In this document: positions 1-64,000 of the stretch, one piece after another
Layout: every line of letters starts with the position of its first letter
Numbering within the stretch: the first letter of the stretch is position 1
Sequence record: MW650886.1
Direction: 5' to 3' (one strand)
DNA: 64,000 nt
Origin: Escherichia phage vB_EcoM-ZQ1
Translations under genes and position numbers: made by a program
Notes under the pieces: generated by a model
What the model was told of the DNA's origin: nothing
What the model saw: the letters and a program-made list of their open reading frames with translations, nothing else
Databases searched by the model: none

Positions 1-13
1 TGGGGATTAGTTT

Positions 14-1909
14 TTAATCAGAGAATACTAATCCGATTCGCTCCAGAATAAGGTAGTCAGAGGTGGTGGACGATACAACCTTTATAGCCACTGTAGTAAC
101 TAAATGTGGTGGGTTCGATAAATCTGTAAAAAACCACTCAACATCGCCGCCGCCTACTTTTGTGACAGTAGTATCATACACCCTACCAGATGCGATAGTT
201 GGGTTGAAAGTGAGGGACAGGGTGGCGCTGTTACTTGAACCGTTGTTGTCGGTGAAGGCTGCTATAATCGCCTCCAGACGTACTGGTCGCCCAAAGTTTA
301 TGGTGAATTGCTCCCCTGTCTTAATTCGGATAACTCCTGCTGGGTCATTCCATGTAGCAGTTGATGCAGGGTTTAGCCAGAACACATCCCCTGCGACAAT
401 AGGCTTTGTCTGGTATTTATAGCAGTTAGCGGGCAGGGCGTTAGCCTTTCGGAATAGTGTACGTATCAACTTACAGTCTTTTATTTTACTCTTGCGGATG
501 GCAAGACTTTGTTTCACGAGATTATATATCTGGTCATCGTTTTCCAGAAAGTGCCCATTTTTATCAGCATAGAAAGCCCACATGCCAATCTTAGAAAAGT
601 TTTTACAGATGAAGTTATTAACCGCTGTAATCTGTGCGGATTTTAAAGTTGGGGCCTCGTTCTCATACCAATACGCTGTTAGTAACGGGATGATACGTCC
701 TGCCCTCATCCCCTCCTCCTCCATAGCCGACCACATAGAGGCAGCATATCGACGGATACCAACTGCATCTATGAAATGCGCGTACTGGGATGTAAATACA
801 AAATCAATATCCATATGGAGCGGTAGAGAATCCCAGTTAACTTCTGCGTTACTAGCGGCGTACAGCGGTAGGTTACTAAGTGTTTTCACTTTAGCAATAA
901 TCTCCCCCTGGCGAGTAAGAGGGTATGTAGACAAATTCGGCTCGTCGAATAGGTATAGCCCTACTACAGCGTCATGGTCAAATAAAGAAGACAGCTTAGC
1001 GAAATCTGCATCCAGGTCAGATGAATATGCACCATTTGGCACTGCCTGAAGTATGACGTCGAAACCATACAACTCAGCTAAGTCCAGAAACGCACGGTAT
1101 GTATCAACACCTGCAGTCCAGGTGTAGAACATGAATGTCCCTATCCCTAAGTTACTGGCTTTTTCAAACAGAGTAGGGTCCAAGTCCAACTTAGTCCAAA
1201 CTTCTGAAAAAGCAACAATCCCATCAGAGTTTTTCTGTCGTTTAGGTTCGGAAATAGTGAATCCTTTGCCTGTAGCATCATAAAAAGTGTGTGCATTACC
1301 ACTTCCAGGAGACCCTGTGGTGCCAGTGGCACGATAACTAACCGTTCCATATTTGAACCGCAGGAGGACGCTATTTGTTTTTATCTGCGAGACTTTAGCT
1401 GTGGCAATATTTATAGCTTCGTTGACTGGTTCTCCACCCAATTTTGAACGCAAATCGGGGTCAATTTGAAGCTTCCAGTCACCATTACCCACCGGGTTAG
1501 TCTCTGACGTAATAGTTACAGGTAGAGTTCCTAAGTAGGTGTAACCTATGCCATTATGAAACAGTAACTCATTTCGAGTATTCACCACCAAACCAGTAGC
1601 AAACGAATCAGACAGGCTTACGAACTCTCTACGTGTAGCAGCCAGTTCACCCAAATCAACTGTACCTGCTGAATGTACCAGGATTGCATGTTCGTTCAGA
1701 CTTATCGCAGTCGTTCCTGAAACAATACCTGAAGGAAGAGAATAAGCCCGTTGGGTAGACTCATCATAAATTACTTTAAATCCACTGAGGTCAATACCGA
1801 CAGTGAAATAAACGACTTCGTCTTCTTTGACACCGAAATTTCGAGCGATAGATTGTTTGTTAACTTCTATGGAAGTGGAGCCGCGTGGTTGATTGAATTG
1901 AGAAATCAT
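14..1909 (-). CDS. Tailspike / tail fibre protein with C-terminal putative glycosidase (depolymerase) domain
   Basis: 631-aa ORF; N-terminal ~95 aa module (VKEDEVVYFTVGIDLSGFKVIYDESTQRAY...) is near-identical to an internal module of the adjacent 1050-aa ORF; C-terminal half has TIM-barrel glycoside-hydrolase-like motif (LYLFDEPN); late-promoter-like motif and SD upstream. Confidence 0.55.
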   Translation of the reverse strand: MISQFNQPRGSTSIEVNKQSIARNFGVKEDEVVYFTVGIDLSGFKVIYDESTQRAYSLPSGIVSGTTAISLNEHAILVHSAGTVDLGELAATRREFVSLSDSFATGLVVNTRNELLFHNGIGYTYLGTLPVTITSETNPVGNGDWKLQIDPDLRSKLGGEPVNEAINIATAKVSQIKTNSVLLRFKYGTVSYRATGTTGSPGSGNAHTFYDATGKGFTISEPKRQKNSDGIVAFSEVWTKLDLDPTLFEKASNLGIGTFMFYTWTAGVDTYRAFLDLAELYGFDVILQAVPNGAYSSDLDADFAKLSSLFDHDAVVGLYLFDEPNLSTYPLTRQGEIIAKVKTLSNLPLYAASNAEVNWDSLPLHMDIDFVFTSQYAHFIDAVGIRRYAASMWSAMEEEGMRAGRIIPLLTAYWYENEAPTLKSAQITAVNNFICKNFSKIGMWAFYADKNGHFLENDDQIYNLVKQSLAIRKSKIKDCKLIRTLFRKANALPANCYKYQTKPIVAGDVFWLNPASTATWNDPAGVIRIKTGEQFTINFGRPVRLEAIIAAFTDNNGSSNSATLSLTFNPTIASGRVYDTTVTKVGGGDVEWFFTDLSNPPHLVTTVAIKVVSSTTSDYLILERIGLVFSD

Positions 1910-1938
1910 GATAATACCCCATAAAGGATGACCAATAT

Positions 1939-1949
1939 GGGGTATTTAG
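1939..1949 (-). promoter_or_regulatory. Late-promoter-like motif CTAAATACCCC (minus strand) about 30 nt upstream of tailspike start
   Basis: Minus-strand sequence CTAAATACCCCATATTGGTCATCCTTTATGGGGTATTATCATG; resembles T4-type late promoter TATAAATA; same motif recurs upstream of other late genes. Confidence 0.4.
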
Positions 1950-1987
1950 GCTGAACTAATAAATTTATGAACAAAGGTATAACAAGA

Positions 1988-2012
1988 ACCCCGCCGAAGC
2001 GGGGGTTTTTAT
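1988..2012. terminator. GC-rich hairpin (ACCCCGC-CGAA-GCGGGGGT) with flanking T/A runs, intrinsic terminator between the two tailspike genes
   Basis: Perfect stem-loop followed by TTTTTAT on the plus strand; on the minus strand it immediately follows the stop codon of ORF 2009..5161. Confidence 0.5.
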
Positions 2013-5000
2013 AACTTACCTAGTGCGATAGCGACGTACGGCGACGTTGTATTCCCGACAACGTTATACAGCCCAATCGGCGTTCGGTCTAATGATGGTA
2101 GCCTTGCCCCTGCAACACCACCAACACAGCCCAAAGGTAATGGGGTACTAAAGTTTAAATTAAGACGCTCAAAGATGGAGAAAGCCAGCGTTGGCACTAC
2201 CGGCACCAGTTCAATTATTTGAGGTCTTGTGCTAGCCGGAATGGAAACATTGTAAAACGATGCGAATGTTGTCCCGTCAGCCCTTTTCAATAACGGAGTC
2301 ACCGTCATGCCTGACTCCACTGGACCAATCATCAGGAACAGCCTGGTGATACCTGACAATTCAGTATTAACGCTGAAATACATATTACTGCTACTGGAGG
2401 TAGAGTTCACTCCAGAGAGCGAACCGAAACACGGAGTATCTTTTATGATACTTTGCAACCAATTAGCTTTAAAATTAGTTACCCTTTGTGTTCTGTTTTC
2501 CTGGGAGATAAAGAAATTCTGCCGGTGGATGCTGGTTACAACGTTCTCACCACTTCCGGAGTCTGGGACCTCATCAAACGATATTAACTCGTACACCCCA
2601 TCGGACACTTTCTTAGCCGACGCGTAGCAGCTGAAATAATCACCTTGATACACTATCTGTGATGTACTGAATGTGCTTAGATCGTAGGTAATGGTCAAGC
2701 TTACATTGCTGCGGTACATCGGAGTCACAGGACGTGAAGTAGTACCGGTAATTACCAGTGGGTCATCGAAGTCAGTGTACGCCTCAATTCGCGGGCCAGC
2801 GTACACATAATTGCTAACCAGTATTGACCAGCCGTTCGCCCCGGTTAGGTCATTTGTTTTACAAATAGCGATACCACCTGCGGAGCTACCAGTATTTGCT
2901 CTGATTACAGCAATCATTTGCCCGCGATAGTATCCAAGACAGGTTTCATTAATCAGGCTCCGCCCTGGAAAATCACTTATCTGAAAACTTTTAGTAACTG
3001 ACCATGTAGTACTTGCATTCAGAAGTACATCTGATGAAGTTACAAGCTGAACTTCTGTACCTGTTATACTGTAACGAGAAATAATAAGTTTGCCATCCGG
3101 TGTTGTTAATACGTTACCCCACTGATAATAATCATCCGTTGTTACGATGTCAGATTTGCTTGTAAATGCACCAGAGTTATTGAGATCTACGTACCCTACA
3201 ATAGTTTTTTTATAGGTATCTGCGGCGACGTCATGCAGCGTAAAGGCGATAATTAACTGATTACCTGGGTTGCTAACCGAAATGCTTGGCTCTTTTGCCG
3301 CTATACCCGCAGGTGGCACATATTCCCATATAACAGAAGCACTCCCGTCCTTGAGAATTTCTGCGATGCAGGCACTGTGCTTACCTGTTGCCTGATCGAT
3401 GTGTGCTGGCGATCGACGGAAACATAAAAGATTACGACCATTCCAGAATACGGTGTTACCAAATCCGTCATACTGTACCGTGGTATCTGTGTCTTTTAAT
3501 GACGTGAGGGTTGAAACGGCGGTTTTTAATGATGACATTGATTCTTTGGAAGTCACATCAACTGATGAATCCAATATAGATATTTCGTTATATATTGTAT
3601 CGATATTCTCCTGCACAGTTTTCCCATTACTGGAACCTGTAATCTGGGCACCATTATCTGATAATAAATCACTTCTTAAAGAAGCATCACCAACGCTAAC
3701 CCACGCACCAAGACCAGTACCACCAGATGCTTCAGGGGTTGAGCCAGATGGGACAGTTTTTGGAAACTCCCCTTCCCAGCGGTATTTACCTGTTGTATGG
3801 GTAAGTAATTCATTTTTAACATTAAGTGTAGCACCAGAATCAAATGTCCCGGACAATGTGACGTACTCTTCACGAGATACAGCCAATTCCCCAAGATCTA
3901 CAGAACCCGCTGAATGCACCAGTATAGCGGAAGAACTAAGACTGACAGCAGTAGTACCAGGGACAATATCAGCAGGCAAGGGATAAGCCCTTTGCGTCTC
4001 CTTGTCATAAATAACTTTATACCCACTTAACGCAGCACCAACACTAAAATAAACGACCTCTGTATCTTTAACATTGGCTACACGAGCCACTTCCCGCAAA
4101 GTATAATCAATTTGATTATAGATGTTTGGTGTTCCATTGATAATTACAACAACTTCATCCTCTGGTTCCAGTTCTTGCGCCAGAGTGATTTTACTGGTTA
4201 ATGGATCGAATGTGAATCCCAGATTTTTATACTGGCGACTTCCGTTTATATCAATGGCCGGAACATCATCAACAACGACGTCCAACGTGATTTCGGTTTC
4301 ACCACCAATCGCTGAACCCCCATTATAGACCCAAGTAATCGTAGAAGAACTAGAACCACCGCCATTACCCAATTGAATAGGAGTATATTCAATCACCTGA
4401 AGTTCTGTGTTGGCTGGCAAAGAAGGACTGAAAGTGATTACATTCCCATCTAGTGAATATTTGGATTCCGCAAGACGTTTCCCATCAGCATACACGTCCA
4501 CGATTGTTGGTGGAGTATTGAGAGCGACAGAACTTGTTTCAGACGCCAAAATTTTTGTAAAGATTTCACGACTGTAGACACGACCTTGGCCAAGACCGAC
4601 GCCGGATGTGATAACCCAACCTTGTTCAGGTCCAGACCAAGTGAACGTTGCTGATACGTTATCAGTTGTTATAGCCATGTCTTCAGTGGAGCCATACAAA
4701 TTATTTCCAGAAGGAGACACGGTCAATGGGTAAGTGGCAAATTTCCCATAAGCATCACAAATAGTAACGGAATCCCCAATACGCGTAGGGGAAGGGAGAA
4801 CCACTGTAGATGCCCCTGTGGTATTATTAATGAGATAGCCTCGCCCTTCAGTGAGCGTTGCCGTAGAGGCATGCGGAAGGACTTCCCAGCGGATACCACC
4901 GCCACCCAGCGGCAACCATCCACCATTTTCATAGAAGCCCTCAAATTCGTCGGAGTCGGCATTGTAGCGAACGGAAGACGGGAGTCCTGTGCTGGCATTA

Positions 5001-5161
5001 CCCTCGGGTAAAGTCAGGACAGCATCTGGTCCATGCTCAATCGTACCCGTGTTGAGGAGACCAGCCAAAGTAGACTGCTCTTCAGCCGCCAGACCGAGAG
5101 GGAAAACAGGCTGTGTTGGTTTATTAGCCATTTCAAATACCCCTAAATGTGTTCGTTTCAT
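2009..5161 (-). CDS. Large tailspike protein (about 1040-1050 aa); start probably the second ATG at 5131
   Basis: Long ORF with Gly/Ser/Thr-rich beta-rich composition; shares the ~95-aa module with ORF 14..1909 (residues around 350); first ATG lies inside an inverted repeat and the promoter-like motif, second ATG has SD AGGGG. Confidence 0.55.
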   Translation of the reverse strand: MKRTHLGVFEMANKPTQPVFPLGLAAEEQSTLAGLLNTGTIEHGPDAVLTLPEGNASTGLPSSVRYNADSDEFEGFYENGGWLPLGGGGIRWEVLPHASTATLTEGRGYLINNTTGASTVVLPSPTRIGDSVTICDAYGKFATYPLTVSPSGNNLYGSTEDMAITTDNVSATFTWSGPEQGWVITSGVGLGQGRVYSREIFTKILASETSSVALNTPPTIVDVYADGKRLAESKYSLDGNVITFSPSLPANTELQVIEYTPIQLGNGGGSSSSTITWVYNGGSAIGGETEITLDVVVDDVPAIDINGSRQYKNLGFTFDPLTSKITLAQELEPEDEVVVIINGTPNIYNQIDYTLREVARVANVKDTEVVYFSVGAALSGYKVIYDKETQRAYPLPADIVPGTTAVSLSSSAILVHSAGSVDLGELAVSREEYVTLSGTFDSGATLNVKNELLTHTTGKYRWEGEFPKTVPSGSTPEASGGTGLGAWVSVGDASLRSDLLSDNGAQITGSSNGKTVQENIDTIYNEISILDSSVDVTSKESMSSLKTAVSTLTSLKDTDTTVQYDGFGNTVFWNGRNLLCFRRSPAHIDQATGKHSACIAEILKDGSASVIWEYVPPAGIAAKEPSISVSNPGNQLIIAFTLHDVAADTYKKTIVGYVDLNNSGAFTSKSDIVTTDDYYQWGNVLTTPDGKLIISRYSITGTEVQLVTSSDVLLNASTTWSVTKSFQISDFPGRSLINETCLGYYRGQMIAVIRANTGSSAGGIAICKTNDLTGANGWSILVSNYVYAGPRIEAYTDFDDPLVITGTTSRPVTPMYRSNVSLTITYDLSTFSTSQIVYQGDYFSCYASAKKVSDGVYELISFDEVPDSGSGENVVTSIHRQNFFISQENRTQRVTNFKANWLQSIIKDTPCFGSLSGVNSTSSSSNMYFSVNTELSGITRLFLMIGPVESGMTVTPLLKRADGTTFASFYNVSIPASTRPQIIELVPVVPTLAFSIFERLNLNFSTPLPLGCVGGVAGARLPSLDRTPIGLYNVVGNTTSPYVAIALGKL

Positions 5162-5164
5162 CTA

Positions 5165-5175
5165 GGGGTATTTAG
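5165..5175 (-). promoter_or_regulatory. Late-promoter-like motif CTAAATACCCC (minus strand) at the start of the large tailspike gene
   Basis: Minus strand reads AAATACCCCTAGATGAAACGAACACATTTAGGGGTATTTGAAATG; motif is half of an 11-bp inverted repeat. Confidence 0.4.
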
Positions 5176-5183
5176 TTTTCACT

Positions 5184-6395
5184 TTAGAAAGAAGCGACTA
5201 GATTGTAGTCAACGGAGCACGCAGTCGTCGTGTTCGCATTTGTTATCGTCAAACGAAGTTTTGAAGACACTACAGAACCCGCGAATGTCACCGTACCGGA
5301 AGTGGACTTCTGTACCAACAGCTCAGACTTGATAGTCCCGTCACGGGTGATCGTCACGCGGTACGTATCCACGACGTTGCCTGTACCCCATTGTGCACTG
5401 ATCAACACCTGGCAAAGGTTCACCAAATCGAAGTCGGGTAACGCAGAGTTCCCAGAAGCAGAGACAGTGATACCGCTTGGGTTGGTCTTCCCGATCTTCA
5501 CACGGGCAGCAATGTCGGCGTCCAGGCTTGTCATTTTGGCGTTGTAGGTCGATGTGTTGACCTTTCCAGACAACGTGGTATTGATCGTGCCGATATCACT
5601 CTGAATGCCGCTGATGGAACCGTCCAACGCCGCCATCTTCGTGTTATACGTACTGACGTTCACTTTGTTGTTCGTCAGATCCAGTATACTGGTGTCCAGG
5701 CTAGACATCTTGGAGTTGTAAGTCGACGTGTTGACCTTCGCAGCCAGAGTGGTGTTGACAGTGTTGAACTGAGACTGGATATCCAACATATCGGCATCAT
5801 AATCAACAACCTTCAGATAAGCGTTGAAACGCGTATCATTGAAGATAGAAGCCACAAACGCAGATGTGTCGTACTTGACAGTGTCGGTTCCACTCACCAG
5901 TAACATGGTAGTTGGCACACCAGTACCAGAGTAATTGGCCAGATTTGTGCCATCGAAAGTGAGTTTGTTGTAGCCGCCAGGTAACAACTCGATTTTCAGA
6001 CCAGAGTTAACCCCGGCAGTGTCTTCACTCACGCCGTGCTTGCGCAGCATAGACAGATTGACGCCATCAGTGGAATCAACTGGCTCATCTGCGATGGTAA
6101 GTTTCTTCCCCGTAGGGATACTGACACCAGCATTGGCTCGGATTTCTGCGGCAAAAGTCTTCCGCCCGTTGATAGTTTGTTCACCACCGTCGGTACGGAT
6201 CACTTTGTTTTCCAGTGTGTCGTAGATATTATCCACAGAACGCTTCAGCTCATACGTCAAATGAGCTGAAGGAGGAAACAACGAATCATCAACAGCGAAA
6301 TCGTTGACAACATCAGTCTTGCTTATTTTATCGTCAACAGAAGAAAGGATTGCATCAATCTGCTGACCTGTGTATCGACTCAGAAAATCGGCCAT
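5184..6395 (-). CDS. Tail fibre protein with internal sequence repeats
   Basis: 403-aa ORF; repeated units VNTSTYNSKM / VNVSTYNTKM / VNTSTYNAKM typical of fibre shafts; strong SD AAGGAG upstream; located between baseplate-like and tailspike genes. Confidence 0.5.
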   Translation of the reverse strand: MADFLSRYTGQQIDAILSSVDDKISKTDVVNDFAVDDSLFPPSAHLTYELKRSVDNIYDTLENKVIRTDGGEQTINGRKTFAAEIRANAGVSIPTGKKLTIADEPVDSTDGVNLSMLRKHGVSEDTAGVNSGLKIELLPGGYNKLTFDGTNLANYSGTGVPTTMLLVSGTDTVKYDTSAFVASIFNDTRFNAYLKVVDYDADMLDIQSQFNTVNTTLAAKVNTSTYNSKMSSLDTSILDLTNNKVNVSTYNTKMAALDGSISGIQSDIGTINTTLSGKVNTSTYNAKMTSLDADIAARVKIGKTNPSGITVSASGNSALPDFDLVNLCQVLISAQWGTGNVVDTYRVTITRDGTIKSELLVQKSTSGTVTFAGSVVSSKLRLTITNANTTTACSVDYNLVASF

Positions 6396-6397
6396 TT

Positions 6398-7252
6398 TTA
6401 ACTCCTTGAACTTTCTAGGAATACAGTAAACCCAGCAGGATGGAAATGCTGACGGAAGACGCGATCAAACACACCTTCAAAATCAGATACGTTGCCAGGA
6501 ACTCTTATCACATACGTGAATTCATCATAGTAGTAATCGTCACGCATTCCTGTCGCGCCGTCACATTCAAAGTTGTCGTCCAGGCCACCAATTGCTTCCT
6601 TGGGATAATACACACTCACTGGGCAACCAAAGTAAATCCAGAAGAACAATTCAATCGCTTTCTTCGTCCCGCGAATGCGATAAATGTGTTTAAGTAACTT
6701 CAACCAGCGTACATGGTCCAGTGTCCGGCGTTCAGTTCCCTCGACATACACAGAGAGTGTGTCTCCGTCTGAAGTCACCAAACTGTCCGAACCAACTGGC
6801 ACAAACTTCCCGAACTCTAGGAAGGACTTATCAACCGTTCTCTGGAATCCAAAATCAGCATACCAATCGTCGATGCGTTCGTTCTTGTCTTCCATTGAGA
6901 TTAATGGCCGACCGTCCACGTCCAGCAAATCTTCGAAGTCTAGCGCCATCATGTTCTCAAACGTGCGCGTCAGGAACTTGTCTTCCAAGAAGTCTTTGGC
7001 CTCAGTACCTGGTGTCTTGCGCTTCTTGATGTCAATCAACTGCTCAATAGGAGACTGATCCGTATTTGGGTTCACCCAACCACCAGTGTCTGCCAGATAC
7101 GCCAAGATCTCCTCTTCGGTGAATCCCTGCTGTCGATACAACCAGTTGAAGAACGTATCCATAAACTCGATGAATACTGGGAATTCATTCTGGTAAAACA
7201 ATGGGGTTTCATATTTCACCCCATTGTGTCCGTTATTAAGATCTTTGGACAT
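6398..7252 (-). CDS. Hypothetical structural protein (baseplate or fibre-associated by context)
   Basis: 284-aa ORF overlapping the end of the upstream baseplate-like gene by 17 nt (translational coupling); no recognisable motif. Confidence 0.4.
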   Translation of the reverse strand: MSKDLNNGHNGVKYETPLFYQNEFPVFIEFMDTFFNWLYRQQGFTEEEILAYLADTGGWVNPNTDQSPIEQLIDIKKRKTPGTEAKDFLEDKFLTRTFENMMALDFEDLLDVDGRPLISMEDKNERIDDWYADFGFQRTVDKSFLEFGKFVPVGSDSLVTSDGDTLSVYVEGTERRTLDHVRWLKLLKHIYRIRGTKKAIELFFWIYFGCPVSVYYPKEAIGGLDDNFECDGATGMRDDYYYDEFTYVIRVPGNVSDFEGVFDRVFRQHFHPAGFTVFLESSRS

Positions 7253-9014
7253 AACGCACCTCCGGCTCCACAGTTACAGCACCGATGCGGAGCACCTGAT
7301 TCTGTGTGGCCTGAATGTTCTGGTCAAGACCGTCTGGAGACACAATTATTGTCACACCCTCAGTGTTGTAGTTAGATACTATGATACGCTGGAGTTCAAC
7401 AACGCCAGTCGCATAATCAACCGTTCCAACAGCTTGTACCAGATATTCCTTGGTTGTGTCTGTTGTACTCACCTTGTACATATTCAGGACACCACTGACG
7501 TCGCGTATGTAGTAAGTGAATTCGACCTCGGCCGGAAGCGGCTTAAACCCACTGATACGCACAGAACCAGACGCAATCGAGCGCCCATAATCGAATGTGA
7601 AGCTGTCCAGTACCCCATAGTCTGGCTTGAAATGGCGCTTATACTTCACAGAAGTGATGTTTGACACTATCGATCTGTCCATGTCGGTGATGGCCGACTG
7701 TAACTGCTCTTTATCGAACAGTTCGTCGAATCCTTCTAGATTCCCCAAACCCCAGTTAACAACACCGTTCTTCACGACTGTCTTCAACTGCTCTTCGGTA
7801 TAGGACGTGGAAGTCGGATCCCAGAACACGCGGGTGGTGACATCAACATAAGTCAGTTCAGCGTCGACAATCTTGGGTGTGATCGTGCCCACATTGTACT
7901 TGTCTAACGTCGCCACGATATCTGCCTTCTCAGCGTCCGAGAGCGCCTCACCAACAGAAGGTATCACAGCAATGTAAACGTATCCGGAGTCAGGCGGAGA
8001 GAGCGTGTCGCCGCCATATGCTTTGGCGCGGGAGACGTTGGAGAACAGACGCTCGGTCAACACAGCATAATCGACTTCGGCTACCGCCGCACCCTCAGCC
8101 TGATAAGCCAGCGGAGCAAGGCGCTTGATGTCCTCAATGCTCTCTGGGTCCGCACCGCCGGAAGAACGTTCTGACACCAGCTCAACATCTACAAGGTTGA
8201 ATCCCCCGATGGAAGACGCGGAGGACAAGGCAGTGATGTCATTGCCGTCTGCACCAGCTGTCTCCAGATACTGGAGGTACACGACGTTCCCGTCTTCTAC
8301 TCGCTTACAGATATACCCATCACCGAATTCGAACGTGTACATCCCGTCCAACCCCAGCTCAACGAAGTAGAGTTGCGCATACTGGCTCAAATCGAACGGG
8401 CTGACATATCGTGAGAAGGTAGACCGCACGTCAGATGTCTCAGATTCCTGCACCTGCACCACCATATGGTCGATGTCCACGGAAGAAGATGGGATCACAT
8501 AGGTAGAGATCGCGCTGCCTTCCACATCATAGGACTTGTACAGCCAGTTACCCTGTATGAGTTTGATGTTCTCGAACTTGTAAGAGCCGTCTACAAGAGA
8601 GGCACTCACAGGTTGGTCAACCGTGAAGTTATAGGATTTGCCATCCTTCACCCCAATGAACATCGCGCGGCGATCCATTACAATCGTTTCTGGAGCCGTG
8701 CTGGCGTCATATGGAGTGACTGTGACGTTTGCGTACAGGTACGCTGCCTGGTAGTTGTGAGGGGTGTAAGACAAGAACCCAGCCGCAAGACCGACATTAG
8801 AACGCTGTTGAGCAGAGTGAAGATGGCTTTCGCCATTCAGCATGTTCTGCATGAACCCGATAGAGTTGGCATCCGAGGCCAAGATACGCACGATTGCACT
8901 GAGACCAGAACCTTCAAAGTCATAATCCTTGAAAGTTGGATCAGCTTTCATGCGCTTCTTGATAAGATACTCGAAAGCCCTGACATCGAGTGAAGGGACT
9001 GTTTGCGTGGCCAT
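7236..9014 (-). CDS. Baseplate wedge protein (gp6 / baseplate J-like), assignment by size and context
   Basis: About 590-aa ORF; track start is a TTG at 9065, more likely ATG at 9014 (MATQTVPSL...); CTAAATA motif upstream; first gene of the minus-strand structural operon. Confidence 0.4.
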   Translation of the reverse strand: MATQTVPSLDVRAFEYLIKKRMKADPTFKDYDFEGSGLSAIVRILASDANSIGFMQNMLNGESHLHSAQQRSNVGLAAGFLSYTPHNYQAAYLYANVTVTPYDASTAPETIVMDRRAMFIGVKDGKSYNFTVDQPVSASLVDGSYKFENIKLIQGNWLYKSYDVEGSAISTYVIPSSSVDIDHMVVQVQESETSDVRSTFSRYVSPFDLSQYAQLYFVELGLDGMYTFEFGDGYICKRVEDGNVVYLQYLETAGADGNDITALSSASSIGGFNLVDVELVSERSSGGADPESIEDIKRLAPLAYQAEGAAVAEVDYAVLTERLFSNVSRAKAYGGDTLSPPDSGYVYIAVIPSVGEALSDAEKADIVATLDKYNVGTITPKIVDAELTYVDVTTRVFWDPTSTSYTEEQLKTVVKNGVVNWGLGNLEGFDELFDKEQLQSAITDMDRSIVSNITSVKYKRHFKPDYGVLDSFTFDYGRSIASGSVRISGFKPLPAEVEFTYYIRDVSGVLNMYKVSTTDTTKEYLVQAVGTVDYATGVVELQRIIVSNYNTEGVTIIVSPDGLDQNIQATQNQVLRIGAVTVEPEVRYVQRS

Positions 9015-9054
9015 GATAATCTCCATCACCTGAGTTTGAATATGGTGTTGAAGA

Positions 9055-9061
9055 TATTTAG
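9055..9061 (-). promoter_or_regulatory. Late-promoter-like CTAAATA motif upstream of baseplate gene
   Basis: Minus strand reads GGCTAAATATCTTCAACACC about 40 nt upstream of ATG 9014. Confidence 0.35.
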
Positions 9062-9368
9062 CCAACGGGAATCAAAACGCTCGCGCGCGTTTAATTTATT
9101 CGAATATAACTCGCGAGGGGGCTGACGCCCTCGCTCGTAACACCGCCCTGTGCGGGCAGCACCATTCCACAGCCATGGAGGCTGCTTCTCGTTGTTCGTT
9201 GACACTCACAACTCGAAGGGCACTGCGTTAGGATACAGTTTCTTGATGTTGTAGAAAAGTAGTTTTTACCTATTAATAAACCGAACTCCTATTTTGTTGG
9301 TCTTTAATTCAATAACACTTGCACGAATATAATAGCCCGGACAATCAACCGTTATCAAGGAACCTCTC

Positions 9369-9941
9369 ATGCATATCAACACTGCTGTATTAAAACACAT
9401 CATCCCTTTGTTAGAAAAATATGAAGGGAAAGTAATGTCTGAAGTGCCATTTGAGAAAATTCGCACCGAAATAAAGCACCTGACAAATAAAGATGTCAAT
9501 TACCGTCGTATCCTTTCTTCTGGGCTAGAACTTGCAAAGTCTGACTTCAAAACATCTTCGACATTCTCTTTTAATATCGATGCCACTACGACACTAATAG
9601 ATGAATTAACGCAGTCATCGCAATCTCGCCGCGACCGCTTTCGTCATTTGTGTGTTTCCAATGATTTCCCCAGCACCCGCGTTGGGATCAAATTGGAGGC
9701 GATTCGTTCTGACATTTGCTTCACGATAAATTATATTGTCGAGCCAGGCTCCCAACACATTTATTTTGCCGCAGTGATCGGTTTCTATGGCACTTCTATC
9801 AATGGGTGGGCTGAGCGCGTTGAATTAAAAGAGACACTGAACAAACACAGCACTCCTTCCACTCATTATATGTCACAGGCCGCTGCTCGTGAATATGTGT
9901 ATCTGATCGAGCGCGATGTGAAGTTAAAAGTGGTAAAATAA
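9369..9941 (+). CDS. Hypothetical protein
   Basis: 190-aa ORF with SD AAGGAACC; diverges from the minus-strand structural operon; no recognisable motif. Confidence 0.45.
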   Translation: MHINTAVLKHIIPLLEKYEGKVMSEVPFEKIRTEIKHLTNKDVNYRRILSSGLELAKSDFKTSSTFSFNIDATTTLIDELTQSSQSRRDRFRHLCVSNDFPSTRVGIKLEAIRSDICFTINYIVEPGSQHIYFAAVIGFYGTSINGWAERVELKETLNKHSTPSTHYMSQAAAREYVYLIERDVKLKVVK

Positions 9942-9998
9942 CGCTTTATTCAATAAAGAATTGCAGTAAAGTTAGTTGCATGGAAGGGAGGGAACACT

Positions 9999-10145
9999 AT
10001 GTTTTACATGATGTTACTCCTCATCCTTCTGATCGGGATTACCTTTACTCTCCTGGGTCTACCCGATCAGTCCGGTAAACAGTCGCCCACTTCGGCGCAT
10101 CCGGTTTTGTGCGAAGGTTCGTCCGCACTGCTGTGGGCAGTGTAG
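9999..10145 (+). CDS. Small hydrophobic peptide (47 aa, one predicted TM helix)
   Basis: ATG preceded by SD GGAGGG at 7 nt; MFYMMLLLILLIGITFTLLGLP...; below the 60-aa cutoff of the ORF track. Confidence 0.3.
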   Translation: MFYMMLLLILLIGITFTLLGLPDQSGKQSPTSAHPVLCEGSSALLWAV

Positions 10146-11923
10146 CTCAAAGAGGAGAGGACTTTTCAAATTAGCTGGGCTGCAGTAAAGTATTAAGCGT
10201 GAGGCGAACAACGCATCGAGTTAGGCATCTAAAGCCGACCTCGCTAATCCCAGTCTCAGGGGCATGCGTGAATAGAGGCGTGATATCCACCTTGCATGGT
10301 GTCAGTGGACGCACTTGACCGTCGGAGAACGAAACTCCCTGTTGTAGCGTGATTAGCTCAGAATCAGAGAGCACCCTGTTGGCAAGTCGACACCAACATA
10401 TAAGGGGAGGTCGGGGGCGCTAATCTCCATCACGCCGGCAACATTATGAGTCTTCCACAGAGGGTTCATAATGTTGCGTCAAAGGGCAACAAGGTTCCTG
10501 TTGGTTGAATTAACTTGATTCATAGTTCCTACTGATCTTCCCGGATTCGAAGGAGCACCAACAGGCGAGGCCGGATGCGTAAGTTCCGGTAAATCGATGG
10601 TGATACCCTCGCCAACAAAAATAAAAGGTTTTATCAATAACGGGTTACAAAGTATAGTTAACCCACTGAAGCGAAAAGCTGTTTGGGCATTAGACAAACA
10701 CTTCGATGTGAACCCAGGACATGGCGTCTTGTGCTCAAACAGGTTTTCGTTTTCGTTGTGAGTGACTTTGCGGGTTTTTAGAAACTGACCAAGCAAATAA
10801 CTGCTAATGATTCCGAAGTTCTGATGGCGGCGTAACAGCCTATAAGTCAGTGAGGTCTTCCGATTCCTCATCACCAAATTCGGCGCACTAAAATAGACGG
10901 GAGGGTGTGATTAATAATCTCCCGTCGACAATGCCGTTATATCTGACTGTCCAAAGGGGATAAGCTCCTGAGTAAGCAGAGGTGGGTTGCCTAAGTCAGA
11001 TGGGATGTAAGGTCAGCGCTGGCCAAGCATTTGGGTTCGACTCCTAAAAACGGCTCCACATCTTTGAGGATATTCTCACGAGTATCTTGAAAGATGTGAG
11101 CGAAGTCTTGCCATCAGCCCTGATCCCTGGCAGGTGAAGGGCACACAAATCGAAGTGCCTTGACAATTTATCTTAAACCCAAAGGTTGATCTACAAATTG
11201 GACGGCCAATCCGGTGGACGATAACAGCATATTGGGCTATACTGTTGAGTCAGGGCACTTCGATTTGTGAACTTGAGAGAGCGTTGGGTGAAATAGACCA
11301 TGCCTTGCAGATTGCGATGCCTACACATTCCGGACACTGGTGGGCACCAAGAAGAACTCAGTAGCAGACGAGCCATCAGGGTTAGCTACCCGGCGCGGCG
11401 AGGACTGGGAGGCCGAACTAAGGGGAAACCCGAGACAGGCGTAGTATTCTCAAGTTCACAAAATGAAGAGCATTTAAAGAGTTCGATTCTCTTTCAGGCC
11501 ATTCGTGGTGTGATGTGAGTCATGAATGTTCTTCATCTTTGGGTGATTCTATGTTGCCGGGCTATCAACCCATGCTTGCTAGAGCAACCAGCCAGCCTCG
11601 TTTGGTCCGAGCGTTAGAGGACAAGTTGCTTCTACATGGAAGCTGCGAGTTGCGACATTGGTTGCAACTTTGATGGCTCTGGATTTTATAAACCATGTCT
11701 ATGGGTGACGCGGGATCTTTAGTACCAGAGCTATCAAAGTTGTGTCCAACCCGATCTTACAAGCCCGTATCCCGGTCTGGTTAAGACTTGTAAGTGGAAA
11801 GCCCTGGAAAAATAAACGCCTGTGGCGAGGCTATGGTGCAAGCCAAAGACCCACAGAAGCGCATGCCGTGAGGCAGCACAAACAGGCATGCATGAACTGA
11901 TCATGTACAAACGGGATAAAGGG

Positions 11924-11952
11924 TTGACAGTCCTTGGTTGGTACACAATAAT
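11924..11952 (+). promoter_or_regulatory. Possible sigma70-type promoter upstream of tRNA-Met (TTGACA ... AATAAT)
   Basis: Consensus -35 TTGACA at 11924..11929; AT-rich -10-like element follows, but spacing to the tRNA 5' end is tight. Confidence 0.25.
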
Positions 11953-11954
11953 TT

Positions 11955-12031
11955 GGTCCTGTAGCTCAGTCGGTTAGAGCAGTGAACTCATAATTCATTG
12001 GTAGTTGGTTCAAATCCAACCAGGATCACCA
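11955..12031 (+). tRNA. tRNA-Met (anticodon CAT; could also be Ile-lysidine type)
   Basis: Hand-folded cloverleaf: acceptor GGTCCTG/CAGGATC, D-stem GCTC/GAGC, anticodon loop CTCATAA, T-arm GTTGG-TTCAAAT-CCAAC, encoded CCA. Confidence 0.85.
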
Positions 12032-12283
12032 TATTAAGGGGTGTGAAACATGACACTCCGACAAACACAGTAAGCGTTGCAGCCAGCTGTGTATAAAATG
12101 GGATGACTCCACATCGGAAACGATGCCCCAACTTCCAGAAATGGTCGGGCGCAAAGCCTGTAAAGTTCCAGGAGATCGAACCAGAAGGCACTGGTCGCCA
12201 GTTAACCAATCGGCGCTGAGAAGCGCGGGGAGTTGGGCTACGGCAGATCAAATGCTCAATCGGGTGTGAAGCCCGTCCAAATT

Positions 12284-12372
12284 GGAAGGTTGCCCGAGAG
12301 GTTTAAGGGACTCGACTGCTAATCGAGTGGGGCTTTTAGCCCCCGAAGGTTCGAATCCTTCACCTTCCGCCA
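12284..12372 (+). tRNA. tRNA-Ser (anticodon GCT), type II with long variable arm
   Basis: Acceptor GGAAGGT/ACCTTCC, D-stem CCC/GGG, anticodon loop CTGCTAA, variable arm TGGGGCTTTTAGCCCCC, T-arm GAAGG-TTCGAAT-CCTTC, encoded CCA. Confidence 0.85.
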
Positions 12373-12588
12373 AATTACGGTCGTGACTTCCTGAAGAGTT
12401 AGAAGATGTGCATGTCGACTCTCTCGTAATCGGGTGTTTAGGAAGTTAAGAAAATCGCGGCGAGGATAGTGAAATGCAAATAGCTTTCTCTACGTCGACG
12501 ACTTCAGGTTCGACTCCTGACGCGCTCTCCCATAGGGTAGTACCAGTGCAAGCGTGTAGTCTTTCAACCCATCCCATCGATGTGGTGT

Positions 12589-12620
12589 AGCCGGATATCC
12601 TATCCGGCTTTCTTTTTATC
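12589..12620 (+). terminator. Intrinsic terminator downstream of the tRNA cluster
   Basis: Stem AGCCGGATA / TATCCGGCT with loop TCC followed by TTCTTTTTATC. Confidence 0.6.
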
Positions 12621-12741
12621 CCTGTCTTATTATCTTCTTATCGACCCAAGCATGTCCTCCTTTATCGTAGTTTGTTCAATGATACAAAGGGGGTTTAAAA
12701 TTTAACCGTTAACCCCCTATCATAGATTTGAGGATACACTA

Positions 12742-13398
12742 ATGCGTAATGTTTCTATCTGGGAATTGAACGAAGTGATTTCCCATGACACCCCTCCAAT
12801 TGTCAGACTCTTCCGATACAAGGGTGTCAAGCGCACTCTGAATGAGTTCCTGTCGCCTGTTTACGTCTACCGTGATGGCGGGTTCTTCTGCCGCGATAAA
12901 AACATCCCGAACCTTGGTATGACGTTTGATTTGAGTATCAAAGGCCAGGTTGTATTGATGGGTTATGGTAGCCTGGAACAATCTGAGAAAGGCCAGGGCG
13001 CTCCACTTATGGTCTTCGGTTCGTTTGAACAAGCCGTGCACTGGCTGATCAGAAACGGATATGATTTCTATGGCGAAGAAAGCGCCAATTGGCGTCGTCG
13101 CAAGGTCAAGTCTGTTGATCTGGTGGATTTGAATCTGATGTACCAGGCCATGGCTCGCGAGTACGAAAAGAATCTCGTCAAGCCTGTCGCTCAGGAGAAC
13201 AATGTTGTTAACGACGCAACTGAGTCTTCTCATCATGACGTGAACATCGTTCCAGCCTGTGAAACGAAAGCGCCGACACCACCTACTCCTCCGACCAGTC
13301 GTGTTCTGAATGATCAGGGCGCTCCGGTAAAACAAAAGGTCAAGAAGCCGACTTTCATGGAAAACATGATGAAGTTCCTTCGTCTGTTCAAGAAGTAA
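12742..13398 (+). CDS. Hypothetical protein
   Basis: 218-aa ORF with SD GAGGAT; the overlapping antisense ORF 12739..13335 is judged a shadow. Confidence 0.45.
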   Translation: MRNVSIWELNEVISHDTPPIVRLFRYKGVKRTLNEFLSPVYVYRDGGFFCRDKNIPNLGMTFDLSIKGQVVLMGYGSLEQSEKGQGAPLMVFGSFEQAVHWLIRNGYDFYGEESANWRRRKVKSVDLVDLNLMYQAMAREYEKNLVKPVAQENNVVNDATESSHHDVNIVPACETKAPTPPTPPTSRVLNDQGAPVKQKVKKPTFMENMMKFLRLFKK

Positions 13399-13468
13399 TC
13401 CGAGATTCTCCTTTTCTATACTCCTGTAGATACACTATGATAAGCCAATGTCTACAGGAGAAAATAGA

Positions 13469-14662
13469 ATGAACAAGACCATCTTCGATATCCTTTCCCT
13501 CGACCGCAACCTGGTCCATTGGGAAGATTATCTCTACAAGCACACCCCGTGCGAACTTGTCGTCAACCACGAAACCAACCAGCAGGTCTGGTTCAAGCGT
13601 GAAGATTATTTTGCGCCGCTGTCCAATTATGCAAATGGCCAGCAGGGCATCAACGGCAGCAAACTCCGCCAGGCCATCTGGTTGATGGTTGAGCACCTCA
13701 AGGCCGGAGGCTCCCCTGACATCATCCATGGTACTGTCGTTGGTAGTCCGCAGTCCCCTATGGCGACGGCAGTCTCTCGGCACTTCGGCGGCAAGACAAC
13801 CACTGTACTCGGAGCGACCAAACCCACCACCTGTATGAACCATGAAATGGTGAAAATGAGCGCCTGGTTCGGTAGTGAGTTCAACTTCGTCGGCTCGGGT
13901 TACAACAGCACGATCCAGCCGCGCTGTAAGAAGTTGATCGAACAACAGAATCCAAAGGCGTATTATCTGGAGTATGGTATCACCCTCGACCATACAACCC
14001 ACTCCCCTGAGCGCATTGCTGGGTTCCATATGCTGGGTGGCGAGCAGGTTGCCAACATTCCTGATCACATTACTGACCTGATCATCCCAGCCGGATCGTG
14101 CAACTCTTGCACAAGCATCCTGACCGGGCTGGCAATGCATCCGAAGCCTAATCTGAAGCGTGTGTATCTGATTGGCATCGGTCCGAACCGCCTGGACTTC
14201 ATTGAGAGCCGTCTGCGCATCATCGGCAAACATGCCAATCTGCCGCACATTGTCGACTTCACCCGTCGTTATCACGACAACCCAGACTATGTACACGGCA
14301 AGAAGGAGCTTCAGCATGCCTCTAAGAGCGTTTCGCTGGCTGGCCTCCTAAGTGGTATCAGGCAGAAGGAAGAGCCAGAGGTCGTGCTTCCTCGCTTTGA
14401 GGTACACCATTGGGATCTTCATACCACTAATTGGGTTCGTTATAATGACCTGATGGAATATCAGTGGGGTGATATTGAGTTGCATCCTCGCTATGAAGGC
14501 AAGGTCATGACCTGGGTTCAGCAACACAAGCCCGAGTTGCTCAACGAGAACACTCTGTTCTGGATTGTGGGCAGCAAGCCGTACATTGAGCCAATGAAGG
14601 CTGCATGTCCTGAACTGGCTATCCCCGAAGCAGTACCTGTGAACGGATTCACCCCTTCCTGA
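13469..14662 (+). CDS. PLP-dependent enzyme, fold type II (ACC deaminase / D-cysteine desulfhydrase / tryptophan synthase beta-like)
   Basis: Motif GINGSKLRQAIWLM...GTVVGSPQSPMATAVSRHFGGKTTTV resembles the GGNKxRKL...QSNHxRxxAAxA signature of the family; start moved to the ATG with SD AGGAGA. Confidence 0.55.
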   Translation: MNKTIFDILSLDRNLVHWEDYLYKHTPCELVVNHETNQQVWFKREDYFAPLSNYANGQQGINGSKLRQAIWLMVEHLKAGGSPDIIHGTVVGSPQSPMATAVSRHFGGKTTTVLGATKPTTCMNHEMVKMSAWFGSEFNFVGSGYNSTIQPRCKKLIEQQNPKAYYLEYGITLDHTTHSPERIAGFHMLGGEQVANIPDHITDLIIPAGSCNSCTSILTGLAMHPKPNLKRVYLIGIGPNRLDFIESRLRIIGKHANLPHIVDFTRRYHDNPDYVHGKKELQHASKSVSLAGLLSGIRQKEEPEVVLPRFEVHHWDLHTTNWVRYNDLMEYQWGDIELHPRYEGKVMTWVQQHKPELLNENTLFWIVGSKPYIEPMKAACPELAIPEAVPVNGFTPS

Positions 14663-14768
14663 CCCTCCTGAATACCCCATACAATCCGTGTGGGGTATCT
14701 ATGAAAACCTTCCTCCAATATTTCCGGAGAGTCGTCCTGTACAAACCAGACCTCGCCAAGCGGGAAGC

Positions 14769-14779
14769 CTAAATACCCC
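14769..14779 (+). promoter_or_regulatory. Late-promoter-like motif CTAAATACCCC upstream of ORF 14809
   Basis: GCCTAAATACCCCCATATGG about 30 nt upstream of SD GAGGAA and ATG 14809. Confidence 0.4.
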
Positions 14780-14808
14780 CATATGGCTAACCCACTGAGG
14801 AACCTAAC

Positions 14809-15267
14809 ATGCCAACCTCCAAATTGTTTGAATCAGAATACACCAATGACATCCCTGTATGGACTGGTGTTCAAGACGGTATCACGATTGAGCTGTTTGA
14901 TCGTGAAGAGACAGGCGCGGAAGAGATCTATGCAGGCGTTGAAGGCACTGATGTTGTCCGCGCCGCCGTAGCACTTGCTACCTTCCTGGAAGATGCGCCG
15001 ATTGATGGCGTGCCGTTCGAGGCGCACGTAGATCCCAAGGATCCGACCTCTATCATCATTACAGTGAATGGGGTGCCATACACTTCGTACAGTATCGAGA
15101 CGGACGAAGAGGGCAGCGGAGCGCTGTATATTGCCACTGACCTGCAGCTGGAAGACGATGAGATGGATTATCTGATTCAGAACGGGGTGCTGCCACCGTT
15201 TACCGATGAAGAACTGGACACGGAACTGGCCGCCGTCGGGGACGACGAAGACTTCTGGGAAGAATAA
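14809..15267 (+). CDS. Acidic hypothetical protein
   Basis: 152-aa ORF, very acidic C-terminus (DEDFWEE); SD GAGGAA. Confidence 0.5.
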   Translation: MPTSKLFESEYTNDIPVWTGVQDGITIELFDREETGAEEIYAGVEGTDVVRAAVALATFLEDAPIDGVPFEAHVDPKDPTSIIITVNGVPYTSYSIETDEEGSGALYIATDLQLEDDEMDYLIQNGVLPPFTDEELDTELAAVGDDEDFWEE

Positions 15268-15271
15268 GAAA

Positions 15272-15297
15272 AGGGGCTTAACGCCCCTTTCTTTATT
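15272..15297. terminator. Bidirectional intrinsic terminator between convergent genes
   Basis: Hairpin AGGGGC-TTAAC-GCCCCT flanked by A-run upstream and TTTCTTTATTT downstream. Confidence 0.6.
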
Positions 15298-15898
15298 TCA
15301 CCTTGCGAGTTGGATATTGGTTAAAGAGTTTGCCTAGCTTAGACACGTTGATGATCGTTTGGGTCTTCCAGCGCTGGATCCCTTCCGGGGTAGTCACGGT
15401 CAGGATTGAATGCCCCCAAATGTGGGAACCGTCCAGCACCGCCGCGCTGTGGCTACCAATCTTATCTTCCAGTTTGCAAATGAAAGATTCATACTGATGG
15501 GCAGCGTTGCAACGGGCTTCCTTGATGAACAGACGCTGGCGCTCTGGATCGGCCTTGACGATGTTAGGCGCACCCACTTGATAAGAGCGGTTCGGCGGGT
15601 TATTGTCGGCGGTCAGGCTCATATACAAAGACTGCTTTGCCTTCATGCGTTGGTAATCGTGGTGACCCATTCTGATGCCAACAGTTGATGGCCAAGGAGC
15701 GCACTTCTGAAGATCCCAGCCGTTGGCGGCTAGATCGTCCATCACGTTCTTGATGATTTTGTTCGCGTACTGCTCGGCAGCTTCTTCGGCCTGCGACAAT
15801 AGAGGCTCAACAGCGATACGGACAGCAGTTTTTGGTATTGTCATGATATAGCCCTTCAGTTCAAAGTAAGCCCCCGGAGGGGCTTTGTAATTAGACAA
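15293..15898 (-). CDS. Hypothetical protein
   Basis: 201-aa ORF in a minus-strand island between plus-strand blocks. Confidence 0.45.
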   Translation of the reverse strand: MSNYKAPPGAYFELKGYIMTIPKTAVRIAVEPLLSQAEEAAEQYANKIIKNVMDDLAANGWDLQKCAPWPSTVGIRMGHHDYQRMKAKQSLYMSLTADNNPPNRSYQVGAPNIVKADPERQRLFIKEARCNAAHQYESFICKLEDKIGSHSAAVLDGSHIWGHSILTVTTPEGIQRWKTQTIINVSKLGKLFNQYPTRKVK

Positions 15899-16199
15899 AG
15901 ATGAATTTAGAATCTTTGAATGTCAAGCGGGAGCAAACTTCTTCAACCGCGTCAACCACCATAAAATCGTTGAATGCTTTGTGTAGGGCTTTCAGGAAGG
16001 AAGCCGGAACCAGCCCACACGCTGGGTTGTCAAACAAAGCCGAAGAGACGACAGAGTTGAAAGTTGAGTCTGGAGTACAAGACTGGGCAATCATAAGCGC
16101 TTCTGCGTTTCTCACTGCGTGGAACTTAAAGGTAGCAACAACGGTTTCTTTGTTATATTTAGCCAGTTGTGCTTCAAATTGTTCTTTTGTGATTGCCAT
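15891..16199 (-). CDS. Hypothetical protein (start placed at MAITKEQ with SD AAGGAAAT)
   Basis: Track ORF extends to 16286, but the internal ATG at 16199 has a good SD and the extension covers an AT-rich intergenic motif region. Confidence 0.4.
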   Translation of the reverse strand: MAITKEQFEAQLAKYNKETVVATFKFHAVRNAEALMIAQSCTPDSTFNSVVSSALFDNPACGLVPASFLKALHKAFNDFMVVDAVEEVCSRLTFKDSKFIFV

Positions 16200-16294
16200 G
16201 ATGTATTTCCTTCTCTTCAGATTGTTGTTTGTTCGTACTACAATTAGAAGTATACGCCAGTTATTGAAGAAGTAAACTTTATTCAATAAATATT

Positions 16295-16507
16295 TTAATA
16301 AATTTTGAACTCTGCTCCTTTATACACAGCCGACCCTCGTTCTATGAGACCGTCTGGGACAATCACCTTTGTTGGCCAACCACCATCGGGAGCCTTAACA
16401 GTCAGGCGTGTCTTGTGATCACCCAGCTGTGTTTGTTCATAGATCCTTCCGCGTACTATCGTCGCCCCGCCTTGGGTGACGAGCAATCTCTTGTTTACCA
16501 CATTCAT
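16295..16507 (-). CDS. Hypothetical small protein
   Basis: 70-aa ORF. Confidence 0.35.
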   Translation of the reverse strand: MNVVNKRLLVTQGGATIVRGRIYEQTQLGDHKTRLTVKAPDGGWPTKVIVPDGLIERGSAVYKGAEFKIY

Positions 16508-16549
16508 TCCCTAAACACCAAAAGAAAGGGGAGTTTCCTCCCCTTGAAC

Positions 16550-17140
16550 TTATTTCTTCAGATCAGGCCACGCACCAGAGGTCGCAGTAGACCCAGCTGG
16601 GGGAGCAGACTCAAGATCGGGAGAACCCGACTGAGTAACAACAGTGGGATCTTTCTGTACGACCCGAACCCCAAATTGCTTGAGAGCATCCATAGCTTGG
16701 GCTTTTCGCCTGTTGCTTTTGTAGTGGTTGTAGCCTTTGATACCGAATGATGCACTAATTGCTGTCAATAACGAATAGGTATACCATTCAGGTGCGGTAT
16801 CTAGTGCCTGAAGGCCACCGATTACTGCTTTGATGAAATCCCCTTTATGATACTCACCAGGGAACAGAATCAGTTCCACAACCGGAGCAGTCATGACGAG
16901 GATGGCGGGTATGGCCAACACGATAGTCCAGAATTCGTCTTTCCAAGACCCGCCGACTTCGGTAATCTTAGACAGCTCCCAATCTGAGGAGGACTTGATG
17001 GCCTCCAGCTTGACGTCGTGTTTGGCCTGTACAACTTCCCGCTTATATTGGATCAAATCAGTCCCGAGGTTCCAGAGTTGCTTGAGCACCCCTGGGATCA
17101 TACCAACGAGGGGGATTGCCATAATAAACTCCTTGGTCAA
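16550..17140 (-). CDS. Membrane protein (hypothetical)
   Basis: 196-aa ORF with hydrophobic segments (IPLVGMIPGV; WTIVLAIPAILVMTAPVV); minus-strand terminator hairpin AAGGGGAGGAAACTCCCCTT downstream at about 16531..16550. Confidence 0.45.
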   Translation of the reverse strand: MTKEFIMAIPLVGMIPGVLKQLWNLGTDLIQYKREVVQAKHDVKLEAIKSSSDWELSKITEVGGSWKDEFWTIVLAIPAILVMTAPVVELILFPGEYHKGDFIKAVIGGLQALDTAPEWYTYSLLTAISASFGIKGYNHYKSNRRKAQAMDALKQFGVRVVQKDPTVVTQSGSPDLESAPPAGSTATSGAWPDLKK

Positions 17141-17201
17141 TGAATGGCTCTATGGTTAAATATGCCCACGTGCTAACGGCACGGATAACCTGGAGAATTA
17201 C

Positions 17202-18619
17202 ATGACCGTTTTCTATACGAACGTTGCCCGCAGGGGTAATGACCTGTTGATTCGAATTGCAGATGACATGGGTAATCGCCGTCTGTTGAAAAAGAAATTC
17301 GAACCTACTCTCTATTTACCCACGGCTGACTATTCAAATGTTGAAAAGGTCGGTCTTCTCAATGAACCCCTGGTAGCCAAGCAGTTCCCTTCCATGCGTG
17401 ACGCTGACAACTATCTTGAAGAGTACAAGGAAGTCCAGGGTGCTGCCATTTACGGGCAGACCGATTATGCATACCAGTTCATCGCCCATAGCTTTCCTGG
17501 AAAGATTGAGCCGGATTATTCCAACATCCATATTGCTAACCTCGATATCGAAGTGTTCTCCGCCGGGTGGAAAGATGGAAAGATGACCAAAGGTCCATTC
17601 CCTCACCCAACCATTGAGCAGCAGACGTTCAAAGGGAATGAGGCGCGCATTCGCCGCTTCCATCAGCAGGTACTGGCCAACCATGACTTCATCCGTGAGC
17701 ACTTTCCCAGTTCCTTTATCAGCAACAACGTCACTGATCAGTTCCCTATCATTGACAGCAACGGCAAGATCACCCAAGACATGAATGCGGCGTTCCCCAT
17801 TACCCTGATCCAGCTTCAGGATATGGCGACCAATAAGTTCATGGTCTGGGGTATGCCCTGTGCCAAAGACCGCAATAAGTTCGCATACGACACCGAAGAC
17901 AAAGAGATCGGCGGCCTTGAGGTTGTTTATCAGGAGTTCACCACAGAACAAGATCTGCTGCGCTCGTTCCTAGACTTCTGGTCGGAGCGTCAGTTTGATG
18001 GCTGGACTGGCTGGAACATTGAGACGTTTGATAGCCCTTATCTTGTTGAGCGCATGAATCAGGTTCTGGGTGAGGCTGAAACGTCGCGCCTCAGTCCTTG
18101 GGGTATCATTAAGAAGCGTATCATTCGCGATAAGAAGGGCGATATCACGACGTATCAGTTCGTGGGTTGCCCTATGCTCGATTATATGCAGATCTACAAG
18201 AAACACACGTACACCACCCGTGAACGCTACTCTCTTGACTGGATTGCGTATTGTGAGCTGGGTGAGAAGAAGATGGACTACAGTGAGAGCAAGTCGCTCT
18301 TTGATCTGTACTTCAACGACTACTGCAAACACACCCGATATGGTATCAAAGACGTTAAGCTGGTATGGCGACTTGAACAGAAGCTGCGCCTGCTCCAACT
18401 GATGTTCGTCCTGGCCTACCGCACCAAGTCCAACTATGAAGACGGTCTGGGCACTGTGGCTCCGTGGCTGGCCATGTGCTACTATCGCCTGTACGAGAAG
18501 GGGATAGTGCCTAAGATCCAGCGTGTATACGATGGTCCGACCGACTTTGAGGGTGCATACGTCATGGATGTGACACCAGGAATCTACTTCTGGGTCTTCT
18601 CGGAAGATTTGAACTCCCT
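17202..18619 (+). CDS. DNA polymerase, family B (T4 gp43-like), exon 1 (N-terminal exonuclease half)
   Basis: Exo I motif NLDIEV; ORF terminates 5 codons after the sequence DLNSL, which is the first half of polymerase motif A. Confidence 0.75.
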
Positions 18620-19802
18620 TAAGTTAGCAGCATAGGGGCTTTGGTTGGCGACAACCATCGAATAACTCTCTTAATTGCTGGGAAGTCTCTTTAGAGATAA
18701 TCAGCAGCCAAGGTCGGCCACGAAGACCTAAATACTCTGTAACCACGGTGAAGGAGTAAGGTCATGAAGGAAATCAAGAGTCTGTTCTATCGAAATGATT
18801 TGGTAATTGAAGAATCTAAGATAGAAGAATATTTGAAGTTCTGTAAGGAACACAGTTATGATGGTGATGGATACAGTGAACGCCATCATGTACTGCCTCA
18901 GGCACATTATCCTGAGTTCTCTAAAGAAGAATGGAACATCGTAAACCTGTTGTACAAAGATCATGTGGAGGCTCATCGCCTATTGCATGAAGCATTACCA
19001 GAAGATAAATCAGCGTTCTTCGCCTACTTCATGATGAAATCCCATAACGGGGAACTAAGTGAGGAATTGAGAAGAAAGAATGTTGAAATGTTGACGGGAG
19101 AAGGGAATCCTTCGAAGAGGGAAGATGTCAGAAGAAAGATATCCAAATCTAAGAAGGGTGTTAAAAGGGCAGATATGAAGGGTAAGGCTTATTTCGGCGC
19201 TGATAAAGAAACAGCTGAAAGAATTAAAGCCAATTCCAGTCTTGTTCACAAAGGCACTGTCCCCGTAAGACTCCTGGATGGTAGTGTTATCAAAGTTTCA
19301 ACGCAAGACCCGAGATATTTGAGTGGTGAGTTGAAATGTATAATAGGTGCAAAGAAAGGTCAGGTGGGACCAAACACCGACCCAAAAGCGAAGAAGAAAT
19401 TTAAAGATTCTTTAGAGAAAAGGAAGGAAATGTTTGCCAGAATGAGTGGGGAAGAAATAACCACTCATTGCTTGACACAACAGGATTTAGGTAAGAAGAC
19501 TGTAGAGTGGGGCAAGTTGGCAAGAAACTTCAAACGACTCTTTGGTTACGCTGGGTTAAACCCAGATGATTTCCTTGAAGTAGTGGGCGACAAGGTTCAA
19601 CGACTATCGAAAGCAAGACCGACGACTAAGCGTCTGATCTGAAGCGAGTAGAGTAGGGGCAAGCGCCTCGAAATGGAGAGAATCTCTAGACAGTTCTGGA
19701 GATTGTGATATAGTCTGGCCTGTATGGTGACATACAGCAGTGTTCGGTAAACTGAATGACGAACACGGGGGATGAAATAGCGAGCATCCCTGAACACAAG
19801 CG
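18620..19802 (+). mobile_element. Putative group I intron carrying an HNH homing endonuclease, inserted in the DNA polymerase gene
   Basis: Splicing 18619 to 19803 restores the frame and yields DLNSLYPHII (motif A); exon 1 ends in U, intervening sequence ends in G; internal ORF has an HNH motif. Confidence 0.6.
18764..19642 (+). CDS. HNH homing endonuclease (intron-encoded)
   Basis: HNH motif ERHHVLPQAHYPEF...NIVNLLYKDHVEAH; NUMOD-like repeats GEGNPSKREDVRRKISKSKKG; SD AAGGAG. Confidence 0.7.
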   Translation: MKEIKSLFYRNDLVIEESKIEEYLKFCKEHSYDGDGYSERHHVLPQAHYPEFSKEEWNIVNLLYKDHVEAHRLLHEALPEDKSAFFAYFMMKSHNGELSEELRRKNVEMLTGEGNPSKREDVRRKISKSKKGVKRADMKGKAYFGADKETAERIKANSSLVHKGTVPVRLLDGSVIKVSTQDPRYLSGELKCIIGAKKGQVGPNTDPKAKKKFKDSLEKRKEMFARMSGEEITTHCLTQQDLGKKTVEWGKLARNFKRLFGYAGLNPDDFLEVVGDKVQRLSKARPTTKRLI

Positions 19803-21150
19803 ATATCCACACATCATTCAGCAGTACAACCTCGGTCCTGAGACTATCGTTGGCGACAAACACCAGCGCCGCGAGATTATTGAGGCTATGTGTGAAGAGC
19901 TGGCTGCTCAGATGAATAACATGGCAACGCCGATGCACAAACGTCGGTTGATGAAAGCCCTTCACGACAAGCTGTTGCGTGCGGTTGACGAACGCCTGCA
20001 GGTTGTTGATGAGTTGGTTGCCCTGGGTGAGTTCCACTTTGAAACCCTGCGCCGCTACAACGTGTCGTTCACGCCGAACGTTCAATTCTTCAGCAACGAG
20101 AAGATGTCGTTCCTGTCTGAAATCATGCGTGGTATCTACAGCGACCGTAAAGTAGAGAAGGCCAAGGGTCTGAAGTATGAGCAGTGGGCTGGCTGGTGTA
20201 AAGAGATGTCGAAGGGCGACTTCCATCTTGAGTCTGCCATAAAGTCTCGCTACTATGACCCAGAGTGGTATGAAGAGCACAAGAACATTGATCTTGATGC
20301 CCTGACCGAAGTGATGAAGAAGTGGGAAGATCTGGGTGTTGCTCAAGATACCCTACAGCAAGGTCTGAAGATCTTGATGAACGCAGGTTATGGCGCTATC
20401 TCGAACGTCTGGTTCAAAGAGTACTTCAACCTCAACATTGCCGAAGCCATCACCACATCCGGTCAGCTGATCAATAAGTGGAACAAGCGTTACACTGATG
20501 ACTATCTGAACAAGCTGTGTGGTACAACAGGCCAGGACTTCGTCATTGCAGGGGATACCGACTCCAACTACATCTGTATTGAGCGTCTTGTCAAGCAGTT
20601 GTGGCCTGATGTTACTGACCATCATGCTATGGTTGATAATATCGACCAATGGATCAAAGACAACTACCAGCCGAAGACCAATGAGTGGGCACAGCTTCTG
20701 TGTAACACCATGAACGGATTTGAACAGCGCATGGTGTGGGAGCGTGAGGTCATTGCGTCAGCCGCTGTCTGGCGAGCCAAGAAGATGTATGCCATGGCCG
20801 TGTACGACAGTGAGGGTATCAAGTACGAGAAGCCGAAGATCAAGTTCAAAGGTCTGGAAGCCCGCAAGTCCACCACGCCGGAATGGTGTCGTGAGCGTCT
20901 TGTTAAGTGCTATGAGAAGATCCTACTCGGCACCGAAGAGGAAGTACAGACGCTCATCTCCCAGTACAAAGAGGAGTACATGAAGCTCTCTGTAGACGAT
21001 ATCGCCAAGGCATCCGGTGTGTCCGACATAGAGAAGTGTGTGGCCGCCGACGGCTCGTTCATCTCTGGTGCTCACTATGCTGCCAAGGCTTGTGTGGGTT
21101 ACAACCGTCTGGTTGAGAAGAACGAAGACCTCGGGCCTGCCGATGATTGA
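19803..21150 (+). CDS. DNA polymerase, family B, exon 2 (polymerase half)
   Basis: Begins YPHIIQQYNLGPETIV (motif A continuation); motif B KILMNAGYGA; motif C VIAGDTDSNYI. Confidence 0.75.
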
Positions 21151-21446
21151 GTCGGGTGATAAGGTCAACATGGTACTGCTGAAGAATGGCAACCCGTTTG
21201 GCCAGAATTACTTCGCATACCTGAGTTCTTCCCCGAGGAGCTTGGTCTGGGCAAATGGGTGGATTATCAGGCGGCCTTTGAGAAGTCCTTCATTGATCCG
21301 ATTCAGTCTATCCTCGACGTGGTCGGCTGGTCACACAAGCGCCGTGTGAACCTTCTTGCCATGATGCAAAAGAAGAAAGGTTGATTCAATAAACCAAAGG
21401 GGGATATAATTCCCCCTGTTAACCCTTTGACAAACAGGTGATTGAA

Positions 21447-21788
21447 ATGAAACTCAATAAGATTCTTCTGGTGTGTGCTCTGGCTTTCTCTACCACTGCG
21501 TGTTCCACCCTTCTGGACGTTGCATCTACTGTAGACCTTGACGCGCCGACGTTCACCAATGAGCAGGCCGTGTCTAAGATGGAAGACACCATCAAAGCAC
21601 ATGCAGCACTGGACAACACTACCCCAGGTCCGCTCCAAACTGTCTGCAACTATGACGATTCCATCCAGGAAGACGAAACTTACCACTGCATCACCTACGT
21701 GAAGCAGGCCTCCGTCGTTCTGTATGCAGATTGTACCGAAGAACAGTGTGTTGCTACAGGCTACGATAAAGTTGAGGAAGACAAATGA
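21447..21788 (+). CDS. Putative lipoprotein
   Basis: Signal peptide MKLNKILLVCALAFSTTAC with Cys at the lipobox position; SD AGGTGA; track start 21438 is a GTG. Confidence 0.45.
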   Translation: MKLNKILLVCALAFSTTACSTLLDVASTVDLDAPTFTNEQAVSKMEDTIKAHAALDNTTPGPLQTVCNYDDSIQEDETYHCITYVKQASVVLYADCTEEQCVATGYDKVEEDK

Positions 21789-22561
21789 ACAACCTGGTTT
21801 GTATCTATGATATGAAATCAAAGGTCGGTGGCCTGTATCGCGTCCTCGTGGATGTTGACCTGACTTTGGTCGACAGCCTCTCCCCTTGGGTGCAGTGGTT
21901 CAACGAAGAGAATCTCAGCTTATCCAAGCATTATGACGGTCATGGACCAGCGCCGTTCCAGCCGATCACTAAAGAGTGTTATATGTCCCATGCTGGCGAC
22001 CTGGCTATTCTGATGCGTGAACGTGCGCATCCGGCGTGGCTATACCATGAAGTCCAATTGGGGCTGCACAAACAACGTGTGCCAAGCGGTAACGATCCTA
22101 TGGACTGGTGGCGTCGCCCTGACCTGTACGCCAAGATGAACCCACTTCCAGGCGCTTACGAGTTCCTGGTGAATCTGAAGAAGATTCTACTCGAAGACTT
22201 TGACAATGTTGAATTCATCGCAGTGTCCAAGTGTGAGCCGGAACACGAGCGCAGCAAGCGTCAGTTTGTCTATGACAAGTTCCCTGGTATCTTCAACGGG
22301 TTTGTCAGCACCGACGAAAAGCATCTGCTGGCTGGCGATGTCCTGATTGATGACAATCCGAAGTATGTCGAGCCATGCGGCCTGAACAACATCTTTGTCA
22401 TCTTTGTTCCTCAGGGCAATTATGAAAAACTGGATCTTTCGAATTCGGAAGACATGCTTTATATTAAACCAGTAGAAGGCCAGAATCACTTCGACTTCCT
22501 GAACCGCAATATTGTCGAAGTGGTGAACCGCCTGATTAGTCATTATCAATACGTCCGATAG
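21785..22561 (+). CDS. HAD-superfamily phosphatase (5'-deoxyribonucleotidase-like)
   Basis: HAD motif I VLVDVDLTLVDS (DxDxT) and C-terminal DD motif (VLIDDNPKY). Confidence 0.55.
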   Translation: MNNLVCIYDMKSKVGGLYRVLVDVDLTLVDSLSPWVQWFNEENLSLSKHYDGHGPAPFQPITKECYMSHAGDLAILMRERAHPAWLYHEVQLGLHKQRVPSGNDPMDWWRRPDLYAKMNPLPGAYEFLVNLKKILLEDFDNVEFIAVSKCEPEHERSKRQFVYDKFPGIFNGFVSTDEKHLLAGDVLIDDNPKYVEPCGLNNIFVIFVPQGNYEKLDLSNSEDMLYIKPVEGQNHFDFLNRNIVEVVNRLISHYQYVR

Positions 22562-22570
22562 GAGGACATC

Positions 22571-22876
22571 GTGCAAGAACAATCCAAGTTTGGGGAAACC
22601 CCAGACAAGCGTTCCGGTGATAGCGACATGGATAGCGTGATTAACCATGTGAACAACTTCATTCGTCAGCAGGAGACTCCAACTCCTATCGGTGCAGCCA
22701 AGGCTCTTCATGATATACTGGTGAAGATCGGCCAGCGCTCTGAAGCAGATGAAATCTTCTATAACTTCGACGACCAGTATAAAGTGAAGTTTGAAGAGAA
22801 TGGCCACCCACAGGTTGCTGTGTTCTGGGCACCTTGGCTGGGTGGCGTGAGCTGGCGTATTGAGGATGCTGTGTAA
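22571..22876 (+). CDS. Hypothetical protein
   Basis: 101-aa ORF. Confidence 0.4.
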   Translation: MQEQSKFGETPDKRSGDSDMDSVINHVNNFIRQQETPTPIGAAKALHDILVKIGQRSEADEIFYNFDDQYKVKFEENGHPQVAVFWAPWLGGVSWRIEDAV

Positions 22877-24474
22877 TGGCTCGCTACCATTACACATATA
22901 GGATAACTCATGTCCCAACTGGGAGATTCTACGTCGGGATTCGGTCTTGTTCATGCACCCCCGAACAAGACCCCTATATGGGTTCTGGTGTTATCATCAA
23001 AAGGTTGTTGGAATCTCACCCCGCTTCTGAATTCTTAAAGACGATAATAGAAAAGTTTGAAACCAGGTTGGAGGCGTCCGACCTGGAGTCTATTATTGTT
23101 ACGGAAGAGTTACTGTTGGACCCATTATGCCTGAACCTGAAATTGGGAGGAGACAATTCTATCATACCAAACCAATTTAAGGCGGCGTTGGCCAGGACTG
23201 GCAAGAAATACAAATCTGGTATAAATCCTTGGGATGATCCAGAATACCGGGAACGTGTAATAAAATCAATAAAGGAGAACAGGGGTAATTCTCCCTACCC
23301 ATTCATGGTTTCAAATGGTTATTGGTGGGTTTGGAAGGACGCCCGTAGGATCTATGATAGATGGGTGAACAACGGCGGTACTGTGAATCCTACCTGTATG
23401 CCAAAACGAGGATGTGGTTACAAATCTATCGGATTGTGGTATTCTAAACTACTGGACACAGAGTATCGTAATCTAAAGGGCGATGAGAGCGTCTTTCGTA
23501 ATATGATCGCCATGTTTAAAGATGGTTGGATTCCCAAAGAGGACAAACGTTTTATGACTATGATAAATTCTAGCGTGACGCCGGGTATTGTCGTTATTCG
23601 CGGGACAAGTGGAACGGGAAAGGGGACTCGTGTCGTTCAATTCCTTGAGTGGTTGAGAACCAAATATGAGCCAGAACTCATAGAATACGAATTCGACAAG
23701 AAGATGATCCAGGTTGGGTTTTGGTTCAAGGAAATCAATCTGGTGTTCATCGGCAAGTATACAGTGTCCAACAAATCAGGTCTAGCATCATGGACTTCTA
23801 TGGATTTCATACACTCCACTCTCAAGTCTTCTGAGATGGCCAATTCGTTGTTGAAGTATCTCAAAATAAAGTTCAAAGATGCAACTATCATCTTGGAGGG
23901 GGAACCTATGATGCAGAGCCATCGATGGCGTCCCGAGTTCGTACACCAGGACTTGGGGTTCAACAACATGGCATTCATCTCCTTTATTTACCAAGCGCGG
24001 GAAGATTACGACAAACGTATCATCGGTCGTTCTGGTAAGGCGGCGAAGGACACTGGCTGGGGAAGAAATGAACAATACACCAAGGATCACGTCAAGATCA
24101 TGGGTGAGTACGCTTCCATCGGATACGAACTTGAACCAGACTCTCAGAATGAGTTGTTCATTGCAAAGGCAGCGAATGAAAATGGTGTAAAGGCAGTTGG
24201 TTGGAATATACTGAAATTCTTCGATGCCCCTCTCCACTTTATTGGTAGTTTTATTATAGATTTTGTTGGATTGAGAGGGTTGTCCAAAGAAGAGTTTCAA
24301 AAATATTGCGACACCACACCAATGTTGCGCAAGATTAAGGGTAGCAACCCTTTGGCGCACAGAGTCCCTGAGAAGCCGCAGAAGGCATCCAAAACTAAAA
24401 CCAAGGCGAGCGCCCAGCCAGAAGCAACGAAGGCAGCGTCGCGCTCTCTCCTTGACCTGATGAAGAAGGGGTGA
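22876..24474 (+). CDS. P-loop kinase with GIY-YIG-like N-terminal extension (candidate 5-hydroxymethyl-dU DNA kinase-type enzyme)
   Basis: N-terminus YHYTYRITHVPTGRFYVGIRS resembles a GIY-YIG nuclease motif; Walker A GIVVIRGTSGTGKGT at about residue 235, preceded by an internal ATG. Confidence 0.5.
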   Translation: MARYHYTYRITHVPTGRFYVGIRSCSCTPEQDPYMGSGVIIKRLLESHPASEFLKTIIEKFETRLEASDLESIIVTEELLLDPLCLNLKLGGDNSIIPNQFKAALARTGKKYKSGINPWDDPEYRERVIKSIKENRGNSPYPFMVSNGYWWVWKDARRIYDRWVNNGGTVNPTCMPKRGCGYKSIGLWYSKLLDTEYRNLKGDESVFRNMIAMFKDGWIPKEDKRFMTMINSSVTPGIVVIRGTSGTGKGTRVVQFLEWLRTKYEPELIEYEFDKKMIQVGFWFKEINLVFIGKYTVSNKSGLASWTSMDFIHSTLKSSEMANSLLKYLKIKFKDATIILEGEPMMQSHRWRPEFVHQDLGFNNMAFISFIYQAREDYDKRIIGRSGKAAKDTGWGRNEQYTKDHVKIMGEYASIGYELEPDSQNELFIAKAANENGVKAVGWNILKFFDAPLHFIGSFIIDFVGLRGLSKEEFQKYCDTTPMLRKIKGSNPLAHRVPEKPQKASKTKTKASAQPEATKAASRSLLDLMKKG

Positions 24475-24476
24475 TC

Positions 24477-24674
24477 ATGAAACGGTTGTCTAATTATCTG
24501 TTGTTCATTGGTCTGGTTATGGCAGCCGTTTCAATGTGTACTGCCCTAGCCTATCATTTCACCCCTCTGGACTTAACAACCTCAGAGAAGTTAAACGTGA
24601 CTGTGATGTACTGTATTGGCGCGGTGATGTCTATCGGCGCTGCTGGTTACAAAATATTCAAGGAACCAAAATGA
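24477..24674 (+). CDS. Small membrane protein
   Basis: 65 aa, two hydrophobic helices; SD GAAGGGG; track start 24471 is a GTG. Confidence 0.4.
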   Translation: MKRLSNYLLFIGLVMAAVSMCTALAYHFTPLDLTTSEKLNVTVMYCIGAVMSIGAAGYKIFKEPK

Positions 24675-25048
24675 AAATTCAAATTCCTCGCGATGCTGTG
24701 GCTGTTGCGATCGACTACACCGGAAACGCCAAGCACATTACTGCCGTGCGCCTGATTCCTGAAAAGAACTGCGTCATCCCTCAGTTCCAACTGAATGCCA
24801 ATCCGTCATCCAAAGACTTTGGCAAGTGGTTGCAGGCTGCTCCGTTCCGTACCCAGACGAACGCTCAGATGTTCATCTCGAGTAAGACCCACACCGCAGC
24901 CCGTCTGTGGTTCGTGACCGCTGACCGTCGCTTTGTCGATATGTGGGAACGTCCGATGGGGTTCGTGAAGCCGGAAGATATTCAGCTGGCTCCTGAGCCT
25001 GAAGCTGTGGCTCCTGAAGAGGAAGCGAAAGATGCATCATTTATCTAA
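24671..25048 (+). CDS. Hypothetical protein
   Basis: 125 aa; ATG overlaps the upstream stop (ATGA); the track ORF 24536..25048 has an unlikely upstream start. Confidence 0.45.
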   Translation: MKIQIPRDAVAVAIDYTGNAKHITAVRLIPEKNCVIPQFQLNANPSSKDFGKWLQAAPFRTQTNAQMFISSKTHTAARLWFVTADRRFVDMWERPMGFVKPEDIQLAPEPEAVAPEEEAKDASFI

Positions 25049-26267
25049 AATGCCGACGGGCTATACGCCTCCGGCTGAATGGAAGTACCCGATTGACCTG
25101 GCTGTTGATTATCGCAAGCCTGAGAATCGCATGTACCTGCTCAAGGCTTGGGTGGAGGCGCTGTCCTACACAGAAGAGCACAACCAGCAGATGCGTCTGA
25201 TGGACTATGCGATCGAAGTCACTGAAGGCATCAGCCTCGAACAGAAAGTCGAGCGCAAGATCTGGATGGCATTCCTGTGGGGTTGTTGCTATAACGCCGT
25301 CGGGCCGTGGACGATCTACAGTGAGTTCCCTGTGCCGCCTCAGTCTAAGGAAGATATGCAGCGCTTCTCTGATTGGTACAACCTGAACTTTGATCGCATG
25401 CGATTCGATACCGACTGTCGCTACCGCAAGTCCAAGATGATTCCGTGTGTTCAGTCCTATATTGACTGGCTGGCTGGCCGTACTCAATATGACGCTTTCC
25501 GTGGGATGTTGGTGTGCATCGATAAGACAGAACAATTCACCCAGCTGTGGGACACGGCGATGTCCTGGAAATACTTCGGTCGCCTGAGCGCCTGGAACTT
25601 CCTGGAAGCCCTGAACATGGTATTCGGAAACGAATACACCATTGACGTCCCTGGCTTCATGTTGCGTGATCGTGATGGAAGCGAGTCCAACCGTAATGGC
25701 GCGGCGTTCTTGTCCAACCGTGACGATTGGGTGACTAAACACGGGAAGAAAAAGATCAACGGTTGTCCTATCATGGATGAAGAGTGTGACATCCTTGAGG
25801 CCGACCTTGAGCAGGCGTTCCAGGATTGTGTGGCTGAGTTCGGGCACCTGACGTTCATCAACCGCCTGAACTTTGAAACCTCCGGCGCTTGTTGGCTGAA
25901 GAAATTCTTCCGACTGAAGAATACCCGTTACATCGGGTGGGACGCAGAGCGTACTTGGGATGAGATAGACTACATGGAACGCGTCTGGCCTGAATACTCC
26001 TGCGCAGCGCTCTGGGAAGCCCGTTCGCTCTGGCTGCCAGATACCCTGTTGTGCGAAAAGGCTCCTGTAGGGCACGTTCCAGGCGTCCAGAAGTGGAAGA
26101 TGCCTGTATTCTTTGAGACTGGTGTTCCTCTGCATATCTGGCACCTGCAAAAGGGTACGCGCTGGGAACCATCCGAGGTATGTACGAACCTGAAGATGCC
26201 TGTGCGCAAGGTTGAGGACAAGTCGAAGTCCAGCAGCGTCAACCTCATGGCACTCTTGAAACGCTGA
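25032..26267 (+). CDS. Hypothetical protein (candidate DNA base-modification enzyme by context)
   Basis: 411-aa ORF directly downstream of the kinase; SD GAGGAAG; the antisense 369-aa ORF 25041..26150 is judged a shadow. Confidence 0.45.
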   Translation: MHHLSKMPTGYTPPAEWKYPIDLAVDYRKPENRMYLLKAWVEALSYTEEHNQQMRLMDYAIEVTEGISLEQKVERKIWMAFLWGCCYNAVGPWTIYSEFPVPPQSKEDMQRFSDWYNLNFDRMRFDTDCRYRKSKMIPCVQSYIDWLAGRTQYDAFRGMLVCIDKTEQFTQLWDTAMSWKYFGRLSAWNFLEALNMVFGNEYTIDVPGFMLRDRDGSESNRNGAAFLSNRDDWVTKHGKKKINGCPIMDEECDILEADLEQAFQDCVAEFGHLTFINRLNFETSGACWLKKFFRLKNTRYIGWDAERTWDEIDYMERVWPEYSCAALWEARSLWLPDTLLCEKAPVGHVPGVQKWKMPVFFETGVPLHIWHLQKGTRWEPSEVCTNLKMPVRKVEDKSKSSSVNLMALLKR

Positions 26268-26301
26268 TATAAATATCCTCGCCTATAAAGCGAGGATATT
26301 A

Positions 26302-26472
26302 TCATGTTACAAGATCTGTTGGTTTATGCGCTTCCTGGCGCGGTTGTCGGCTTCATCGCTGGTGCTCTGGTCTTCCGTAAACACGCGCAAGATGGTGAAG
26401 TGATTGTTCAGAAGGGTAAGGACATCCTGGAACAAATCGAAGCCAAGCTGGAAGAGCTGAAGAAAAAGTAAT
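26302..26472 (+). CDS. Small single-TM protein (56 aa)
   Basis: MLQDLLVYALPGAVVGFIAGALVFRK... followed by a charged tail; preceded by a hairpin containing TATAAATA. Confidence 0.35.
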
Positions 26473-26497
26473 CTGACTGGGTTGCTTCCTTCAATAA

Positions 26498-26536
26498 AGG
26501 GGAATGGGTTATTATTAGCCCGTTCCCCTTTCTTTT
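26498..26536 (+). terminator. Intrinsic terminator
   Basis: Stem GGGGAATGGG / CCCGTTCCCC followed by TTTCTTTTT; preceded by TTCAATAAA. Confidence 0.6.
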
Positions 26537-26638
26537 TGCAAGAATATACATCATGGCAATGCAACGAATTGAAGATATGTCTCTACTCAACATGGAAGCG
26601 ACTTTTGGCGCTTCCGTTATCGTCATGGGAGAATCCAA

Positions 26639-26857
26639 ATGATCAAGAATACCCGAACAATGAAGCGCGCAATCGCTCACTGTGTCCATTCAGTGGCAAC
26701 TATTATGTTCCGCCACCACATCACATTTGATGAAGCACTGGACCCACAGTACCATGAAGAGCGTTGGGATTTGTTGTTAAAGAACGGCGCCAATCCTGAG
26801 CATAAAGATCAACTCCTTGGGATGACCAAGGCGCAGCTCGTCGGTGAATCCAAATGA
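26639..26857 (+). CDS. Hypothetical small protein
   Basis: 72-aa ORF whose stop overlaps the next start. Confidence 0.4.
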   Translation: MIKNTRTMKRAIAHCVHSVATIMFRHHITFDEALDPQYHEERWDLLLKNGANPEHKDQLLGMTKAQLVGESK

Positions 26858-27966
26858 TCTACCTCCTGTTTGGTGTGCCATTGGTACTGGCTATCCTGTT
26901 TGTGACCTACCACCGCAAGACCCATGAGCCGAAAGAGACTCTGATAGCGACCGCGATTGTAGTGGTGCTATCCTGTCTGATTCAGGCGGGGACTTATGCT
27001 GCGTTCTCCCTTGGCAGTTCAGGGGATATTGAGATCCTGAACGGGTACGTCACTGCAAAGGAGCGGAATGAGGTGAGCTGTGAGCATTCATATGAATGCA
27101 ACTGTTACTACACCACATCTTGTACAGGTTCAGGAAATAACCGATCTTGTACACAAACGCGTCATTGCAGCACATGCTATGAGCACTCTTATGACGTGGA
27201 CTGGGATGTGTTGACGACTGTCGGTAATTTGACGATTGACCGCATTGATCGTCGCGGCCTTGGTCAGCCCCCGCGCTGGGCGCAAGTTCAGATCGGCGAA
27301 CCCGCAGCCCGTGAGCATTCCTACATGAACTATGTGCTGGGTAACAAGGACTCTCTGTTCTCTCGCTCGGACCAGCAGTTTGCTGAGCGCTTCAAAGACA
27401 AGATTCCGAAGTACCCTGAGGTCTATGACTACTATCGCGTCACTCGTGTACTGAATGTGTCAGGGATGGACATTCCTGTTGATTACTGGAATGACTATCT
27501 GAACAATACTCTGAAAACATTAGGTGCTTCACGCCAGGTCAATATCGTCTGGGTTGTGACATCCGGTCAGCCAGTTGAATACTTCCAGGGCTTGGTCTAT
27601 GCTTGGGATGGTGGTAAAAAGAACGACGTTATCGTCGTGACCGACATCAGCAAAGATCTGAAGATCAACTGGGGCAAGAGCACTTCGTTCGCTGATGGTA
27701 TGCACAACCGTGAACTCCATTCTCGCAATGGCATGGCTCTCACAGGCCACGACATGGGCGTCGGTGTCATGGCTGATGTTGTCGCTAACATCACCAAAGG
27801 CTACAACCGCGTTGAGATGAAGGAAATGGAGTACCTGAAGTGGCGGGAACTCAAGACCTGGGAAGTTGTGGTTGTTGTTCTGCTGGGCTGCTTACCATTC
27901 ACCGCAATTTTCATATTGCAGCGAATGGAGTACAATGGTGGCCGTCGTTATCCGTTTAATTTTTAA
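26854..27966 (+). CDS. Cys-rich membrane protein (N- and C-terminal TM helices, large extracytoplasmic domain)
   Basis: TM helices at both ends; Cys cluster CEHSYECNCYYTTSCTGSGNNRSCTQTRHCSTCYEHSY; immediately upstream of the LemA-family gene. Confidence 0.5.
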   Translation: MIYLLFGVPLVLAILFVTYHRKTHEPKETLIATAIVVVLSCLIQAGTYAAFSLGSSGDIEILNGYVTAKERNEVSCEHSYECNCYYTTSCTGSGNNRSCTQTRHCSTCYEHSYDVDWDVLTTVGNLTIDRIDRRGLGQPPRWAQVQIGEPAAREHSYMNYVLGNKDSLFSRSDQQFAERFKDKIPKYPEVYDYYRVTRVLNVSGMDIPVDYWNDYLNNTLKTLGASRQVNIVWVVTSGQPVEYFQGLVYAWDGGKKNDVIVVTDISKDLKINWGKSTSFADGMHNRELHSRNGMALTGHDMGVGVMADVVANITKGYNRVEMKEMEYLKWRELKTWEVVVVVLLGCLPFTAIFILQRMEYNGGRRYPFNF

Positions 27967-27984
27967 TCAAAAGAGGAAGTAAGA

Positions 27985-28554
27985 ATGTCTCAATCTAAGG
28001 GTATTGCAACAGGTTGGATAATTGGTTTGGCTTTGCTGGGTGTAGTGATTCTCGGCATCGGTACAGTCATCAGCTACTTCAACGACTTCAACCGCACTGA
28101 GCAGCAGGTCAAGAAGTTCAACAAAGACTCCGAGAACTACCTGAGCAACTACACGCTCAAAGTTCAGGAGACGGCGCAGATTCCTGACATGTATAAAGAC
28201 GGCCTGAAGGAAGTGATCAAAGGCACGTTCGAAGGGCGTTATGGCGCTGATGGTTCCAAGGCCGTCATGCAGTGGATCCAGGAGCAGAATATTCAGTTCG
28301 ATTCCAGCCTGTACAAAGAGATCCAGGTGGTGATCAGTTCTGGGCGTGATGAATTCCGCATCAGCCAGACCAAGAAGCTGGATATCTGCACAATATACGA
28401 AACCAAGCTGGCTCAGTTCCCTGGTTCGTTGATTGCTGGCATGTTTGGCTACCCGCGTATCGACCTTGACAAGACCTGCCAGGTGGTGAGTGATACCCGT
28501 ACCCAGGCCGCGTTCGACGCTGGTATTCAGAAACCGATTAACTTCAAAGGCTGA
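27985..28554 (+). CDS. LemA-family membrane protein
   Basis: N-terminal TM helix, then LemA-like sequence ending in the characteristic motif KLAQFPGSLIAGMFGY. Confidence 0.6.
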   Translation: MSQSKGIATGWIIGLALLGVVILGIGTVISYFNDFNRTEQQVKKFNKDSENYLSNYTLKVQETAQIPDMYKDGLKEVIKGTFEGRYGADGSKAVMQWIQEQNIQFDSSLYKEIQVVISSGRDEFRISQTKKLDICTIYETKLAQFPGSLIAGMFGYPRIDLDKTCQVVSDTRTQAAFDAGIQKPINFKG

Positions 28555-28558
28555 TGTC

Positions 28559-28972
28559 ATGAGCGTGAAACTCACTGAATCCCTGACACTGGACCAACAG
28601 CAGGCTCTGTTGGATGAAGTAGTGATCTCTGCTATCAAGCAAGGGATCATCAAAGACGACATGTTGATTGACCGCCCCGAGATGATCCATCATCTGGTGG
28701 TGTGCCTGGGTGAGGCCAGCAACCCTCGCAAGAAGATCGTGCTGTTTACTGATGGTGTGATCCTTCCGAGCGGGAAATGTGCGTTCTTGGATGTGGTTGA
28801 ACATCCGAACACGAAAGGCAAAGAGGTCAAGACTTCTGTTCCGGTGACTCCATACACCGAGGGTGTTGACCAGCTGTCTTGGTTTGAGACAATCAACACC
28901 ATTTATGTGATGACACCGGACGGTAAACCAGTTCGGGATCTACGAGGCGGCAAAGTAGAATCTGAAGACTAA
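28559..28972 (+). CDS. Hypothetical protein
   Basis: 137 aa from the ATG just after the LemA stop; the track ORF starts earlier at 28490 overlapping LemA. Confidence 0.4.
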   Translation: MSVKLTESLTLDQQQALLDEVVISAIKQGIIKDDMLIDRPEMIHHLVVCLGEASNPRKKIVLFTDGVILPSGKCAFLDVVEHPNTKGKEVKTSVPVTPYTEGVDQLSWFETINTIYVMTPDGKPVRDLRGGKVESED

Positions 28973-28988
28973 TCGTTCTTCAATAAAA

Positions 28989-29021
28989 GGGGATAGGGTA
29001 TTATTGCTCTATCCCTTTTTC
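28989..29021 (+). terminator. Intrinsic terminator
   Basis: Hairpin GGGATAGGG...CTCTATCCC followed by TTTTTCG; preceded by TTCAATAAA. Confidence 0.5.
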
Positions 29022-29034
29022 GTGGACAGGAAAC

Positions 29035-29385
29035 ATGACAGACAAGCCAAGAAAGATCGTGATTGTTGGAGCCGGACTGGGTTCTCGGTTGATCAAAGTT
29101 CTACTGGAAGAGAAGCTGCCGGGAGTTGAGGTTGTGCACATCACCCCCGATGATATCCCGAAGCGTCGGAATGAGCCTGGTGAGCGCATGATCATCTGTG
29201 ACGAGTTAGAACAGATGCCGGACACCAAGGCTCTGATTGCCAAACTTAAACAACGAGACACTGAATGTGATATGCGGGAGTTCTATGCCGACCGCCGCTA
29301 TCAAGAACCCACACGCCTGCGTGGAGCCGCTTCTCACAAACGTCAGGCCAAGAAGATGAAGAACAAACGCCGGAGCAAACGCTGA
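29035..29385 (+). CDS. Hypothetical protein with basic C-terminus
   Basis: 116 aa; N-terminus KIVIVGAGLGS is GxGxxG-like; SD GGAAAC is weak. Confidence 0.4.
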   Translation: MTDKPRKIVIVGAGLGSRLIKVLLEEKLPGVEVVHITPDDIPKRRNEPGERMIICDELEQMPDTKALIAKLKQRDTECDMREFYADRRYQEPTRLRGAASHKRQAKKMKNKRRSKR

Positions 29386-29840
29386 TGACTACCAAACCAA
29401 CTTATGAAGAACTGGCGCAGACAGTTCTGACCTTTGACAGCACCCTGAAGAATCTTTACAAGGTGCTGGGAAATAACCCGACTTCAGAGTCAGGAGAAAC
29501 AGTTAATCTTCTGTTACTGATGAACCCTCTGTGGGATATTGATACCACTGTTGCTGCCCTGAAAGATCCTGGGGCAAAGGAGCCGGAGCCAGCCCCTGTA
29601 TCCACTGGGATTCAGAAATACCTGGAGAACTTTGATGAGTACTCCTTCACCGATCTGCTCCTGCGTGATATGATCAACACAGAACGCCGTCGCCAGGGGA
29701 AGAACTGTTCTGTGGTCCAGTCTGATGAAGAAATCGAGCAGAGTGTTCGAGAAGATCTGAACAGCACCTACTCGCCGATCGATCTGGCTGTAATGATTGT
29801 TCAGGCGCTGTCCTACGCCGCCAAAGGAGAAACGAAATGA
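29385..29840 (+). CDS. Hypothetical protein
   Basis: 151 aa; start overlaps the upstream stop (ATGA). Confidence 0.45.
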   Translation: MTTKPTYEELAQTVLTFDSTLKNLYKVLGNNPTSESGETVNLLLLMNPLWDIDTTVAALKDPGAKEPEPAPVSTGIQKYLENFDEYSFTDLLLRDMINTERRRQGKNCSVVQSDEEIEQSVREDLNSTYSPIDLAVMIVQALSYAAKGETK

Positions 29841-30037
29841 AGAAATCATCTGCGGCTGTTGCTGCTATGCTAGCGCTGTCAGAAATGGAAATCGTCGCCG
29901 CGCATCGTGGTGATGATATGTGGGGGCGTCGTTACACTCAGGGTGGCACACCCGGCGAACCGGGACATGGTCGCCCGTCTGTAACCCGCAAGAAGAAGGC
30001 GAAGACTCATGGAAAGAACAAGCGCAAACGTAAGTGA
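29837..30037 (+). CDS. Small highly basic protein
   Basis: 66 aa ending RKKKAKTHGKNKRKRK. Confidence 0.35.
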   Translation: MKKSSAAVAAMLALSEMEIVAAHRGDDMWGRRYTQGGTPGEPGHGRPSVTRKKKAKTHGKNKRKRK

Positions 30038-30178
30038 GGAGTGCCTGCAGAAAGATCCTTCAGGCACTCCAAAGTTGGCTAGACCATGGGTGATGTTTGA
30101 TGACCGACGAGATAATCTTCCTTCGAGCAGAGGTCGCTCGATTAAGTAAAACCGAACCCAAAAAGTAGAGGATATGTT

Positions 30179-30526
30179 ATGAGTTCTATTGAACAGCTGA
30201 TCACCCCACAGTATGTGTACTCCAACATTGTTGAGCACCTGCGCTCACAGTTGAACGTGGGAACCCTGAACAGCACTGACCTGAAAGATCTACAAATCGT
30301 TAAAGTCGAAGTGGCGGCCTTTGGTTCTCGCTATCACTTCAATGTGGAATATACGCGTGTAGAAGAGCAGCAGTCCTCTATCATCGCGCTGGCTACTCCA
30401 GTCAACCCACGCAAAGAGCCTGTGTCGGTCACCCGCACCATCATCGGCTATCTGGAAGAGAAGTTGGAACCTGGTGCCCAGCGCCCAATATTCGACTTCC
30501 AGGCGCGATTTGCCACCGAAGATTGA
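30179..30526 (+). CDS. Hypothetical protein
   Basis: 115 aa; SD GAGGATA. Confidence 0.45.
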   Translation: MSSIEQLITPQYVYSNIVEHLRSQLNVGTLNSTDLKDLQIVKVEVAAFGSRYHFNVEYTRVEEQQSSIIALATPVNPRKEPVSVTRTIIGYLEEKLEPGAQRPIFDFQARFATED

Positions 30527-30631
30527 TCTGAACAAAGCCCTCAGCCGAGGGCTTTTCAATTGAAGACACCCACCGTATTATACCCACTCAACCAATATGT
30601 TCCCCTTTGACATTGATAGGATTTCTATACT

Positions 30632-33388
30632 ATGAAAATGCGCAAGTCCGAGCACTTTATCCGCTCGTCGTCTTCCATTCAGGGGCAGGCGTTCAACGTG
30701 AAGATGAACGATAAGATGTTTGAGACTCTGTTCTCATCATTGTATCGTTACAAAGAGGCTGCAGCCCTGCGCGAAACCGTCTGTAACGCCATCGACTCTC
30801 ATGGCATGCGTGATCGTATGCACCGTATGATAGCATCCCACTACGTGCCTCTCACTCCGCCTCCTGCCCGCCATAGCAAATACCTTGCACCGAAGGGTAA
30901 GCAGGTTGTTGTGCATCTACCTGATGACTTTGAGCCATGGCTGGAAATCCGTGATTACGGTATCGGTCTGCCACTTGAGAAGATCATTGGTGAGCCTATC
31001 CCAGCACAGGAAGATGAGGTGCTGCTGGAAGGCAATATGGTCGTGAAGGAAGACGAGATCCCTGACTCAGCTGAGGTCATCGGTGTGCCTGCGTTCTATA
31101 ATGGTGGTCTAGTGTTCCGTCGCGAAGATGGTGAAATCATTCGTACGCCTGGGTTGTATACCACTCTCTTCCACAGTACGAAGGAAGAAGATGATGATCA
31201 GATTGGGGCATTCGGTCTTGGCTCCAAATCACCATTTGCGGTATCGGATTCGTTCACTGTGGAAAGCCGCATGGACGGTAAACTCCATCGCTTCCTGATG
31301 TACCTGAATGCCAAGCGCATCCCGACTGTTGATCTGATCACCAAAGATCTTGAAACCCGTGATCCTAAGCCGGAAGACACCGATGAGTTCAACGGCATGA
31401 CGGTGAAGATCCCGGTGAAGAACGCTCGCTTCTCCGCATTCTCTGATGAGCTGGTTCGCCTTGGTCGTGTTATGCGCCCTGAACAACGTCCAATTGTTGA
31501 GAACGCTTCATACCGCTTCAGCTGGGAAGATATCAGTTATGATTTTAAGGTCAACAACACGTACATCCAGCCGAAAGGCCAGGGGAACACCCATTATGCT
31601 GTAATGGGTGGCGTGTCGTACCCGATTGACCTGAATCAGCTCGACCCAGACACTTCCTCTATCATGAGTAAGTTTCCATCGTCCTACACGTTCTTCGAAC
31701 TTGGCTCGCTGAACGTACCACCGTCGCGTGAAGACCTTTCATATGACGAATTCACGCGTGAGACGCTCTCTGAGGAGTTTAAAGAGACCGCCAATGCAAT
31801 CTTGAAAGAAAAGATGCGTGACCTGGAGCTGGCGTGTAAGCGCGGTCCTCTTGCCCTGTATATGGAGAAGGTAAAACTGAGTGAAATGTTCGGCAGTGGG
31901 TTCCGCAAGATGGTTGAAAAGGAATACCCGGCAGACAAGCGCTTTCATGATTCATATTACCGTTACCCGCTGCCTGTTGAGATTGATCGCGATTATGACC
32001 ATACCGCGCCGTTCAATGAATTGTCATCGCCGTTCTCTATGGAGATCTTCTATGACTGGGGTGAGTCCAGTAATTTGACCATTTCAGAAATCCAGAAGTG
32101 GATTGATCGCGGCCAGCATGTTACTGTGGTGATCGAAGATAGTGTTCGTGCTCGTAACCTGAAGATCAAGCAGCTGAAAGATACAGGGACGATAGTCATC
32201 GTGGCCAAGCCGAACACATCCTATGTCACCAAGCGCAACCAATCTAAGGACAACCCTGCGTTCAAGAATTCTCAGGCTCTCTATGATTTCTTTGAAACTT
32301 GGATTGGTAAAGAAGAAACGACGGTTGATTATCTGTGCTTCGCTGACAAGTTCGTCGATTGGCTGAGTGCGGTGCTGGAGCCTGCCGAAGTCAAGTTCAT
32401 GAACGAACTGACGTATGTCACACCCCCGGTCACCAAAGACCCTGGCCTATTTCCGTTCACGCGCAGCAACTTCGACATATACCAGTCTGAAGAACTGACG
32501 GGCGACCAGATCTCAGATATCATCAACAAGGGCGAGCGCATCGTCTATATTGAGGTGTCTGGTTATGAGTGTATCCATCAGGTGATGGGCAGAACGTTGA
32601 CCGCAGCTGCGGCGCGAGGCATCCGCGAGTCTCTCTACAAACATGCCGTTCACGCGGATGAAGATGGCAAGCCGGTGTATATCAGCGATATGTTGAACGT
32701 TCACAACCGAATCTTCTTGGCTCGCCGTAAATCCGTGCCAATGATGAAGAAGTTCCCAGAGGTCTTCATACCGATTGATGAGATTCTGAAGATTATGTTG
32801 GAGAATGCCAGGCCGATGCTGGAACGCCACAACGCGATACGGTTGCTGAAATCTCATCAGAGGCTTCACCTTGGTTCTAATCGCCTGAAATACGGGTGTC
32901 ATCTGGTAAAACAGGCGTTCGGTGAAGGGGAAGACGGGCGTTATAATCAGCTGGTTAATCGGTATAACCAAATGCTGGATTATGTTGACGATATCTTGGA
33001 CGAACAAACTATCCGCCATTATCAGGCGATGTCGAAGCGTAATGTTTCTCTTCATGAGGTTCGCCGCTTCAAACATTTCCAGGATACGATCAGCACTCTG
33101 AATCTGAATCTGTATACCAATGAGCGGGATGAAAGGGTGTTCCGCGCAGAACAACGCATGTTGCAAATCTTCAGTCACGCATCGGAAGTTCTGAGGATTC
33201 ATGGATTCGTGCCGTTTGATTTACTGAAGACGCCAACACGGAACGCGAAAAAGGCGAACCGCATGACCGTAGAACGTCATCGTGTTGTCCGGTTCTTGAA
33301 AGAGAATTACAAACCAAGCGCCCTGAACCCGATTGAAAATTCTTCGGATTACTTGGACGTTATTTCAAATTCCATCATCAGGGCATAA
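30632..33388 (+). CDS. rIIA: rIIA protein (GHKL-type ATPase domain)
   Basis: N-terminal motifs SLYRYKEAAALRETVCNAIDSH and IGAFGLGSKSPFAVSDSFTV match the rIIA / GHKL ATPase signature. Confidence 0.75.
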   Translation: MKMRKSEHFIRSSSSIQGQAFNVKMNDKMFETLFSSLYRYKEAAALRETVCNAIDSHGMRDRMHRMIASHYVPLTPPPARHSKYLAPKGKQVVVHLPDDFEPWLEIRDYGIGLPLEKIIGEPIPAQEDEVLLEGNMVVKEDEIPDSAEVIGVPAFYNGGLVFRREDGEIIRTPGLYTTLFHSTKEEDDDQIGAFGLGSKSPFAVSDSFTVESRMDGKLHRFLMYLNAKRIPTVDLITKDLETRDPKPEDTDEFNGMTVKIPVKNARFSAFSDELVRLGRVMRPEQRPIVENASYRFSWEDISYDFKVNNTYIQPKGQGNTHYAVMGGVSYPIDLNQLDPDTSSIMSKFPSSYTFFELGSLNVPPSREDLSYDEFTRETLSEEFKETANAILKEKMRDLELACKRGPLALYMEKVKLSEMFGSGFRKMVEKEYPADKRFHDSYYRYPLPVEIDRDYDHTAPFNELSSPFSMEIFYDWGESSNLTISEIQKWIDRGQHVTVVIEDSVRARNLKIKQLKDTGTIVIVAKPNTSYVTKRNQSKDNPAFKNSQALYDFFETWIGKEETTVDYLCFADKFVDWLSAVLEPAEVKFMNELTYVTPPVTKDPGLFPFTRSNFDIYQSEELTGDQISDIINKGERIVYIEVSGYECIHQVMGRTLTAAAARGIRESLYKHAVHADEDGKPVYISDMLNVHNRIFLARRKSVPMMKKFPEVFIPIDEILKIMLENARPMLERHNAIRLLKSHQRLHLGSNRLKYGCHLVKQAFGEGEDGRYNQLVNRYNQMLDYVDDILDEQTIRHYQAMSKRNVSLHEVRRFKHFQDTISTLNLNLYTNERDERVFRAEQRMLQIFSHASEVLRIHGFVPFDLLKTPTRNAKKANRMTVERHRVVRFLKENYKPSALNPIENSSDYLDVISNSIIRA

Positions 33389-33419
33389 TAGTCCTGTTAA
33401 CCAACGTGGGAACTACAAG

Positions 33420-34985
33420 ATGAACAAGATTGACGAAAAGATCCTGAAGCATTTGAAGGAAGGCAAAAGCCAGAGCGCAATTGCTACTCTGTTGGGCATA
33501 CCCCGCTCGACTGTACAACGTGTTTCCGACAAGGAAATCGGTGTTGACCCTACTTCGCTGAAATCTCTGACAACAGATCAGATCGCCAATATCCAAAGGG
33601 ATTCGGCGGCAGGTAATGTCAGCAATGCATTCTTGGCCAAGGTGTACGGTGTGTCCGCCAAGACCATTGCTCGCGCTCTGTTGGTCCGCATTACCGAGGA
33701 GGAAAACAAGGTAACTGTGATCTCTCCTATCAAGCCGGAAGAGCAGGAAGTATTCGAGGTCCAACCGGGCGGCACGGCCAAAGACAAAGATGGCACAGAA
33801 TGGTATGTTGGGGCATATCTGCCGAACCACAACAAGTATCTGTGTCTCACTAACGACGACAATTTCAAAGGGGCTTTCTTTGAAAAGTCTGAATTGACTC
33901 CTGTGGAAGGTGATAGTCGTGCTTTCGATGTTGAAGATATCGGCAAGATGGCAGAAATTTCTGTGGCGCTGTCAGAAGGTGCGGACAAAGTCCCGGGCAA
34001 CGTTGAAATCAGCGTTGTGGTTGACGGGGAAACCTATCCTATCCGTGGATCCTTGGATGCCCGTCGCCGTGTTGGTTACTTTGATGGCATCCTCGGTCGC
34101 ACCCTGCGCCTGGCTCTGTCTTCTGTAGAATTCGCCGTCGCTGTCAAAGACGTTGAAGAAGTGGCTGATGATAAGAAGACCAAGCAGGACTTCGGCGCGA
34201 AAGACCTGGACGTGTTCCTGAACGAACACCAGATCCTGATTCTTCCTGACAGCGTTGTTATCGCGATTGACGGCAAGCCGGAAACGATCACCACTTCACA
34301 CCCGGCCTATGACCGCATCGTACAGGCGATCAAAGACAAAGACGTGAAACTGGCATACTCGCTGATGCGCCCCCGTGAAGCCATCGCGAAGTACGCTGCT
34401 GGTCTAGTAGACGTGTCTGACAACCGTGTCCGCTGGTCCGGTCATGACATCACAGGCACATCCATCGCCAAGCGTGTACTGGCGCTGATGCTGAAGGGTG
34501 ACTTCCACAACCTGGACCGCATGGCGAAGTTTATGGACAAAATGTTCCAGAACCCGTCAGCTTCTCTGGTTCAGTCTGGGCGCATCTATGAGTTCATGGC
34601 GTACTCTGACATCGAAATTGACGACGACGGTGACATCATCCTCTACAAATCGGTGCGCGGCAACTACATGGACAAGCACAGCAACACGATCAGCAACGCC
34701 CCAGGCACTATCGTGCGGATGGCTCGCTCATTCGTGAACGACAACAACTCTGAACTGTGTTCATACGGTTTGCACGTTTGCTCCCTGGCCTATCTGAAAC
34801 AGTGCTTCGGTTCTGTTGGCCAGCGTGTCGTTCGCTGTAAGCTGAACCCGCGTGACATCGTGTCGGTCACCGATGATTTTGGTTCAAGCAAAATCCGCTG
34901 CTGTGAATACCTGGTGTTGGATGACTACACCGCTGAGTACAACCGCCAGCACAAGTCTATTGACGTGACAGGTCTGTACAAGTAA
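33420..34985 (+). CDS. rIIB: rIIB protein
   Basis: C-terminal region YKSVRGNYMDKHSNTISNAPG...CSYGLHVCSLAYLKQCFGSVGQRVVRCKLNPRDIVSV closely matches the conserved rIIB C-terminus; N-terminal HTH-like segment. Confidence 0.75.
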   Translation: MNKIDEKILKHLKEGKSQSAIATLLGIPRSTVQRVSDKEIGVDPTSLKSLTTDQIANIQRDSAAGNVSNAFLAKVYGVSAKTIARALLVRITEEENKVTVISPIKPEEQEVFEVQPGGTAKDKDGTEWYVGAYLPNHNKYLCLTNDDNFKGAFFEKSELTPVEGDSRAFDVEDIGKMAEISVALSEGADKVPGNVEISVVVDGETYPIRGSLDARRRVGYFDGILGRTLRLALSSVEFAVAVKDVEEVADDKKTKQDFGAKDLDVFLNEHQILILPDSVVIAIDGKPETITTSHPAYDRIVQAIKDKDVKLAYSLMRPREAIAKYAAGLVDVSDNRVRWSGHDITGTSIAKRVLALMLKGDFHNLDRMAKFMDKMFQNPSASLVQSGRIYEFMAYSDIEIDDDGDIILYKSVRGNYMDKHSNTISNAPGTIVRMARSFVNDNNSELCSYGLHVCSLAYLKQCFGSVGQRVVRCKLNPRDIVSVTDDFGSSKIRCCEYLVLDDYTAEYNRQHKSIDVTGLYK

Positions 34986-35209
34986 CCAAACCCCATCCAC
35001 CAAGGAGGCTTCGGCCTCCTTTCAGTTCGAAGGCGAGACCAGGGAATACTCCCACAAGAACTTTCCTCCCCGTGATGTTCATGACCAACAGTTCGTGAAA
35101 TTGTTCTGTCGCTGTGGTGGTTGCGACTTCACAGACGAAGGATACGCGATGCACGTATACTGCTGCAATTGCTGTGGTAAATACGTAACAGTCTATAGGA
35201 GAACCAAAC

Positions 35210-35635
35210 ATGGCGAAGAAACCTGAAGTCAAGAAAGTTGAAATTAAAACCGAAGCCCCAGTCGATGACATCCAGGCGAAGGAGGAAGGTGTGTTGCCTA
35301 CCTACCTACAACGCGCCATCGATAACATCCCTCCAGGGGGAGACGGAGGCGTCGTCTACGCTGGCGGGTACGGTTGGGTGTGCGAATACCAAGACGGCAC
35401 GAAGGAACTCCTCCAGGAGCTTCCAGGGCTGGCTGCGACCCTCAAGCGTTATGGTCGCGACAAGTTCGGCAAGCCGTTTGAAACCGGGGCTGTGATTGAA
35501 ACCAACATCACAGTCGAGACTCTGAACCTGCTGGGTGAAGATGATCTCAAGTTGTTGGCTGCGCCGCTGGGTATCACAGAAGAAGATCGCATTCAGCTGA
35601 TTGCGAAGCTGATCGAAAAATTGCAGATTAAATAA
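35210..35635 (+). CDS. Hypothetical protein
   Basis: 141 aa; SD AGGAGAA. Confidence 0.45.
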   Translation: MAKKPEVKKVEIKTEAPVDDIQAKEEGVLPTYLQRAIDNIPPGGDGGVVYAGGYGWVCEYQDGTKELLQELPGLAATLKRYGRDKFGKPFETGAVIETNITVETLNLLGEDDLKLLAAPLGITEEDRIQLIAKLIEKLQIK

Positions 35636-35665
35636 GCCGGTGTACAACAGCTGAACTTATTCAAT

Positions 35666-36058
35666 ATGCCTATCGTTGACGAAAGCAACTTGATGGATTA
35701 TGCACTGAGGCATTATATTGTAGATTCTGTCTCGTGGGATGAACTGCTGGTAGACATTCAGCGGATTTCGCTAATTAATCAATCATTGAAGAGATTTGTC
35801 CCTGGTAAGAGTCCTCGGTTGATTCTCAATCAATTGATTACTGTCTTCAATACGTTCGAAACAGAGGCTGCTTGTCGCATGCTCGTTTTGAAGGTGGATA
35901 AGCCCCAGTTGCCACGCCTCAAGGCTGCTTTGTTGACATTAGGCGTATGGCGCGATGATTTATGTTCCGGTTCATACGAACCAGATAATGAGCTGATGAT
36001 GGCTCTGAACAACGATTTGGATGAGTGGAGGAAACCATGCCAACGATCACTGTATTAG
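35666..36058 (+). CDS. Hypothetical protein
   Basis: 130-aa ORF. Confidence 0.4.
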   Translation: MPIVDESNLMDYALRHYIVDSVSWDELLVDIQRISLINQSLKRFVPGKSPRLILNQLITVFNTFETEAACRMLVLKVDKPQLPRLKAALLTLGVWRDDLCSGSYEPDNELMMALNNDLDEWRKPCQRSLY

Positions 36059-36846
36059 TAGCACCGGAAGTTGTTCGCAACAAACCGGAAACTGAGCGTC
36101 TTCACACTGTAACAGGTACTGCTCGGGGTTGGGAAAAGACCAGTCTTAACCAAGACCCAGACGAGATCCTGACTGAGTGTAAAGGTCTGGATGCACTGCT
36201 GACCAAGAGCAATTTGCAGGCCGATGGCGTCACCAAAGTGGATCCAACCAAGCCCGTTGGCTTCCAGCTGTCTTATGAAATCCACGACCCAAGCGCTGTG
36301 CTGACCACTGGCCTGACCATCACCCCTGAAACTGCTAATGGTGAAGTCGGTCAGGTTGTTGAACTGAAGGCGGTCGTCGCTCCGGAGAACGCGACCTACC
36401 AGGGTGTCAACTGGTACTCTGGCGATCTGACCAAAGCTGTGCATATCGGTGGTGGTAAATTCAAGCTGCTGGCGCCGGGTTCAGTGACTGTTTACGGTGT
36501 AACCATCGAAGGTGACCACACTGACTCTACCGTCATCACAGTGGCTGGCGCTCTGTCTCTGTCTACCGATCTGGCTGCTTCTCAGGATGTAACAACAGGT
36601 GAATCCGCAACCTTCACCATCGCTGCTACAGGCGGCACTACCCCATACACACATACTTGGTACTTCTCTGATGTCCCTGGTGGTGAAGGTGAGGTGATCG
36701 ATGCTGGCACTAACCCCACTGCTGCAACTGCGAGCCTGGTTATCACCACAGTTGCTGCCGAAAACGAGGGTGAGTACTGGTGTGTTGTTGAAGACGCTGA
36801 CGGCCACTCTGTGACCTCTACTCGTTGCGAAATGGCTGCGGTCTAA
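36037..36846 (+). CDS. Ig-like domain protein (Big_2 / I-set-like; possible virion decoration protein)
   Basis: Big_2-like segment (ITPETANGEVGQVVELKAVVAPENATYQGVNWYS) and Ig-like segment ending GEYWCVVEDADG; start at ATG with SD GGAGGA. Confidence 0.5.
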   Translation: MPTITVLVAPEVVRNKPETERLHTVTGTARGWEKTSLNQDPDEILTECKGLDALLTKSNLQADGVTKVDPTKPVGFQLSYEIHDPSAVLTTGLTITPETANGEVGQVVELKAVVAPENATYQGVNWYSGDLTKAVHIGGGKFKLLAPGSVTVYGVTIEGDHTDSTVITVAGALSLSTDLAASQDVTTGESATFTIAATGGTTPYTHTWYFSDVPGGEGEVIDAGTNPTAATASLVITTVAAENEGEYWCVVEDADGHSVTSTRCEMAAV

Positions 36847-36848
36847 TC

Positions 36849-37082
36849 ATGAAAGGCTTCCAGGACTTCCTTGAAGACTCGGCAGCCCCCGGAACCACGA
36901 CCGCCGATGTGGGGAAACCCGAAGGCGGTATGGTGAAAGAGCCTGTCAAGAAGCCCAAGGATCTTGAGGAAGAACAAGAGCAGACCTCCTTCCAAAAGAT
37001 CTTTGGAAACATCTTCAAAGACCTCGACCTGAAGAATGCGCGAAAGTGGAACTTCAGGACAGGCAAATATGAAGAGGAATGA
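36849..37082 (+). CDS. Hypothetical small protein
   Basis: 77 aa from ATG 36849. Confidence 0.35.
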   Translation: MKGFQDFLEDSAAPGTTTADVGKPEGGMVKEPVKKPKDLEEEQEQTSFQKIFGNIFKDLDLKNARKWNFRTGKYEEE

Positions 37083-37111
37083 GCCATGAACGCGATGATC
37101 ATGGGTTAACA

Positions 37112-37136
37112 AAAGAGGCTCCGGCCTCTTTTTCAT
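37112..37136 (+). terminator. Intrinsic terminator
   Basis: Hairpin AGAGGC-TCCG-GCCTCT followed by TTTTTCATTT. Confidence 0.6.
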
Positions 37137-37200
37137 TTCCAGCATTTAGTGTATAATGGACCCGTTCCCCATGAGCGGAACCTAACTGAGGATACACCAA

Positions 37201-37701
37201 ATGAAATCCATGGTCAAACGTAAAGTTGAAATCTCCCTGACTGCCCATATTGAAATGGTCCAACAACTTATCCTGGATGCGTATGAAATCCAGAAAGATC
37301 GCCAATCGAGGGGAGGTGTGACGGACCCCACCTGTCCTGGAAACATACTGTACTATCGCATGCTGCGCCAGACTGGGCACACCGCCGCGCTGAAGAAGAT
37401 TCTGTCCTATGATTTCCAGACAGAGAACAACCTCAACATCATGGGCGTCTTCCATAGCGTTAGTGAACGCGATTCTTTCTTCCGCTCCCGAGCAGGCGCG
37501 GATGTATCATTGCCCGATGTAGACAAGAAACAGCACACGACAACCATCTCCCATTACATGGGCACGGATATCGATAAAGCAAACATCATCGTGTTCTCTG
37601 ATACGTTGCATGACCCCAAGCGCCTTGCATCTGCGCATGAAATGCTGCGGGAAGGTCGCAGCACCCTCACTAATTTGACTTTAGTAGTGTTTCTGGGCTA
37701 G
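37201..37701 (+). CDS. Hypothetical protein
   Basis: 166-aa ORF. Confidence 0.45.
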   Translation: MKSMVKRKVEISLTAHIEMVQQLILDAYEIQKDRQSRGGVTDPTCPGNILYYRMLRQTGHTAALKKILSYDFQTENNLNIMGVFHSVSERDSFFRSRAGADVSLPDVDKKQHTTTISHYMGTDIDKANIIVFSDTLHDPKRLASAHEMLREGRSTLTNLTLVVFLG

Positions 37702-37746
37702 ATAGTTACAGGGGAGGAAACTCCCCGCTTCAACCAGGAGGCGCAT

Positions 37747-37944
37747 ATGTTCAGGTTCAAGATCTACAAAGAACGAAACTCGTTCAAATTCGGTGTCGTC
37801 GCTGGGGTGTGTTTCTTCCTGACGATCGAAAACGTGATCGGGCTGCTCACAATACCACAAATGCAGATAACCCGATTTGTCCTTGCTATCGTATTCGCCG
37901 CTATCGGCTTGGCCTGTAGTTATATGGGCTGCATGAAGAAGTAA
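37747..37944 (+). CDS. Small membrane protein
   Basis: 65 aa with two hydrophobic helices; SD AGGAGG. Confidence 0.45.
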   Translation: MFRFKIYKERNSFKFGVVAGVCFFLTIENVIGLLTIPQMQITRFVLAIVFAAIGLACSYMGCMKK

Positions 37945-37986
37945 TTTCACTACACACAGCAATACTTTGATTTGAGAAACTACATC

Positions 37987-38475
37987 ATGATGCTGTTAAT
38001 GAGCGTTCCACAGAACAAGATGACCCCTGCAACAGAGGGCAAGAATCACTTCAACATCTACAGCCGGAGCCAGACGGAACTCGGGCGCTTCCTCTCGCAT
38101 TTTACCCATCATCCAATGACTACCCATGAACATGGTGTGTTTAACTCCATGGAGGGGTACTGGTATTGGCTGAAGTATAGGGATGACAACCTGCGCCTGC
38201 TCGACGGTTATGAGGCCAAGCAATATGGACAGGGATTGGCGGCTTCCCGCGTCATTGTCCTGGACCCGTCTACCGAAGAATTCAAGCGCGATATCCTATT
38301 TGCAACTAGCATGAAACTCCAGACAATGCCTGAACGTCTGAAGATCAGATTGGCGTACAGTCGCCTACCCCTGATCCATGCATATGTTCAGAACGGGAAA
38401 TACAGTTTTCAAAACTCTATGGACTATATCATTGCCCACATTAATCGTCTCCGCATACAAGGAACTTTGAAATGA
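37987..38475 (+). CDS. Hypothetical protein
   Basis: Track start 37972 is a TTG; first ATG is at 37987. Confidence 0.4.
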   Translation: MMLLMSVPQNKMTPATEGKNHFNIYSRSQTELGRFLSHFTHHPMTTHEHGVFNSMEGYWYWLKYRDDNLRLLDGYEAKQYGQGLAASRVIVLDPSTEEFKRDILFATSMKLQTMPERLKIRLAYSRLPLIHAYVQNGKYSFQNSMDYIIAHINRLRIQGTLK

Positions 38476-39053
38476 AATTTCTACACACTATCGTCGACAC
38501 TTCTTATGACTGCACTGCTCATACCCCAGACCGTTCGCCTGTGTTTGTTCTGAACAAACTAGGTGAAGAGATCTGTGAACTGTCTGATGTGTTTCATGGC
38601 ATAGTATCTTCCGAGCCGTTGAATGGCGAAGTTGCTGATGTCATTATCTCTGCTATTGACCTTCTGTACGTCATGGATTATGACGACGTCCAATTGCGCG
38701 GCTCTCTGAACAAGGCCGAAATGATCGACTCTGTCATCAACCACATGGCGACAGTGAACGATATTTCTTCTAATCTGTTGGAAGAAGACTGGTTCCGTCT
38801 GATTGATCGTGATCCTCAAAAGCATCTGAATCTTATCCATCATTATCATGGCCGGATTATCCGATTGTGCAACCAGCCTTATCGCAGTCAAGACAGATTG
38901 GATCAACTCGTCAATGACCTAATCAAGCATGTTGCGCGCATGGGGTGTGGGGAAGGGGCGATACGTGGATCCTCTTTGATGGCCACTCGCATTAAAGTGG
39001 AGCACGCTATTGAACACAAGGTTGAAAAGTGGCGTACTGAATTTGGCTTATGA
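38472..39053 (+). CDS. MazG-like nucleotide pyrophosphohydrolase (putative)
   Basis: All-alpha NTP-PPase-like motifs LGEEICELSDVF and EVADVIISAIDLLYV. Confidence 0.4.
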   Translation: MKFLHTIVDTSYDCTAHTPDRSPVFVLNKLGEEICELSDVFHGIVSSEPLNGEVADVIISAIDLLYVMDYDDVQLRGSLNKAEMIDSVINHMATVNDISSNLLEEDWFRLIDRDPQKHLNLIHHYHGRIIRLCNQPYRSQDRLDQLVNDLIKHVARMGCGEGAIRGSSLMATRIKVEHAIEHKVEKWRTEFGL

Positions 39054-39319
39054 ATAACATACAACCTTGGGAACACCCGACTGTCGTAAAGACGGGTAAA
39101 TCCCGACAATGGCTCTTGGCTGGTGAATTCTTTGAATGGTGGTATAGTAACGGTGAAGACAAAGTGAAGAACCGTTATTGTTTAATGTTGAAAGAAACCG
39201 GGTTAAGCTCTGTGTGTTCTAAGGCCACAGCACAAACTTGTATATCTAAATTTCAGAAAGGTTGGATACCAAAAGAAGATTCCGCCTGGTTGAAATTTTA
39301 CGGAGATAATAATGGTTGA
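39050..39319 (+). CDS. Hypothetical protein
   Basis: 89-aa ORF. Confidence 0.4.
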   Translation: MNNIQPWEHPTVVKTGKSRQWLLAGEFFEWWYSNGEDKVKNRYCLMLKETGLSSVCSKATAQTCISKFQKGWIPKEDSAWLKFYGDNNG

Positions 39320-41210
39320 TGTAAACAGAAAATACAAAAAGCTCTCACACATCGAGCATATACTCCTTCGCCCAGAGCGCCATCTAGGGAGTATCCGTTC
39401 TTCTGTCGGGATGGCTTGGGTATATGATCTCAGCAAAGACAAAGTTGTGTTTAAAGACAATTTTGAATATAACCCCGCTCTTATCAAACAGTTTGATGAA
39501 ATCATCACCAACTGTGTTGACCACAGCAAGACCCCTGAGGGCAAATCCCTGACGGAAATCACCGTCACAGTTTCCCCGATGAACGGTCAAATCATCGTTG
39601 CTGACAACGGGGGTATCCCTGTGGTCAAGCATGAATCTGGTATGTGGTTGCCAGAAATGTTATTTTCAGAATTGTTTGCTGGATCGAACTTCAACGACGA
39701 AGACGAAGAGTACAACAACCAGAAGTCCGGTGGTCAGAATGGCGAAGGGGCGTCCCTCGTCAACGTGTTCTCCAAATGGTTCCGCGTCACGACTAATGAC
39801 GGCAAGAAGTCTTATACTCAGACGTTTGAAGACAACATGAGCAAGAAATCTAACCCAGTCATCAGCAACGTGAACAGTCCTGGCACATCCATCGCCTGGA
39901 TCCCTGACTATGCTCGTCTGGGCGTCAAAGGACTTGACCAGAACAACCTGCTGATGATCTATCGCCGCGCGTTTGAAGTGGCTGCGTGTAACCCGCGCCT
40001 GAAGATTGTTCTCAACGGGAAGCAAATCCGGATTGACCGCTTTGGCCATTTCGTTGATTACTTCCATGCTGGCTCGGCTGTTGACGAAACCGGGGATTGG
40101 TCTGTTGCTGTAGCCCCTTCATCCGGTACGTTCATGCACGCATCATACGTGAACTCTATTGCCACCCACATCGGTGGTCCTCACGTTGATTATGTTGCCG
40201 ACCAGATCGTGGCAGCGATTCGTCCCCAGCTGGTGAAGAAGTTCAAGACCGAGCTGAAGCCAGCAATGATCAAGAACCACATGTCCTTGTTCATCGCTGC
40301 CGACATCAACAACCCGCGCTTTGACAGCCAGACCAAGGAGCGCATGACCACTCCTGTCAGCCAGTTCGGTACGTCGTACAAGCCCAGCGATAAACTGATC
40401 CGCAAGGCGCTTGAGTTCGTTACGGCTGGTCTGAGCAAAGAACTGGCTTCCCTACGCAATGAGCAGGATGATGCTGAGTTTGAAAAGGCCAAGAAGGATA
40501 TCAGCAAGCGGGATTATCGTGAGATTGAGAAGTATTACCCGGCGACCGCCCGTGGTGACCGCAGCGGATGCTCCTTGCTGCTGACCGAGGGTGATAGTGC
40601 ATCCAACCCTATCCTGAACGCCCGTGACACCAAGAAGATCGGGTTGTTCCCGCTTCGTGGTAAGTTCATCAACTGCCTGAACGCCCCGCGCTCAAAGGTG
40701 ATGAACAATGAAGAGTTCAAGAACCTGTGTACGATCCACGGCGGCGCAGTGCCAGGCCAGCCCCTTGATATCACCCGTTACCCACAGACTGTTGTGGCTA
40801 CCGATGCGGACGATGACGGCATCCACATCCGTGGGTTGTTGATCACCCTGTATTGCACCTACTGGCCGGAGTACGTCCGTCAGGGCAGGCTGAAGCTCCT
40901 GCGCACCCCTTACATGCGTGTGTGGTGTGGTAAGGTGATGCATGAGTTCATGAACAACGCCGAGTATGAGGAGTTCCTGAAGACTCCCGATGCCAAGAAG
41001 ATCACGAAGAAGAAATATCTGAAAGGTCTGGGTGGTAACAGCACTGAAGACTTCAAACGTATTCTAAACAACCTGGATGCGTATACTACGACAGTCACGC
41101 TGGACGATGGCTACCAACAGTCACTGAAGAATGGCTTCGGTGATGAGGCCGCCGATTACCGCAAAACCTGGTTTAGCGATGTTTGTCTATTTGAGACTGA
41201 GGATGAATAA
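39312..41210 (+). CDS. DNA topoisomerase II large subunit (GyrB-like; T4 gp39/gp60 equivalent)
   Basis: GHKL ATPase region plus Toprim motifs LLLTEGDSASNP and DADDDGIHIRGLLITL. Confidence 0.8.
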   Translation: MVDVNRKYKKLSHIEHILLRPERHLGSIRSSVGMAWVYDLSKDKVVFKDNFEYNPALIKQFDEIITNCVDHSKTPEGKSLTEITVTVSPMNGQIIVADNGGIPVVKHESGMWLPEMLFSELFAGSNFNDEDEEYNNQKSGGQNGEGASLVNVFSKWFRVTTNDGKKSYTQTFEDNMSKKSNPVISNVNSPGTSIAWIPDYARLGVKGLDQNNLLMIYRRAFEVAACNPRLKIVLNGKQIRIDRFGHFVDYFHAGSAVDETGDWSVAVAPSSGTFMHASYVNSIATHIGGPHVDYVADQIVAAIRPQLVKKFKTELKPAMIKNHMSLFIAADINNPRFDSQTKERMTTPVSQFGTSYKPSDKLIRKALEFVTAGLSKELASLRNEQDDAEFEKAKKDISKRDYREIEKYYPATARGDRSGCSLLLTEGDSASNPILNARDTKKIGLFPLRGKFINCLNAPRSKVMNNEEFKNLCTIHGGAVPGQPLDITRYPQTVVATDADDDGIHIRGLLITLYCTYWPEYVRQGRLKLLRTPYMRVWCGKVMHEFMNNAEYEEFLKTPDAKKITKKKYLKGLGGNSTEDFKRILNNLDAYTTTVTLDDGYQQSLKNGFGDEAADYRKTWFSDVCLFETEDE

Positions 41211-41211
41211 T

Positions 41212-42543
41212 ATGGTTGCCAAGAGCATTACTGTAACGGACTTTGTCAACACTGACCATAAACAGTTTTCTGTGGTCAACAGCATCCGTCAAATCCCTCA
41301 GCTGATTGACAGTCTCAAGCCAAGCCAGCGCAAGATCCTTTTCGCTGCTCTTGAGTACAACAAGGAGGAGATTGTTGACCGCCTTGGTATGTTCGCCGCC
41401 GCTCGGACCAACTACAAGTCTGGTGGGGAGAACATGAGCGGCACTATCGTGAACATGGCCCAGGGGTTCCCAGGTACGAACAACATCCCGTACTTTGACC
41501 GCGATGGCCAGTTTGGTTCTATCATGGGGCGTGATGCTTCATCTGCCCGATACATATCCGTCGCTGTATCTGACGTTATCCGCAAGATCTTCCGCAAGGA
41601 GGATGAGGGTATCTTGGAATACAACTACCTTGGTGAAGAAAGGCTGGAGCCGAAGTTCTTTCTACCCATCCTGCCCATGTTCCTGGTGAATGGGATCAAT
41701 GGTATCGGCACCGGATATTCCACCGACACCCCGTGTCATTGCGTTAAGTCCGTGCTGAATGCCCTGAGAGCGCTTCTCCGTGGCGAAGACCCGAAAGACT
41801 TAAAACCGTACTGGAACGGCTTCAAAGGAGAGACAGGCTATACTGAGGAAGGAAGAGCATACAGTCGCGGCATCTTCCGTCGCGTCAATGCCACCACCCT
41901 GCATATCACCGAAGTCCCAGTGGGCTGGTTTGCCAAAACCTATGAGACCAAGGTGTTGCTGCCTCTGTACAAGGCAGGTATCCTCACCGAGTACGCCAAC
42001 GACACGACGGAAGATGGCTGGGATATCACGGTTGTGTTTAAGCGCGGCGAACTCTCTAAGCTGAGTGACGAGCAGGTTGAGCAGATGTTCAAACTGTATT
42101 CAGCTACCAAGCCTGTGTGGACAGCATGGGATGAAGACGGTGTTATTCATCGTTATTCTGGTTGGCGGGACATGTTGCTACCGTTCTTCAATTATCGCCT
42201 ATCACGGTACGAAGACCGTCGCCAGTATCTGTTGAAGGACATGGCAGACAGGATCCGCAAGCTGGGTGACCGGGCGGTGTTCATTGAATGGGCGACGCGT
42301 GTTGATCTCCGCCAAAAGATTGACGTGCTGAAGTCTCTGTTCATGCAGGACTACCCGGACTTTGGTGGTGATCTTGACGAGTTGTTCAAGATGCCTCTGT
42401 CGTCTATTACTCTGGACGCCCGTGAGCGCCTACTCAAGCAGATTGAGAACCTTGAAGCACAACATAAGGAATTAAGTAAGAAAGAGGACATCGATCTTTA
42501 CACTGAAGACCTTGATGACCTTGAAAAGGCTCTTGGCCTATAA
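41212..42543 (+). CDS. DNA topoisomerase II medium subunit (GyrA-like; T4 gp52 equivalent)
   Basis: Directly follows the large subunit; GyrA/ParC-like N-terminal breakage-reunion region; start placed at the ATG after the upstream stop. Confidence 0.7.
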   Translation: MVAKSITVTDFVNTDHKQFSVVNSIRQIPQLIDSLKPSQRKILFAALEYNKEEIVDRLGMFAAARTNYKSGGENMSGTIVNMAQGFPGTNNIPYFDRDGQFGSIMGRDASSARYISVAVSDVIRKIFRKEDEGILEYNYLGEERLEPKFFLPILPMFLVNGINGIGTGYSTDTPCHCVKSVLNALRALLRGEDPKDLKPYWNGFKGETGYTEEGRAYSRGIFRRVNATTLHITEVPVGWFAKTYETKVLLPLYKAGILTEYANDTTEDGWDITVVFKRGELSKLSDEQVEQMFKLYSATKPVWTAWDEDGVIHRYSGWRDMLLPFFNYRLSRYEDRRQYLLKDMADRIRKLGDRAVFIEWATRVDLRQKIDVLKSLFMQDYPDFGGDLDELFKMPLSSITLDARERLLKQIENLEAQHKELSKKEDIDLYTEDLDDLEKALGL

Positions 42544-42584
42544 CATCGGAGGGGTTCGCCCCTCCTCACCCGGAGGGTTGCGCT

Positions 42585-42872
42585 ATGTTCTATCTCCGTT
42601 CTGCAGCACCTGTGGTATTCATCATTTCCCTATTTGATTTCTTGGTTCCTCGCTTTATCAAAGAAGAGGTAGCGTTTGGTCTCTATGGTGAGACGGAAGA
42701 CCCAGAGGTCGATGAATATTACCCAATGTGCGCCCTGAAAGATATCGAGGAAGGGGAAGATGTTGCAATGGTCGGCACCATGCGTTCTTTCAATCTGTTT
42801 GGGCTTGCACTCTTTCCGAAACTGGTTGGTGAACTGCGCCCCTACGATCCTGAAGCCACTGTAGATGGTTAA
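42585..42872 (+). CDS. Hypothetical protein
   Basis: 95-aa ORF. Confidence 0.4.
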   Translation: MFYLRSAAPVVFIISLFDFLVPRFIKEEVAFGLYGETEDPEVDEYYPMCALKDIEEGEDVAMVGTMRSFNLFGLALFPKLVGELRPYDPEATVDG

Positions 42873-42919
42873 TCATAACATAGCTTCTGAGCCCTAAACT
42901 TCTGTCTACGGATGATTCC

Positions 42920-43129
42920 TTGTATTTTCATTGTCCTGGGTGTGGTATACTTCATCTATATCGCATTAAGGGCGAAACCCAAGGTCCGATGTGGATGTGG
43001 AACAACAATGTTATTGAGCCTACGTTCACACCGAGCCTGCTGGTGAATGCAACTGATCCAGCATTATTTTGCCATCTGTTCCTGACCGACGGCAAATACA
43101 ATTCCTCGGAGACTGTTTCCATGATCTGA
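42920..43129 (+). CDS. Small zinc-ribbon-like protein
   Basis: 69 aa with N-terminal CPGCG motif. Confidence 0.35.
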   Translation: MYFHCPGCGILHLYRIKGETQGPMWMWNNNVIEPTFTPSLLVNATDPALFCHLFLTDGKYNSSETVSMI

Positions 43130-43188
43130 AGAACCAGACAGTGGATATGGTCGACATCTCTGAACCTGAAATTTGGATTGAATAGATT

Positions 43189-43599
43189 ATGAAATTACTG
43201 GGATATTTTCGTGAACTCCCAACGGGAACTGAAGGCAAGTTGTTCTCACAGGTGAAGGGGGATGACATTGGTGATACGATGATTCCCCTGTACACTCGTG
43301 AACTTCCTGTCGAAGGTGCCTGGGAGCGCCGTGTGGTCGCTGCCGCCAACAAATATGGTGATGTAATCGTCGTTGCTGACCGTCACCACAGCCGATTCAT
43401 GAACAGCCAGCTCAAGATCCTGAAAGAAGCAGGCGTCATTAAATCCACCCATACCCGCGAACAGGGCTTCATCGACAACCAGGGCAACTTCCTCACTCGT
43501 GAAGAGGCGTGCATCGTAGCCCGTGAAGCTGGACAGATCAATCAGGTGCGCCTGAAGACAACCCCTTTCCGCGAACTCTTTTCCGAAGACCTCTATTGA
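43189..43599 (+). CDS. Hypothetical protein
   Basis: 136-aa ORF. Confidence 0.45.
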   Translation: MKLLGYFRELPTGTEGKLFSQVKGDDIGDTMIPLYTRELPVEGAWERRVVAAANKYGDVIVVADRHHSRFMNSQLKILKEAGVIKSTHTREQGFIDNQGNFLTREEACIVAREAGQINQVRLKTTPFRELFSEDLY

Positions 43600-43649
43600 A
43601 GAAAAAGGCGGTATTATTACCGCCTCGACCCCTTGTTTGGTAACATCAA

Positions 43650-43892
43650 ATGAGCCCAGAATTTGAAAATCTGTTCGAGCGATGCTTCGAACCAGGTTCT
43701 GTGTCCGGTTACATGGACCGCCTTTGCACTGCCATTGTAATACGCCTTGCTGCCAAGGGTATCGTTGTCAACACCATTATCAACAATGGGAACAACTTTA
43801 TCATGCAGATGACTGATTATCACCACCGCACAGGCATCATCCAGGTGTCATGTGTTGACAACAGCATTATTGAATGGAGACAGTACGCATGA
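43650..43892 (+). CDS. Hypothetical small protein
   Basis: 80-aa ORF. Confidence 0.4.
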   Translation: MSPEFENLFERCFEPGSVSGYMDRLCTAIVIRLAAKGIVVNTIINNGNNFIMQMTDYHHRTGIIQVSCVDNSIIEWRQYA

Positions 43893-44488
43893 CAACTTAT
43901 GTAATCAATGGTGGTGATCTACTGAAAGCCGCCTGTAGCTTCAATCTGATCGACATCTTTGCCCACGGTGCCAACTGTTGGTCTACCATGGGCGCGGGCA
44001 TTGCTCTGCACATCGGTAACAACTTCCCAGCCCTGCGTGAAGTCGATGCGAACGACCCTCGTGGTCCAGAGCAACGCCTGGGTGGCATGTCCTATGCATT
44101 TGACCACAGCACTGGTGTCTGGGGCGCGAACCTCTACACTCAGTTTTATCCAGGTCCGAACGCTCGCATGCCGTCTGTCATCAGTTCTGTTCAGATGTTG
44201 TTTGAGCAGGTTCACGAAATTGTGGAAGCAACTAAAGACGAAACCGTCTATGTCGGCCTGCCTGCTATCGGTTGTGGTATTGGTGGTCTGAACCTCTACA
44301 GTGTAGTGCGCCATATCAATCGAATCTCTGAAAGCGTGTATGAAGAGACCCGCCGTCGTGTCGTCCCAGTCTTCTATATCAGGGAAGGAGACGGATTCGA
44401 TGATGATCTGATGGAACTTTCTCATCTGGACACAGAAGGTATCATGATTGTCGAAGATGAGCAAGAAATCATCGACGAGGAGGCGTAA
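43874..44488 (+). CDS. Macro-domain protein (ADP-ribose binding / hydrolase fold)
   Basis: Macro-domain signature IFAHGANCWSTMGAGIA and second glycine-rich loop GLPAIGCGIGGL. Confidence 0.6.
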   Translation: METVRMTTYVINGGDLLKAACSFNLIDIFAHGANCWSTMGAGIALHIGNNFPALREVDANDPRGPEQRLGGMSYAFDHSTGVWGANLYTQFYPGPNARMPSVISSVQMLFEQVHEIVEATKDETVYVGLPAIGCGIGGLNLYSVVRHINRISESVYEETRRRVVPVFYIREGDGFDDDLMELSHLDTEGIMIVEDEQEIIDEEA

Positions 44489-45121
44489 ATGTACAAGTCT
44501 AATTTCCTTGCAGTTGCCGACAGCGAAACCCTGGGGCGCTGGGATGATGCAGTCATGCTGTCTTGGGCACACACCATCGCCGACCTGACCAAGCGTTATA
44601 CTCTTCAGCAGCTGGTTGAGGAGCGCACGACGTTCATTAAGCTGAATGTCAAAGAGCAGATCGAACTCGGTCGCGTGAAGGACCAGGGGACGGTAGAATG
44701 GTGGTTGGGGACGGGTAAACGTAACCCGTGTGATGCGGCTCGCGCCGTCAGTCTGTACCCCAAGGAAGATGACATCTCTATCTTCCAGCTGGCCGATGAA
44801 ATCCGCAAGGGTTGTCATCGTCTTGGGGTAGACCCGCGCTCGGTTGACTGGTGTGATCGCAACCTGTTTGATCTGCGCAAGGCTCAGCACATCATTGAGG
44901 TGACATGTAAGCAGGACTCCAACGAGCCTTGGGATTACCACCACACCTTCGACATCGTGAGCTGGCTGAAGGGTGTTGGGCAGCAGGATCGGTATGCTGG
45001 CATCAAGGCATGGGAACTGGAAGGTATGGTCTATCATGACCCTCGTTATGACGCTGCGCTTGACTGGCTGCGTATTCAGAAGACCATGGAAGATCTGATG
45101 GGTCTGGAGGTTGTGGGATGA
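44489..45121 (+). CDS. Putative DEDDh-type 3'-5' exonuclease (DexA-like)
   Basis: N-terminal FLAVADSETLG (DxE) and later YHHTFDIVSW (H-x4-D) resemble DnaQ-like exonuclease motifs. Confidence 0.4.
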   Translation: MYKSNFLAVADSETLGRWDDAVMLSWAHTIADLTKRYTLQQLVEERTTFIKLNVKEQIELGRVKDQGTVEWWLGTGKRNPCDAARAVSLYPKEDDISIFQLADEIRKGCHRLGVDPRSVDWCDRNLFDLRKAQHIIEVTCKQDSNEPWDYHHTFDIVSWLKGVGQQDRYAGIKAWELEGMVYHDPRYDAALDWLRIQKTMEDLMGLEVVG

Positions 45122-45420
45122 TTGTATTCACTGTCATCGGTGTGATCGTAACAGCTGGGGTGTTCACAGCCATATTGGGCTACCTGTACTTCATGTTCCT
45201 TCATCCGTTATTTCAGGCGTTCAGTCTCACGAATTGGTACTTGGCCTGCCTAAAGGCCGACGGCGGCGTGAACATGGCCTCTCTTCCTTACTGGCGGCTG
45301 GTAGCGCATTACTACTCGGTCGGTGGCTGGCCTGGGGAAAGGACATGGAACTCTATCGGTGAGTGGTATGGAATAGGTCGATGGCGTATATTCCCTGATG
45401 AAGACGATCAAGCCCCGTGA
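45118..45420 (+). CDS. Small membrane protein
   Basis: 100 aa with N-terminal TM helix; terminator hairpin overlaps its stop. Confidence 0.4.
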   Translation: MIVFTVIGVIVTAGVFTAILGYLYFMFLHPLFQAFSLTNWYLACLKADGGVNMASLPYWRLVAHYYSVGGWPGERTWNSIGEWYGIGRWRIFPDEDDQAP

Positions 45421-45431
45421 GGGGCTTTTCT
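45411..45431 (+). terminator. Intrinsic terminator
   Basis: Hairpin AGCCCC-GTGA-GGGGCT followed by TTTC. Confidence 0.5.
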
Positions 45432-45484
45432 ATATCCTGGATAGAGTATCATTGGTTCACCAACGAATCCTCGGGAGAGGTGAT

Positions 45485-45826
45485 ATGAAACGTTCGGTTG
45501 TTGTAAATGACATCACGAGATTGATAAACCTTGTCAAAGATGTGTTTCCACAACAGGTGGATGTCGAGTACGTGGGGAAGAACGGGAAGTGCTATCAGGT
45601 TGCTCTACTTCTGAAGCACGTGTATCCCCAAGCAGAGATACATTACAGTCAGACCGAAGGTCATGTGTATACTCTGATTGATGGGCATTACTACGACATC
45701 GACGGCATCCACTTCAGTGTCCCACCGGATACGTGTTTGCTCGAACACAACAGAGGCCATAAACCCCATCGCTGGCATAAAGGGTTTGTGAACGTACCGA
45801 TTTTAGAATGGTTGAGGAGACCATAA
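45485..45826 (+). CDS. Hypothetical protein
   Basis: Start moved to the ATG with SD GGGAGAGGTGA, downstream of the terminator hairpin; track start 45398 lies inside the hairpin. Confidence 0.4.
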
Positions 45827-46386
45827 TGGCAGGAATTGTGAAGTATCTGGGAGACACCCACCTTGGGCACAAGAAGATCTTCAAGCCCCGTGGGTTCGAT
45901 ACCCAAGAGGCGCATGATGCTGCAGTTATCGACAGTATCTTTCAGGGGCTGAAGTCTCGAGACGTCCTTGAACTTGCAGGCGACATCTGCTTCATCGGGG
46001 CTGAGGGGTTCATTCGCCTGATGCGCGAGGGTGCCAAGCGGAATATTGATGAGTTCAAGCGCCGCCCGGTTCCCGATGACTGGCGACCGAACTTTATCAT
46101 CAGGGTGGCGCAAGGCAACCATGACAGATTCAAGATGTTGATGCAGCTGTATCAAGAGGGATGGATTAGCTCCTTTGGTGCGATGTATGAGCGTGATACC
46201 CCGGTTGGTTGTGTGCTGACCACTCACGTTCCTTATCAATTAGGCCGCTGGGCTTATAATATCCATGGTCATCTTCACAGTAAAATGCGTGAAGAACGTG
46301 AATACCTGAACTGCAGCTGGGAACAATTCAAGCGCCCTGTGACATTGGCCGAGCTGCTCTACACCAATCTGGGGATTGAAATATGA
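45826..46386 (+). CDS. Calcineurin-like metallophosphoesterase (Ser/Thr phosphatase-like)
   Basis: Motifs GDTHLGH, GNHD and HGHLH; start at the ATG overlapping the upstream stop (TAATG) with SD GAGGAG. Confidence 0.6.
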
Positions 46387-46700
46387 AAATTTATTTTCCT
46401 GGCCAAAAGGTGCCTTCTGAAGTGCAGAAGGTCACAATCACAGGCTACCGGAAAGGGGATCCATATCTGCGCTTCTCCTCTCCATGTATCGTGAAGCAAA
46501 CTAAAACGGGTTATTATATCAGGCCGATTGTGTTGATGGGCTGTGTAATGACATTCAGAGCTTCCTGTGAACACGTTCTTATACAAGGAAGTCCGAACAT
46601 CGAAGGTGGAGAAACCCACATGAACTGCAAGCCGATTATCCCGACATGGTTGATTATTGGTGTGCTTTCCGTTTTAGCTCTGAAAGGAGTATTGTCATGA
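46383..46700 (+). CDS. Hypothetical protein with C-terminal TM helix
   Basis: 105-aa ORF. Confidence 0.4.
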
Positions 46701-47035
46701 AAAAGCCGCGTATTACAGGACACCAACTCTTGGTTCTCTACGGGATGGAGAACTTTGAGAAAGGTCATTGCCGTTATGGTGAATGGTACTTGCATCCCAA
46801 ATCCTGGACCAATGACAAGGGCAACACCGTCTGGACGTTCCAGGTATGCCCGAACACTGGTGGTTTCACCTCCGTCAAAGGCGACCCATGGGACACCCGC
46901 ACAGGGGCTTCCCTGCTAGCCAAGGGGTTGATCGAACCAGCTGGCTCAATGGTTCATGACGGTTCTTACGTGAACTGGCCGAACACTGAGGTGACGTTCT
47001 ATCGCCTGACTGAACTCGGTAAATCTTATCTCTGA
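46698..47035 (+). CDS. Hypothetical protein
   Basis: 112 aa from ATG 46698 with SD GGAG. Confidence 0.4.
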
Positions 47036-47057
47036 ATAAAGATTCAGCGGTTATTGA

Positions 47058-47090
47058 AGAAGGGGGAGTATATACTTCCCCTTAGTTTAT
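47058..47090 (+). terminator. Intrinsic terminator
   Basis: Hairpin AAGGGGGAGTA-TATA-TACTTCCCCTT followed by AGTTTATT. Confidence 0.5.
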
Positions 47091-47105
47091 TAAGAGGAAC
47101 CGGAA

Positions 47106-47420
47106 ATGACCCCATTAAAAGAAATGTATGAGCGTCTGGCTGAACTACAGGCGAAGGAAAAGCGCTTCTCAGAAGAAGAGTCTGAAATCGCCGAGCTGAA
47201 CAACCTGATTGCCACTCGTGAGAAGTACCTGCATCGCTACATTAATCACCCGCCGCGCATGGTAGACCGCGTCAGCACTATCATGGACCTGGATGAAGTT
47301 ACTCCTGGCAAAGAAATCATTGTCAGGGAAGTCCACCAGATGGTCGCCATGGGTCAGATCTTTGGTCGTGCAGACCAAGACGACATGATCTTCCTCCTTG
47401 AAAAGAAACTGGTGATGTGA
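47106..47420 (+). CDS. Hypothetical protein
   Basis: 104 aa; SD GAGGAA. Confidence 0.45.
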   Translation: MTPLKEMYERLAELQAKEKRFSEEESEIAELNNLIATREKYLHRYINHPPRMVDRVSTIMDLDEVTPGKEIIVREVHQMVAMGQIFGRADQDDMIFLLEKKLVM

Positions 47421-47926
47421 TGGCTATCAAACCCCGTATGTTATTTGCGCATATGCGCTCGGCTCATGCATACGCTCTGTCCAGCTATGCCCAGCGCCTG
47501 AAGGTCGGCTGTGTTATCGTTGACCCGCGTGTTGACCAGCCCCTGTCTATCGGTTGGAACGGGACTGCTCCTGGCGCTCCTAATGTCTGTGAGAAGGAAG
47601 TAGACGGTCAACTGGTATCGGTGGGTGTTATCCACGCCGAGGAGAATGCTCTGAGCAAACTCCCCCAGCACACTGAAGACTGTTGTGGCCTGGTGATGTT
47701 TGTCACTCATAGTCCATGCCCAGAGTGCACCCGTCGTATTATCGGCAGTGGCAAGATCGCTAAAGTATTCTATGACCGACCATATCGTATCATAGACGGC
47801 ATTATTGAAATGCTGGCTGCTGGGATTGAAGTGTATCGCATGGTCGATCAGATTGTTGTAGTCCAGCATTCTGTGAAGAACGGCGAACTGGTATCCACCC
47901 CTGTTTTAGTGAACCCTGACAAATAA
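47417..47926 (+). CDS. dCMP (deoxycytidylate) deaminase
   Basis: Zinc-binding deaminase motifs HAEENAL and PCPECTRRI. Confidence 0.7.
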   Translation: MMAIKPRMLFAHMRSAHAYALSSYAQRLKVGCVIVDPRVDQPLSIGWNGTAPGAPNVCEKEVDGQLVSVGVIHAEENALSKLPQHTEDCCGLVMFVTHSPCPECTRRIIGSGKIAKVFYDRPYRIIDGIIEMLAAGIEVYRMVDQIVVVQHSVKNGELVSTPVLVNPDK

Positions 47927-47936
47927 GGAATTTATC

Positions 47937-48344
47937 ATGCGTTATGTAGATCGTATGCTCGGCAAAGACGAGCACGTTATTGCCTTCACCCGCCCGACTT
48001 GGTGGAGCGGTTTTTGGATTTACGTTCTGGTTATTTTAACGTTTATCCCAACATTTGGATTCAGCTTGTTATTTCTGATACCAACAATTTTAAATGTATT
48101 GACAACTGAATTCGCTGTGACTAACAAGCGTGTCATCGTCAAACGTGGTTTCATCCGTCGTGATGCTGATGAGTTGCGCATCGGTAAGGTGGAGACAGTG
48201 AAGGTTGATCAGTCCATCACAGGCCGCATCTTGGGCTTCTCAACAATCAGCGTGATCGGTACGGGCGGCACCCGCCTGCTGGCCAAGGGTTGTGCTGGTG
48301 GTAATGCGTTCCGTCAGAAGATCTACGATCACCTAGAAGACTGA
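47937..48344 (+). CDS. Membrane protein with bacterial PH-like (YdbT-type) domain
   Basis: Two TM helices followed by a soluble domain (EFAVTNKRVIVKRGFIRRDADELRIGKV). Confidence 0.45.
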   Translation: MRYVDRMLGKDEHVIAFTRPTWWSGFWIYVLVILTFIPTFGFSLLFLIPTILNVLTTEFAVTNKRVIVKRGFIRRDADELRIGKVETVKVDQSITGRILGFSTISVIGTGGTRLLAKGCAGGNAFRQKIYDHLED

Positions 48345-48346
48345 TT

Positions 48347-48559
48347 ATGATCACTTCAGGTTACACCATCGATCTTTATTGTGAATGCTCAGATTGCAAG
48401 GCATGCAGTTGGGCTTGGGAAGAGCATCACACCAAGCGCGGGTTCAAACAATACACTGGTGAGACTTGGGGTGATTGTGTCAGGCAGGCTCGGGCTGATG
48501 GTTGGCAAATCGGGCGCGACAGACATACCTGTTACGCCCCTGGTCACAAGAGAAGTTAA
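48347..48559 (+). CDS. Hypothetical small Cys-containing protein
   Basis: 70-aa ORF. Confidence 0.4.
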   Translation: MITSGYTIDLYCECSDCKACSWAWEEHHTKRGFKQYTGETWGDCVRQARADGWQIGRDRHTCYAPGHKRS

Positions 48560-49170
48560 GGTAAGAGCAGTCCATCATCCCGCTCCGTTGGGGCGGGTTT
48601 AATCTCCTTCCGCATCTGTTCCTTCAGCACCCTGACACGCTCAGCATGGCGACGGTCTTGCATCTCCATATCCCGTTTCTTTTTCGACTTCAGCTCAAAC
48701 TGTTTACGAACATCCGGATCTTCACCCGGAACAAGATGCTCTTCGGTCCATATAATGAACTTCCAGTTCTTCTTGGCACACAGTTCGCGGGTGGCCTCCC
48801 ACTTGGCAGAGTTGACCAACCAGGTTCGCATCGCATTGTTGAATGTCGACTCCTTCATGTTCGGAGTCTTCTTCGGCTGCTTGATCTGGTCTTTGGGCTT
48901 GATCTCAATGAGGGTGACCTGTAGTTCCTCTTGCCCTTCACGGCGCGTCCAGACCTTGAGGTCCATGAAGTAACGATGGGTGCGCCCGTCGACTGGGGAA
49001 ATGTAAGGGATTACGGTCTCCTCACTAGACCACTTTACTATCGCGGAGTTCATATCACAGAACTTGAAAGCCACCAACTCCAGCGAAGAGCGGAAGATGA
49101 TGTTATTCACATTCCCCTGATACTTCTTGGGATTAACTGGGGTGTACTTCCCCTGAAGATAGTTGCTCAT
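48556..49170 (-). CDS. Head completion protein-like (T4 gp4-like), tentative
   Basis: N-terminus MSNYLQGKYTPVNPKKYQGNVNNIIFRSSLELVAFKF resembles the head-completion family as recalled; divergent from the downstream structural block as in T4. Confidence 0.4.
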   Translation of the reverse strand: MSNYLQGKYTPVNPKKYQGNVNNIIFRSSLELVAFKFCDMNSAIVKWSSEETVIPYISPVDGRTHRYFMDLKVWTRREGQEELQVTLIEIKPKDQIKQPKKTPNMKESTFNNAMRTWLVNSAKWEATRELCAKKNWKFIIWTEEHLVPGEDPDVRKQFELKSKKKRDMEMQDRRHAERVRVLKEQMRKEIKPAPTERDDGLLLP

Positions 49171-49179
49171 AATCTAGTC

Positions 49180-49186
49180 CTAAATA
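49180..49186 (+). promoter_or_regulatory. Late-promoter-like CTAAATA motif upstream of structural gene 49221
   Basis: TCCTAAATAGCTATAAC about 35 nt upstream of the ATG. Confidence 0.35.
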
Positions 49187-49220
49187 GCTATAACACTCTA
49201 TCTATTTAAGGGCTGAGACC

Positions 49221-50189
49221 ATGGCCGACTTCAAGAAGACAATCGATAAGATCAAGGTTCTGAACACGAAGGGATTGTCCCAGGCTCAGAAGCAATTGTC
49301 TTATCCCCTAGACGTTACTGGGGGTAAGACCTTGGGACACTATGTCCTATTCAACATCAACCGTATCTCCGGTTCATCTTATGGCAACACGGCTACTCAG
49401 ACTATCGAGAACCCAATACAGAACCCTCTGGGGAATACTCCTGTGGTCTATGGGTCCAAGTCTGGTTCCATCACCAAATATGCATGGGCGCGTCACGTTC
49501 GTTCAAACGAGTCTATCGTACTTTGTATGCCTGAGTCCATTACAACCAACTATGGTGTTGGCTGGAACGGTAGCGAGCTGGGGCTGGCTGGTATGGGGGC
49601 ACAGTTCCTTTCCCGCGCCGCCCAAGACATGACTCAGTTTAAACTGGGTGATGCGCTCAACGTCGGGAAGGAGATGGGGCGATTCGCTGCCACCAAGGCT
49701 ATCCAATCTGCGTCGGAGGCTATTCCATTCCTGCCGAGCATTAACGCTCATGACACCCTTGAGTTGTTCACAGGCACCATGACCAACCCATATGTGGAGA
49801 TGATCTTCCAGGGTGTTCGCAACCGTGAGATTCCATTTACATTCAAATTCACGCCGCGATCTCAGAAGGAAGCCAAGATGGTCCGTGAGATCATCCGCAT
49901 GTTCAAGATGCACATGTACCCAGAGTACAAGTACAACAAGAATTCCAGCGCGTTTTACTTGCATCCTTCAACATTCGACATTACGTTCATGGTCAATGGG
50001 GAGCGTAACCAGTGGCTGCACCGCATCTCCACTTGTGTGCTTTCCAACATGTTCGTCAACGAGACGCCGGACAGTTCATACGCGGTTCACAAAGATGATG
50101 GTATCGTGTCCACGCAGGTTGACATGACCTTCATCGAACTGGAGCCTCTGCATAAAGGGCGCTTTGAAACCGAAGGCGATAGCTTCTAA
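49221..50189 (+). CDS. Putative baseplate / tail-tube-initiator-like structural protein
   Basis: 322-aa ORF, first gene of a plus-strand late block; assignment by context and size only. Confidence 0.35.
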   Translation: MADFKKTIDKIKVLNTKGLSQAQKQLSYPLDVTGGKTLGHYVLFNINRISGSSYGNTATQTIENPIQNPLGNTPVVYGSKSGSITKYAWARHVRSNESIVLCMPESITTNYGVGWNGSELGLAGMGAQFLSRAAQDMTQFKLGDALNVGKEMGRFAATKAIQSASEAIPFLPSINAHDTLELFTGTMTNPYVEMIFQGVRNREIPFTFKFTPRSQKEAKMVREIIRMFKMHMYPEYKYNKNSSAFYLHPSTFDITFMVNGERNQWLHRISTCVLSNMFVNETPDSSYAVHKDDGIVSTQVDMTFIELEPLHKGRFETEGDSF

Positions 50190-50200
50190 GAGAGGATGCC

Positions 50201-50755
50201 ATGAAATATTTTGAGAAGTTTCCACTTGTTTGGCATCAATTGCAAGATGTCCAAGAGAATGATCAGGTGCTGTTACAGAACTTAACGCGCCGGGTGATGA
50301 TCTTACAGAAAATTAAGGACATCGAAGGGCTTCTCCTGCCGTATACGATCCAAGATGGGGAAACCCCAAGGTCTTTCGCAGAACGCGTTTACGGATCCTT
50401 CGAGTTGTTTTGGATACCTTGTCTGATAAACGGCATCATGGACATCAATAAGGACTGGCCGAAACCGGAACGCCGTATTGTTGAAGAACTGACTGCAGAT
50501 TATGGCATCGATGGTATGTGGGATACAGCCTATTATGTCGACCAGTTCAACAATGTGACCGACGCCCGTGCTATCAAATTTGCATATAACCTAGACCTGG
50601 ATGAGCCGTCCATAATTGCTAACTATGGTCTGACGGCAGTTTCATACCATGATGATGCAATCAGTAAGAATGAAGCCAAACGGAACATCCAAGTACTCGA
50701 CCCAGATTATGTGTCTTCGTTTGTCAATCAGCTGGAGCAGGAGTTGGCGAAATGA
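50201..50755 (+). CDS. Hypothetical structural protein
   Basis: 184-aa ORF within the late block. Confidence 0.35.
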   Translation: MKYFEKFPLVWHQLQDVQENDQVLLQNLTRRVMILQKIKDIEGLLLPYTIQDGETPRSFAERVYGSFELFWIPCLINGIMDINKDWPKPERRIVEELTADYGIDGMWDTAYYVDQFNNVTDARAIKFAYNLDLDEPSIIANYGLTAVSYHDDAISKNEAKRNIQVLDPDYVSSFVNQLEQELAK

Positions 50756-52140
50756 TCGAAAACAGAGAGACCCAAGACGGTATTGTAACACCGTCAACAA
50801 CATTTGACCTGAAGTATATGGCGATACTCCCTCATACACCCCAGGGCGGATCACCAACGCCATATGACCTGACGGCGTTGTTTGAGGAGTTCAACGTCTT
50901 CCAGGATCTGGGTCTTGAAGGGAAGTCATCTCCATCACTTACAGCCAATGTCTTGATAAAAGAGGGGTGGGACATTCTTGACACAATGCCTATCTTGGGT
51001 GGTGAAGAAGTTGTGGTGTCATTCAAGAGTCCGGCGGCCTCGGAATACACCACTCTCTCCCTGCGCGTAGCGCGTGTTGGGCGCGTAGCTGATGAGTCCA
51101 ACAGCTCGTCCAAGAAAGCATTCTGGTTGCACATGGTGACCACCGATGCCTATAAGGACAGCATGATCCGATGCTCCCTCGGTCTTGACGGTTCGTATTC
51201 TGACATGGCGAAGACAATCTTCAATCAGCTGGAGTCGCGCACCAAGTTCGAAGACATCGACCCGTCATATGGAATTCAAGAGCGGTTCGCCACCCCGCTC
51301 TGGCCTGTGCTGCGATCTATTGATTATATGGCGAGCCGTTCTTATGACGAATTGTTCATGCCATTCGTGTTCTATGAAGACTTCAATGGCTATCACTTCA
51401 AGAGCCTGACGACGTTGTTCAACCAGGGTAGCCAGTCATTGACAGCAGAAGAGAAGCAGGAACTAGCTCAGCAGAACAAGTTGTTCCGTGATCCTCAGGA
51501 CGCGCCGCTCATGCAGGATAACAACTTCAACTCTGAGCGCTTTATGCGCACGATCATCAAGGCAGAGAAGAAGCTGGCGCGTGACCAGTTCATGGCAAAC
51601 TACCGCGATGTCCTGGCAGTGAACGAGCGCGTCTACGACTTTGAGACCAAGACAGTCACCCCAACACAGCGCATCTATACTGAGTGGTTTGCAGAGACGG
51701 CTCACCTTGATCCGTTCCCGATGTTCTCAGATGAATTCAATCGTCAGAACGTCCGTTACATTGAAGCCCAGCCGGATGGAGCGGAGCAGATTGATTATGC
51801 TCGTCGTGTTATCAACTTCAGTCTTGCCAGCACTGTGATGCGCGTGTTGCTCGTTGGTGATAACCGCCTGAACGTCGGTCAGGTGTTCTACGTCGAAGAC
51901 CAGTCCAACCGTCCTAAGAAGAACGAAAACCTGGCAGAGTTAAGTAAGCTATCGACAGGCCACTATATCGTGACCAAAGTGCGTCACAAGATTTCCCGCC
52001 TGACCAAAGATTATCAGTGCATCGCTGAGATTGCCAAGGACAGTTTGCTGGAGCAGGTGCTTCCACCTCAGACCAATCAGACAACTGCTTCCACCACTAC
52101 TCCTCAGGCGATTGAGAAAGGCCAAGCACAGAAGGTTTAA
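50752..52140 (+). CDS. Putative baseplate hub protein (gp27 / gpD-like), tentative
   Basis: 462-aa ORF immediately upstream of the tape-measure-like gene. Confidence 0.3.
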   Translation: MIENRETQDGIVTPSTTFDLKYMAILPHTPQGGSPTPYDLTALFEEFNVFQDLGLEGKSSPSLTANVLIKEGWDILDTMPILGGEEVVVSFKSPAASEYTTLSLRVARVGRVADESNSSSKKAFWLHMVTTDAYKDSMIRCSLGLDGSYSDMAKTIFNQLESRTKFEDIDPSYGIQERFATPLWPVLRSIDYMASRSYDELFMPFVFYEDFNGYHFKSLTTLFNQGSQSLTAEEKQELAQQNKLFRDPQDAPLMQDNNFNSERFMRTIIKAEKKLARDQFMANYRDVLAVNERVYDFETKTVTPTQRIYTEWFAETAHLDPFPMFSDEFNRQNVRYIEAQPDGAEQIDYARRVINFSLASTVMRVLLVGDNRLNVGQVFYVEDQSNRPKKNENLAELSKLSTGHYIVTKVRHKISRLTKDYQCIAEIAKDSLLEQVLPPQTNQTTASTTTPQAIEKGQAQKV

Positions 52141-52151
52141 CGAGGTGACCC

Positions 52152-54098
52152 ATGGCACAGGAAGCAACGAACAATGATGTTGTCAAAGTTCTAGACAAGA
52201 TCAAGGCGGAGATGATGCAGCGCAAACAACTCCGCGCTCAGAATGAAACCAACAAACAGCTTGACCGGATGAACAAGAATCTGGCCAAGCTGGAATCTGC
52301 CACTAAACAGGGCACCAAGGCCGAGTCCAAGCCATTTGAAATCCGTATCCCGACAGTCAATGAGATCGTCATGGGATTCGCTCGCATGTCTCCGATCTTC
52401 ACCCGCGACTTCAGCGTATGGATGAAGGATACTGTCGATGTGGGTAACGAAGGCAATCGGGAACTGGAGAATATTGCAGGCAAGATTGACCGCCTCGGTG
52501 AGATCACCCGCATGCCAACAGATGACACGTCCCTGGAGTATCTTAACCTGATCTCAGACCAGCTGAAGTCTGCCAATGATGACACCCTCAAGCGCATGGA
52601 CGAGCAGAGTGTGTCTCTGGTCCGCGTGGGATCATTCTTGAACATGATCGACGGAGTGATGATCGAGGTTCGTGACGATGTTGCTGAACTGAAAAAGAAC
52701 TCCGATGACACCCTTACTCGATTGTCTAGCATTGAAAACAAGATTGGGCGCACGGGCGGTCATATCGTTGGAGTGCTGACACGCATCTTTGATGAAGACC
52801 AGAAGTGGCGTGAGAAGGACGAGATGCGCCGTGGGGAAACCGACAAAGAAACGGGTGGTCATCCTCAGGCGGGTTCTGTTATACCCAAAGACGATGACCA
52901 GAAAGACGATTCCTCCGGTATCGGGGCTGCTGTGGCGGCCATGCTTGGCCTGAATGCACTGAAGGGCTTCTTGCTCAAGCCGTTCAAGATCATCGGTGGT
53001 GTTGTCGGGACTTTCCTCGGCATGTTCTCCAAGCTGGGAGAAGGTATCACCAAACTTCTGGGTCCATTTGGGAAGGTGTTTAAGTTCCTGAAAGTCGGCC
53101 CACTGGCTCTCCTGTCTATGATCTGGGACTTCGGTAAAGGCTTCATTGATGCGAAGGAGATCCTGGGTAAAGGTGCTGTCACGATAGTTGACCGAGTACG
53201 GGCGGGGATATCAGAACTGGTTGGTGGATTTGGTGATCTATTTGACTGGGTGTCCAAGATCTTTGGCTTCGATACCAAGGCGGGAGAAACCCTGCGCAAA
53301 TACACCCTCATGATCACTGAGGCTCCCGCTCGTTGGCTGAATGGTATTATCGACTGGATTAGCAACGACTTGTTTGCAGGGATCGGGAGAGACACGTCTC
53401 TTACGGATATCCCTGGCAAGTTAGCAGACAACCTACAGTCCGAGTTGATGAAGCTGGTAGACTGGATCACAGGGGGTATCAGTAGTGTGATCGACGAGGG
53501 CATGGGTGTGGCCAACAAGGTCATTGACGATATCAAGAAGGGATTTGCCGAAAATGTGAAGAAACCTTTCTTCAACATGCTGAACACAATCACCAATGCG
53601 ATGTTCGATATCGTTGACAAGTTCGTCAGCATCATCCCTGACGCTCTGGGTGGACAGGCTGCGAAGCAGAAGATGGATGAGGCTCGCCAGTCTATGCTGA
53701 TTGACACTGATGAGAATCCATCTCCTAATGTGACAGAGACCCAGCAGCCACAGACGCCAGCACAACCGAACATCGATCCACAAACGCTGACTCCAATACC
53801 TTCTGGTGCGTCTTCGGATGACAAGAATATGACTAATGACCGCACCTCTCAGCTGAAAGCTGCGTATGGTTCTATCGGGGGTGGTACTCTGGGCGGGGCC
53901 ATGCCATCACAAGGGAGGGCGCTGTCTAATATTGAGCAAGTACAAGGCGGCTATTCACCGCCTCCAGCCAGCGTCGTGATGCCAGTACAGCAGAATGTGG
54001 ATGCTTCTAAGAGGATCAACACGACCAATAACTTCAACAGCTCATATCTTGAGCCTGAGAACAAAACAGATAATTCCCGCATCCTGTGGGAATGGTAA
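52152..54098 (+). CDS. Putative tail tape measure / hub protein
   Basis: 648 aa; N-terminal coiled-coil-like region and central Gly-rich hydrophobic region (GIGAAVAAMLGLNALKGFLL). Confidence 0.4.
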   Translation: MAQEATNNDVVKVLDKIKAEMMQRKQLRAQNETNKQLDRMNKNLAKLESATKQGTKAESKPFEIRIPTVNEIVMGFARMSPIFTRDFSVWMKDTVDVGNEGNRELENIAGKIDRLGEITRMPTDDTSLEYLNLISDQLKSANDDTLKRMDEQSVSLVRVGSFLNMIDGVMIEVRDDVAELKKNSDDTLTRLSSIENKIGRTGGHIVGVLTRIFDEDQKWREKDEMRRGETDKETGGHPQAGSVIPKDDDQKDDSSGIGAAVAAMLGLNALKGFLLKPFKIIGGVVGTFLGMFSKLGEGITKLLGPFGKVFKFLKVGPLALLSMIWDFGKGFIDAKEILGKGAVTIVDRVRAGISELVGGFGDLFDWVSKIFGFDTKAGETLRKYTLMITEAPARWLNGIIDWISNDLFAGIGRDTSLTDIPGKLADNLQSELMKLVDWITGGISSVIDEGMGVANKVIDDIKKGFAENVKKPFFNMLNTITNAMFDIVDKFVSIIPDALGGQAAKQKMDEARQSMLIDTDENPSPNVTETQQPQTPAQPNIDPQTLTPIPSGASSDDKNMTNDRTSQLKAAYGSIGGGTLGGAMPSQGRALSNIEQVQGGYSPPPASVVMPVQQNVDASKRINTTNNFNSSYLEPENKTDNSRILWEW

Positions 54099-54758
54099 TC
54101 AGACTCCGTGGGCTTGTATTAGCTCACGGAGTCTCTGTTTTGAATATGTGGTATCCTCATCCGGAACCACAGCATTCGTCTTCCTGAGCAAGAACGCCTC
54201 TGAGTTCCAGTAGATGTCATCACGCAGAATCGTATCGTATAGATGAATGAAACCAACGATCTTGTTCAGACCGACAAGGAACCAAATCGGGAACTTCTTG
54301 ATGATGATGTCTGTCAGCAACGGTGGATGACCTGTACCCGTCCCCTTGATGTACTCAATGAAGGTGCAGTTGCGCTCCCTTATGGCAGGGATCATCTCCC
54401 GCTCGAACTCCTCAAGGAAGTTATATGTAAAGTTCTCGTACAGCTTACGGTATTCATCATAATTGGCCTGAGCCTGGCGTGTAAGCAATGTCGTCACCCA
54501 GGTCTTGGGTGATTTGATGAAGTTGGCAATGATGTAGTTCTCTACCACTTCACCCTGTGATGACTCGAACCGACGGGCAAGGCGAGCAAACTGTTTGCAC
54601 ACGGCCTCCTTCGCCAAGAACGTCTCGAACTTGTAATTCATCGGTCCATACAAGCTGTAATCGAAGTCCTTAGTGGTGAAGTGCAGCTTGATCGCCATGA
54701 AGACACAGTAAACGTTGAACGCCCGCTCGAACTCCATCTTCTGCCACTCTGTTAGCAT
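54099..54758 (-). CDS. Hypothetical protein
   Basis: 219-aa ORF. Confidence 0.45.
   Translation of the reverse strand: MLTEWQKMEFERAFNVYCVFMAIKLHFTTKDFDYSLYGPMNYKFETFLAKEAVCKQFARLARRFESSQGEVVENYIIANFIKSPKTWVTTLLTRQAQANYDEYRKLYENFTYNFLEEFEREMIPAIRERNCTFIEYIKGTGTGHPPLLTDIIIKKFPIWFLVGLNKIVGFIHLYDTILRDDIYWNSEAFLLRKTNAVVPDEDTTYSKQRLRELIQAHGV
54101..54141 (+). terminator. Intrinsic terminator after the late block
   Basis: 10-bp stem AGACTCCGTG / CACGGAGTCT followed by CTGTTTTG; overlaps the 3' end of the convergent minus-strand ORF. Confidence 0.55.
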
Positions 54759-55006
54759 TTGCGTTCCTCTTCTTTAATAAATTGCAATAACTCTTCCATC
54801 AGCCCTTTCTTCTTGATGAACTGTAACACCAGGATGAAGCGACGGAAGGAGCGGGGGACAACACGATAACCCTTCGCCCAGTAGTTCACAACATTAGAAC
54901 AATCCAATAAACGAGCCAGCCCAGATTGTGACACCCCGAGGCTCAGCAGAACCTTGTACATGTACTTCTTGTCATTTACCGGAAGCTCTTTCATTCTTAA
55001 ACTCAT
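54752..55006 (-). CDS. Small HTH (XRE-like) DNA-binding protein, putative
   Basis: Segment LGVSQSGLARLLDCSNVVNYWAKG resembles a helix-turn-helix. Confidence 0.4.
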   Translation of the reverse strand: MSLRMKELPVNDKKYMYKVLLSLGVSQSGLARLLDCSNVVNYWAKGYRVVPRSFRRFILVLQFIKKKGLMEELLQFIKEEERKC

Positions 55007-55229
55007 GATATTTGTCCGCTAATGTCTTATAATATTTGTTAGGATTATACTCCTGTTTGGAATAGTGAAGAGTAAGGGAAGCACTCAGACCTAGGATAAT
55101 CACGACAACGAGCGCCTTGTGGTTATTGATCTCGGGAATAGCTATCCACACCAGCAACAACACAAGCGAGCTGATAATCAAGGACAGCAAGAACGTTAAT
55201 GCAATCACCAATGCGAATAGCTCGTCCAT
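54972..55229 (-). CDS. Small membrane protein
   Basis: 85 aa with two TM helices. Confidence 0.35.
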   Translation of the reverse strand: MDELFALVIALTFLLSLIISSLVLLLVWIAIPEINNHKALVVVIILGLSASLTLHYSKQEYNPNKYYKTLADKYHEFKNERASGK

Positions 55230-55459
55230 CAGATCACACCTCTTTGTGATTCTTCATCTTGCGGACAGTGCCCACAAACCCAAGATCCTTCCCGCAATGG
55301 GTGCAGATAGCATGGCAAGCATGGTTCTCACGATAGGTGCTGTGTTTGCAGCGCCATTGCTTGAACGCCGAACGGGCAACTGGGATCAAGGCGATCAAGA
55401 AGACGATGCCGGACATCTGAAGTTCAACCAAGAACTTCGCCCACCAGAAACTCATATAC

Positions 55460-56890
55460 TCACCCATTACCCTTCTCCAACAGGAATGCGATGTTTTCAA
55501 TGTACGCTTTCTGTATCGCATAGACTTCATCCAGTGTGTTGGCCACTTTCTTGTCAATGCGGACTTCTACAAGGCGAGGTAGGAACAAAGACTTCATCGC
55601 ATCATCTGTCTTATCCTGTACGCCATTGGAGAGCACTGCGGCGATTTTGCCAATGTAGTCGCCCTGGTTCTCCCACATATGGCGTCTCAGCTCATCTGAG
55701 ATCCCTGATACGCCAACAACAAGCAGGCTGTCGGAAGTTTTACAAATCAGTGAGCCAAAAGTCTTGGCGTGTTTGCCTTTCTTGTCGGCCTCGTTGAATC
55801 CCACGATTTCAAGGTCACACTCAACCTCCATCTTCAGCTTCAGACCTTCAGAAGAAGTACCATCTTCCCACGGCATGTCTGCGGCCTTACATATCGTGCC
55901 TTCTTCTTTGCGAGCCAGCGCGTCTTTGAAGTGGTCGACGGCTTCGGCAAATGAGTGAACAACACGAGTTTCTTGAACCTGAACCAGACCGTCGTCTTCA
56001 TCAAACAGTTGCTGGATGATATCGAAGCGGCGCTCATACGGGGTATCCACGCGTTGGGCGTTGAACCATTGTTCATACGGCACAACATCCCACACCCGGT
56101 AGATCACCCGATAACGATCTTCTAGGGGTTCTCCTGTCTGAATCACGCTGTTGAGTTTACCGTTACCGACAGCACGAGGCAGGATGGTATTCGACTTGAG
56201 GTCAACAACGAGAAGTTCACCATGGAACACACTCTCACCAATCCCCGTATCGTAGATCAGGTCTTTGAACACCAGTGAAAGGTTATCAACAGAACCACCT
56301 GCGATAAGGGAACCGGAGCGAGAGCGAATCTCAGGCTCTTTATTGTACCGACATATGATGTTGGCGAACATACCGTCTGACTTCAGCTGGCTGTAGACGC
56401 CACGCTTGAAGTCCATCTTCTTCAGCAGGTCAATTGTCATGTTGTCATAACGATGATACGGAAGAATGTTGATCAGGCGTCCAGTGCCTCCGGCGGCGTT
56501 GAATGCAGCGTTGATACCCTTCTCAGCGATACCCGCCTTGATATCACGGTCTAGGATCATCTGAATGAGTTCGTGGTATTGGGGATCCATCTTCAGGGCG
56601 ACAGAGGCCAACAGGGCATCAGCCTTTTGGCCACTGACAAGGCGCTGTGCCATCTGGTCGAGGACGTCATAGACTTCGCTGATGTCATCAGTCTTCTCAC
56701 GGACGAGCATGCGAGGGTACGCGCTGAGCTTCAACTCAGTCCGATAGAACGACGTCATTGGGTCATAGACATACTGCAGGAAGTCTGCCAAGTCTGGGTT
56801 GTTCTTGAATGCTTCGGTCAGCACGGCTTTCTTCGCATTGCTGCCTTTGGTTTCGCGAAGTCGGTGGACTGTTTCAAGGATAGGGATCAT
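55460..56890 (-). CDS. ATP-dependent DNA ligase (T4 gp30-like)
   Basis: Adenylation motif KSDGMFA (KxDG) and ligase-like C-terminal region; 476 aa. Confidence 0.75.
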   Translation of the reverse strand: MIPILETVHRLRETKGSNAKKAVLTEAFKNNPDLADFLQYVYDPMTSFYRTELKLSAYPRMLVREKTDDISEVYDVLDQMAQRLVSGQKADALLASVALKMDPQYHELIQMILDRDIKAGIAEKGINAAFNAAGGTGRLINILPYHRYDNMTIDLLKKMDFKRGVYSQLKSDGMFANIICRYNKEPEIRSRSGSLIAGGSVDNLSLVFKDLIYDTGIGESVFHGELLVVDLKSNTILPRAVGNGKLNSVIQTGEPLEDRYRVIYRVWDVVPYEQWFNAQRVDTPYERRFDIIQQLFDEDDGLVQVQETRVVHSFAEAVDHFKDALARKEEGTICKAADMPWEDGTSSEGLKLKMEVECDLEIVGFNEADKKGKHAKTFGSLICKTSDSLLVVGVSGISDELRRHMWENQGDYIGKIAAVLSNGVQDKTDDAMKSLFLPRLVEVRIDKKVANTLDEVYAIQKAYIENIAFLLEKGNG

Positions 56891-57004
56891 GTGGTGTCTC
56901 CAGGGTTATATGTGCTGCTATTATAACCCTGGGGACTTCAATAGATTATTGGTGGGTGTGGGATCTTGCTTAGCCGATAATGACCGCAAATGTTTCTGTA
57001 TCCA

Positions 57005-57565
57005 TCATGAACCCTCCGCCCAGACAAAGCCGTATTTGTTCAGTAGATCCACGGTTTCACCACGAGCGCGAGCCACGATAGATTCTACTGATTCTTCCAC
57101 CTCGAGTGGTGGGCAACCAGCCTTTTCGTACGTGTTAAGCAAGAGAGCAAGTTCTTTTACGAACTCTTCTTGTTCCTCTCCTCCAAAGAACCACATCCGC
57201 AGATCGTCGCGTTCCCCGTGCTTGTTCAGAGAAGCCATATTCACGTACACGTAATCGTTTTTCTGAACAACGTCATTTATCTCCGGCCAATGCAACCCAG
57301 TCATCGCATAATTGAAGAATTCCGAAGGGGTGACTTCATCCGACAAATAATACAAACGGAAGTCACCGCTGGGGCCATGTTTGCAAGTTCTATCCAGCAT
57401 TATTTTGTGGATGTCAACACGGTCTCGCTTCAAGACTTCCCGTTTCTTCAGTCGACCTCTCAGCCAGGCACTGCCAATACACAAAAGAACGAAAGCAGTA
57501 GCACCAGTGAGTATGTTGAAAGAATCAATAATGTTCATAAGATCCCCGAAGTGATAAAGGGGCAT
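57005..57565 (-). CDS. Membrane-anchored hypothetical protein
   Basis: 186 aa with N-terminal TM helix (ILTGATAFVLLCIGSAWL). Confidence 0.45.
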   Translation of the reverse strand: MPLYHFGDLMNIIDSFNILTGATAFVLLCIGSAWLRGRLKKREVLKRDRVDIHKIMLDRTCKHGPSGDFRLYYLSDEVTPSEFFNYAMTGLHWPEINDVVQKNDYVYVNMASLNKHGERDDLRMWFFGGEEQEEFVKELALLLNTYEKAGCPPLEVEESVESIVARARGETVDLLNKYGFVWAEGS

Positions 57566-57579
57566 AAGCCCCTCCGATG

Positions 57580-58188
57580 TTATTTGCTCAGGCTGGCGAG
57601 GTAGTTGTCGGCTTCGATAGACGACGGGCTGTTGGCGGAGTAGCTCGAATCAGCGATTTCGGTTTCGCGCAGGATGGCATCGATATCGATGGTGGTCATA
57701 CCAGCGGCATAATCGATATCTTCAGGGAGCACCAGACCCAGGTCGTTCGTCTCTTTCTGAACACGAACCAGCTCGAGATTGGACTTGACTTCGTCCAGTT
57801 TGTCACCCAGCTGGATGATCGCACCGTTCAGTTTGTCGCTGCTTGCTTCGATGTCCTTCACCTGAGCCAACAGGGCTTCACCGATACGGCGGCGATGCAG
57901 AATAATCAGGGCGTCGGCGCGGGTTGGTGTGACACCACGAGCGATGGCGTCCTTCAGAACTTCTTCGCGCTTGGCGGCTTCACTCAGGTTCTGTTCTGCG
58001 GTCTTCTTCAGTTTGACGCCGTTGCGGACGTTGGTGACACGGGCTTCCTCCAGGCGACGGATTTCGTCAGACAGCTTGCGAGCAGCCAGGTTCAGGCGCT
58101 TTTCGGTGTCGGTCAGTTTATCCAGACCTGCGGTGACGTTGGCTTCAACAGTGGTGAAGATGCGTTTCAGTAAGTTTTTCAGTGACAT
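57580..58188 (-). CDS. PspA / IM30-family (ESCRT-III-like) coiled-coil protein
   Basis: N-terminus LKRIFTTVEANVTAGLDKLTDTEKRLNLAARKLSDEI parallels the PspA N-terminal helix; heptad-rich throughout; 202 aa. Confidence 0.5.
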   Translation of the reverse strand: MSLKNLLKRIFTTVEANVTAGLDKLTDTEKRLNLAARKLSDEIRRLEEARVTNVRNGVKLKKTAEQNLSEAAKREEVLKDAIARGVTPTRADALIILHRRRIGEALLAQVKDIEASSDKLNGAIIQLGDKLDEVKSNLELVRVQKETNDLGLVLPEDIDYAAGMTTIDIDAILRETEIADSSYSANSPSSIEADNYLASLSK

Positions 58189-58205
58189 CAGTGTGTAGTC
58201 CTCAG

Positions 58206-58547
58206 TTATTTCTTCGGGGGTTCAATTGAGGTGAAAGAATCCTTCCAACTCTTGAATTTTTCAACTAGGGCTTCTTCACCCAGCTCGTCATTTGACACGC
58301 TGTGAATATAGGCGAATGCTCCATAGCCGGATCCTGGCATAGCCTTGCAGATGCGCAGACTGACCAAAGAATCTCCTACGGAAACAAGATAGTGGTCACG
58401 ACGATTGTTCAGGGCATAGTGGTTGTCATGAAACTTGTCGATAACAACACAGTTCTGAGGTTCGACGTCAATCGGTAGCCCGTTGGCTTCGGATCCACCG
58501 CGCCCAAGCACGCAGCCTGGGAATAATGTTTCTACGAGTGTGGTCAT
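58206..58547 (-). CDS. Hypothetical protein
   Basis: 113-aa ORF. Confidence 0.45.
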   Translation of the reverse strand: MTTLVETLFPGCVLGRGGSEANGLPIDVEPQNCVVIDKFHDNHYALNNRRDHYLVSVGDSLVSLRICKAMPGSGYGAFAYIHSVSNDELGEEALVEKFKSWKDSFTSIEPPKK

Positions 58548-58776
58548 GGTCTGTTCCTTCTGTAAGTTCCCATGTATTATATGGGTGAATCGTTTAATGA
58601 ATTATTTGTTATGGAAACCCAGAGCCTTGTAGACTTCTTCACGATTTTAATTTCGGCCTGAGCCTCTGTGTGATTAATCCGGCGCTTGTGTTGTCGGGCG
58701 TCAATGGCATCGATTAGACAACGGATCTCAGCGCATCAGGGGCTTACCCAACAGCCAGTTGAAATACTCGCGCATG

Positions 58777-58989
58777 TCACTTCCTCATCAGTGAGAGCAG
58801 ATTGACCGTAGCCGGGCGCGCATCAGGGGCGTAGAAGACGTCCTGAGAGTGCCTCTTACAGCACGGGCAATCCTTCGTGGCGATTACACAGGGAGCCTTG
58901 CTTACGGCAAATCCGGCGGCTTCGGCTTCCTTCACAGTGGTGAATGGCATGTAAGCACTTGTGCCCTGCCCTCCGCATGAACATTCCAT
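58777..58989 (-). CDS. Small Cys-rich protein
   Basis: 70 aa with CSCGG and CPCC motifs. Confidence 0.35.
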   Translation of the reverse strand: MECSCGGQGTSAYMPFTTVKEAEAAGFAVSKAPCVIATKDCPCCKRHSQDVFYAPDARPATVNLLSLMRK

Positions 58990-59101
58990 CAGCGTTTCCT
59001 CTTAAAGGGGATGACCAGGGCTATGATGAGAAGCATAGCTGTAATCATCCCACATGCTATCAGACCAAAGGCGAACGACTTCAGAACAAACTCAATCAAA
59101 T

Positions 59102-60328
59102 TCATAACTTCCTCAATTTGGCTCTGGTGACCTGAGTTTGTTTAACGCCGTTGTACTCAGTCAGTTCTTTGACACGACCACGGATGATCATATCGCCCTG
59201 CAAGAACTCTGTATCCATATAAGAGGTCTTCCAGGTAATTGTATTGCCTTCTGCTGTTTTGAAAGTAAACAGGTAGCTATCACCATATTCATTGGAGAAG
59301 AGGAAGGTGCGCTTGTCGAACCTGACTTGCACTTCCAGCATTTCACCGACTTCTCCCACCCATTTGTTCTCCGCCTTGCGGTCAGTACGAGGACGATGGA
59401 TGTAATCGTAATACTTCTTGGCACCCCAGCGGACTGTGTTGTTATCCTTGATGAGGTGATAGCCGGGTTCACACATGCGTTTCAGGCGAACATTGAACTC
59501 ATTAGATTCGGACAGCGCACTGATGAAGAGCTTCATATGGTACATTTCCGACTCGGCGTCTTCACGGTATTCGTGTGCCTTGTTTACGAAATACTCTTCA
59601 TCGGAACCTGCTTTTGGTTTCTGGTGAGACCGGACATAGCCCAGTACTTTGTCAAACAGTTCAGACTTGATATCCACGCCTGCCAGCATCACCTGGAAGC
59701 ATGCGCGCAGGTAACTGTGGGTGTCGGTGAAGCGCTCATTTTGGACGCGATATATACCCTCTGGGTCGTCCTCGTCTGGCATGAAGAACTCTTGGATTTC
59801 CAGATAGTAAGACATAATCGCGTCAAGGGACTTCTGATGAGGCACATAATGATGCATACAGGTGCTACCAATCAGCATCTGGGTATGCGTTTCCTCATTT
59901 TCAATCACATACGTGTTCTTGCGACGGATGGCTAGATTGCAATGCTGACACCAAGAGACGTTCTCTGTCTCGAAGCGACGGATGAAGTCAGGATTGATGT
60001 TGTCGGACAGGCGGTTAAGAATAACCTTTGGATATTCGTGATTGAACTGACCGATGATCTTCCAGCCACCATAAGAGATGGGGCGGTCAATGCCTTCGCC
60101 TTCGAGAGTGACAGGTTTCCACCAGTGAGTAAGGATCTCACCAGTGAAGTCGCGGGTGTGGGTTTTGAAGGGTTCACCATAAGTCACAGTCGGAAACGGA
60201 ACACCCAACCTTTCGGCAGTGCGCTCGAGCTTCTTCAGTCGCTCAACTACCAACCCTTCATTGTCGATCGGAATATTGAATGTTTTGACGTTCATTTCCA
60301 GCCTCATGATGTAGTTGTAACTCTTCAA
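59102..60328 (-). CDS. Hypothetical protein (in the gene-order position of a T4-type primase, but no Toprim motif seen)
   Basis: 408 aa; CQHC...CMHH zinc-binding-like cluster. Confidence 0.45.
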   Translation of the reverse strand: MKSYNYIMRLEMNVKTFNIPIDNEGLVVERLKKLERTAERLGVPFPTVTYGEPFKTHTRDFTGEILTHWWKPVTLEGEGIDRPISYGGWKIIGQFNHEYPKVILNRLSDNINPDFIRRFETENVSWCQHCNLAIRRKNTYVIENEETHTQMLIGSTCMHHYVPHQKSLDAIMSYYLEIQEFFMPDEDDPEGIYRVQNERFTDTHSYLRACFQVMLAGVDIKSELFDKVLGYVRSHQKPKAGSDEEYFVNKAHEYREDAESEMYHMKLFISALSESNEFNVRLKRMCEPGYHLIKDNNTVRWGAKKYYDYIHRPRTDRKAENKWVGEVGEMLEVQVRFDKRTFLFSNEYGDSYLFTFKTAEGNTITWKTSYMDTEFLQGDMIIRGRVKELTEYNGVKQTQVTRAKLRKL

Positions 60329-60374
60329 TACAGATTAAATATTAGGCGATTATTTCTTGAAAGTAAAGTTATTG

Positions 60375-60404
60375 AAGTAAAAAGCCCAGTACTTGACTGG
60401 GCTT
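60375..60404 (-). terminator. Intrinsic terminator (minus strand)
   Basis: 9-bp stem AAGCCCAGT / ACTGGGCTT with 5-nt loop, followed on the minus strand by TTTTTAC. Confidence 0.55.
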
Positions 60405-60421
60405 CTTGGTGTTCGATTGGC

Positions 60422-60736
60422 TTATTCGCCACTGACATTCGGATCTCGATCGGGCTTGGCGTTCGGGAACAGGGACTCGTAGAGATCCTGATACTTCTCG
60501 CTCGTTTCGATCGTCTTATGGTAAGTTCCATTGGCGCGGTCGGATACAACCTTGCGCAAGTCGCTGGCCTTGATACCCGTATCTTTCGCCAGCTCGGCCA
60601 GAGTCTCAGTAATGAAAGTCTGTTCCGACTTGATGCGGACCTGGGCGGCACGACAGTTTTCAATCGCACCTATCAGCTTGCGACGGGATTCAGGATCAGA
60701 TGGTAGTACATAAAAGCCGATTTGTTCTACAGACAT
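60422..60736 (-). CDS. Hypothetical protein
   Basis: 104-aa ORF. Confidence 0.45.
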   Translation of the reverse strand: MSVEQIGFYVLPSDPESRRKLIGAIENCRAAQVRIKSEQTFITETLAELAKDTGIKASDLRKVVSDRANGTYHKTIETSEKYQDLYESLFPNAKPDRDPNVSGE

Positions 60737-60751
60737 TTGGTGTTCCTCTTG

Positions 60752-61087
60752 TTAAGATCTCATACCTTGTGGGATCAGATTAGTCCCGCAACGGCGTAAA
60801 AAGAAGTTTACGATTGAGTGATACTGGAACTTCGGGATGATCTCTACACCATCTTCCGTCGTATACCATTCCACTGTGTTGGTGCGCACTGGAAGGGGGA
60901 ATGACGGCAGATCCAGCTGTACGAGTTCACCCTCTTGGCATATCATACCAATTCCATATTCCTCCCAGATTTTACGATTGCTGAAGAACTCCAGAGTCTG
61001 CTCCGGACTCAGCTCAATCGCTTGTTTGGTGTGGCACACCTGTTTGGCGGCCTGCACCAGGCCAGCCATAAAATCATTGTGTGACAT
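60752..61087 (-). CDS. Hypothetical protein
   Basis: 111-aa ORF. Confidence 0.45.
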   Translation of the reverse strand: MSHNDFMAGLVQAAKQVCHTKQAIELSPEQTLEFFSNRKIWEEYGIGMICQEGELVQLDLPSFPLPVRTNTVEWYTTEDGVEIIPKFQYHSIVNFFLRRCGTNLIPQGMRS

Positions 61088-61151
61088 GATGTGCTCCTGG
61101 TTTATATTCAGATCATAAAATTATACCCTATGACCCGCTTTATTGAATTAC

Positions 61152-62576
61152 CTAGAATTTCCAATTATTGACTGTTTGGGCTTTCTGCTCATCGCTGGCA
61201 GCAGCTCCGGACTTGTTGAGGTCATGTTTGATGTGTACGTTTTCGACATATTTGGCCTCAGCCTCAGTCAGGTCCTTCTTAACTTCATTCCAGTCCAGGT
61301 CAAACAGGATCTGTTTGTCTTGGTCCATACCAAACAGGAATGATTTCAGCTTCTGCTTGTTGGCATAACGGTTCTTGAGTATTGAGGCTCGGGCTTTCTT
61401 GACCGCCGCCAGTTCGTCGGGAGCATAGAATGCCATGATGAAGTCGGCCACCTTCGGAATACCGATAGCATCTGCCAAATCACTGATTCCACCATCAGTG
61501 CTATTCTGATTCTCACGATTGAACTGCATACCAGTCCATACAGGGACATCAAACTCAAATCCCAGCGCACGAAACTCACGAGCCACAGACGTGTAATAGA
61601 CGTTCGTGTTCTGCATCAGGTGGGCAGGCAGGCGCGAGGAAGCAGCTTCGCCAAGATAGTCAATAACGATAACATCAGGAGCACGACCAGTTGCCTGGAT
61701 GTACTCAAGGATATCGCGGCGGAATAAACCCGTGTGTCCAGCACCGGAAGGATATTCCTTGATGACGATATCACCCTTGGGCGCACCATCTTGGCGACTG
61801 CGGAGCTTCTCTATCGTTGCAATATACTCGTGCCTTGTGAGTTTCTCTAAAGACTCAAAGTCGCGACGCATGATACGGGCATCAAGACGGTGTCGCCAGA
61901 CGTTCTCGGCCACTTCAAGGGTGAAGACAAAGACGTTCAGCCCCTGCTCCGAGTACCCTGCGGTCAGGTCAATCAGCGTTGTGGTCTTACCTGCGTTGAT
62001 CGCGCCTGTTACGATGTTCAGTGTCTTCTTACCAACGCCACCACGTGTCGCCTTATTGAATATCTCAACTGCGAACGGGATCTTGGCCTCGTTGGAGTTC
62101 ATGTGGTCATACTGCTCTGCCGCCATCTCCCAATAGATGTGACCGAGGTATGAATCAAACCGGATCGCCAGGGCTTCCTGCAACATGGTCGGGATGTTGT
62201 TCATCTCGTCCTTGCGCTTCTCGTCACCGTAGATGTTGACGGCAGTCTTGATTGCGTTGTGTACGGCCTTTTGCCGCGCCCAAGCCTCGGTTTCCTTCGC
62301 CAGCCACTCTTCATTGAAGGTGTTGTCGTTGATGTTCTCCAGGGCAGATACCGCCTGGTCAAACACATATTCGTTCAGCTTTGTCCGTTCAAGAATTATA
62401 GATAGTGCTTCGACAGACGGGCGGGCATTGTACTCTGAGGTATAACTGTCAATCAGACCAAAGATGACCTTTTCGCCTTCGTTGTCAAAATAATCGGCTT
62501 TCAGGTACGGCAGGATCTTTCTTTGGTAATCTTCATTGTAAATCAACTGTGAAAGCACGACAGATTCGAGTAACAT
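61152..62576 (-). CDS. Replicative DNA helicase (DnaB-like; T4 gp41 equivalent)
   Basis: Walker A TGAINAGKTT; DnaB-type N-terminal domain; 474 aa. Confidence 0.8.
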   Translation of the reverse strand: MLLESVVLSQLIYNEDYQRKILPYLKADYFDNEGEKVIFGLIDSYTSEYNARPSVEALSIILERTKLNEYVFDQAVSALENINDNTFNEEWLAKETEAWARQKAVHNAIKTAVNIYGDEKRKDEMNNIPTMLQEALAIRFDSYLGHIYWEMAAEQYDHMNSNEAKIPFAVEIFNKATRGGVGKKTLNIVTGAINAGKTTTLIDLTAGYSEQGLNVFVFTLEVAENVWRHRLDARIMRRDFESLEKLTRHEYIATIEKLRSRQDGAPKGDIVIKEYPSGAGHTGLFRRDILEYIQATGRAPDVIVIDYLGEAASSRLPAHLMQNTNVYYTSVAREFRALGFEFDVPVWTGMQFNRENQNSTDGGISDLADAIGIPKVADFIMAFYAPDELAAVKKARASILKNRYANKQKLKSFLFGMDQDKQILFDLDWNEVKKDLTEAEAKYVENVHIKHDLNKSGAAASDEQKAQTVNNWKF

Positions 62577-62582
62577 TGGCCA

Positions 62583-62912
62583 CTACCCCACCAAAAATTT
62601 ATTATATTCCTGAGCATTACGCTGCATGAGGTCTACAAGGATATCCCCTGACACCTCAGTGAACAAGTCATTTTCTTTCAAATTCACAAACATCAGACGC
62701 AATGGTTTCTTCAATATATCAGTCACGAAAGACAGGCGGGGTTCGCCGTCCACTTCGTTGATGGCCACCTTGCCGAACCTGAATTGAACACCACGGAATT
62801 TGCCAGAAGTGATCTTGATGATCGCCAGCTGATCAGCACCAGGGTCGATGATTGTGTAGTTATTGGGGGAGTCTCCTCCCCCTCCACTGTTATTCGCTTG
62901 TGTTAATAACAT
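62583..62912 (-). CDS. Hypothetical protein (in the position of T4 gene 40 between uvsX and the helicase gene)
   Basis: 109 aa from the internal ATG; track ORF extends into uvsX. Confidence 0.35.
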   Translation of the reverse strand: MLLTQANNSGGGGDSPNNYTIIDPGADQLAIIKITSGKFRGVQFRFGKVAINEVDGEPRLSFVTDILKKPLRLMFVNLKENDLFTEVSGDILVDLMQRNAQEYNKFLVG

Positions 62913-63975
62913 GGTCCATTTGCTCCAGCATGTTAGCAGGCATAACAGTACCGTTAGAAACACCGAACATTTTCTTCACGTCATCGGCGAAGTTGACATT
63001 CTCCAGCAGCGGATACCAGAAATCATCATCCATCTGACGCTTCTGATATTTCTTTTCCTTCTCAGGATCGAAACCACCCTTGGTTGTACGCACATACCAA
63101 CCGGAAGACGGCATATCAACATAACCCAGAGCACGAGCGATCTCAAGCAGGCCGCTCCAGCGATCAATACCGCCGTTGTACAGTACCGTCACAGGGAGCT
63201 TGGCTTTCTCTTTGACATGGCGACCTTTCATGATGCTTATGTTGAAGTTCCAGCCCAGCAGATCTTTGTCTTCCTTCACCTGAGAACGGGTGATAAACCA
63301 GATCAAGTTGGAGGATAAGAAGCCCTGCTTGCCGCCTTTGATGTTAGGCTCGGCATATTGGTTGCCGATCTCATCGTAATAGGAGTTGATCCAAACACAC
63401 ACGAGATTTTTGCTATTGATTTCAGGAGTCATGACACGCCAGAAGCTGTTGAGGGCACGGGCGCGGGTCATGTCTTGAGTGTCGTTCCCTTTGATCGCAT
63501 CTTCAACTTCCTTGGTGGAGGGAAGTTGGCTGATAGAGTCGATGAAGATTATAACATGGTCGCCTTTCTTGACTTCCTGTAGGATCTGCAGCAAGCGGAT
63601 CTTGGTCTGTTCAACGTTGTCGATCGGTACGTACAGGACGCGGTCCATGTCAATGCCCATAGAGGTCCAGTAATCAGCGTTGGCACCCTTTTCCGAGTCA
63701 GCAAATACACAGATAGCATCAGGGAACTTGTCCATATAAGCCTTGACATCGACCAGGCCGAACATCGTTTTGAAGGTACGGGAATCACCCACCATCATCT
63801 TGATACCGGAGATCAGGCCGCCGTCAATACGCCCAGACCATGCGATATCGATCAGGGGAATACCAGTAGAACAGATGATAGACGGTTCCAGAGCGTCGGA
63901 TTTGGACAGCACTGAAGCCTGGTCATCGTGTTTCTTAGCAACCTTCAGCATGCGATCCATTAATGAACTGGCCAT
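62890..63975 (-). CDS. uvsX: UvsX recombinase (RecA-like)
   Basis: RecA-fold P-loop region MMVGDSRTFKTMFGL and conserved blocks HVIIFIDSISQL, DMTRARALNSFWRVMTP, GGIDRWSGLLEIARALGYV matching T4 UvsX. Confidence 0.8.
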   Translation of the reverse strand: MASSLMDRMLKVAKKHDDQASVLSKSDALEPSIICSTGIPLIDIAWSGRIDGGLISGIKMMVGDSRTFKTMFGLVDVKAYMDKFPDAICVFADSEKGANADYWTSMGIDMDRVLYVPIDNVEQTKIRLLQILQEVKKGDHVIIFIDSISQLPSTKEVEDAIKGNDTQDMTRARALNSFWRVMTPEINSKNLVCVWINSYYDEIGNQYAEPNIKGGKQGFLSSNLIWFITRSQVKEDKDLLGWNFNISIMKGRHVKEKAKLPVTVLYNGGIDRWSGLLEIARALGYVDMPSSGWYVRTTKGGFDPEKEKKYQKRQMDDDFWYPLLENVNFADDVKKMFGVSNGTVMPANMLEQMDHVINTSE

Positions 63976-64000
63976 TTCACTTCCTCTTTGTTGTTAATCG

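What the first reader, a model, noticed from the sequence alone, without database searches (positions are those of the whole stretch)
26854..28554. LemA-family protein paired with a Cys-rich multi-TM protein
ORF 27985..28554 has the LemA signature (N-terminal TM, C-terminal FPGSLIAGMFGY). It sits immediately after a 370-aa membrane protein with a large Cys-rich extracytoplasmic domain, the same arrangement as bacterial LemA two-gene modules of unknown function. A complete module in a virulent phage hints at envelope remodelling, superinfection exclusion or lysis timing.
Basis: partly seen in the sequence, partly recalled or inferred. Interest (0 to 1): 0.55.

Follow-up and report, generated by a model that had tools for sequence, protein, structure and literature searches.

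The report
Phage LemA–TPM inner-membrane gene pair
This large virulent phage carries diverged copies of a common but unexplained bacterial membrane gene pair (LemA plus a TPM-domain protein), and the same pair turns up as a unit in about 500 other big phages of Gram-negative bacteria, so phages offer a practical way to find out what it does.

Summary
Both ORFs are real and conserved. The window is an Ackermannviridae (Aglimvirinae) phage.

**LemA-like protein (189 aa).** It misses Pfam's LemA cut-off (13.7 vs 26.2 bits). Its family profile still aligns to genuine LemA proteins over 145 columns (hhalign 96.5%, E 7e-10) and hits the LemA crystal-structure sequence 2ETD (E 3e-4).

**Bacterial counterpart.** LemA is followed directly by a TPM gene in both bacteria checked. 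The phage order is reversed.

**Distribution.** The pair occurs in about 490–500 phage records across many unrelated lineages. It was adjacent in all 11 loci checked, fused in one metagenomic ORF, and present or absent as a cassette among ICP1 isolates.

**Location and timing.** Cysteine pairs that co-vary all-or-none place both large domains in the periplasm. Gene context suggests early or middle expression.

**Function.** It is untested. My best guess is that the pair conditions the inner membrane during infection. Superinfection exclusion is the main rival. It is a new phage variant of a known kind, of moderate interest.

The parts
26854..27966 (+). 370-aa partner protein: membrane protein with a periplasmic Cys-rich beta domain and a TPM-fold domain (PHROG 2087, function unknown)
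26854..27015 (+). Two N-terminal membrane helices (aa 1-21 and 27-54) joined by a short basic loop (RKTHEPK), inferred to be cytoplasmic
   Evidence: Hydropathy and charge count; helices 2-20 and 26-54 in the AF2 model
27016..27333 (+). Cys-rich beta domain (aa ~55-160) with long beta hairpins, 7 conserved Cys (76, 82, 84, 90, 99, 105, 108) and conserved His78 and His111; no known fold assigned
   Evidence: Cys conservation 82-100%. C84/C105 co-vary 53 both / 12 neither / 0 single; C90/C99 59 / 4 / 2. Strands 57-74, 79-91, 98-109, 114-121. Only low-probability Foldseek matches to beta-collar and pore stems
27439..27813 (+). TPM-fold domain (aa ~196-320) with the conserved W-x-GGKKND motif (aa 251-258)
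27850..27927 (+). C-terminal membrane helix (aa 333-358) followed by a short basic tail
   Evidence: Hydropathy; helices 335-361 in the model
27985..28554 (+). 189-aa LemA-like protein (PHROG 1383, labelled 'virion structural protein')
   Evidence: ORF; PHROG E 6.6e-86; hhalign vs LemA alignment prob 96.5%, E 7.2e-10; profile vs 2ETD E 3.2e-4; AF2 all-helical, pLDDT 82.9
27994..28089 (+). Single N-terminal membrane helix of the LemA-like protein (aa 4-35)
   Evidence: Hydropathy; AF2 helix starts at aa 8
28033..28470 (+). LemA-homologous region (aa 17-162), including the FPGSLIAGMFGY motif (aa 145-156, nt 28417-28452) and the co-varying pair Cys135/Cys165
   Evidence: hhalign aligned range; Cys pair 27 both / 26 neither / 0 single among 53 relatives
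26496..26531 (+). Strong hairpin terminator (16-bp stem plus T run) at the upstream edge of the operon that holds the pair
   Evidence: Terminator scan; sequence; equivalent terminator annotated in LIMEstone1
26553..26857 (+). Two small upstream ORFs (26553-26642 and 26639-26857) chained to the partner gene by ATGA start/stop overlaps. They probably share its transcript and are not conserved with the pair in other phage lineages
   Evidence: Sequence read directly; ORF list; PHROG 16350/5047; different flanks in ICP1, Acinetobacter, 121Q and phiM19 loci
28559..28972 (+). 137-aa downstream ORF (PHROG 4236, unknown), last gene of the operon; not conserved with the pair outside Ackermannviridae
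   Evidence: Sequence; PHROG E 7.9e-75; no Pfam family; different flanks elsewhere
28985..29020 (+). Imperfect hairpin plus T run closing the operon; shares the TTCAATAAA(A)GGGG lead-in with the upstream terminator
   Evidence: Sequence read directly; motif search; terminator annotated at the equivalent site in LIMEstone1

Best explanation
The two genes encode a phage version of the bacterial LemA-TPM pair. Both proteins insert into the host inner membrane with their large domains in the periplasm, where disulfide bonds stabilise them. The LemA-like protein is a single-pass protein with a helical ectodomain. The partner is held by three membrane helices and displays a disulfide-stapled beta domain plus a TPM domain. 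They most likely act together as one complex, made early or in mid-infection. My preferred function is that this complex conditions or stabilises the inner membrane and its protein complexes, keeping the envelope intact and energised while host gene expression is shut off and until programmed lysis. Shown here: homology, folds, gene pairing, cassette behaviour and distribution. Inferred: topology, physical interaction, timing and the function itself.
Against: No experiment bears on function for any phage copy, and the bacterial pair is itself uncharacterised; the capped text searches of the held library found no paper on phage LemA. Neither protein reaches the Pfam cut-off. The LemA fold match is weak (Foldseek E 0.3, TM 0.32-0.39). 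The phage proteins are old, diverged and elaborated with a Cys-rich domain and reversed order, so they may have acquired a phage-specific role unlike housekeeping. ICP1 isolates without the cassette are viable, which suits a conditional or competitive role such as exclusion or anti-defence as well as maintenance. Lak megaphages carry a LemA-like gene with no recognisable partner within 3.5 kb. No promoter was identified for the operon and timing was not measured for this phage. Cys co-variation can be inflated by shared ancestry. Physical interaction was not modelled.
Confidence: 0.4

Rival explanations
1. Superinfection exclusion or envelope sealing. The early-made periplasmic complex alters the inner-membrane face so that later-arriving phages cannot deliver DNA or damage the wall. 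This would be functionally analogous to T4 Imm and Sp but unrelated to them in sequence.
For: Periplasm-facing, inner-membrane anchored, and placed among early genes. Behaves as a dispensable, exchangeable cassette in ICP1. Spread across many unrelated large virulent phages with variable flanks, as expected for a competitive accessory trait.
Against: There is no homology to any known exclusion protein: the PHROG matches are to families of unknown function or labelled 'structural', and PADLOC gives only a weak TM-region hit. The homologous bacterial pair is a widespread chromosomal module with no link to phage entry. No exclusion data exist.
Confidence: 0.2
2. Counter-defence. The complex protects the inner membrane against host abortive-infection effectors that depolarise or permeabilise it, in the manner proposed for T4 rII against Rex.
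For: Lies about 2 kb upstream of rIIA/rIIB in the same early block. Membrane location. Accessory cassette behaviour in ICP1, a phage under strong defence pressure.
Against: Entirely by analogy. Proximity to rII is seen only in Ackermannviridae. The periplasmic orientation is not obviously suited to blocking cytoplasmic-face effectors.
Confidence: 0.1
3. Lysis control. The pair acts as a holin regulator or as a spanin-like component that sets lysis timing. The Vi01 record names the partner gene 'host lysis protein'.
For: The LemA-like protein has the type II topology and helical periplasmic domain of an i-spanin. The Vi01 gene label. A late-promoter-driven 55-aa membrane protein lies just upstream.
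Against: It is homologous to LemA, not to spanins. No lipoprotein partner was found: no other + strand ORF of 40 aa or more overlaps the gene except the 137-aa gene's upstream extension, and that protein showed no N-terminal signal or lipobox when read by eye. A strong terminator separates the pair from the late promoter. The pair is embedded among early genes in ICP1 and among nucleotide-metabolism genes elsewhere. No endolysin or holin is annotated nearby in AV101. The Vi01 label comes with the product 'conserved uncharacterised protein'.
Confidence: 0.1
4. Virion component. The LemA-like protein is packaged in the particle, as the PHROG and RefSeq label 'virion structural protein' says.
For: PHROG 1383 annotation. 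The label is repeated in many RefSeq records, including Vi01, LIMEstone1, Ag3 and Erwinia jumbo phages.
Against: The LIMEstone1 virion mass-spectrometry table lists 39 proteins and includes neither ORF194 nor ORF195, the orthologues of the pair, although the RefSeq record carries the label. A membrane anchor and periplasmic disulfides do not suit a tailed-phage particle. The gene lies outside the structural block. One database record even calls a homologue 'major capsid protein', which shows how loosely labels have spread.
Confidence: 0.05

Closest known systems
Bacterial LemA + TPM-domain gene pair (e.g. Thermotoga maritima TM0961, PDB 2ETD, and the TPM_phosphatase gene directly downstream)
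   Same: Both have a single-pass LemA protein with a helical ectodomain and the C-terminal F-P...G-F motif. Both have a partner with a TPM domain followed by a membrane helix. In both, the genes are adjacent and probably co-translated.
   Different: The gene order is reversed. Both phage proteins fall below the Pfam thresholds. The phage partner adds two N-terminal membrane helices and a ~100-aa beta domain with seven conserved Cys, and lacks the Gly-rich tail of the bacterial TPM proteins. Co-varying disulfide pairs are present. The function of the bacterial pair is itself unknown.
MamQ (LemA-family magnetosome protein)
   Same: A LemA-type fold on a single N-terminal membrane anchor, with the domain facing the non-cytoplasmic side. 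It is the only LemA relative with a clear phenotype: deletion abolishes magnetosome formation (PMC3905215).
   Different: MamQ works within the magnetosome island. No direct comparison with MamQ sequences was made here.
TPM-domain proteins TLP18.3 / Psb32 / LMTP1 and B. subtilis YdjH
   Different: Sequence identity is only 11-16%. Phosphatase or nucleotidase activity is unknown for the phage protein. Those proteins are not fused to a Cys-rich beta domain.
T4 Imm and Sp (superinfection exclusion)
   Same: Early-expressed envelope proteins of a large virulent phage. This is a resemblance in possible role only, recalled from general knowledge and not tested here.
   Different: No sequence or fold relationship was detected. 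The PHROG families differ.
Two-component spanins (Rz/Rz1 type)
   Same: The LemA-like protein shares the type II topology, size and helical periplasmic domain of an i-spanin.
   Different: No lipoprotein partner, no position in a lysis cassette, and clear homology to LemA instead.

Membership tests
LemA family (Pfam PF04011) | Score at or above the Pfam gathering threshold (26.2 bits) | tested here: not met
   13.7 bits, E 0.056, covering only aa 125-158. None of about 100 relatives carries a precomputed PF04011 hit. The best relative seen reaches 22.3 bits.
LemA family (Pfam PF04011) | Detectable homology to genuine LemA proteins over the whole domain | tested here: met
   hhalign A1 vs A3 (27 PF04011 proteins): probability 96.5%, E 7.2e-10, 145 columns, aa 17-162. 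Profile vs 2ETD E 3.2e-4 over 32-161. LemA is the family matched by most relatives, 10/53.
LemA family (Pfam PF04011) | Single N-terminal membrane helix followed by a helical domain | tested here: met
   Hydropathy segment aa 4-35; AF2 model all-helical, pLDDT 82.9.
LemA family (Pfam PF04011) | Helical-bundle fold as in PDB 2ETD | tested here: inconclusive
   2ETD is the top Foldseek PDB hit, but with E 0.3, probability 0.66 and TM 0.32-0.39.
LemA family (Pfam PF04011) | Conserved C-terminal F-P-x4-A-x3-G-F motif | tested here: met
   FPGSLIAGMFGY at aa 145-156 aligns with invariant F162, P163, A168, G172 and F173 of the LemA alignment. The motif is only partly conserved in the wider phage family.
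LemA-TPM two-gene module | LemA gene directly adjacent to a gene for a TPM-domain membrane protein | tested here: met
   Bacteria: L003 and L006. Window: the genes are 18 nt apart. The order is reversed in the phage.
TPM domain (Pfam PF04536) | Score at or above the Pfam gathering threshold | tested here: not met
   No PF04536 hit at E<=1 for the window protein. 16/65 relatives give weak hits, best E 1.8e-4. hhalign to a 2-sequence TPM alignment gives only E 0.014, probability 3%.
TPM domain (Pfam PF04536) | TPM fold | tested here: met
TPM domain (Pfam PF04536) | Extracytoplasmic domain followed by a membrane helix | tested here: met
   Membrane helix at aa 333-358 after the domain; basic loop and tail; co-varying Cys pairs in the same ectodomain. 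The location is inferred, not measured.
TPM domain (Pfam PF04536) | Phosphatase or nucleotidase activity, or metal binding | not testable with these tools
   This needs biochemistry. The conserved GGKKND motif falls on the canonical G-x-K-x-N-G-V-L core.
   Not listed among the first 25 of 63 Pfam families matched at E<=1 by the 65 relatives, each listed family matching at least one member, nor for the window protein.
Two-component spanin | i-spanin accompanied by an embedded, overlapping or adjacent outer-membrane lipoprotein gene within a lysis cassette | tested here: not met
   No suitable + strand ORF overlaps the gene. The next protein showed no signal or lipobox when read by eye. No lysis genes are annotated within ±20 kb in AV101.
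Known anti-phage defence proteins (PADLOC) | Significant match to a defence-system profile | tested here: not met
   Only LeoBC at E 2.4e-4, 18 bits, over the membrane-helix region. Nothing for the partner.

The most novel reading that the evidence does not exclude
The pair is a previously unrecognised, horizontally exchanged 'envelope guardian' of large virulent phages. It would be an early-made oligomeric machine facing the periplasm, possibly a ring built from the partner's disulfide-stapled beta hairpins. Those hairpins give faint Foldseek matches to the FliF beta-collar and to pore-toxin stems. The machine would seal or remodel the inner membrane after genome entry and so block superinfecting phages or membrane-targeting host defences. 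Working this out would also reveal what the LemA-TPM pair does in bacteria and archaea.
Probability: 0.2. Interest if true: 0.75.

Novelty: new variant of a known kind. Interest (0 to 1): 0.5.

Why it matters
No mechanism is known for the pair. This work shows that a diverged copy travels as a self-contained two-gene cassette through about 500 sequenced large phages from many unrelated lineages. It is core in Ackermannviridae and present or absent among isolates of the genetically tractable ICP1. That gives a compact system in which deletion, trans-expression and natural presence/absence comparisons can be done. It also corrects two database annotations. The 'virion structural protein' label of PHROG 1383 is not backed by the one virion proteome checked. 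The partner (PHROG 2087, 'hypothetical') can be described as a TPM-fold membrane protein.

Tried and rejected
- **Single-sequence searches.** Pfam, NCBIfam and PDB phmmer gave nothing usable, so profiles and structure prediction were needed.
- **Foldseek of the LemA-like model.** 2ETD came first but not significantly. I rely on hhalign instead.
- **hhalign of the partner family against two bacterial TPM proteins.** The result was weak (E 0.014, probability 3%). It is used only to place the motif.
- **afdb50 fold library.** It was unavailable.
- **DUF2207 for the partner.** Rejected for lack of any hit.
- **Spanin reading.** Rejected: no lipoprotein partner, wrong genomic context, and clear LemA homology.
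- **'Virion structural protein'.** Rejected as unsupported, because the LIMEstone1 MS table lacks ORF194 and ORF195. The ViI proteomics paper could not be retrieved.
- **'Host lysis protein' label in Vi01.** No supporting evidence found.
- **PADLOC LeoBC hit.** Dismissed as membrane-helix similarity.
- **A conserved third gene.** The flanking genes in ICP1, Acinetobacter, 121Q and phiM19 are unrelated: PinA-like, exoribonuclease-like, TelA, resolvase.
- **Literature searches on LemA in phages.** Most hits were author names such as Lemay, Lemaire and Lemattre.
- **Measured timing in ICP1.** The sequenced RNA-seq strain lineage lacks the pair, so only a positional inference is possible.
- **Promoter for the operon.** No convincing sigma-70 or T4-late promoter was found.
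Full report
**What is there**

The window is a ViI-like myovirus of the family Ackermannviridae (subfamily Aglimvirinae). Nucleotides 26600-28972 are 97% identical to Escherichia phage YX22 and 88-96% identical to Agtrevirus and Limestonevirus genomes.

Both match PHROG families very strongly. PHROG 2087 has unknown function. PHROG 1383 is labelled 'virion structural protein'.

The two genes lie in a short operon:
- A strong hairpin terminator at 26496-26531 marks the upstream edge.
- Two small ORFs follow, chained to the partner gene by ATGA start/stop overlaps.
- The partner and LemA-like genes come next.
- A 137-aa ORF (28559-28972) closes the coding part.
- A second hairpin plus T run at about 28985-29020 ends the unit.

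The LIMEstone1 record annotates the same two terminators around its ORF192-196.

**Is the 189-aa protein a LemA?**

On its own it is not convincing. NCBIfam and a PDB sequence search gave nothing. None of about 100 database relatives carries a precomputed LemA domain.

At profile level the relationship is clear:
- A 53-sequence family alignment (A1) hits the LemA crystal-structure sequence 2ETD at E 3.2e-4 over positions 32-161.
- LemA is the Pfam family that the largest number of relatives match weakly, 10 of 53.
- I built an alignment of 27 proteins that do carry PF04011. hhalign aligns the phage family to it over 145 columns, covering aa 17-162 of the phage protein, with probability 96.5% and E 7.2e-10.
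- FPGSLIAGMFGY falls on the invariant F-P...A...G-F block of genuine LemA.

The AlphaFold model is all-helical (pLDDT 83). 2ETD is its best PDB match by Foldseek, but not significantly so (E 0.3, TM 0.32-0.39). I therefore treat the protein as a diverged member of the LemA superfamily. It fails the Pfam family threshold.

**What is the partner?**

No sequence library names it. Its AlphaFold model, built from 65 relatives, is confident (pLDDT 91, pTM 0.81). The model shows, in order:
- two N-terminal membrane helices;
- a domain of long beta hairpins, aa ~55-160;
- an alpha/beta domain, aa ~196-320;
- a C-terminal membrane helix.

Foldseek agrees. Its top hit is LMTP1 at probability 1.00, which a preprint identifies as a PF04536 TPM protein (10.1101/2024.10.28.620569).

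Sixteen of the 65 relatives give weak Pfam TPM matches, and TPM is by far the family matched by the most relatives. The family's most conserved motif, W-x-GGKKND, aligns with the canonical TPM core.

The Cys-rich beta domain matches nothing convincingly. It gives only low-probability Foldseek matches to the FliF beta-collar and to pore-toxin stems.

**Is this the bacterial module?**

I checked the premise rather than assuming it. In Thermotoga, the source of 2ETD, and in Neobacillus, the LemA gene is followed with no gap by a TPM_phosphatase gene.

So the phage pair has the same two components. It differs in three ways:
- the gene order is reversed;
- the partner is more elaborate, with two extra membrane helices and the Cys-rich domain;
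- the partner lacks the Gly-rich tail of the bacterial TPM proteins.

**Do the two genes belong together?**

- *Distribution.* tblastn finds the LemA-like protein in 501 phage records and the partner in 487. Genus counts are almost identical: Salmonella 166/168, Escherichia 62/62, Klebsiella 54/55, Erwinia 29/29, Aeromonas 25/26, Acinetobacter 23/23, Serratia 22/22, Vibrio 22/22, Dickeya 19/19.
- *Genome size and hosts.* Nearly all listed records are over 100 kb; the three shorter ones are presumably partial assemblies. Every named host genus in the top-ten lists is Gram-negative.
- *Adjacency.* In each of the 11 loci I examined, the partner lies immediately upstream of the LemA-like gene. These loci are three further Ackermannviridae genera, ICP1, Acinetobacter Saclayvirus, E. 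coli jumbo phage 121Q, Sinorhizobium phiM19, a metagenomic contig and a 938-kb Vibrio replicon. The flanking genes are unrelated between loci.
- *Fusion.* One metagenomic ORF of 553 aa (P0244) fuses the two proteins.
- *Cassette behaviour.* ICP1 isolate 2017_DRC_82 carries the pair inside a 2.6-kb segment, together with a resolvase-domain gene. The segment sits cleanly between the counterparts of reference ORF40 and ORF39. Reference ICP1 lacks it. The pair therefore moves as a unit and is dispensable for ICP1.
- *Exception.* Lak megaphages have a clear LemA-like gene (profile E 1e-46) with no recognisable partner within 3.5 kb.

**Where do the proteins sit?**

Hydropathy and charge give the likely topology:
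- The partner's loop between helices 1 and 2 (RKTHEPK) and its basic tail face the cytoplasm, so the 280-aa domain is outside.
- The LemA-like protein has a short N-terminus inside and its helical domain outside.

Cysteine patterns support an oxidising compartment:
- In the LemA-like family, Cys135 and Cys165 are both present in 27 sequences, both absent in 26, and never present singly.
- In the partner, Cys84/Cys105 show 53 both, 12 neither, 0 single. Cys90/Cys99 show 59, 4 and 2.
- These pairs are symmetric about the predicted hairpin turn (84+105 = 90+99 = 189). That fits cross-strand disulfides, which is my inference.
- The remaining Cys76, Cys82 and Cys108, with the conserved His78 and His111, could form a metal site. 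This is speculation.

The literature also predicts an extracytoplasmic C-terminal domain for LemA (PMC3905215). Shared ancestry can inflate co-variation counts, so the topology remains an inference.

**When is the pair expressed?**

Timing was not measured for this phage. The operon lies on the same strand as the following genes:
- DNA polymerase, the 5-hmdU kinase and the amino-acid:DNA transferase, all upstream;
- rIIA/rIIB (30632-34985) and topoisomerase, downstream.

The only T4-type late promoter nearby (TATAAATA at 26268) serves a separate 55-aa membrane protein. The strong terminator separates that gene from the pair.

In Acinetobacter phage the pair sits between ribonucleotide reductase and thymidylate synthase/DHFR. 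In phiM19 it is near the primase. In ICP1 the cassette is inserted in an operon whose neighbours gp39 and gp40, like nearly every gene from gp8 to gp52 (gp26 is unassigned and gp27 is middle-early), are classed Early by RNA-seq (10.1101/2020.03.12.988147, S3 table).

This is positional evidence only. It points to early or middle expression.

**The 'virion structural protein' label**

The LIMEstone1 virion proteome lists 39 proteins. Neither ORF194 nor ORF195, the orthologues of the pair, is among them (PMC3296691). The RefSeq record nevertheless carries the label. I could not retrieve the ViI proteomics paper. A protein anchored in the inner membrane with periplasmic disulfides is an unlikely capsid or tail part. 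Labels in this family are loose: one homologue is called 'major capsid protein'.

**How it probably works**

Nothing experimental is known for the phage pair or for the bacterial pair. The capped text searches of the held library found no study of either. The leads come from relatives:
- MamQ, a LemA-family protein, is required for magnetosome formation (PMC3905215).
- A TPM-like subunit sits in a respiratory supercomplex.

On that basis I favour a model in which the pair forms one complex on the periplasmic face of the inner membrane. It would keep the membrane and its energy-transducing complexes working during a long, demanding infection. My confidence in that function is about 0.4. My confidence in the identity, pairing and location is about 0.85.

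The cassette behaviour, the dispensability in ICP1 and the early position fit superinfection exclusion (0.2) or protection against membrane-targeting defences (0.1) about as well. Lysis control (0.1) and a virion role (0.05) are disfavoured by context.

**Novelty and verdict**

A few database records already call the small protein LemA: 121Q, RPN242, and a UniRef entry for Klebsiella phage May. I found three things described nowhere:
- the TPM identity of the partner;
- the existence of a conserved phage LemA-TPM cassette;
- the breadth of its distribution.

It is a new, phage-specific variant of a known but unexplained kind of module. The functional part remains open and testable. Interest is moderate (0.5). 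No surprising mechanism has been shown, but the finding gives a tractable route into a long-standing unknown.

Noticed in passing
window 26268-26531: An exact T4-type late promoter (TATAAATA, one of only three in the window) lies 29 nt upstream of a 55-aa ORF (26304-26471). The ORF encodes an N-terminal membrane helix and a charged C-terminal helix (PHROG 3879, unknown). A 16-bp-stem terminator follows directly. This looks like a self-contained late unit and could be a small lysis-related membrane protein. LIMEstone1 annotates the same layout for its ORF191.
   Followed up: partly
window 26490-26503, 28979-28992, 23265-23278, 61134-61147 (-): The hairpins flanking the operon share the lead-in TTCAATAAA(A)GGGG and a TATTAT loop. 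The motif occurs 4 times with up to 2 mismatches, against 0.45 expected. LIMEstone1 annotates a putative -10 box inside the equivalent downstream hairpin, so these may be combined terminator and promoter elements.
   Followed up: partly
window 22876-24474: A single 532-aa ORF joins a SegD-like homing endonuclease (aa 1-230) to the 5-hmdU DNA kinase (aa 236-531). In RPN242 and AV101 these are two separate overlapping genes. PHROG 15209 (497 aa) shows that the fused form also exists elsewhere.
   Followed up: partly
window 22876-26267: The 5-hmdU DNA kinase (PF18747) and an amino-acid:DNA transferase (PF18724, E 3e-59) lie just upstream. This is the thymidine hypermodification pathway typical of ViI-like phages.
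   Followed up: no
L007 2872-5475 vs L015 (Vibrio phage ICP1): ICP1 isolate 2017_DRC_82 has a 2.6-kb segment between the counterparts of reference ORF40 and ORF39. It holds the partner, the LemA-like gene, a 251-aa resolvase-domain protein and a small ORF. Reference ICP1 lacks the segment. The adjacent serine-recombinase-like gene might be linked to its mobility.
   Followed up: partly
L005 1012-2673 (JGI metagenome contig): A 553-aa ORF (P0244) fuses a partner homologue (aa 1-~370) to a LemA-like protein (aa 371-552). It was seen on a single contig, so a sequencing or assembly artefact that removed the stop codon is not excluded.
   Followed up: partly
L014 3336-3881 (Prevotella phage Lak-B3): Lak megaphages carry a clear LemA-like gene (profile E 1e-46) with a ClpX-like ATPase upstream. 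No partner homologue lies within 3.5 kb. This is the only lineage seen where the pairing breaks.
   Followed up: partly
L009 893-2029 (Escherichia phage 121Q): A TelA-family 'toxic anion resistance' protein (PF05816, E 2e-37) lies two genes upstream of the pair in this jumbo phage. It is another membrane-stress-associated family of unclear function.
   Followed up: no
window 26639-26857: The 72-aa ORF just upstream of the partner matches only the C-terminal half (positions 58-125 of 128) of PHROG 5047. RPN242 and Vi01 annotate a 128-aa protein at this position, while LIMEstone1 and AV101, like this window, have a 72-aa ORF. This phage and some relatives therefore carry a shortened or rearranged version.
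   Followed up: partly
window 30632-34985: rIIA (918 aa) and rIIB (550 aa) homologues lie about 2 kb downstream on the same strand. The identification rests on the AV101 annotation.
   Followed up: no
window 27967-28662 (-): A 231-aa ORF runs antisense to the LemA-like gene. It is probably not a gene, since the + strand frame is the conserved one, but it was not tested.
   Followed up: no

Follow-up and report, generated by a model that had tools for sequence, protein, structure and literature searches.

A cysteine-rich reading frame downstream of rIIB in an Ackermannviridae phage is very probably the remnant of a truncated PHROG 3805 gene

A cysteine-rich reading frame that lies between the rIIB terminator and the next gene of the DNA analysed here, a single stretch of 64 kb (the window), is very probably a pseudogene remnant of a PHROG 3805 gene. 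In the mechanism that we propose, the ancestor carried a PHROG 3805 gene of ~100 codons directly after the rIIB terminator, and a single 101-bp deletion between two CTCCTTTC repeats, the first at the 3' base of the terminator hairpin and the second at codons 27-30, would have taken most of the U-tract together with the gene's ribosome-binding site, its ATG and its first 27-28 codons. The remainder would have been left without translation start signals of its own and without the N-terminal beta-hairpin of the protein, and because both are gone the remnant is most likely not made as protein. The body of the remnant would then drift, with its last ~40 nt held for the signals of the downstream gene, gene 35210. 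The remnant is a degraded member of a catalogued, uncharacterised family, and nothing about it falls outside known kinds of feature.

Results

The locus and its cysteine-rich frame

The features of the locus, in window coordinates, are as follows.

33333..34985, + strand: rIIB, mechanical ORF from TTG 33333 with stop TAA 34983-34985; annotated RIIB in relatives
35002..35021, + strand: terminator-type hairpin AAGGAGGC-UUCG-GCCUCCUU, 3' of rIIB, with an 8-bp stem and a UUCG loop
35016..35023, + strand: deletion junction, the lone surviving copy of the direct repeat CTCCTTTC
35017..35226, + strand: proposed PHROG 3805 gene remnant, codons 28-96 of a 101-codon parent, with a clade-specific earlier stop
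35095..35226, + strand: mechanical "micro-ORF" of 43 codons, whose GTG start corresponds to the codon for Val54 inside the parent gene
35107..35124, + strand: first Cys cluster, C-R-C-G-G-C, parent residues C58, C60 and C63
35161..35175, + strand: second Cys cluster, C-C-N-C-C, parent residues C76, C77, C79 and C80; C76 is variable among relatives
35178..35183, + strand: TAAATA, according to the LIMEstone1 annotation the -10 of a T4-type late promoter, a putative assignment made in silico
35197..35201, + strand: Shine-Dalgarno AGGAG of gene 35210, inside remnant codons Y-R-R (TAT AGG AGA)
35210..35635, + strand: downstream gene, 141 aa, PHROG 3795, with its 5' signals inside the remnant

The Cys-rich frame that was originally predicted between the rIIB terminator and the next gene does exist, on the + strand, with the translation MKLFCRCGGCDFTDEGYAMHVYCCNCCGKYVTVYRRTKHGEET and 7 Cys at codons 5, 7, 10, 23, 24, 26 and 27. 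Its cysteine density exceeds chance: 7 Cys per 23 stop-free codons was reached in 1 of ~57,000 windows across the six frames of the 64-kb window, at this frame. The only other stop-free stretches with as many as 6 Cys per 23 codons were found at ~5500 (- strand), near a 403-aa ORF at 5184-6395 on the - strand, and at ~43700 (+ strand), near 80-aa and 69-aa ORFs around 43617-43892. The frame had been thought to end just before the Shine-Dalgarno site of gene 35210; instead it runs through both AGGAG and the ATG of that gene, to a TGA at 35224-35226, and shares 17 nt with it. Upstream, the stop-free stretch reaches to 34969, and homology to the parent gene begins at 35017. The complete set of in-frame start codons is GTG 35095, TTG 35101 and ATG 35149, and neither a Shine-Dalgarno motif nor an ATG was found at the 5' end of the 43-codon frame, where the 20 nt preceding the GTG are ATGTTCATGACCAACAGTTC.

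The hairpin reported earlier as GGAGGC-TTCG-GCCTCC at about 35005..35024 is present, with its core shifted to 35004-35019 and flanking pairs that widen it to 35002-35021; the 46-nt stretch surrounding it has a folding energy of -15.2 kcal/mol. Records of relatives annotate it as a putative factor-independent terminator (LIMEstone1) or a terminator (Menlow and May). A promoter and terminator scan called no site in 34986-35209, the rIIB hairpin included, and its total counts were not above those for shuffled sequence. The order of flanking genes is rIIA and rIIB upstream and, downstream, PHROG 3795, PHROG 407/10139 and then a Hoc-like Ig-domain structural protein. The mechanical rIIB ORF overlaps the end of rIIA, and the 520-521 aa annotated for RIIB in relatives point to ATG 33420 (MNKIDEK...) as the probable rIIB start.

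Megablast of positions 34000-36100 against phage genomes gave Escherichia phage vB_EcoM-RPN242 as the closest match (99.3% identity), nine more records at 97-99% (YX22, A221, fGh-Ecl02, PC3, PH4, LHE287, AV101, vB_CECAV_050 and 4HA11) and a next tier at ~88-90% identity comprising CAU_YEP3, Ag3, LIMEstone1 and other Aglimvirinae. By this similarity the window is assigned to an Ackermannviridae phage near the E. coli phages RPN242 and AV101. Comparisons within the clade used ten sequences, the window and nine fetched relatives, in an alignment of 2.1 kb, and CAU_YEP3, LIMEstone1 and Ag3 served as outgroup genomes for the polarity of substitutions. GenBank files two of the relatives, fGh-Ecl02 (ON212266) and 4HA11 (MN445184), as Cvivirinae; Kuttervirus. 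The Kuttervirus label is probably wrong, since at the rIIB-35210 locus both match the Aglimvirinae (Agtrevirus-like) clade at 97-98.5% identity and have its deletion.

The frame matches the C-terminal part of a conserved phage protein

The 43-aa translation matched PHROG 3805 at positions 55-96 of 98 (E 2.9e-20), and the Ag3 protein matched the same family over positions 1-98 (E 2.6e-51). By tblastn the family was found in 274 phage records, 259 of which cover at least 80% of the 101-aa query. Genera with a full-length gene are Agtrevirus, Limestonevirus, Kuttervirus and Taipeivirus, and CRW-SP2 has one also. The parent gene is annotated in Ag3, LIMEstone1, CAU_YEP3, CBA120, Menlow, CRW-SP2 and PP35 as a hypothetical protein of 98-101 aa (101 aa in Ag3 orf00003 and LIMEstone1 ORF003) between rIIB and the next gene. 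The original prediction had left the choice between a small zinc-ribbon peptide and chance. The homology and the Cys density speak against chance, and a self-standing peptide gene is contradicted by the frame being the 3' two-thirds of a 98-101-codon gene.

The remnant occupies the same slot, between the rIIB terminator and PHROG 3795, as the PHROG 3805 genes of Ag3 (orf00003, ACO94237.1), LIMEstone1 (ORF003, CCD57564.1), CBA120 (orf003, YP_004957706.1) and Menlow (YP_009796550.1), and like them it carries the motif C-x-C-x2-C...C-C-x-C-C and overlaps the ribosome-binding site and start of the downstream gene. Over the part retained, its amino-acid identity to the proteins of Ag3, LIMEstone1 and CAU_YEP3 is 88-91% (90% to Ag3), the C-terminal part of the Ag3/LIMEstone1 protein reading ...FVKLFCRCGGCDFTDDGYAMHVYCCNCCGKYITVYRRT.... 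The proposed remnant differs from those genes in having no ribosome-binding site, no ATG and none of the first 27-28 codons, in a stop that comes 5 codons earlier, in two clade-wide changes of conserved residues, G51 to D and D68 to E, and in evolving, as it appears, neutrally inside the clade.

Among 17 parent homologues and the window fragment, C58, C60, C77, C79 and C80 are invariant, C63 is near-invariant and C76 is variable. The cysteines form two knuckles, CxC(xxC) and CxCC, with two Cys pairs kept across homologues. Neither the full-length nor the 43-aa protein gave a Pfam family (the best was TDBD, E 0.64), and a metagenome protein search returned close relatives only. AlphaFold modelled the full-length protein as a confident single domain (pLDDT 88, pTM 0.76), in which an N-terminal beta-hairpin of long strands (6-15 and 18-31) is followed by the Cys-rich part. 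Foldseek with this model found no match in the PDB; in BFVD the sole significant neighbour was Vibrio phage ICP1 ORF43 (F1D165; E 3.7e-5, TM 0.64/0.79), a structural match that connects this orphan family of the Ackermannviridae with an ICP1 protein that is itself uncharacterised. A distant relative of the parent, Morganella phage MP1 gp091 (Straboviridae; PHROG 21422), is 32% identical and keeps C58, C60, C77, C79 and C80. Both MP1 gp091 and ICP1 ORF43 differ from the parent in belonging to other phage families and genomic contexts, and are likewise uncharacterised. To call the C-terminal module of the parent zinc-ribbon-like is reasonable but unproven, and the PHROG 3805 parent is probably a small zinc-binding protein. 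The LIMEstone paper, the AV101 paper, the Ackermannviridae review and the Vi01-like phages paper held nothing on the gene or on Ackermannviridae transcription maps.

A second member of the family, in Klebsiella phage May (Taipeivirus; NC_047900, locus positions 342-637), resembles the remnant in that it appears inactivated and has no annotation, and differs from it in its lesion, a 1-nt deletion at about codon 21 relative to Menlow that leaves ORFs of 24 aa and 64 aa. This lesion may be either an independent inactivation or a sequencing error. In the May copy the invariant Gly61 is also replaced by E.

A deletion between direct repeats removed the start of the gene

The distance from the terminator stem to the ATG of the next gene is 291 nt in LIMEstone1, CAU_YEP3 and Ag3, as against 190 or 191 nt in the window and the nine clade relatives fetched, all of which have an identical junction. 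The 100/101-bp deletion is common to the window and ten database relatives at ≥95% identity, and a scan of IMG/VR for the junction found one AV101-like contig that has it. In the intact LIMEstone1 locus two copies of CTCCTTTC lie exactly 101 bp apart and bound the segment that is lost in the clade; in CAU_YEP3 the microhomology at the deletion borders is 6 bp. The lost segment comprises the U-rich terminator tail, the ribosome-binding site with the ATG (GAGGTCGATATG), and the coding sequence for residues 1-27 or 1-28. GAGGTCGATATG is found in Ag3, LIMEstone1, CAU_YEP3 and CBA120 and is missing from the window and its clade relatives, and the residues deleted (1-27 or 1-28) hold the N-terminal beta-hairpin of the AlphaFold model. 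Because the full-length gene spans several genera and the junction falls inside a predicted beta-strand, the difference is a deletion in this clade and not an insertion elsewhere. From the repeats, its cause was most likely replication slippage or microhomology-mediated recombination.

The 6-bp core stem of the terminator is followed in the window by TTTCAGTT, as against TTTCTTTT (the U-tract of LIMEstone1) or TTTTCTTT in intact relatives. This shortened U-tract is itself polymorphic across the clade, with a T-run of 3 or 4 T, and it could allow more transcriptional read-through into gene 35210.

The remnant drifts within the deletion clade

The remnant goes unannotated in all nine clade records that were inspected. 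In 8/10 clade sequences, among them the window, the frame stays open between junction and stop, and the window has kept all seven of its Cys codons. The original prediction would have been undone by a frame that is not conserved in related genomes, and the frame is indeed broken inside the deletion clade: CECAV_050 and 4HA11 share a 2-bp deletion at 35152-35153, between the Cys clusters, after which the translation continues as ...GYAMRILLQLLW to a stop and the CCNCC cluster is lost. CECAV_050 has a further +CC insertion at 35048, and in fGh-Ecl02 the candidate GTG is replaced by TTG. All indels of the 2.1-kb clade alignment fall in the 225-nt spacer between rIIB and gene 35210, with 0 in 1794 nt of flanking coding sequence.

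Rare clade-private substitutions, defined as those present in ≤2 genomes and missing from the three outgroups, were 6:1 nonsynonymous to synonymous in the remnant and 14:42 in the pooled flanking genes (Fisher p = 0.003), the number of recent mutations counted in the remnant being small (7 substitutions and 3 indel events). From site counts, 81% nonsynonymous would be expected under neutrality. These rare within-clade variants were taken as the control because the count of "derived-private" changes in gene 35210 against the outgroups (21 nonsynonymous to 3 synonymous) seems to be distorted by a poorly alignable N-terminal region. One of the changes, in AV101 and fGh-Ecl02, is D to G at a near-invariant Asp (parent D67). 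When modelled alone with a matched alignment, the 43-aa piece reached a pLDDT of 62 and a pTM of 0.35, short peptides generally modelling poorly; the remnant is without about half of the strand residues of the fold.

Diversity in the remnant is 0.107 at third codon positions, against 0.022 and 0.011 at the others, an excess that on its face resembles purifying selection. The third-position differences fall in two haplotype blocks, 35058-35064, which sets apart YX22, LHE287 and CECAV_050, and 35121-35148, which sets apart CECAV_050 and 4HA11. At several sites in these blocks the minority allele is that of the intact Ag3 and LIMEstone1 genes. We infer that the block differences would be polymorphism from the time of the intact gene, either inherited or later recombined, and the pattern suggests that mosaic recombination affected the locus around the time of the deletion or later. 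It is mainly because the third-position pattern is explained only by inference that our confidence in the pseudogene reading, high as it is, is not higher. Across the clade alignment, the substitutions and indels show a remnant that appears to drift neutrally outside its last ~40 nt.

The 3' end of the remnant carries the signals of the next gene

Clade diversity is 0.014 over 35171-35209, as against 0.047 over 35020-35170. The same region stands out among six divergent intact genes (Ag3, LIMEstone1, CAU_YEP3, CBA120, Menlow and CRW-SP2): in parent codons 80-92 an identical codon is used at 7/8 invariant degenerate residues, compared with 3/39 elsewhere (p = 1.4e-5). The conserved stretch, TGTGGTAAATA...AGTCTATAGGAGA, holds both the Shine-Dalgarno site and TAAATA, and the Shine-Dalgarno site is formed by the rare codons AGG and AGA that both Arg residues use. 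The late promoter predicted at TAAATA rests on the in silico annotation of LIMEstone1 and on the conservation at synonymous sites. An exact match to the T4 late-promoter consensus, TATAAATA, is found at 3 places in the window, none of them near the rIIB-35210 locus, where the site reads GGTAAATA. The last ~40 nt would stay conserved because they carry the Shine-Dalgarno site and the predicted promoter of gene 35210, and by this comparison the end of the "micro-ORF" is preserved as regulatory sequence for that gene and not as coding sequence.

Weighing of other explanations

We regard as unlikely a reading in which the truncated gene still yields a product, a Cys-rich (zinc-binding) micro-protein of 43 aa that would start at GTG 35095 on transcripts reading through from rIIB and would keep part of the parent function. 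The frame is open with its conserved cysteines intact in the window and in 7/9 relatives, the shortened U-tract could permit read-through, and small zinc knuckles are able to fold on their own. This reading is opposed by the GTG, which has no Shine-Dalgarno sequence before it and is TTG in fGh-Ecl02, by the two genomes that are frameshifted between the Cys clusters, by the 6:1 excess of nonsynonymous recent substitutions, D67 to G among them, and by the poor model of the fragment alone (pLDDT 62), the deleted hairpin being a large part of the fold. A further alternative, also improbable in our estimate, is that loss of the gene was selected twice, by deletion in the E. coli-infecting Agtrevirus-like clade and by frameshift in May, perhaps because a host defence senses the full-length protein, and/or that the Cys module is made as a micro-protein of 25-43 aa from an internal start, aided by the weakened terminator and a new GAAGGA. 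The GAAGGA (35137-35142) is also the basis of a narrower reading, in which its Shine-Dalgarno-like sequence serves a new 25-aa peptide, MHVYCCNCCGKYVTVYRRTKHGEET, from ATG 35149. AAGGA lies 6 nt upstream of that ATG, and both changes that form the motif, GAT to GAA and GGK to GGA, are derived in 8/10 clade genomes and not found in CAU_YEP3, LIMEstone1 or Ag3. However, GGA is already present at that glycine codon in the CBA120 gene, and one of the pair replaces a conserved Asp, as drift would do. The two clade genomes without the GAAGGA changes frameshift right after ATG 35149, so that the peptide is not conserved in the clade, and it would hold one half of the Cys motif only; we consider this peptide very unlikely.

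Still less probable is that the whole remnant is kept only as regulatory DNA (5' leader, promoter and ribosome-binding site) for gene 35210, a reading that overlaps with the one we prefer for the last ~40 nt. In its favour, synonymous sites in this 3' stretch hold constant from genus to genus, diversity there is low in the clade, and the late-promoter -10 is annotated there in LIMEstone1; upstream of 35170, however, the diversity of 0.047 is at least that found elsewhere in the spacer (0.034) and the sequence tolerates indels, so that nothing indicates constraint on the bulk of the remnant. A chance open frame with chance cysteines has the small size of the frame and nothing else in its favour, and is hardly credible against its place as the unique Cys-density maximum of the window, its PHROG 3805 match and cysteines that are invariant across genera.

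Other candidates tried at the locus were rejected. A fusion to rIIB by readthrough or frameshifting was set aside, as the frame of the remnant differs from that of rIIB; the relation between the two frames shifts with the T-run (3 or 4 T) among the clade, and a stop in fGh-Ecl02 interrupts the extension upstream. Coupling to a 7-codon mini-ORF (ATG 35075 to TGA 35098), whose stop overlaps GTG 35095, was likewise dismissed, its ATG arising from a substitution at 35076 that is private to the window and having no Shine-Dalgarno sequence. A search for RNA elements found no Rfam family in 34800-35400 on both strands at E ≤ 1.

Discussion

If the Cys-rich frame is the remnant of a PHROG 3805 gene, as we consider very probable, it should not be added as a new small zinc-ribbon gene to the annotation of RPN242/AV101-like phages, and a suitable label would be truncated remnant of the orf003 family. 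In form the deletion is what slippage between repeats of 6-8 bp at the base of a terminator hairpin would leave behind. The parent gene also supplies, in its 3' end, the ribosome-binding site and the probable promoter of the gene that follows, which would explain why this part resists decay. The frameshift in May and the deletion in this clade together suggest a gene that the phages can do without, or one whose loss is at times favoured: a gene conserved in the Ackermannviridae would have been lost at least once, and perhaps twice.

Follow-up and report, generated by a model that had tools for sequence, protein, structure and literature searches.

The gene located at positions 38472..39053 (+ strand) of the 64,000-nucleotide stretch of Escherichia phage vB_EcoM-ZQ1 DNA analysed here (sequence record MW650886.1; referred to below as the window) very probably encodes a MazG-type enzyme, which converts nucleoside triphosphates to the monophosphate and pyrophosphate. 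What is new is its architecture: judged from profile alignments, the 193-aa protein probably consists of two fused MazG units with one working active site only. The reading that we favour, with a probability of about 0.75, is a divalent-metal-dependent NTP pyrophosphohydrolase of the MazG/MazZ-like branch of the all-alpha superfamily, organised as an intramolecular pseudo-dimer. The preliminary description of this DNA had recognised the MazG-like character of the protein and was right in this, while the fused pair with its single catalytic half had escaped it. The annotation itself does not change, as the MazG-like call equals the PHROG-based label already carried by relatives in public records, and the protein adds one more uncharacterised, otherwise ordinary member to a known class of enzymes.

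Gene location and genetic context

The open reading frame comprises 193 codons and a TGA stop (39051-39053), starts with ATG, and fills the interval 38472..39053 exactly. A Shine-Dalgarno-like AAGGA (38459..38463, +), found by direct reading of the sequence, lies 8 nt 5' of the ATG. The preceding gene (37972..38475, +) codes for a 167-aa protein of unknown function belonging to PHROG 652, and its stop overlaps the start of the MazG-like gene in a 4-bp ATGA (38472-38475). An identical 4-bp ATGA overlap (39050-39053) links the stop of the MazG-like gene with the start of an 89-aa HNH homing endonuclease remnant (39050..39319, +; PHROG 25551), which matches residues 188-276 of the PQ306799 endonuclease (276 aa) at 98% identity. 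Next come the genes for the large subunit of topoisomerase II, of the fused gp39/gp60 type (39312..41210, +; Pfam DNA_gyraseB, Toprim, TOPRIM_C, and HATPase_c), and for its gp52-like medium subunit (41212..42543, +; Pfam DNA_topoisoIV, E=1e-65), the start of the latter being taken from the PQ306799 annotation, as the longest ORF begins at 41131. The MazG-like gene thus lies upstream of the topoisomerase genes, as had been described, with the HNH remnant standing between.

The source phage is an Agtrevirus-like member of the Ackermannviridae, and the MazG-like protein is present in 278 phage records. The genomic slot of the gene is kept in all distant homologs, whose loci also contain a gene of similar size directly 5' of it. 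A scan of promoters and terminators gave counts at the level expected from shuffled sequence (10 vs 8.7 and 9 vs 7.5, respectively), so the operon structure is read from the ATGA overlaps and the gene order only. Translation of the gene is coupled to that of its neighbours, and its transcript is probably shared with the topoisomerase II genes, which suggests that the enzyme would act during DNA replication, trimming or cleaning the nucleotide pool. No biochemical, transcriptomic or proteomic statements on the gene were found in the literature.

Family membership and fold

The 193-aa protein is matched by PHROG 1247, 'MazG-like pyrophosphatase', with E=2e-34. A Pfam search retrieved no family at E<=1, including MazG (PF03819), PRA-PH (PF01503), and dUTPase_2 (PF08761), and an NCBIfam search none at E<=10; when the PDB was searched with the full-length protein, by sequence and by profile, E was about 0.1 at best, and the matches were interspersed with spurious ones, among them farnesyltransferase and designed helical proteins. 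Since there is no direct match in Pfam or NCBIfam, the assignment to the superfamily is based on PHROG, on transitive profile links, and on the fold. The links are provided by the short, single-domain forms of the family, whose profile detects in the PDB MazG-type chains only, at E=5e-4 to 0.03: B. subtilis YpjD (2GTA, 5e-4), 5IE9 (6e-4), 1VMG of S. solfataricus (0.016), the integron protein iMazG (2Q73, 0.019), and MazZ (0.025). Moreover, two distant relatives, P0065 and P0066, exceed the Pfam threshold for MazG. A third 'MazG-like' paralog of the relatives (290 aa, PHROG 2144) displays no relation to the protein in a single-sequence hhalign comparison.

The preliminary description had named structure prediction as the test able to overturn its call, should the model lack a MazG/HisE-like fold. 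The AlphaFold model of the 193-aa protein (pLDDT 92, pTM 0.91) is all-alpha, with no strands, and has a central four-helix bundle carrying the active site, as is characteristic of the superfamily. Together with the PHROG 1247 match, the alignment to MazZ, and the invariant metal-ligand motif discussed below, the model supports the MazG-like identity.

Metal-binding motifs and their conservation

Both stretches singled out earlier as EExxE/D-type motifs are present, LGEEICEL at residues 30-37 (38559-38582) and EVADVIISAIDLL at residues 53-65 (38628-38666). The first metal-binding motif, E32-E33-x-x-E36 (38565..38579, +), is situated in helix 2 and invariant (34/34), and the second, E48-P-L-N-G-E53-V-A-D56-V-I-I59-S-A-I-D63 (38613..38660, +), in helix 3, where it also comprises putative base contacts. 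E32, E33, E36, E53, D56, and D63 are identical in all 34 full-length homologs, down to ~25% identity, and the same six acidic positions are found in 14-15 of 15 single-domain relatives. Among the full-length homologs E48 is likewise invariant and I59 is retained in 33 of 34. E33, E36, E53, and D56 correspond to the metal ligands of the superfamily, which are E35/E38/E54/D57 in 1VMG and E46/E49/E74/D77 in 1W2Y (PMC2954211); the ExxE...ExxD spacing is x16 here and x15 in 1VMG.

When the six frames of the window were scanned for a strict form of the motif, EExx[E/D]-x12-28-ExxD, in open stretches of 60 aa or longer (377 stretches, about 50,000 residues in all), a single match resulted, at 38565. 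The pattern arose in 173 of 20,000 composition-preserving shuffles of the protein.

Two fused repeats

The single-domain PHROG 1247 proteins of T4-like and rV5-like phages share with the 193-aa protein an EExGE motif, an NQPxR loop, an ExxAD...D motif, and a KxxKW motif. Both halves of the protein align to them. The N-terminal, catalytic repeat (residues 1-97; 38472..38762, +) does so with an hhalign probability of 99.7% (E=2.6e-26), and the C-terminal, degenerate repeat, which has lost the acidic ligands (residues 98-193; 38763..39050, +), with 98.2% over 81 columns (E=3.3e-14). After removal of its last helix the C-half still matches at 95.3% (E=2e-8), while reversed controls remain below 1%. 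Compared directly, the N-half and the C-half give no significant match (probability 0.6%), so that the duplication is deduced transitively, through the short forms only.

The two units differ in what they have kept. The N-unit retains the whole acidic set, E32, E33, E36, E48, E53, and D56, plus K29, I59, and D63, while the C-unit has H124, Y125, R128, L146, K/R149, and R/K156 at those positions. Conversely, the N-Q-P-x-R loop and the K-x-x-K-W-R helix, which the N-unit has lost, persist in the C-unit. In the three-way register, H124, Y125, and R128 occupy the E-E-x-x-E positions and are followed by the retained NQPxR loop, in the segment H124-Y-H-G127-R128-x-x-R131-x-x-N134-Q-P-x-R138 (38841..38885, +). 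N134, Q135, and R138 are present in 34 of 34 long forms, and G127 and P136 in 33 of 34; this conservation of the loop in the degenerate half falls outside what the analogy with MazZ, described below, accounts for. The protein ends with a basic/aromatic helix, K183-x-x-K186-W187-R188-x-K190-F-G192 (39018..39047, +), for which a role in closing the pocket and in phosphate binding is proposed. Among the long forms its K183, K186, and W187 never vary; of the 15 short forms, all have the first Lys and the Trp, and 14 have the middle Lys. This helix taken alone aligns to the C-terminus of the short forms with a probability of 95%.

Proposed mechanism and the comparison with MazZ

The closest characterised relative by sequence is MazZ of cyanophage S-2L (PDB 7ODY), a (d)GTP-specific enzyme, which hhalign aligns to the N-half with a probability of 95.9% (E=5e-9). 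The two proteins share a P-D-R motif, and K31 of MazZ equals K29. According to hhalign and phmmer alignments, the MazZ ion ligands E34/E35/E38/E50/D53 (residue list in PMC8342488) correspond to E32/E33/E36/E53/D56, D47 aligns with E48, and the base-contacting I56 and D60 with I59 and D63. In MazZ E34, E35, and E38 bind ions A and C, and the metal ligands and base contacts come from one chain, while a Lys/Asn/Arg/Trp group of the partner chain closes the pocket (PMC8342488).

By analogy with the MazZ structure, the two halves of the 193-aa protein would associate in the manner of a MazG dimer, building a single composite active site in place of two. Two to three Mg2+/Mn2+ ions would be held, together with the base, by the N-half, and the C-half would provide basic and aromatic residues gripping the beta- and gamma-phosphates. 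The predicted reaction is the conversion of an NTP or dNTP to NMP or dNMP and pyrophosphate, for which a divalent metal would be needed. The second-chain residues K76/N80/R83/W85 of MazZ have been likened by eye only to the Lys/Trp/Arg helix of the C-half, a region left unaligned to MazZ by hhalign; in this comparison W187 falls where MazZ has N80. Many dNTP-specific members have an Asn favouring deoxyribose (N179 of 1W2Y, N125 of RS21-C6); as far as this alignment goes, W187 seems to stand in its place.

As for the substrate, our leading guess, a tentative one that we hold at less than even odds, is a guanine nucleotide, i.e., dGTP, GTP or a damaged derivative such as 8-oxo-dGTP. It is suggested by the match of the invariant D63, together with I59, to the MazZ residues touching the 2-amino group of guanine: D60 of MazZ lies 3.0 A from guanine N2, and D60 and I56, conserved in all MazZ-1 proteins, both contact this group (PMC8342488). 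D63 is present in 34 of 34 long and 15 of 15 short forms, and the guess also draws on the fact that no other solved MazG-type protein aligned has Asp at this position, which is C in YpjD, S in 1VMG, and A in iMazG. The argument is based on these two aligned residues, and the MazZ residue contacting O6, N20, aligns to T18, a variable and not conserved position. The Asp common to MazZ nevertheless yields a concrete, falsifiable guanine-nucleotide prediction for a family found in several hundred large phages.

Alternative functions

One alternative places the protein in the 5-hydroxymethyl-dU (5-hmdU) pathway, as a thymine-excluding dTTP/dUTP pyrophosphatase, counterpart of the T4 gp56 dCTPase, removing dTTP (and dUTP) so that 5-hmdUTP enters DNA. 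ViI-type phages first make DNA in which 5-hmdU fully replaces T, by a pre-replicative pathway resembling that of hmU phages, which encode a dTTPase (PMC8989533). In agreement with this, a dCMP deaminase encoded in the window would supply dUMP, and dimeric dUTPases are the best structural matches of the 193-aa protein, 152 residues of which align to 1W2Y; the BFVD neighbours include a putative dUTPase from PhiW-14, a phage of the hmdU type. We nevertheless consider this role unlikely, because close relatives with 97-98% identical DNA possess a genuine dUTPase_2/T4 gp56-family gene (PF08761, E=6e-9; PHROG 173, as gp56), situated inside the operon 5-hmdU DNA kinase - TS homolog - dNMP kinase - dUTPase_2, whose product retains Q14...N18 of the uracil-recognition helix. 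At the sequence level, the Gln/Asn/Asn triad recognising uracil in 1W2Y (Q14/N18/N22) is absent from helix 1 of the 193-aa protein, where F3, T10, S11, P19, and R21 are invariant, Y12 nearly so, and no Gln or Asn is conserved. Homology to the T4 gp56 dCTPase was rejected as well: the hhalign probability is 0.4% (0.7% against the dUTPase_2 alignment), and gp56 belongs to another PHROG and Pfam family. Finally, in T4-like phages whose systems are of the gp56 or 7-deazaguanine type and not hmdU, the slot of the gene is taken by single-domain homologs. A specific link of the gene to base modification is weakened by both the dedicated dUTPase_2 paralog and the occurrence of single-domain homologs in phages with other modification systems. 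Doubtful to a still greater degree is the version in which the 193-aa protein, and not the gp56-like paralog, is the dTTP-specific or dTTP/5-hmdUTP-discriminating pyrophosphatase of ViI-type phages. If true, it would identify the 'dTTPase' of the hydroxymethyl-dU phages of Gram-negative bacteria, and the fused asymmetric architecture would be an adaptation for telling 5-methyl from 5-hydroxymethyl. Close relatives combine the hydroxymethyl-dU pathway with three annotated all-alpha nucleotide pyrophosphatase genes, and so, by inference, does the source phage.

A role in degrading (p)ppGpp, by which infected cells would be kept 'fed', would follow the classical view of the MazG proteins of E. 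coli and cyanophages (summarised in PMC6850273), and these alarmones are guanine nucleotides, which becomes relevant if the pocket is guanine-specific. We regard this as highly improbable: the one phage MazG examined for such activity, that of S-PM2, showed neither binding nor hydrolysis of (p)ppGpp, its preferred substrates being dGTP and dCTP (PMC6850273), the nucleotide in MazZ is almost completely buried (PMC8342488), probably leaving little room for a 3'-diphosphate, and neither the sequence nor its context contains pointers to alarmones. Equally little credence can be given to a protein that is not an enzyme, either a structural or regulatory helical protein or a signalling one like the Stl-binding dimeric dUTPases of staphylococcal phages. 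One half of the protein is indeed catalytically degenerate, and its top fold match, 5MYD, stems from a study of dUTPases in signalling; on the other hand, the metal-ligand set does not vary among the long (34) and short (15) homologs, a sign of selection for catalysis, and the gene is located among replication genes. Some GenBank records label the protein 'viral tegument-like protein', but a tegument or virion function has no support in any family library.

Comparison with known systems

The pyrophosphohydrolase with two fused MazG units proposed here can be compared with several known systems. MazZ, 105 aa long, is a single domain extended at its C-terminus by two beta-strands, and assembles into a homotetramer whose sites are symmetric, while the 193-aa protein described here is a fused pair with one degenerate half. 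The genetic surroundings differ too: mazZ has purZ and datZ on either side and serves the synthesis of 2-aminoadenine, whereas the gene described here is found among the PHROG 652 gene, the HNH remnant, and the topoisomerase II genes, and no PurZ or DatZ is annotated anywhere in a 98%-identical genome. E. coli MazG also comprises two tandem domains, with unequal catalytic contributions, but both are recognisable by Pfam and each carries acidic motifs; in the 193-aa protein neither half is detected by Pfam and the second is devoid of any acidic ligand.

The MazG of S-PM2 acts in a T4-like replication background as a dNTP pyrophosphohydrolase preferring dGTP and dCTP (PMC6850273), the proposed rationale being that an AT-rich phage reuses the nucleotides of its GC-rich host. 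It belongs to the canonical MazG proteins of Pfam, and another origin has been proposed for it. Its recycling rationale fits the 193-aa protein poorly, the window having about 49% GC, a value close to that of the enterobacterial host.

In the dimeric dUTPases, such as 1W2Y of C. jejuni and 5MYD of a staphylococcal phage, the whole helical bundle is likewise contained in one chain; the MazG four-helix bundle arises by dimerisation, while in the C. jejuni dUTPase an ancestral duplication brought it into a single polypeptide (PMC2954211). Their ExxE...ExxD metal ligands are common to the 193-aa protein. The dUTPase_2 family, which includes the T4 gp56 dCTPase/dUTPase, has no detectable sequence relation to it, and both halves of the 193-aa protein are much closer to the phage single-domain MazG-like proteins than to dUTPases, so the duplication looks separate from the dUTPase event. 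It would then be an apparent second, seemingly independent case in which duplication, fusion, and complementary loss have turned a MazG-type dimer into a single-chain enzyme, along the same route as proposed for the dimeric dUTPases.

The single-domain relatives, 96-118 aa long, presumably form dimers with two symmetric sites, as is established for MazG. In T4-like contigs they occupy the same slot, directly upstream of the gene for the topoisomerase II large subunit, and differ from the Ackermannviridae protein, in which two copies are fused and complementary halves kept. An unfused, ancestor-like form is thus still found at the same locus in T4-like phages, and the two forms make a natural pair for studying the transition.

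Identification of the MazG-like gene

The MazG-like gene lies at 38472..39053 of the window (+ strand), as the preliminary description had placed it; it starts with ATG and codes for a 193-aa protein, in which the two peptides quoted there, LGEEICEL and EVADVIISAIDLL, form residues 30-37 and 53-65, respectively. AAGGA is found on the + strand 8 nt 5' of the ATG, and 4-bp ATGA overlaps, typical of translational coupling, join the start of the gene to the stop of the upstream ORF and its stop to the start of the downstream one. In the 377 open stretches that six-frame translation of the window gives, the strict motif EExx[E/D]-x12-28-ExxD occurs once, at this gene, and it is present in 0.9% of shuffles of the 193-aa protein.

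Pfam and NCBIfam searches with the protein gave no match, and PDB sequence searches yielded MazZ alone, the (d)GTP-specific MazG-like enzyme of cyanophage S-2L (7ODY), at E ~0.1-0.2; PHROG 1247 'MazG-like pyrophosphatase' was matched at E=2e-34. The AlphaFold model, with 28 orthologs as input, comprises nine helices and is of high confidence (pLDDT 92, pTM 0.91). Foldseek retrieved 5MYD with a probability of 0.90 and weak E-values, a qualitative agreement only, and in BFVD the orthologs are followed by NTP-pyrophosphohydrolase and dUTPase-like proteins of phages. A MazG/HisE-like fold is thus predicted, and the enzyme class proposed earlier from the sequence, a MazG-like pyrophosphohydrolase, is supported, in agreement with public annotation: several relatives are already labelled 'MazG-like pyrophosphatase', others 'hypothetical' or 'viral tegument-like protein'. 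The protein is a divergent member of a known superfamily and a predicted enzyme. Beyond the existing label, the analysis adds an asymmetric two-repeat fusion, a genomic position shared with the single-domain proteins of T4-like phages, and a testable prediction of a guanine nucleotide as the substrate.

Two-repeat architecture

The main new result is the internal architecture of two repeats. Distant matches of the profile search are single-domain proteins of 96-118 aa (short forms), some exceeding the Pfam MazG threshold, with an EExGE helix, a conserved L-N-Q-P-x-R loop, an E-x-A-D-x-x-I-x-x-x-D helix, and a C-terminal K-x-x-K-W helix, in this order. As judged by profile-profile alignment with reversed sequences as controls, the N-half (residues 1-97) and the C-half (98-193) are each homologous to an entire short form, with a probability of 99.7% (E=2.6e-26) for the former and 98.2% (E=3.3e-14, 81 columns) for the latter. 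The C-half deprived of its last helix (98-172) still gave 95.3% (E=2e-8), and that helix alone (173-193) gave 95.0%, aligned with the short-form C-terminus; the reversed controls stayed under 1%. Direct comparison of the N-half and C-half profiles gave no match (0.6%).

In the three-way register, the two halves complement each other in what they retain. The N-half keeps R21, K29, E32, E33, E36, E48, E53, D56, and D63, all in 34/34 sequences, but neither the NQPxR loop nor the KxxKW helix, both of which it has lost. The C-half retains G127, N134, Q135, P136, R138, D141, K183, K186, and W187, and its acidic positions are occupied by H124, Y125, R128, L146, K/R149, and R/K156. Invariant columns number 33 in the N-half versus 18 in the C-half.

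Distribution and genomic context

At 97-98.5% identity, the region matches Agtrevirus phages (Ackermannviridae), e.g., Salmonella phage vB_CECAV_050 and Escherichia phages A221, PC3, and RPN242. The protein is present in 278 phage records, nearly all of the ViI/Limestone type (50-98% identity), with one additional match at 26% identity, and only 34 relatives emerged when 1.8 billion representative proteins were searched exhaustively with the profile. Distant full-length relatives, including that of Serratia phage phiMAM1, all show the order rIIA - rIIB - ... - MazG-like gene - topoisomerase II large and medium subunits. Given this distribution and the shared slot, it is a conserved core gene of the ViI/Limestone-type lineage. 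In phiMAM1 a weak QueC-like gene (L008:14248-14925) lies ~9 kb 3' of the homolog.

Upstream, 37201..37701 (+) codes for a 166-aa protein of PHROG 4164 ('histone family DNA-binding', E=4e-76) with no Pfam match. The region's best sigma-70-like match (TTTTCA-16-TATAAT, 10/12), located 5' of it at 37130-37157, may mark the start of a transcription unit comprising the MazG-like and topoisomerase genes; promoter-like sites overall occur in the scanned region at chance frequency only. An HNH homing endonuclease gene that has lost its 5' part survives as an 89-aa ORF at 39050..39319 (+), which separates the MazG-like gene from topoisomerase II. Its product shares 98% identity with residues 188-276 of the endonuclease (276 aa) encoded by PQ306799, a 98%-identical relative genome; the locus has ~560 bp fewer than in PQ306799, and the ATGA overlapping the MazG-like stop is still the start of the remnant. 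Since query coverage in some relatives is 94-95% only, the content of this slot is suggested to vary among phages. In its longest form the ORF of the topoisomerase II medium subunit reaches back to 41131 (+), with an 80-nt overlap with the large-subunit gene; in a relative's annotation the gene starts at the position corresponding to 41212, directly behind the stop of the large subunit.

The slot 5' of topoisomerase II harbours the short form in T4-like contigs and the fused form in Ackermannviridae, the linkage being kept across two phage families. On all three long T4-like metagenomic contigs examined, a short form of 107-109 aa (L010:8001-8324, L011:8001-8327, L012:8001-8330) directly precedes the large-subunit gene. 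One contig also carries a gene similar to that of gp56, the T4 dCTPase/dUTPase, and another a QueC/QueF 7-deazaguanine cluster and a trimeric dUTPase. The cluster, PTPS/QueD-like - QueF - acetyltransferase - QueC - radical-SAM-like, occupies L011:3368-7447, 1-5 kb 5' of the single-domain gene; the 7-deazaguanine pathway starts from GTP. Several hundred genomes of T4-like and rV5-like phages contain short forms.

Substrate and the hmdU pathway

The only substrate clue in the sequence of the 193-aa protein is the D63/I59 pair, equivalent to MazZ D60/I56, which contact guanine N2 and are conserved in all MazZ-1 proteins (PMC8342488); the Asp position is taken by Cys in YpjD, Ser in 1VMG, and Ala in iMazG. 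The S-PM2 cyanophage MazG shows a preference for dGTP and dCTP and no action on (p)ppGpp (PMC6850273). Because of the match to MazZ and this preference, a guanine nucleotide is tentatively ranked first (a probability of roughly 35%). Alarmones, ranked after both other candidates, are very improbable substrates, as the S-PM2 enzyme leaves (p)ppGpp untouched.

dTTP/dUTP was ranked second. The DNA made in this phage family is derived from hydroxymethyl-dU. ViI first makes DNA with 5-hmdU in place of T by a pathway resembling that of hmU phages; a dTTPase is encoded by the latter (PMC8989533), and a dTTPase reading of the MazG-like gene was therefore tested. Three genes of PQ306799 are annotated as all-alpha NTP-pyrophosphatases. 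One codes for a bona fide dUTPase_2/T4-gp56-family protein (PF08761, E=6e-9; PHROG 173, as gp56) with E42xxE45...E71xxD74 and a near-invariant Q14...N18, and belongs to the operon 5-hmdU DNA kinase (PF18748; in relatives 'hypothetical' or 'thymidylate kinase') - thymidylate-synthase homolog - dNMP kinase - dUTPase_2/gp56-like - phage ACT-like protein (L004:15948-18767 = PQ306799 33945-36767). The window closes with a UvsX-like gene (62893..63975, -), and by homology the operon begins just past this right-hand edge, so that its presence in vB_EcoM-ZQ1 is expected only from the relatives. For the dTTPase/dUTPase of the pathway the gp56-like gene is the likelier candidate, and sequence comparison found no Gln/Asn/Asn uracil-recognition triad in the 193-aa protein; both points are evidence against its being the hmdU-pathway dTTPase. 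An hmdU-specific role is further disfavoured by where the short forms occur; the MazG-like function is probably a general one in the replication of large myoviruses, and dTTP/dUTP is an unlikely substrate.

The third gene, a 'MazG-like pyrophosphatase' outside the window (290 aa, PHROG 2144; L005:17940-18809 = PQ306799 85937-86809), adjoins regA-like and clamp-loader genes; its product has no Pfam match and no relationship to the 193-aa family by single-sequence hhalign. A dCMP/cytidine deaminase-family gene at 47417..47926 (+; PF00383, E=9e-16), labelled only 'hypothetical protein' in a close relative, would supply dUMP to the hydroxymethylase.

Comparison with MazZ and dUTPases

The active-site four-helix bundle of MazG 1VMG is built by dimerisation, with E35/E38/E54/D57 as metal ligands, and that of C. 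jejuni dUTPase is contained in a single chain after ancestral duplication, with E46/E49/E74/D77 (PMC2954211). The best-characterised sequence relative of the 193-aa protein is S-2L MazZ (hhalign probability 96% to the N-half and short forms, versus 1.6% to the C-half). In its crystal structure the ion ligands E34/E35/E38/E50/D53 come from one chain, as do the base contacts K31, I56, L57, and D60; in the other chain of the tight dimer K76, N80, and W85 close the pocket and R83 lies at the beta-phosphate (PMC8342488). The first-chain set has exact counterparts in the N-half (K29, E32/E33/E36, E53/D56, I59, D63), and the Lys/Trp/Arg/Lys helix kept in the C-half resembles the second-chain set. The two halves may pack like a MazG dimer and form one composite active site rather than two, which would account for the best structural matches being single-chain dimeric dUTPases. 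Since both halves score under 1% against dUTPase_2 and are far nearer to the phage short forms, the fusion looks independent of the one that gave rise to the dUTPases.

What the first reader, a model, noticed from the sequence alone, without database searches (positions are those of the whole stretch)
43874..45121. Macro-domain protein followed by a DEDDh-like exonuclease: possible anti-ADP-ribosylation module
The macro domain (glycine-rich loops HGANCWSTMGAGIA, IGCGIGGL) is the fold that binds or removes ADP-ribose. The next gene has DnaQ-like exonuclease motifs. Host defences that ADP-ribosylate DNA or make ADP-ribose-derived signals could be countered by such an enzyme.
Basis: inference. 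Interest (0 to 1): 0.5.

Follow-up and report, generated by a model that had tools for sequence, protein, structure and literature searches.

The report
Phage anti-DarT macrodomain beside DexA exonuclease
The first gene is this phage's copy of the T4 Tk.4/AdfM macrodomain, which in T4 protects against the bacterial DarTG2 defence that ADP-ribosylates DNA, and the second gene is the ordinary DNA-scavenging exonuclease DexA, which is only a neighbour, so the pair is a known kind of gene plus a housekeeping gene and not a new two-gene system.

Summary
Both ORFs are real and sit on the + strand of an Ackermannviridae (Agtrevirus-like) phage. ORF1 (43874 or, more likely, 43889 to 44488) is a macrodomain. 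The AF2 model has pLDDT 95.9, its nearest folds are TARG1, DarG and Poa1p, and the only defence-library hit is DarG. It belongs to phrog_335 together with T4 Tk.4. A 2025 preprint showed genetically that T4 Tk.4 is the anti-DarTG2 factor AdfM.

Like T4 Tk.4 and 79 of 80 sampled relatives, ORF1 has Gln (Q90) where DarG and TARG1 have the catalytic Lys. Streptomyces SCO6735 has the same Gln (Q85, which is essential) and cleaves DarT-made thymidine-ADP-ribose on DNA. ORF1 lacks DarG's DarT-binding domain. It has a lineage-specific acidic 35-residue C-terminal extension.

ORF2 (44489-45121) is DexA, with all five DEDDh residues invariant.

The "module" idea is not supported. The two genes are adjacent in only 3 of 30 macro lineages sampled, they are about 52 kb apart in T4, and sister genomes carry different small genes inserted between them.

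Verdict: the anti-ADP-ribosylation reading is right for the macro gene, resting on homology and not on any assay of this protein. The DexA link is coincidental. This is a new member of a known kind, of modest interest.

The parts
43889..44488 (+). adfM-like macrodomain gene (T4 Tk.4 family, phrog_335). The probable true start at 43889 gives 199 aa, so subtract 5 from the residue numbers used here.
43964..44005 (+). Motif HGANCWSTMGAGIA. H31 corresponds to SCO6735 H24 and TARG1 His. N34 corresponds to Taq DarG N22 and SCO6735 N27. MGAGIA is the first Gly-rich ADP-ribose-binding loop.
44129..44164 (+). Motif NLYTQFYPGPNA. Q90 (44141-44143) sits at the column of the catalytic Lys of DarG (K80) and TARG1 (K84), which is the position of SCO6735 Q85. 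It is Gln in 79 of 80 sampled relatives and in T4 Tk.4.
44267..44290 (+). Motif IGCGIGGL, the second Gly-rich (phosphate-binding) loop. TARG1 D125 is replaced by Gly, as in DarG.
44381..44485 (+). C-terminal extension specific to Ackermannviridae (residues 170-204; 15 Asp/Glu, 1 Lys/Arg). It is predicted to be folded and is absent from T-even Tk.4.
44489..45121 (+). dexA, a DEDDh 3'-5' exonuclease (phrog_255, PF16473 family). Catalytic codons: D11 44519-21, E13 44525-27, D128 44870-72, H183 45035-37, D188 45050-52. The start codon abuts the macro stop (TAA-ATG), with GAGGAGG 5 nt upstream.
43650..43892 (+). Upstream 80-aa DUF7234 gene of unknown function. Its stop overlaps the probable macro start (ATGA).
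45118..45420 (+). Downstream 100-aa ORF with a hydrophobic N-terminus and no family hit. Its start overlaps the dexA stop (ATGA).
43605..43626 (.). Palindromic G+C-rich hairpin upstream of the four-gene run. Possible transcript boundary (consensus match only).
45410..45427 (+). Terminator-like hairpin followed by a T-run, at the end of the four-gene run (consensus match only).
43919..45037 (-). 372-aa antisense shadow ORF spanning both genes. Not a gene.

Best explanation
ORF1 is an orphan, DarG-like macrodomain of the T4 Tk.4/AdfM family. The most likely mechanism is this. During infection, host DarT2 is released from DarG and ADP-ribosylates thymidines in single-stranded phage DNA. The phage macrodomain binds the ADP-ribosyl-thymidine and hydrolyses the base-ribose bond, which releases ADP-ribose and restores replicable DNA.

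Catalysis is probably of the SCO6735 type, not the DarG/TARG1 Lys type. Gln90 would be held by Asn34 and would position the distal ribose for attack by a water molecule.

ORF1 has no DarT-binding C-domain, so any direct inhibition of DarT would have to come from the macro core or from the acidic C-terminal extension.

ORF2 is DexA, a metal-dependent DEDDh 3'-5' exonuclease that degrades DNA to mononucleotides for phage DNA synthesis.

The two genes are co-oriented and tightly packed here. That reflects compact phage gene order and not a functional unit.

Shown: fold, family membership, motif content and synteny statistics. Inferred: substrate, chemistry, and the anti-DarTG2 role in this particular phage.
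For: - Family: ORF1 and T4 Tk.4 both fall in phrog_335 (E 8.8e-64 and 1.3e-65). Pairwise BLASTP gives 33% identity and E 2e-15, with shared AHGxNC, NLYTQxxPGPN and IGxGIG motifs.
- Function of the family: in a T4 transposon library, tk.4 was the only significant hit on a DarTG2 host, and a clean knockout became DarTG2-sensitive. The gene was named adfM (bioRxiv 10.1101/2025.11.20.689424). Chimallivirus AdfM removes DarT2-made ADP-ribose from DNA (PMC13309987).
- Relation to DarG: the only PADLOC and NCBIfam hits are DarG models, over the macro part only. The family profile hits Mtb DarG at 1.4e-16 and Taq DarG at 7.8e-16. Foldseek finds TARG1 at 2e-9 and DarG at 9e-9.
- Chemistry: Q90 aligns with DarG K80 and TARG1 K84. 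SCO6735 has Q85 at that position. Q85A/E and N27S lose activity, and the enzyme cleaves thymidine-linked ADP-ribose on DNA and protects against DarT (PMC9411070).
- Evolution: the macro gene diverges faster than dexA (71% against 94% amino-acid identity to L014; Bue1 50% against 75%). This is what is expected of an arms-race gene next to a housekeeping one.
- DexA: the DEDDh residues are invariant, and its roles are described in PMC12153337.
Against: - No experiment exists for any Ackermannviridae homologue.
- The T4 result is genetic only and comes from a preprint. Hydrolysis by a Gln-type phage macrodomain has not been shown in vitro.
- Identity to T4 Tk.4 is only about 33%.
- The SCO6735 DNA-positioning lysines (K34, K89) are not conserved here (A41, G94).
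- By single-sequence search, T4 Tk.4 is as close to Poa1p (ADP-ribose-1''-phosphate phosphatase, E 2.8e-6) and to BT1257 as it is to SCO6735 or DarG, so other ADP-ribose substrates remain possible.
- Macrodomains are often promiscuous.
- A second, divergent macro-exonuclease adjacency (L063/L047) leaves a small chance that the pairing has meaning.
Confidence: 0.6

Rival explanations
1. Two-enzyme module. The macrodomain and DexA cooperate. For example, DexA would excise or degrade ADP-ribosylated single-stranded DNA, or process ends after de-ADP-ribosylation.
For: - The genes abut (TAA-ATG) inside a four-gene run with overlapping start and stop codons.
- Both are present and close together in all 19 Ackermannviridae-like loci.
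- An unrelated phage lineage (L063/L047) also has a Gln-type macro gene followed 6 nt later by a PF16473 exonuclease.
Against: - 27 of 30 macro lineages have no DexA-family gene within 5 kb.
- T4 tk.4 and dexA are about 52 kb apart.
- tk.4 alone was the only hit on DarTG2 in T4.
- In sister genomes the junction carries unrelated inserted genes of 83, 114 or 131 aa.
- The two genes evolve at very different rates.
- DexA has no hit in PADLOC and already has described roles.
Confidence: 0.08
2. The macrodomain acts on small ADP-ribose derivatives and not on DNA. Candidates are ADP-ribose-1''-phosphate (Poa1p-like phosphatase), O-acetyl-ADP-ribose, and NAD-derived immune signals or toxic metabolites.
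For: - The family was first annotated as an A1pp phosphatase.
- Poa1p is among the top fold and sequence matches, and its H23 and S30 positions align with H31 and T38.
- A comparative-genomics survey argued that phage macrodomains mainly target low-molecular-weight ADP-ribose derivatives (PMC9503650).
- In other phages, relatives sit beside NAD-salvage genes or RNA-repair genes.
Against: - The T4 genetics tie the family to DarTG2, a DNA-modifying system.
- The only defence-library match is DarG.
- The Gln/Asn pair matches SCO6735, which has been shown to act on thymidine-ADP-ribose DNA.
- The two activities are not mutually exclusive.
Confidence: 0.15
3. The macrodomain reverses ADP-ribosylation of proteins or RNA, for example marks placed by host RNA- or protein-targeting ADP-ribosyltransferase defences or by phage transferases.
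For: - TARG1, the top fold match, removes ADP-ribose from Glu/Asp of proteins.
- SCO6735 also acts on auto-modified PARP1.
- An RNA-ADP-ribosylating defence is mentioned in PMC11825919.
Against: - The TARG1 Lys/Asp dyad is absent (Q90, G137).
- No ADP-ribosyltransferase gene was seen among the immediate neighbours.
- There is no genetic evidence for this role in the family.
Confidence: 0.1
4. A non-catalytic ADP-ribose binder (reader or sponge), because the catalytic Lys is missing.
For: - Q90 replaces the Lys that is essential in DarG and TARG1.
- Catalytically dead SCO6735, DarG and TARG1 still inhibit DarT by interaction.
Against: - SCO6735 is active with the same Gln and depends on it.
- H31, N34, T89, Q90 and G94 are invariant across very divergent phages, which points to a conserved active site.
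Confidence: 0.05

Closest known systems
T4 Tk.4 = AdfM (anti-DarT factor macrodomain; bioRxiv 10.1101/2025.11.20.689424)
   Same: Same PHROG (335). Same motif set, AHGxNC / NLYTQxxPGPN / IGxGIG, with Gln at the DarG-Lys column. A stand-alone macrodomain with no DarT-binding domain. Encoded among early or nucleotide-metabolism genes of a large myovirus.
   Different: Only 33% identical. The window protein is about 45 residues longer, with an acidic, predicted-folded C-terminal extension. The gene neighbourhoods differ: vs/tk in T4, DUF7234/dexA here. The window protein is from a different virus family (Ackermannviridae) and is untested.
Chimallivirus AdfM (PhiKZ gp104; PMC13309987)
   Same: A phage-encoded orphan DarG2-like macrodomain that counters DarTG2. 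The Asn equivalent to DarG N22 is present.
   Different: PhiKZ AdfM keeps the catalytic Lys (N23/K78 according to the paper), whereas the window protein has Gln. PhiKZ AdfM is imported into the phage nucleus, which Ackermannviridae are not known to have (background knowledge, not tested here).
Streptomyces coelicolor SCO6735 (PDB 5E3B; PMC9411070)
   Same: An ALC1-like macrodomain with Gln at the DarG-K80/TARG1-K84 position, plus the His, the Asn and the Gly-x-Gly loop. An orphan gene with no cognate DarT. The family profile hits 5E3B at E 4.9e-12.
   Different: It is bacterial. Its DNA-positioning lysines K34 and K89 are not conserved in the phage family. I did not obtain a residue-by-residue alignment to 5E3B, so the equivalence is transitive, through DarG and TARG1.
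DarG2 antitoxin (Mtb 5M3I, T. aquaticus 5M31/5M3E)
   Same: The best sequence-profile relatives and near-top fold matches. Shared Asn and Gly-rich loops.
   Different: No catalytic Lys. No C-terminal DarT-binding domain: only about 130 of 338 model positions are matched, at 32.8 bits against a cut-off of 250. No adjacent darT gene.
T4 DexA exonuclease A (the 227-aa exodeoxyribonuclease chains 8KEL/8KEN are identified here as T4 DexA by sequence; PMC12153337)
   Same: ORF2 shares phrog_255, the PF16473 family and all five DEDDh residues.
   Different: 26% identity. ORF2 lacks the roughly 10-residue insert after Exo II and the C-terminal tail of T4 DexA. T4 DexA's discrimination of 5hmC DNA and its temperature-dependent oligomer switch cannot be assumed for this protein.

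Membership tests
Macro domain superfamily (Pfam PF01661 clan) | Macro fold: a mixed beta-sheet sandwiched by helices | tested here: met
   AF2 pLDDT 95.9. Foldseek probability 1.0 to TARG1, DarG, Poa1p and viral macrodomains.
Macro domain superfamily (Pfam PF01661 clan) | The query itself reaches the Pfam gathering score | tested here: not met
   16.1 bits against a cut-off of 22. More distant homologues of the same family do carry PF01661.
Macro domain superfamily (Pfam PF01661 clan) | Two Gly-rich ADP-ribose/phosphate-binding loops | tested here: met
   MGAGIA and IGCGIGGL align to the corresponding loops of DarG and TARG1.
T4 Tk.4 / AdfM family (phrog_335) | Significant homology to T4 Tk.4 and the same profile family | tested here: met
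   BLASTP E 2e-15, 33% identity. phrog_335 at 8.8e-64 for ORF1 and 1.3e-65 for T4 Tk.4.
T4 Tk.4 / AdfM family (phrog_335) | Shared active-site signature (His, Asn, Thr-Gln, Pro-Gly-Pro-Asn) | tested here: met
   Alignment A2. Gln in 79 of 80 relatives.
T4 Tk.4 / AdfM family (phrog_335) | Protects the phage from DarTG2 | not testable with these tools
   Shown only for T4 and for the Lys-type chimallivirus proteins.
DarG2 antitoxin (NCBIfam NF048014, PADLOC DarG) | Catalytic Lys (Taq K80) | tested here: not met
   Gln90 occupies that column.
DarG2 antitoxin (NCBIfam NF048014, PADLOC DarG) | Conserved Asn (Taq N22) | tested here: met
   N34 aligns and is invariant.
DarG2 antitoxin (NCBIfam NF048014, PADLOC DarG) | C-terminal DarT-binding domain and full-length model score | tested here: not met
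   Only model positions 6-135 of 338 are matched, at 32.8 bits against a cut-off of 250. PADLOC positions 20-134 of 329.
DarG2 antitoxin (NCBIfam NF048014, PADLOC DarG) | Encoded next to darT | tested here: not met
   The neighbours are DUF7234, DexA and a small ORF with a hydrophobic N-terminus. None of them has a PADLOC hit.
SCO6735-type (Gln) ALC1-like hydrolases | Gln at the Lys column, with Asn and His in the first loop and a Gly-x-Gly phosphate loop | tested here: met
   H31, N34, Q90 and G133/G135 have the same spacing as H24, N27, Q85 and G126/G128. The equivalence is transitive, through DarG and TARG1 alignments and the paper's statements.
SCO6735-type (Gln) ALC1-like hydrolases | DNA-positioning Lys34 and Lys89 | tested here: not met
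   The corresponding positions are A41 and G94. This is inferred from spacing and not from a direct alignment.
DexA / DEDDh (DnaQ-like) exonucleases, PF16473 | Exo I D-x-E, Exo II D, Exo III H-x4-D | tested here: met
   D11, E13, D128, H183 and D188 are invariant in 18 sequences including T4 DexA. They are aligned to 8KEL.
DexA / DEDDh (DnaQ-like) exonucleases, PF16473 | The query itself reaches the Pfam gathering score | tested here: not met
   16.8 bits against a cut-off of 27. Homologues and T4 DexA pass, and phrog_255 gives 1.3e-53.
DexA / DEDDh (DnaQ-like) exonucleases, PF16473 | 3'-5' exonuclease activity on DNA | not testable with these tools
   Known for T4 DexA.

The most novel reading that the evidence does not exclude
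The Ackermannviridae AdfM may be a two-part inhibitor. In addition to hydrolysing thymidine-ADP-ribose, its conserved, predicted-folded, strongly acidic 35-residue C-terminal extension (15 acidic, 1 basic) might act as a DNA mimic that binds DarT2 directly. That would be a minimal functional analogue of DarG's DarT-binding domain. Alternatively, the extension might tether the enzyme to the replisome.

The variable slot between adfM and dexA, which holds different small genes in sister genomes, may be an accessory or anti-defence gene hotspot.

A weaker version of the novel reading is that the macro-exonuclease pairing, which recurs in a second unrelated lineage (L063/L047), reflects real cooperation in clearing ADP-ribosylated single-stranded DNA.
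Probability: 0.12. Interest if true: 0.55.

Novelty: new member of a known kind. Interest (0 to 1): 0.3.

Why it matters
Ackermannviridae phages (Kuttervirus, Agtrevirus) are widely isolated against Salmonella, Shigella and E. coli O157:H7. If ORF1 protects them from DarTG2, it would be one determinant of their host range.

The analysis adds one point of wider use. The whole phage Tk.4/AdfM family (phrog_335), found in about 2,650 deposited phage genomes, carries Gln and not the DarG/TARG1 catalytic Lys. It therefore belongs mechanistically with SCO6735 and not with DarG or the chimallivirus AdfM. The two papers on AdfM that I read do not mention this. It is directly testable with Q-to-A and Q-to-K mutants, and one natural K variant exists (L038).

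The analysis also warns against reading tightly packed phage genes as functional modules.

Tried and rejected
1. "No catalytic Lys, so inactive or a mere reader." Rejected, because T4 Tk.4 has the same Gln and is genetically active against DarTG2, and SCO6735 needs that Gln for activity.
2. Filing ORF1 as DarG or as chimallivirus-type AdfM. Rejected on the Lys column, the missing C-domain and the missing darT neighbour.
3. A conserved macro-DexA operon. Rejected by synteny in 79 loci and 30 lineages, in T4, and in five annotated phage genera, and by the insertions found in sister genomes.
4. Promoter and terminator scans. Counts are not above the shuffled expectation (7 against 7.9, and 9 against 6.5). 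Only two hairpins flanking the four-gene run are worth noting.
5. The Foldseek afdb50 library was unavailable.
6. I could not get a printed residue alignment to SCO6735 (5E3B), because it never ranked among the five alignments shown.
7. The 372-aa antisense ORF has no family hit, and its frame is inconsistent with the substitution pattern.
8. Literature on Thoeris and sponge proteins gave nothing on phage macrodomains of this family.
9. P0080, the Gln-type relative closest to DarG, turned out to be phage-borne and is not a DarT-linked bacterial antitoxin.
Full report
**What is there**

The window is an Ackermannviridae phage. Region 43600-45400 is 97.6% identical to Escherichia phages A221 and LHE287 and 85-90% identical to Agtrevirus phages (Ag3, SKML-39, MK-13, ChubbyThor).

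Two + strand ORFs occupy the finding: 43874-44488 (204 aa) and 44489-45121 (210 aa). They lie in a run of same-strand genes:
- topoisomerase II subunit
- small ORFs
- DUF7234
- macro
- DexA
- a small ORF with a hydrophobic N-terminus
- YunG-like
- phosphoesterase
- dCMP deaminase

Against a Kuttervirus-type relative (L014), substitutions fall mainly on third codon positions. The counts at positions 1/2/3 are 45/31/120 for macro and 13/3/79 for dexA. Both frames are therefore under purifying selection. The 372-aa ORF on the opposite strand has no family hit and is a shadow ORF.

ORF1 probably starts at ATG 43889 and not at 43874. That ATG overlaps the upstream stop as ATGA and has GGAG 9 nt upstream. 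Most homologues are 199 aa, and LHE287 is annotated that way. Residue numbers below follow the 204-aa form. Subtract 5 for the 199-aa form.

**ORF1 is a macrodomain of the ALC1-like (TARG1/DarG) class**

The single-sequence Pfam score is below threshold (16.1 bits against 22). Other evidence establishes the identity:
- ORF1 matches phrog_335 at 8.8e-64.
- Its homologues grade into proteins that carry PF01661.
- A profile of 64 homologues hits Mtb DarG (1.4e-16), T. aquaticus DarG (7.8e-16), TARG1 (about 1e-13), SCO6735 (4.9e-12) and Poa1p (about 1e-10).
- The AF2 model is very confident (pLDDT 95.9, pTM 0.92).
- Foldseek places it next to TARG1 (E 2e-9, target TM 0.80), DarG and Poa1p.
- In the viral structure library its best full-length matches are other Ackermannviridae macro proteins, followed by Felixounavirus-type proteins and Acinetobacter phage 133 Tk.4.
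- In PADLOC and NCBIfam the only hits are the DarG models. They cover only the N-terminal macro part (positions 6-135 of 338) and score far below the equivalog cut-off (32.8 bits against 250).

ORF1 is therefore an orphan DarG-like macrodomain. It has no DarT-binding domain and no neighbouring darT gene.

**The family is the T4 Tk.4 family, and Tk.4 is now known as AdfM**

tblastn finds relatives in 2,658 phage records. They include T-even-like phages (where the gene is annotated tk.4 in JS98), Felixounavirus, Vequintavirus, Pakpunavirus and Acinetobacter phages.

T4 Tk.4 falls in the same PHROG (1.3e-65) and aligns to ORF1 at 33% identity, E 2e-15.

A 2025 preprint (HIDEN-SEQ, 10.1101/2025.11.20.689424) infected a DarTG2-expressing host with a T4 transposon library. 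It found tk.4 as the single significant hit, and a clean knockout was sensitised to DarTG2. The gene was named adfM. The authors inferred, but did not demonstrate, enzymatic removal of ADP-ribose from DNA.

Independently, chimallivirus macrodomains (PhiKZ gp104 and others) were named AdfM and were shown to remove DarT2-made ADP-ribose from DNA. Their putative active-site residues are N23 and K78 (PMC13309987).

Neither paper mentions Ackermannviridae.

**The active site differs from DarG in one defining residue**

In every alignment I made, the family motif N-L-Y-T-Q aligns with DarG N-F-P-T-K and TARG1 L-I-T-K. This holds for the profile against PDB, for a MAFFT alignment with DarG and TARG1 segments, and for the bridging homologue P0080 against Mtb DarG at E 2e-18.

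Q90 therefore occupies the column of the catalytic Lys (Taq DarG K80, TARG1 K84). The conserved Asn (Taq N22) is kept as N34. H31, N34, C35, N86, T89, Q90 and G94 are invariant in the 64-sequence alignment.

Among 80 sequences from 79 viral loci plus the query, 79 have Gln and one (L038) has Lys. L038's siblings at 60% identity or more all have Gln. T4 Tk.4 has the same Gln.

I first took this as a sign of inactivity. The literature argues otherwise. [quoted passage not shown]
- Q85A and Q85E abolish activity.
- N27S nearly abolishes it, because Asn27 locks the Gln rotamer.
- The enzyme cleaves thymidine-linked ADP-ribose on DNA and protects S. coelicolor from DarT.
- The authors proposed a water-mediated mechanism (PMC9411070).

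The spacing H31/N34/Q90/G133/G135 mirrors SCO6735 H24/N27/Q85/G126/G128. This equivalence is transitive, because I could not get a printed alignment to 5E3B. The SCO6735 DNA-positioning lysines (K34, K89) do not appear to be conserved here (A41, G94).

**ORF2 is DexA**

ORF2 matches phrog_255 at 1.3e-53, as does T4 DexA. It aligns to PDB 8KEL, a 227-aa exodeoxyribonuclease whose aligned residues are those of T4 DexA. D11, E13, D128, H183 and D188 (DEDDh) are invariant in 18 homologues including T4 DexA.

T4 DexA is a 3'-5' exonuclease with two described roles: host-DNA scavenging for nucleotides and intron homing (PMC12153337). ORF2 has no PADLOC hit.

**Is the pair a module?**

In the window the genes abut (TAA-ATG, with GAGGAGG 5 nt upstream). 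They sit in a four-gene run with ATGA overlaps at both ends, bracketed by hairpins at 43605-43626 and 45410-45427. Promoter and terminator consensus counts in the region are not above the shuffled expectation.

Synteny outside this phage:
- In 79 viral loci carrying a relative of ORF1, a DexA-family ORF lies near the macro gene in all 19 Ackermannviridae-like loci.
- Elsewhere it lies near the macro gene only in L063/L047. That is an unrelated contig type with a 33%-identical Gln-type macro followed 6 nt later by a PF16473 exonuclease (Pfam E 2.4e-40).
- L049 has a DexA-family ORF 4.5 kb away.
- By lineage (30 clusters at 60% identity), 27 have no such exonuclease within 5 kb.
- In T4, tk.4 (about 61 kb) and dexA (about 8.5 kb) are far apart.
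- Annotated Felixounavirus, Vequintavirus, Pakpunavirus and Lazarusvirus records show no adjacent exonuclease.

Within Ackermannviridae the junction is not fixed either:
- L010 (90% identical macro) has an 83-aa HTH-like ORF between the two genes.
- L011 has a 131-aa ORF there (phrog_5613, unknown function).
- Kuttervirus-type loci have a related 114-aa ORF there.

The two genes also evolve at different rates: 71% against 94% amino-acid identity to L014, and 50% against 75% to Erwinia phage Bue1.

I conclude that the adjacency is inherited gene order within one virus family, with one possibly independent recurrence. It is not evidence of a two-enzyme system.

**Lineage-specific feature**

Ackermannviridae versions carry a 30-43-residue C-terminal extension. 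In the window it is REGDGFDDDLMELSHLDTEGIMIVEDEQEIIDEEA, with 15 acidic residues and 1 basic residue. The extension is acidic throughout the family and absent from T-even Tk.4 and most other lineages. AF2 predicts it as a folded helix-strand-helix with pLDDT above 93. Its function is unknown. Because DarG's second domain and even catalytically dead macrodomains can inhibit DarT by interaction, a DNA-mimic or docking role is conceivable but untested.

**Most likely mechanism and its status**

- Shown here: fold, family membership, active-site composition, absence of DarG's second domain, DexA identity, and the synteny statistics.
- Taken from papers: T4 Tk.4 protects against DarTG2; Lys-type AdfM and Gln-type SCO6735 hydrolyse DarT2-made thymidine-ADP-ribose.
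[quoted passage not shown] DexA works separately in nucleotide salvage.

I put about 0.6 on that combined statement. The main alternatives are other ADP-ribose substrates:
- A Poa1p-like Appr1p phosphatase activity. By single-sequence search T4 Tk.4 is as close to Poa1p and BT1257 as it is to SCO6735 or DarG.
- Small-molecule immune signals, as argued in PMC9503650.
- ADP-ribosylated protein or RNA.

A true macro-DexA partnership gets about 0.08.

**Novelty**

The concept and the gene family are already described, in 2025-2026 papers. This is an uncharacterised member in another virus family, with a distinctive acidic extension. It also carries a family-wide Gln-for-Lys active site that the two AdfM papers I read do not comment on. 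Interest is modest.

Noticed in passing
window 44486-44491; L010 5618-5869; L011 5612-6007; L014 5618-5962: The macro|dexA junction is a variable slot in Ackermannviridae. It is empty in the window. L010 has an 83-aa HTH-like ORF there. L011 and the Kuttervirus-type loci have a 114-131-aa ORF of unknown function (phrog_5613). It may be an accessory-gene hotspot.
   Followed up: partly
L038 (IMGVR_UViG_2974573495), macro ORF 4923-5387: This is the only natural Lys at the catalytic column (NLYTKFRPG). Its siblings at 60% identity or more (L033-L035, L041) have Gln. Q and K are one nucleotide apart, so the two active-site types may interconvert.
   Followed up: partly
L063 4971-6056 and L047: An unrelated phage contig type has a Gln-type macro gene followed 6 nt later by a PF16473 (Rv2179c/DexA-family) exonuclease (Pfam E 2.4e-40). 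This is a second, divergent macro-exonuclease adjacency.
   Followed up: partly
window 44381-44485: The 35-residue C-terminal extension of the macro protein is strongly acidic (15 D/E, 1 K/R). It is conserved as acidic in Ackermannviridae, is predicted to be folded, and is absent from T-even Tk.4.
   Followed up: partly
L007 (Pseudomonas phage PaGz-1) 614-2986: In Pakpunavirus the homologous macro gene lies just downstream of nicotinamide phosphoribosyltransferase and ribose-phosphate pyrophosphokinase genes (NAD salvage).
   Followed up: no
L090 1528-5486: The DarG-closest Gln-type homologue (P0080) is on a phage contig that also carries rIIB, Endo VII and WhiB. It lies near a PNKP-like HAD phosphatase and a PolyA_pol/CCA-type nucleotidyltransferase, which is an RNA-repair-like context.
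   Followed up: no
window 43874 vs 43889: The macro ORF's annotated start differs between public records (615 nt in ChubbyThor, 600 nt in LHE287). The ATGA overlap and the GGAG spacing favour 43889.
   Followed up: yes
window 43919-45037 (- strand): A 372-aa antisense ORF spans both genes. It has no PHROG hit and its frame is inconsistent with the substitution pattern. It is a shadow ORF that a gene caller could mis-call.
   Followed up: yes
L089 (T4) 2226-7131: In T4, dexA lies about 3 kb from the ADP-ribosyltransferase genes modA and modB, while tk.4 is about 52 kb away.
   Followed up: no
window 43650-43892 and 45118-45420: The macro and dexA genes are flanked by a DUF7234 ORF (80 aa) and a 100-aa ORF with a hydrophobic N-terminus, both of unknown function. 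These are joined to them by ATGA start/stop overlaps. Hairpins at 43605-43626 and 45410-45427 bracket the four genes.
   Followed up: partly
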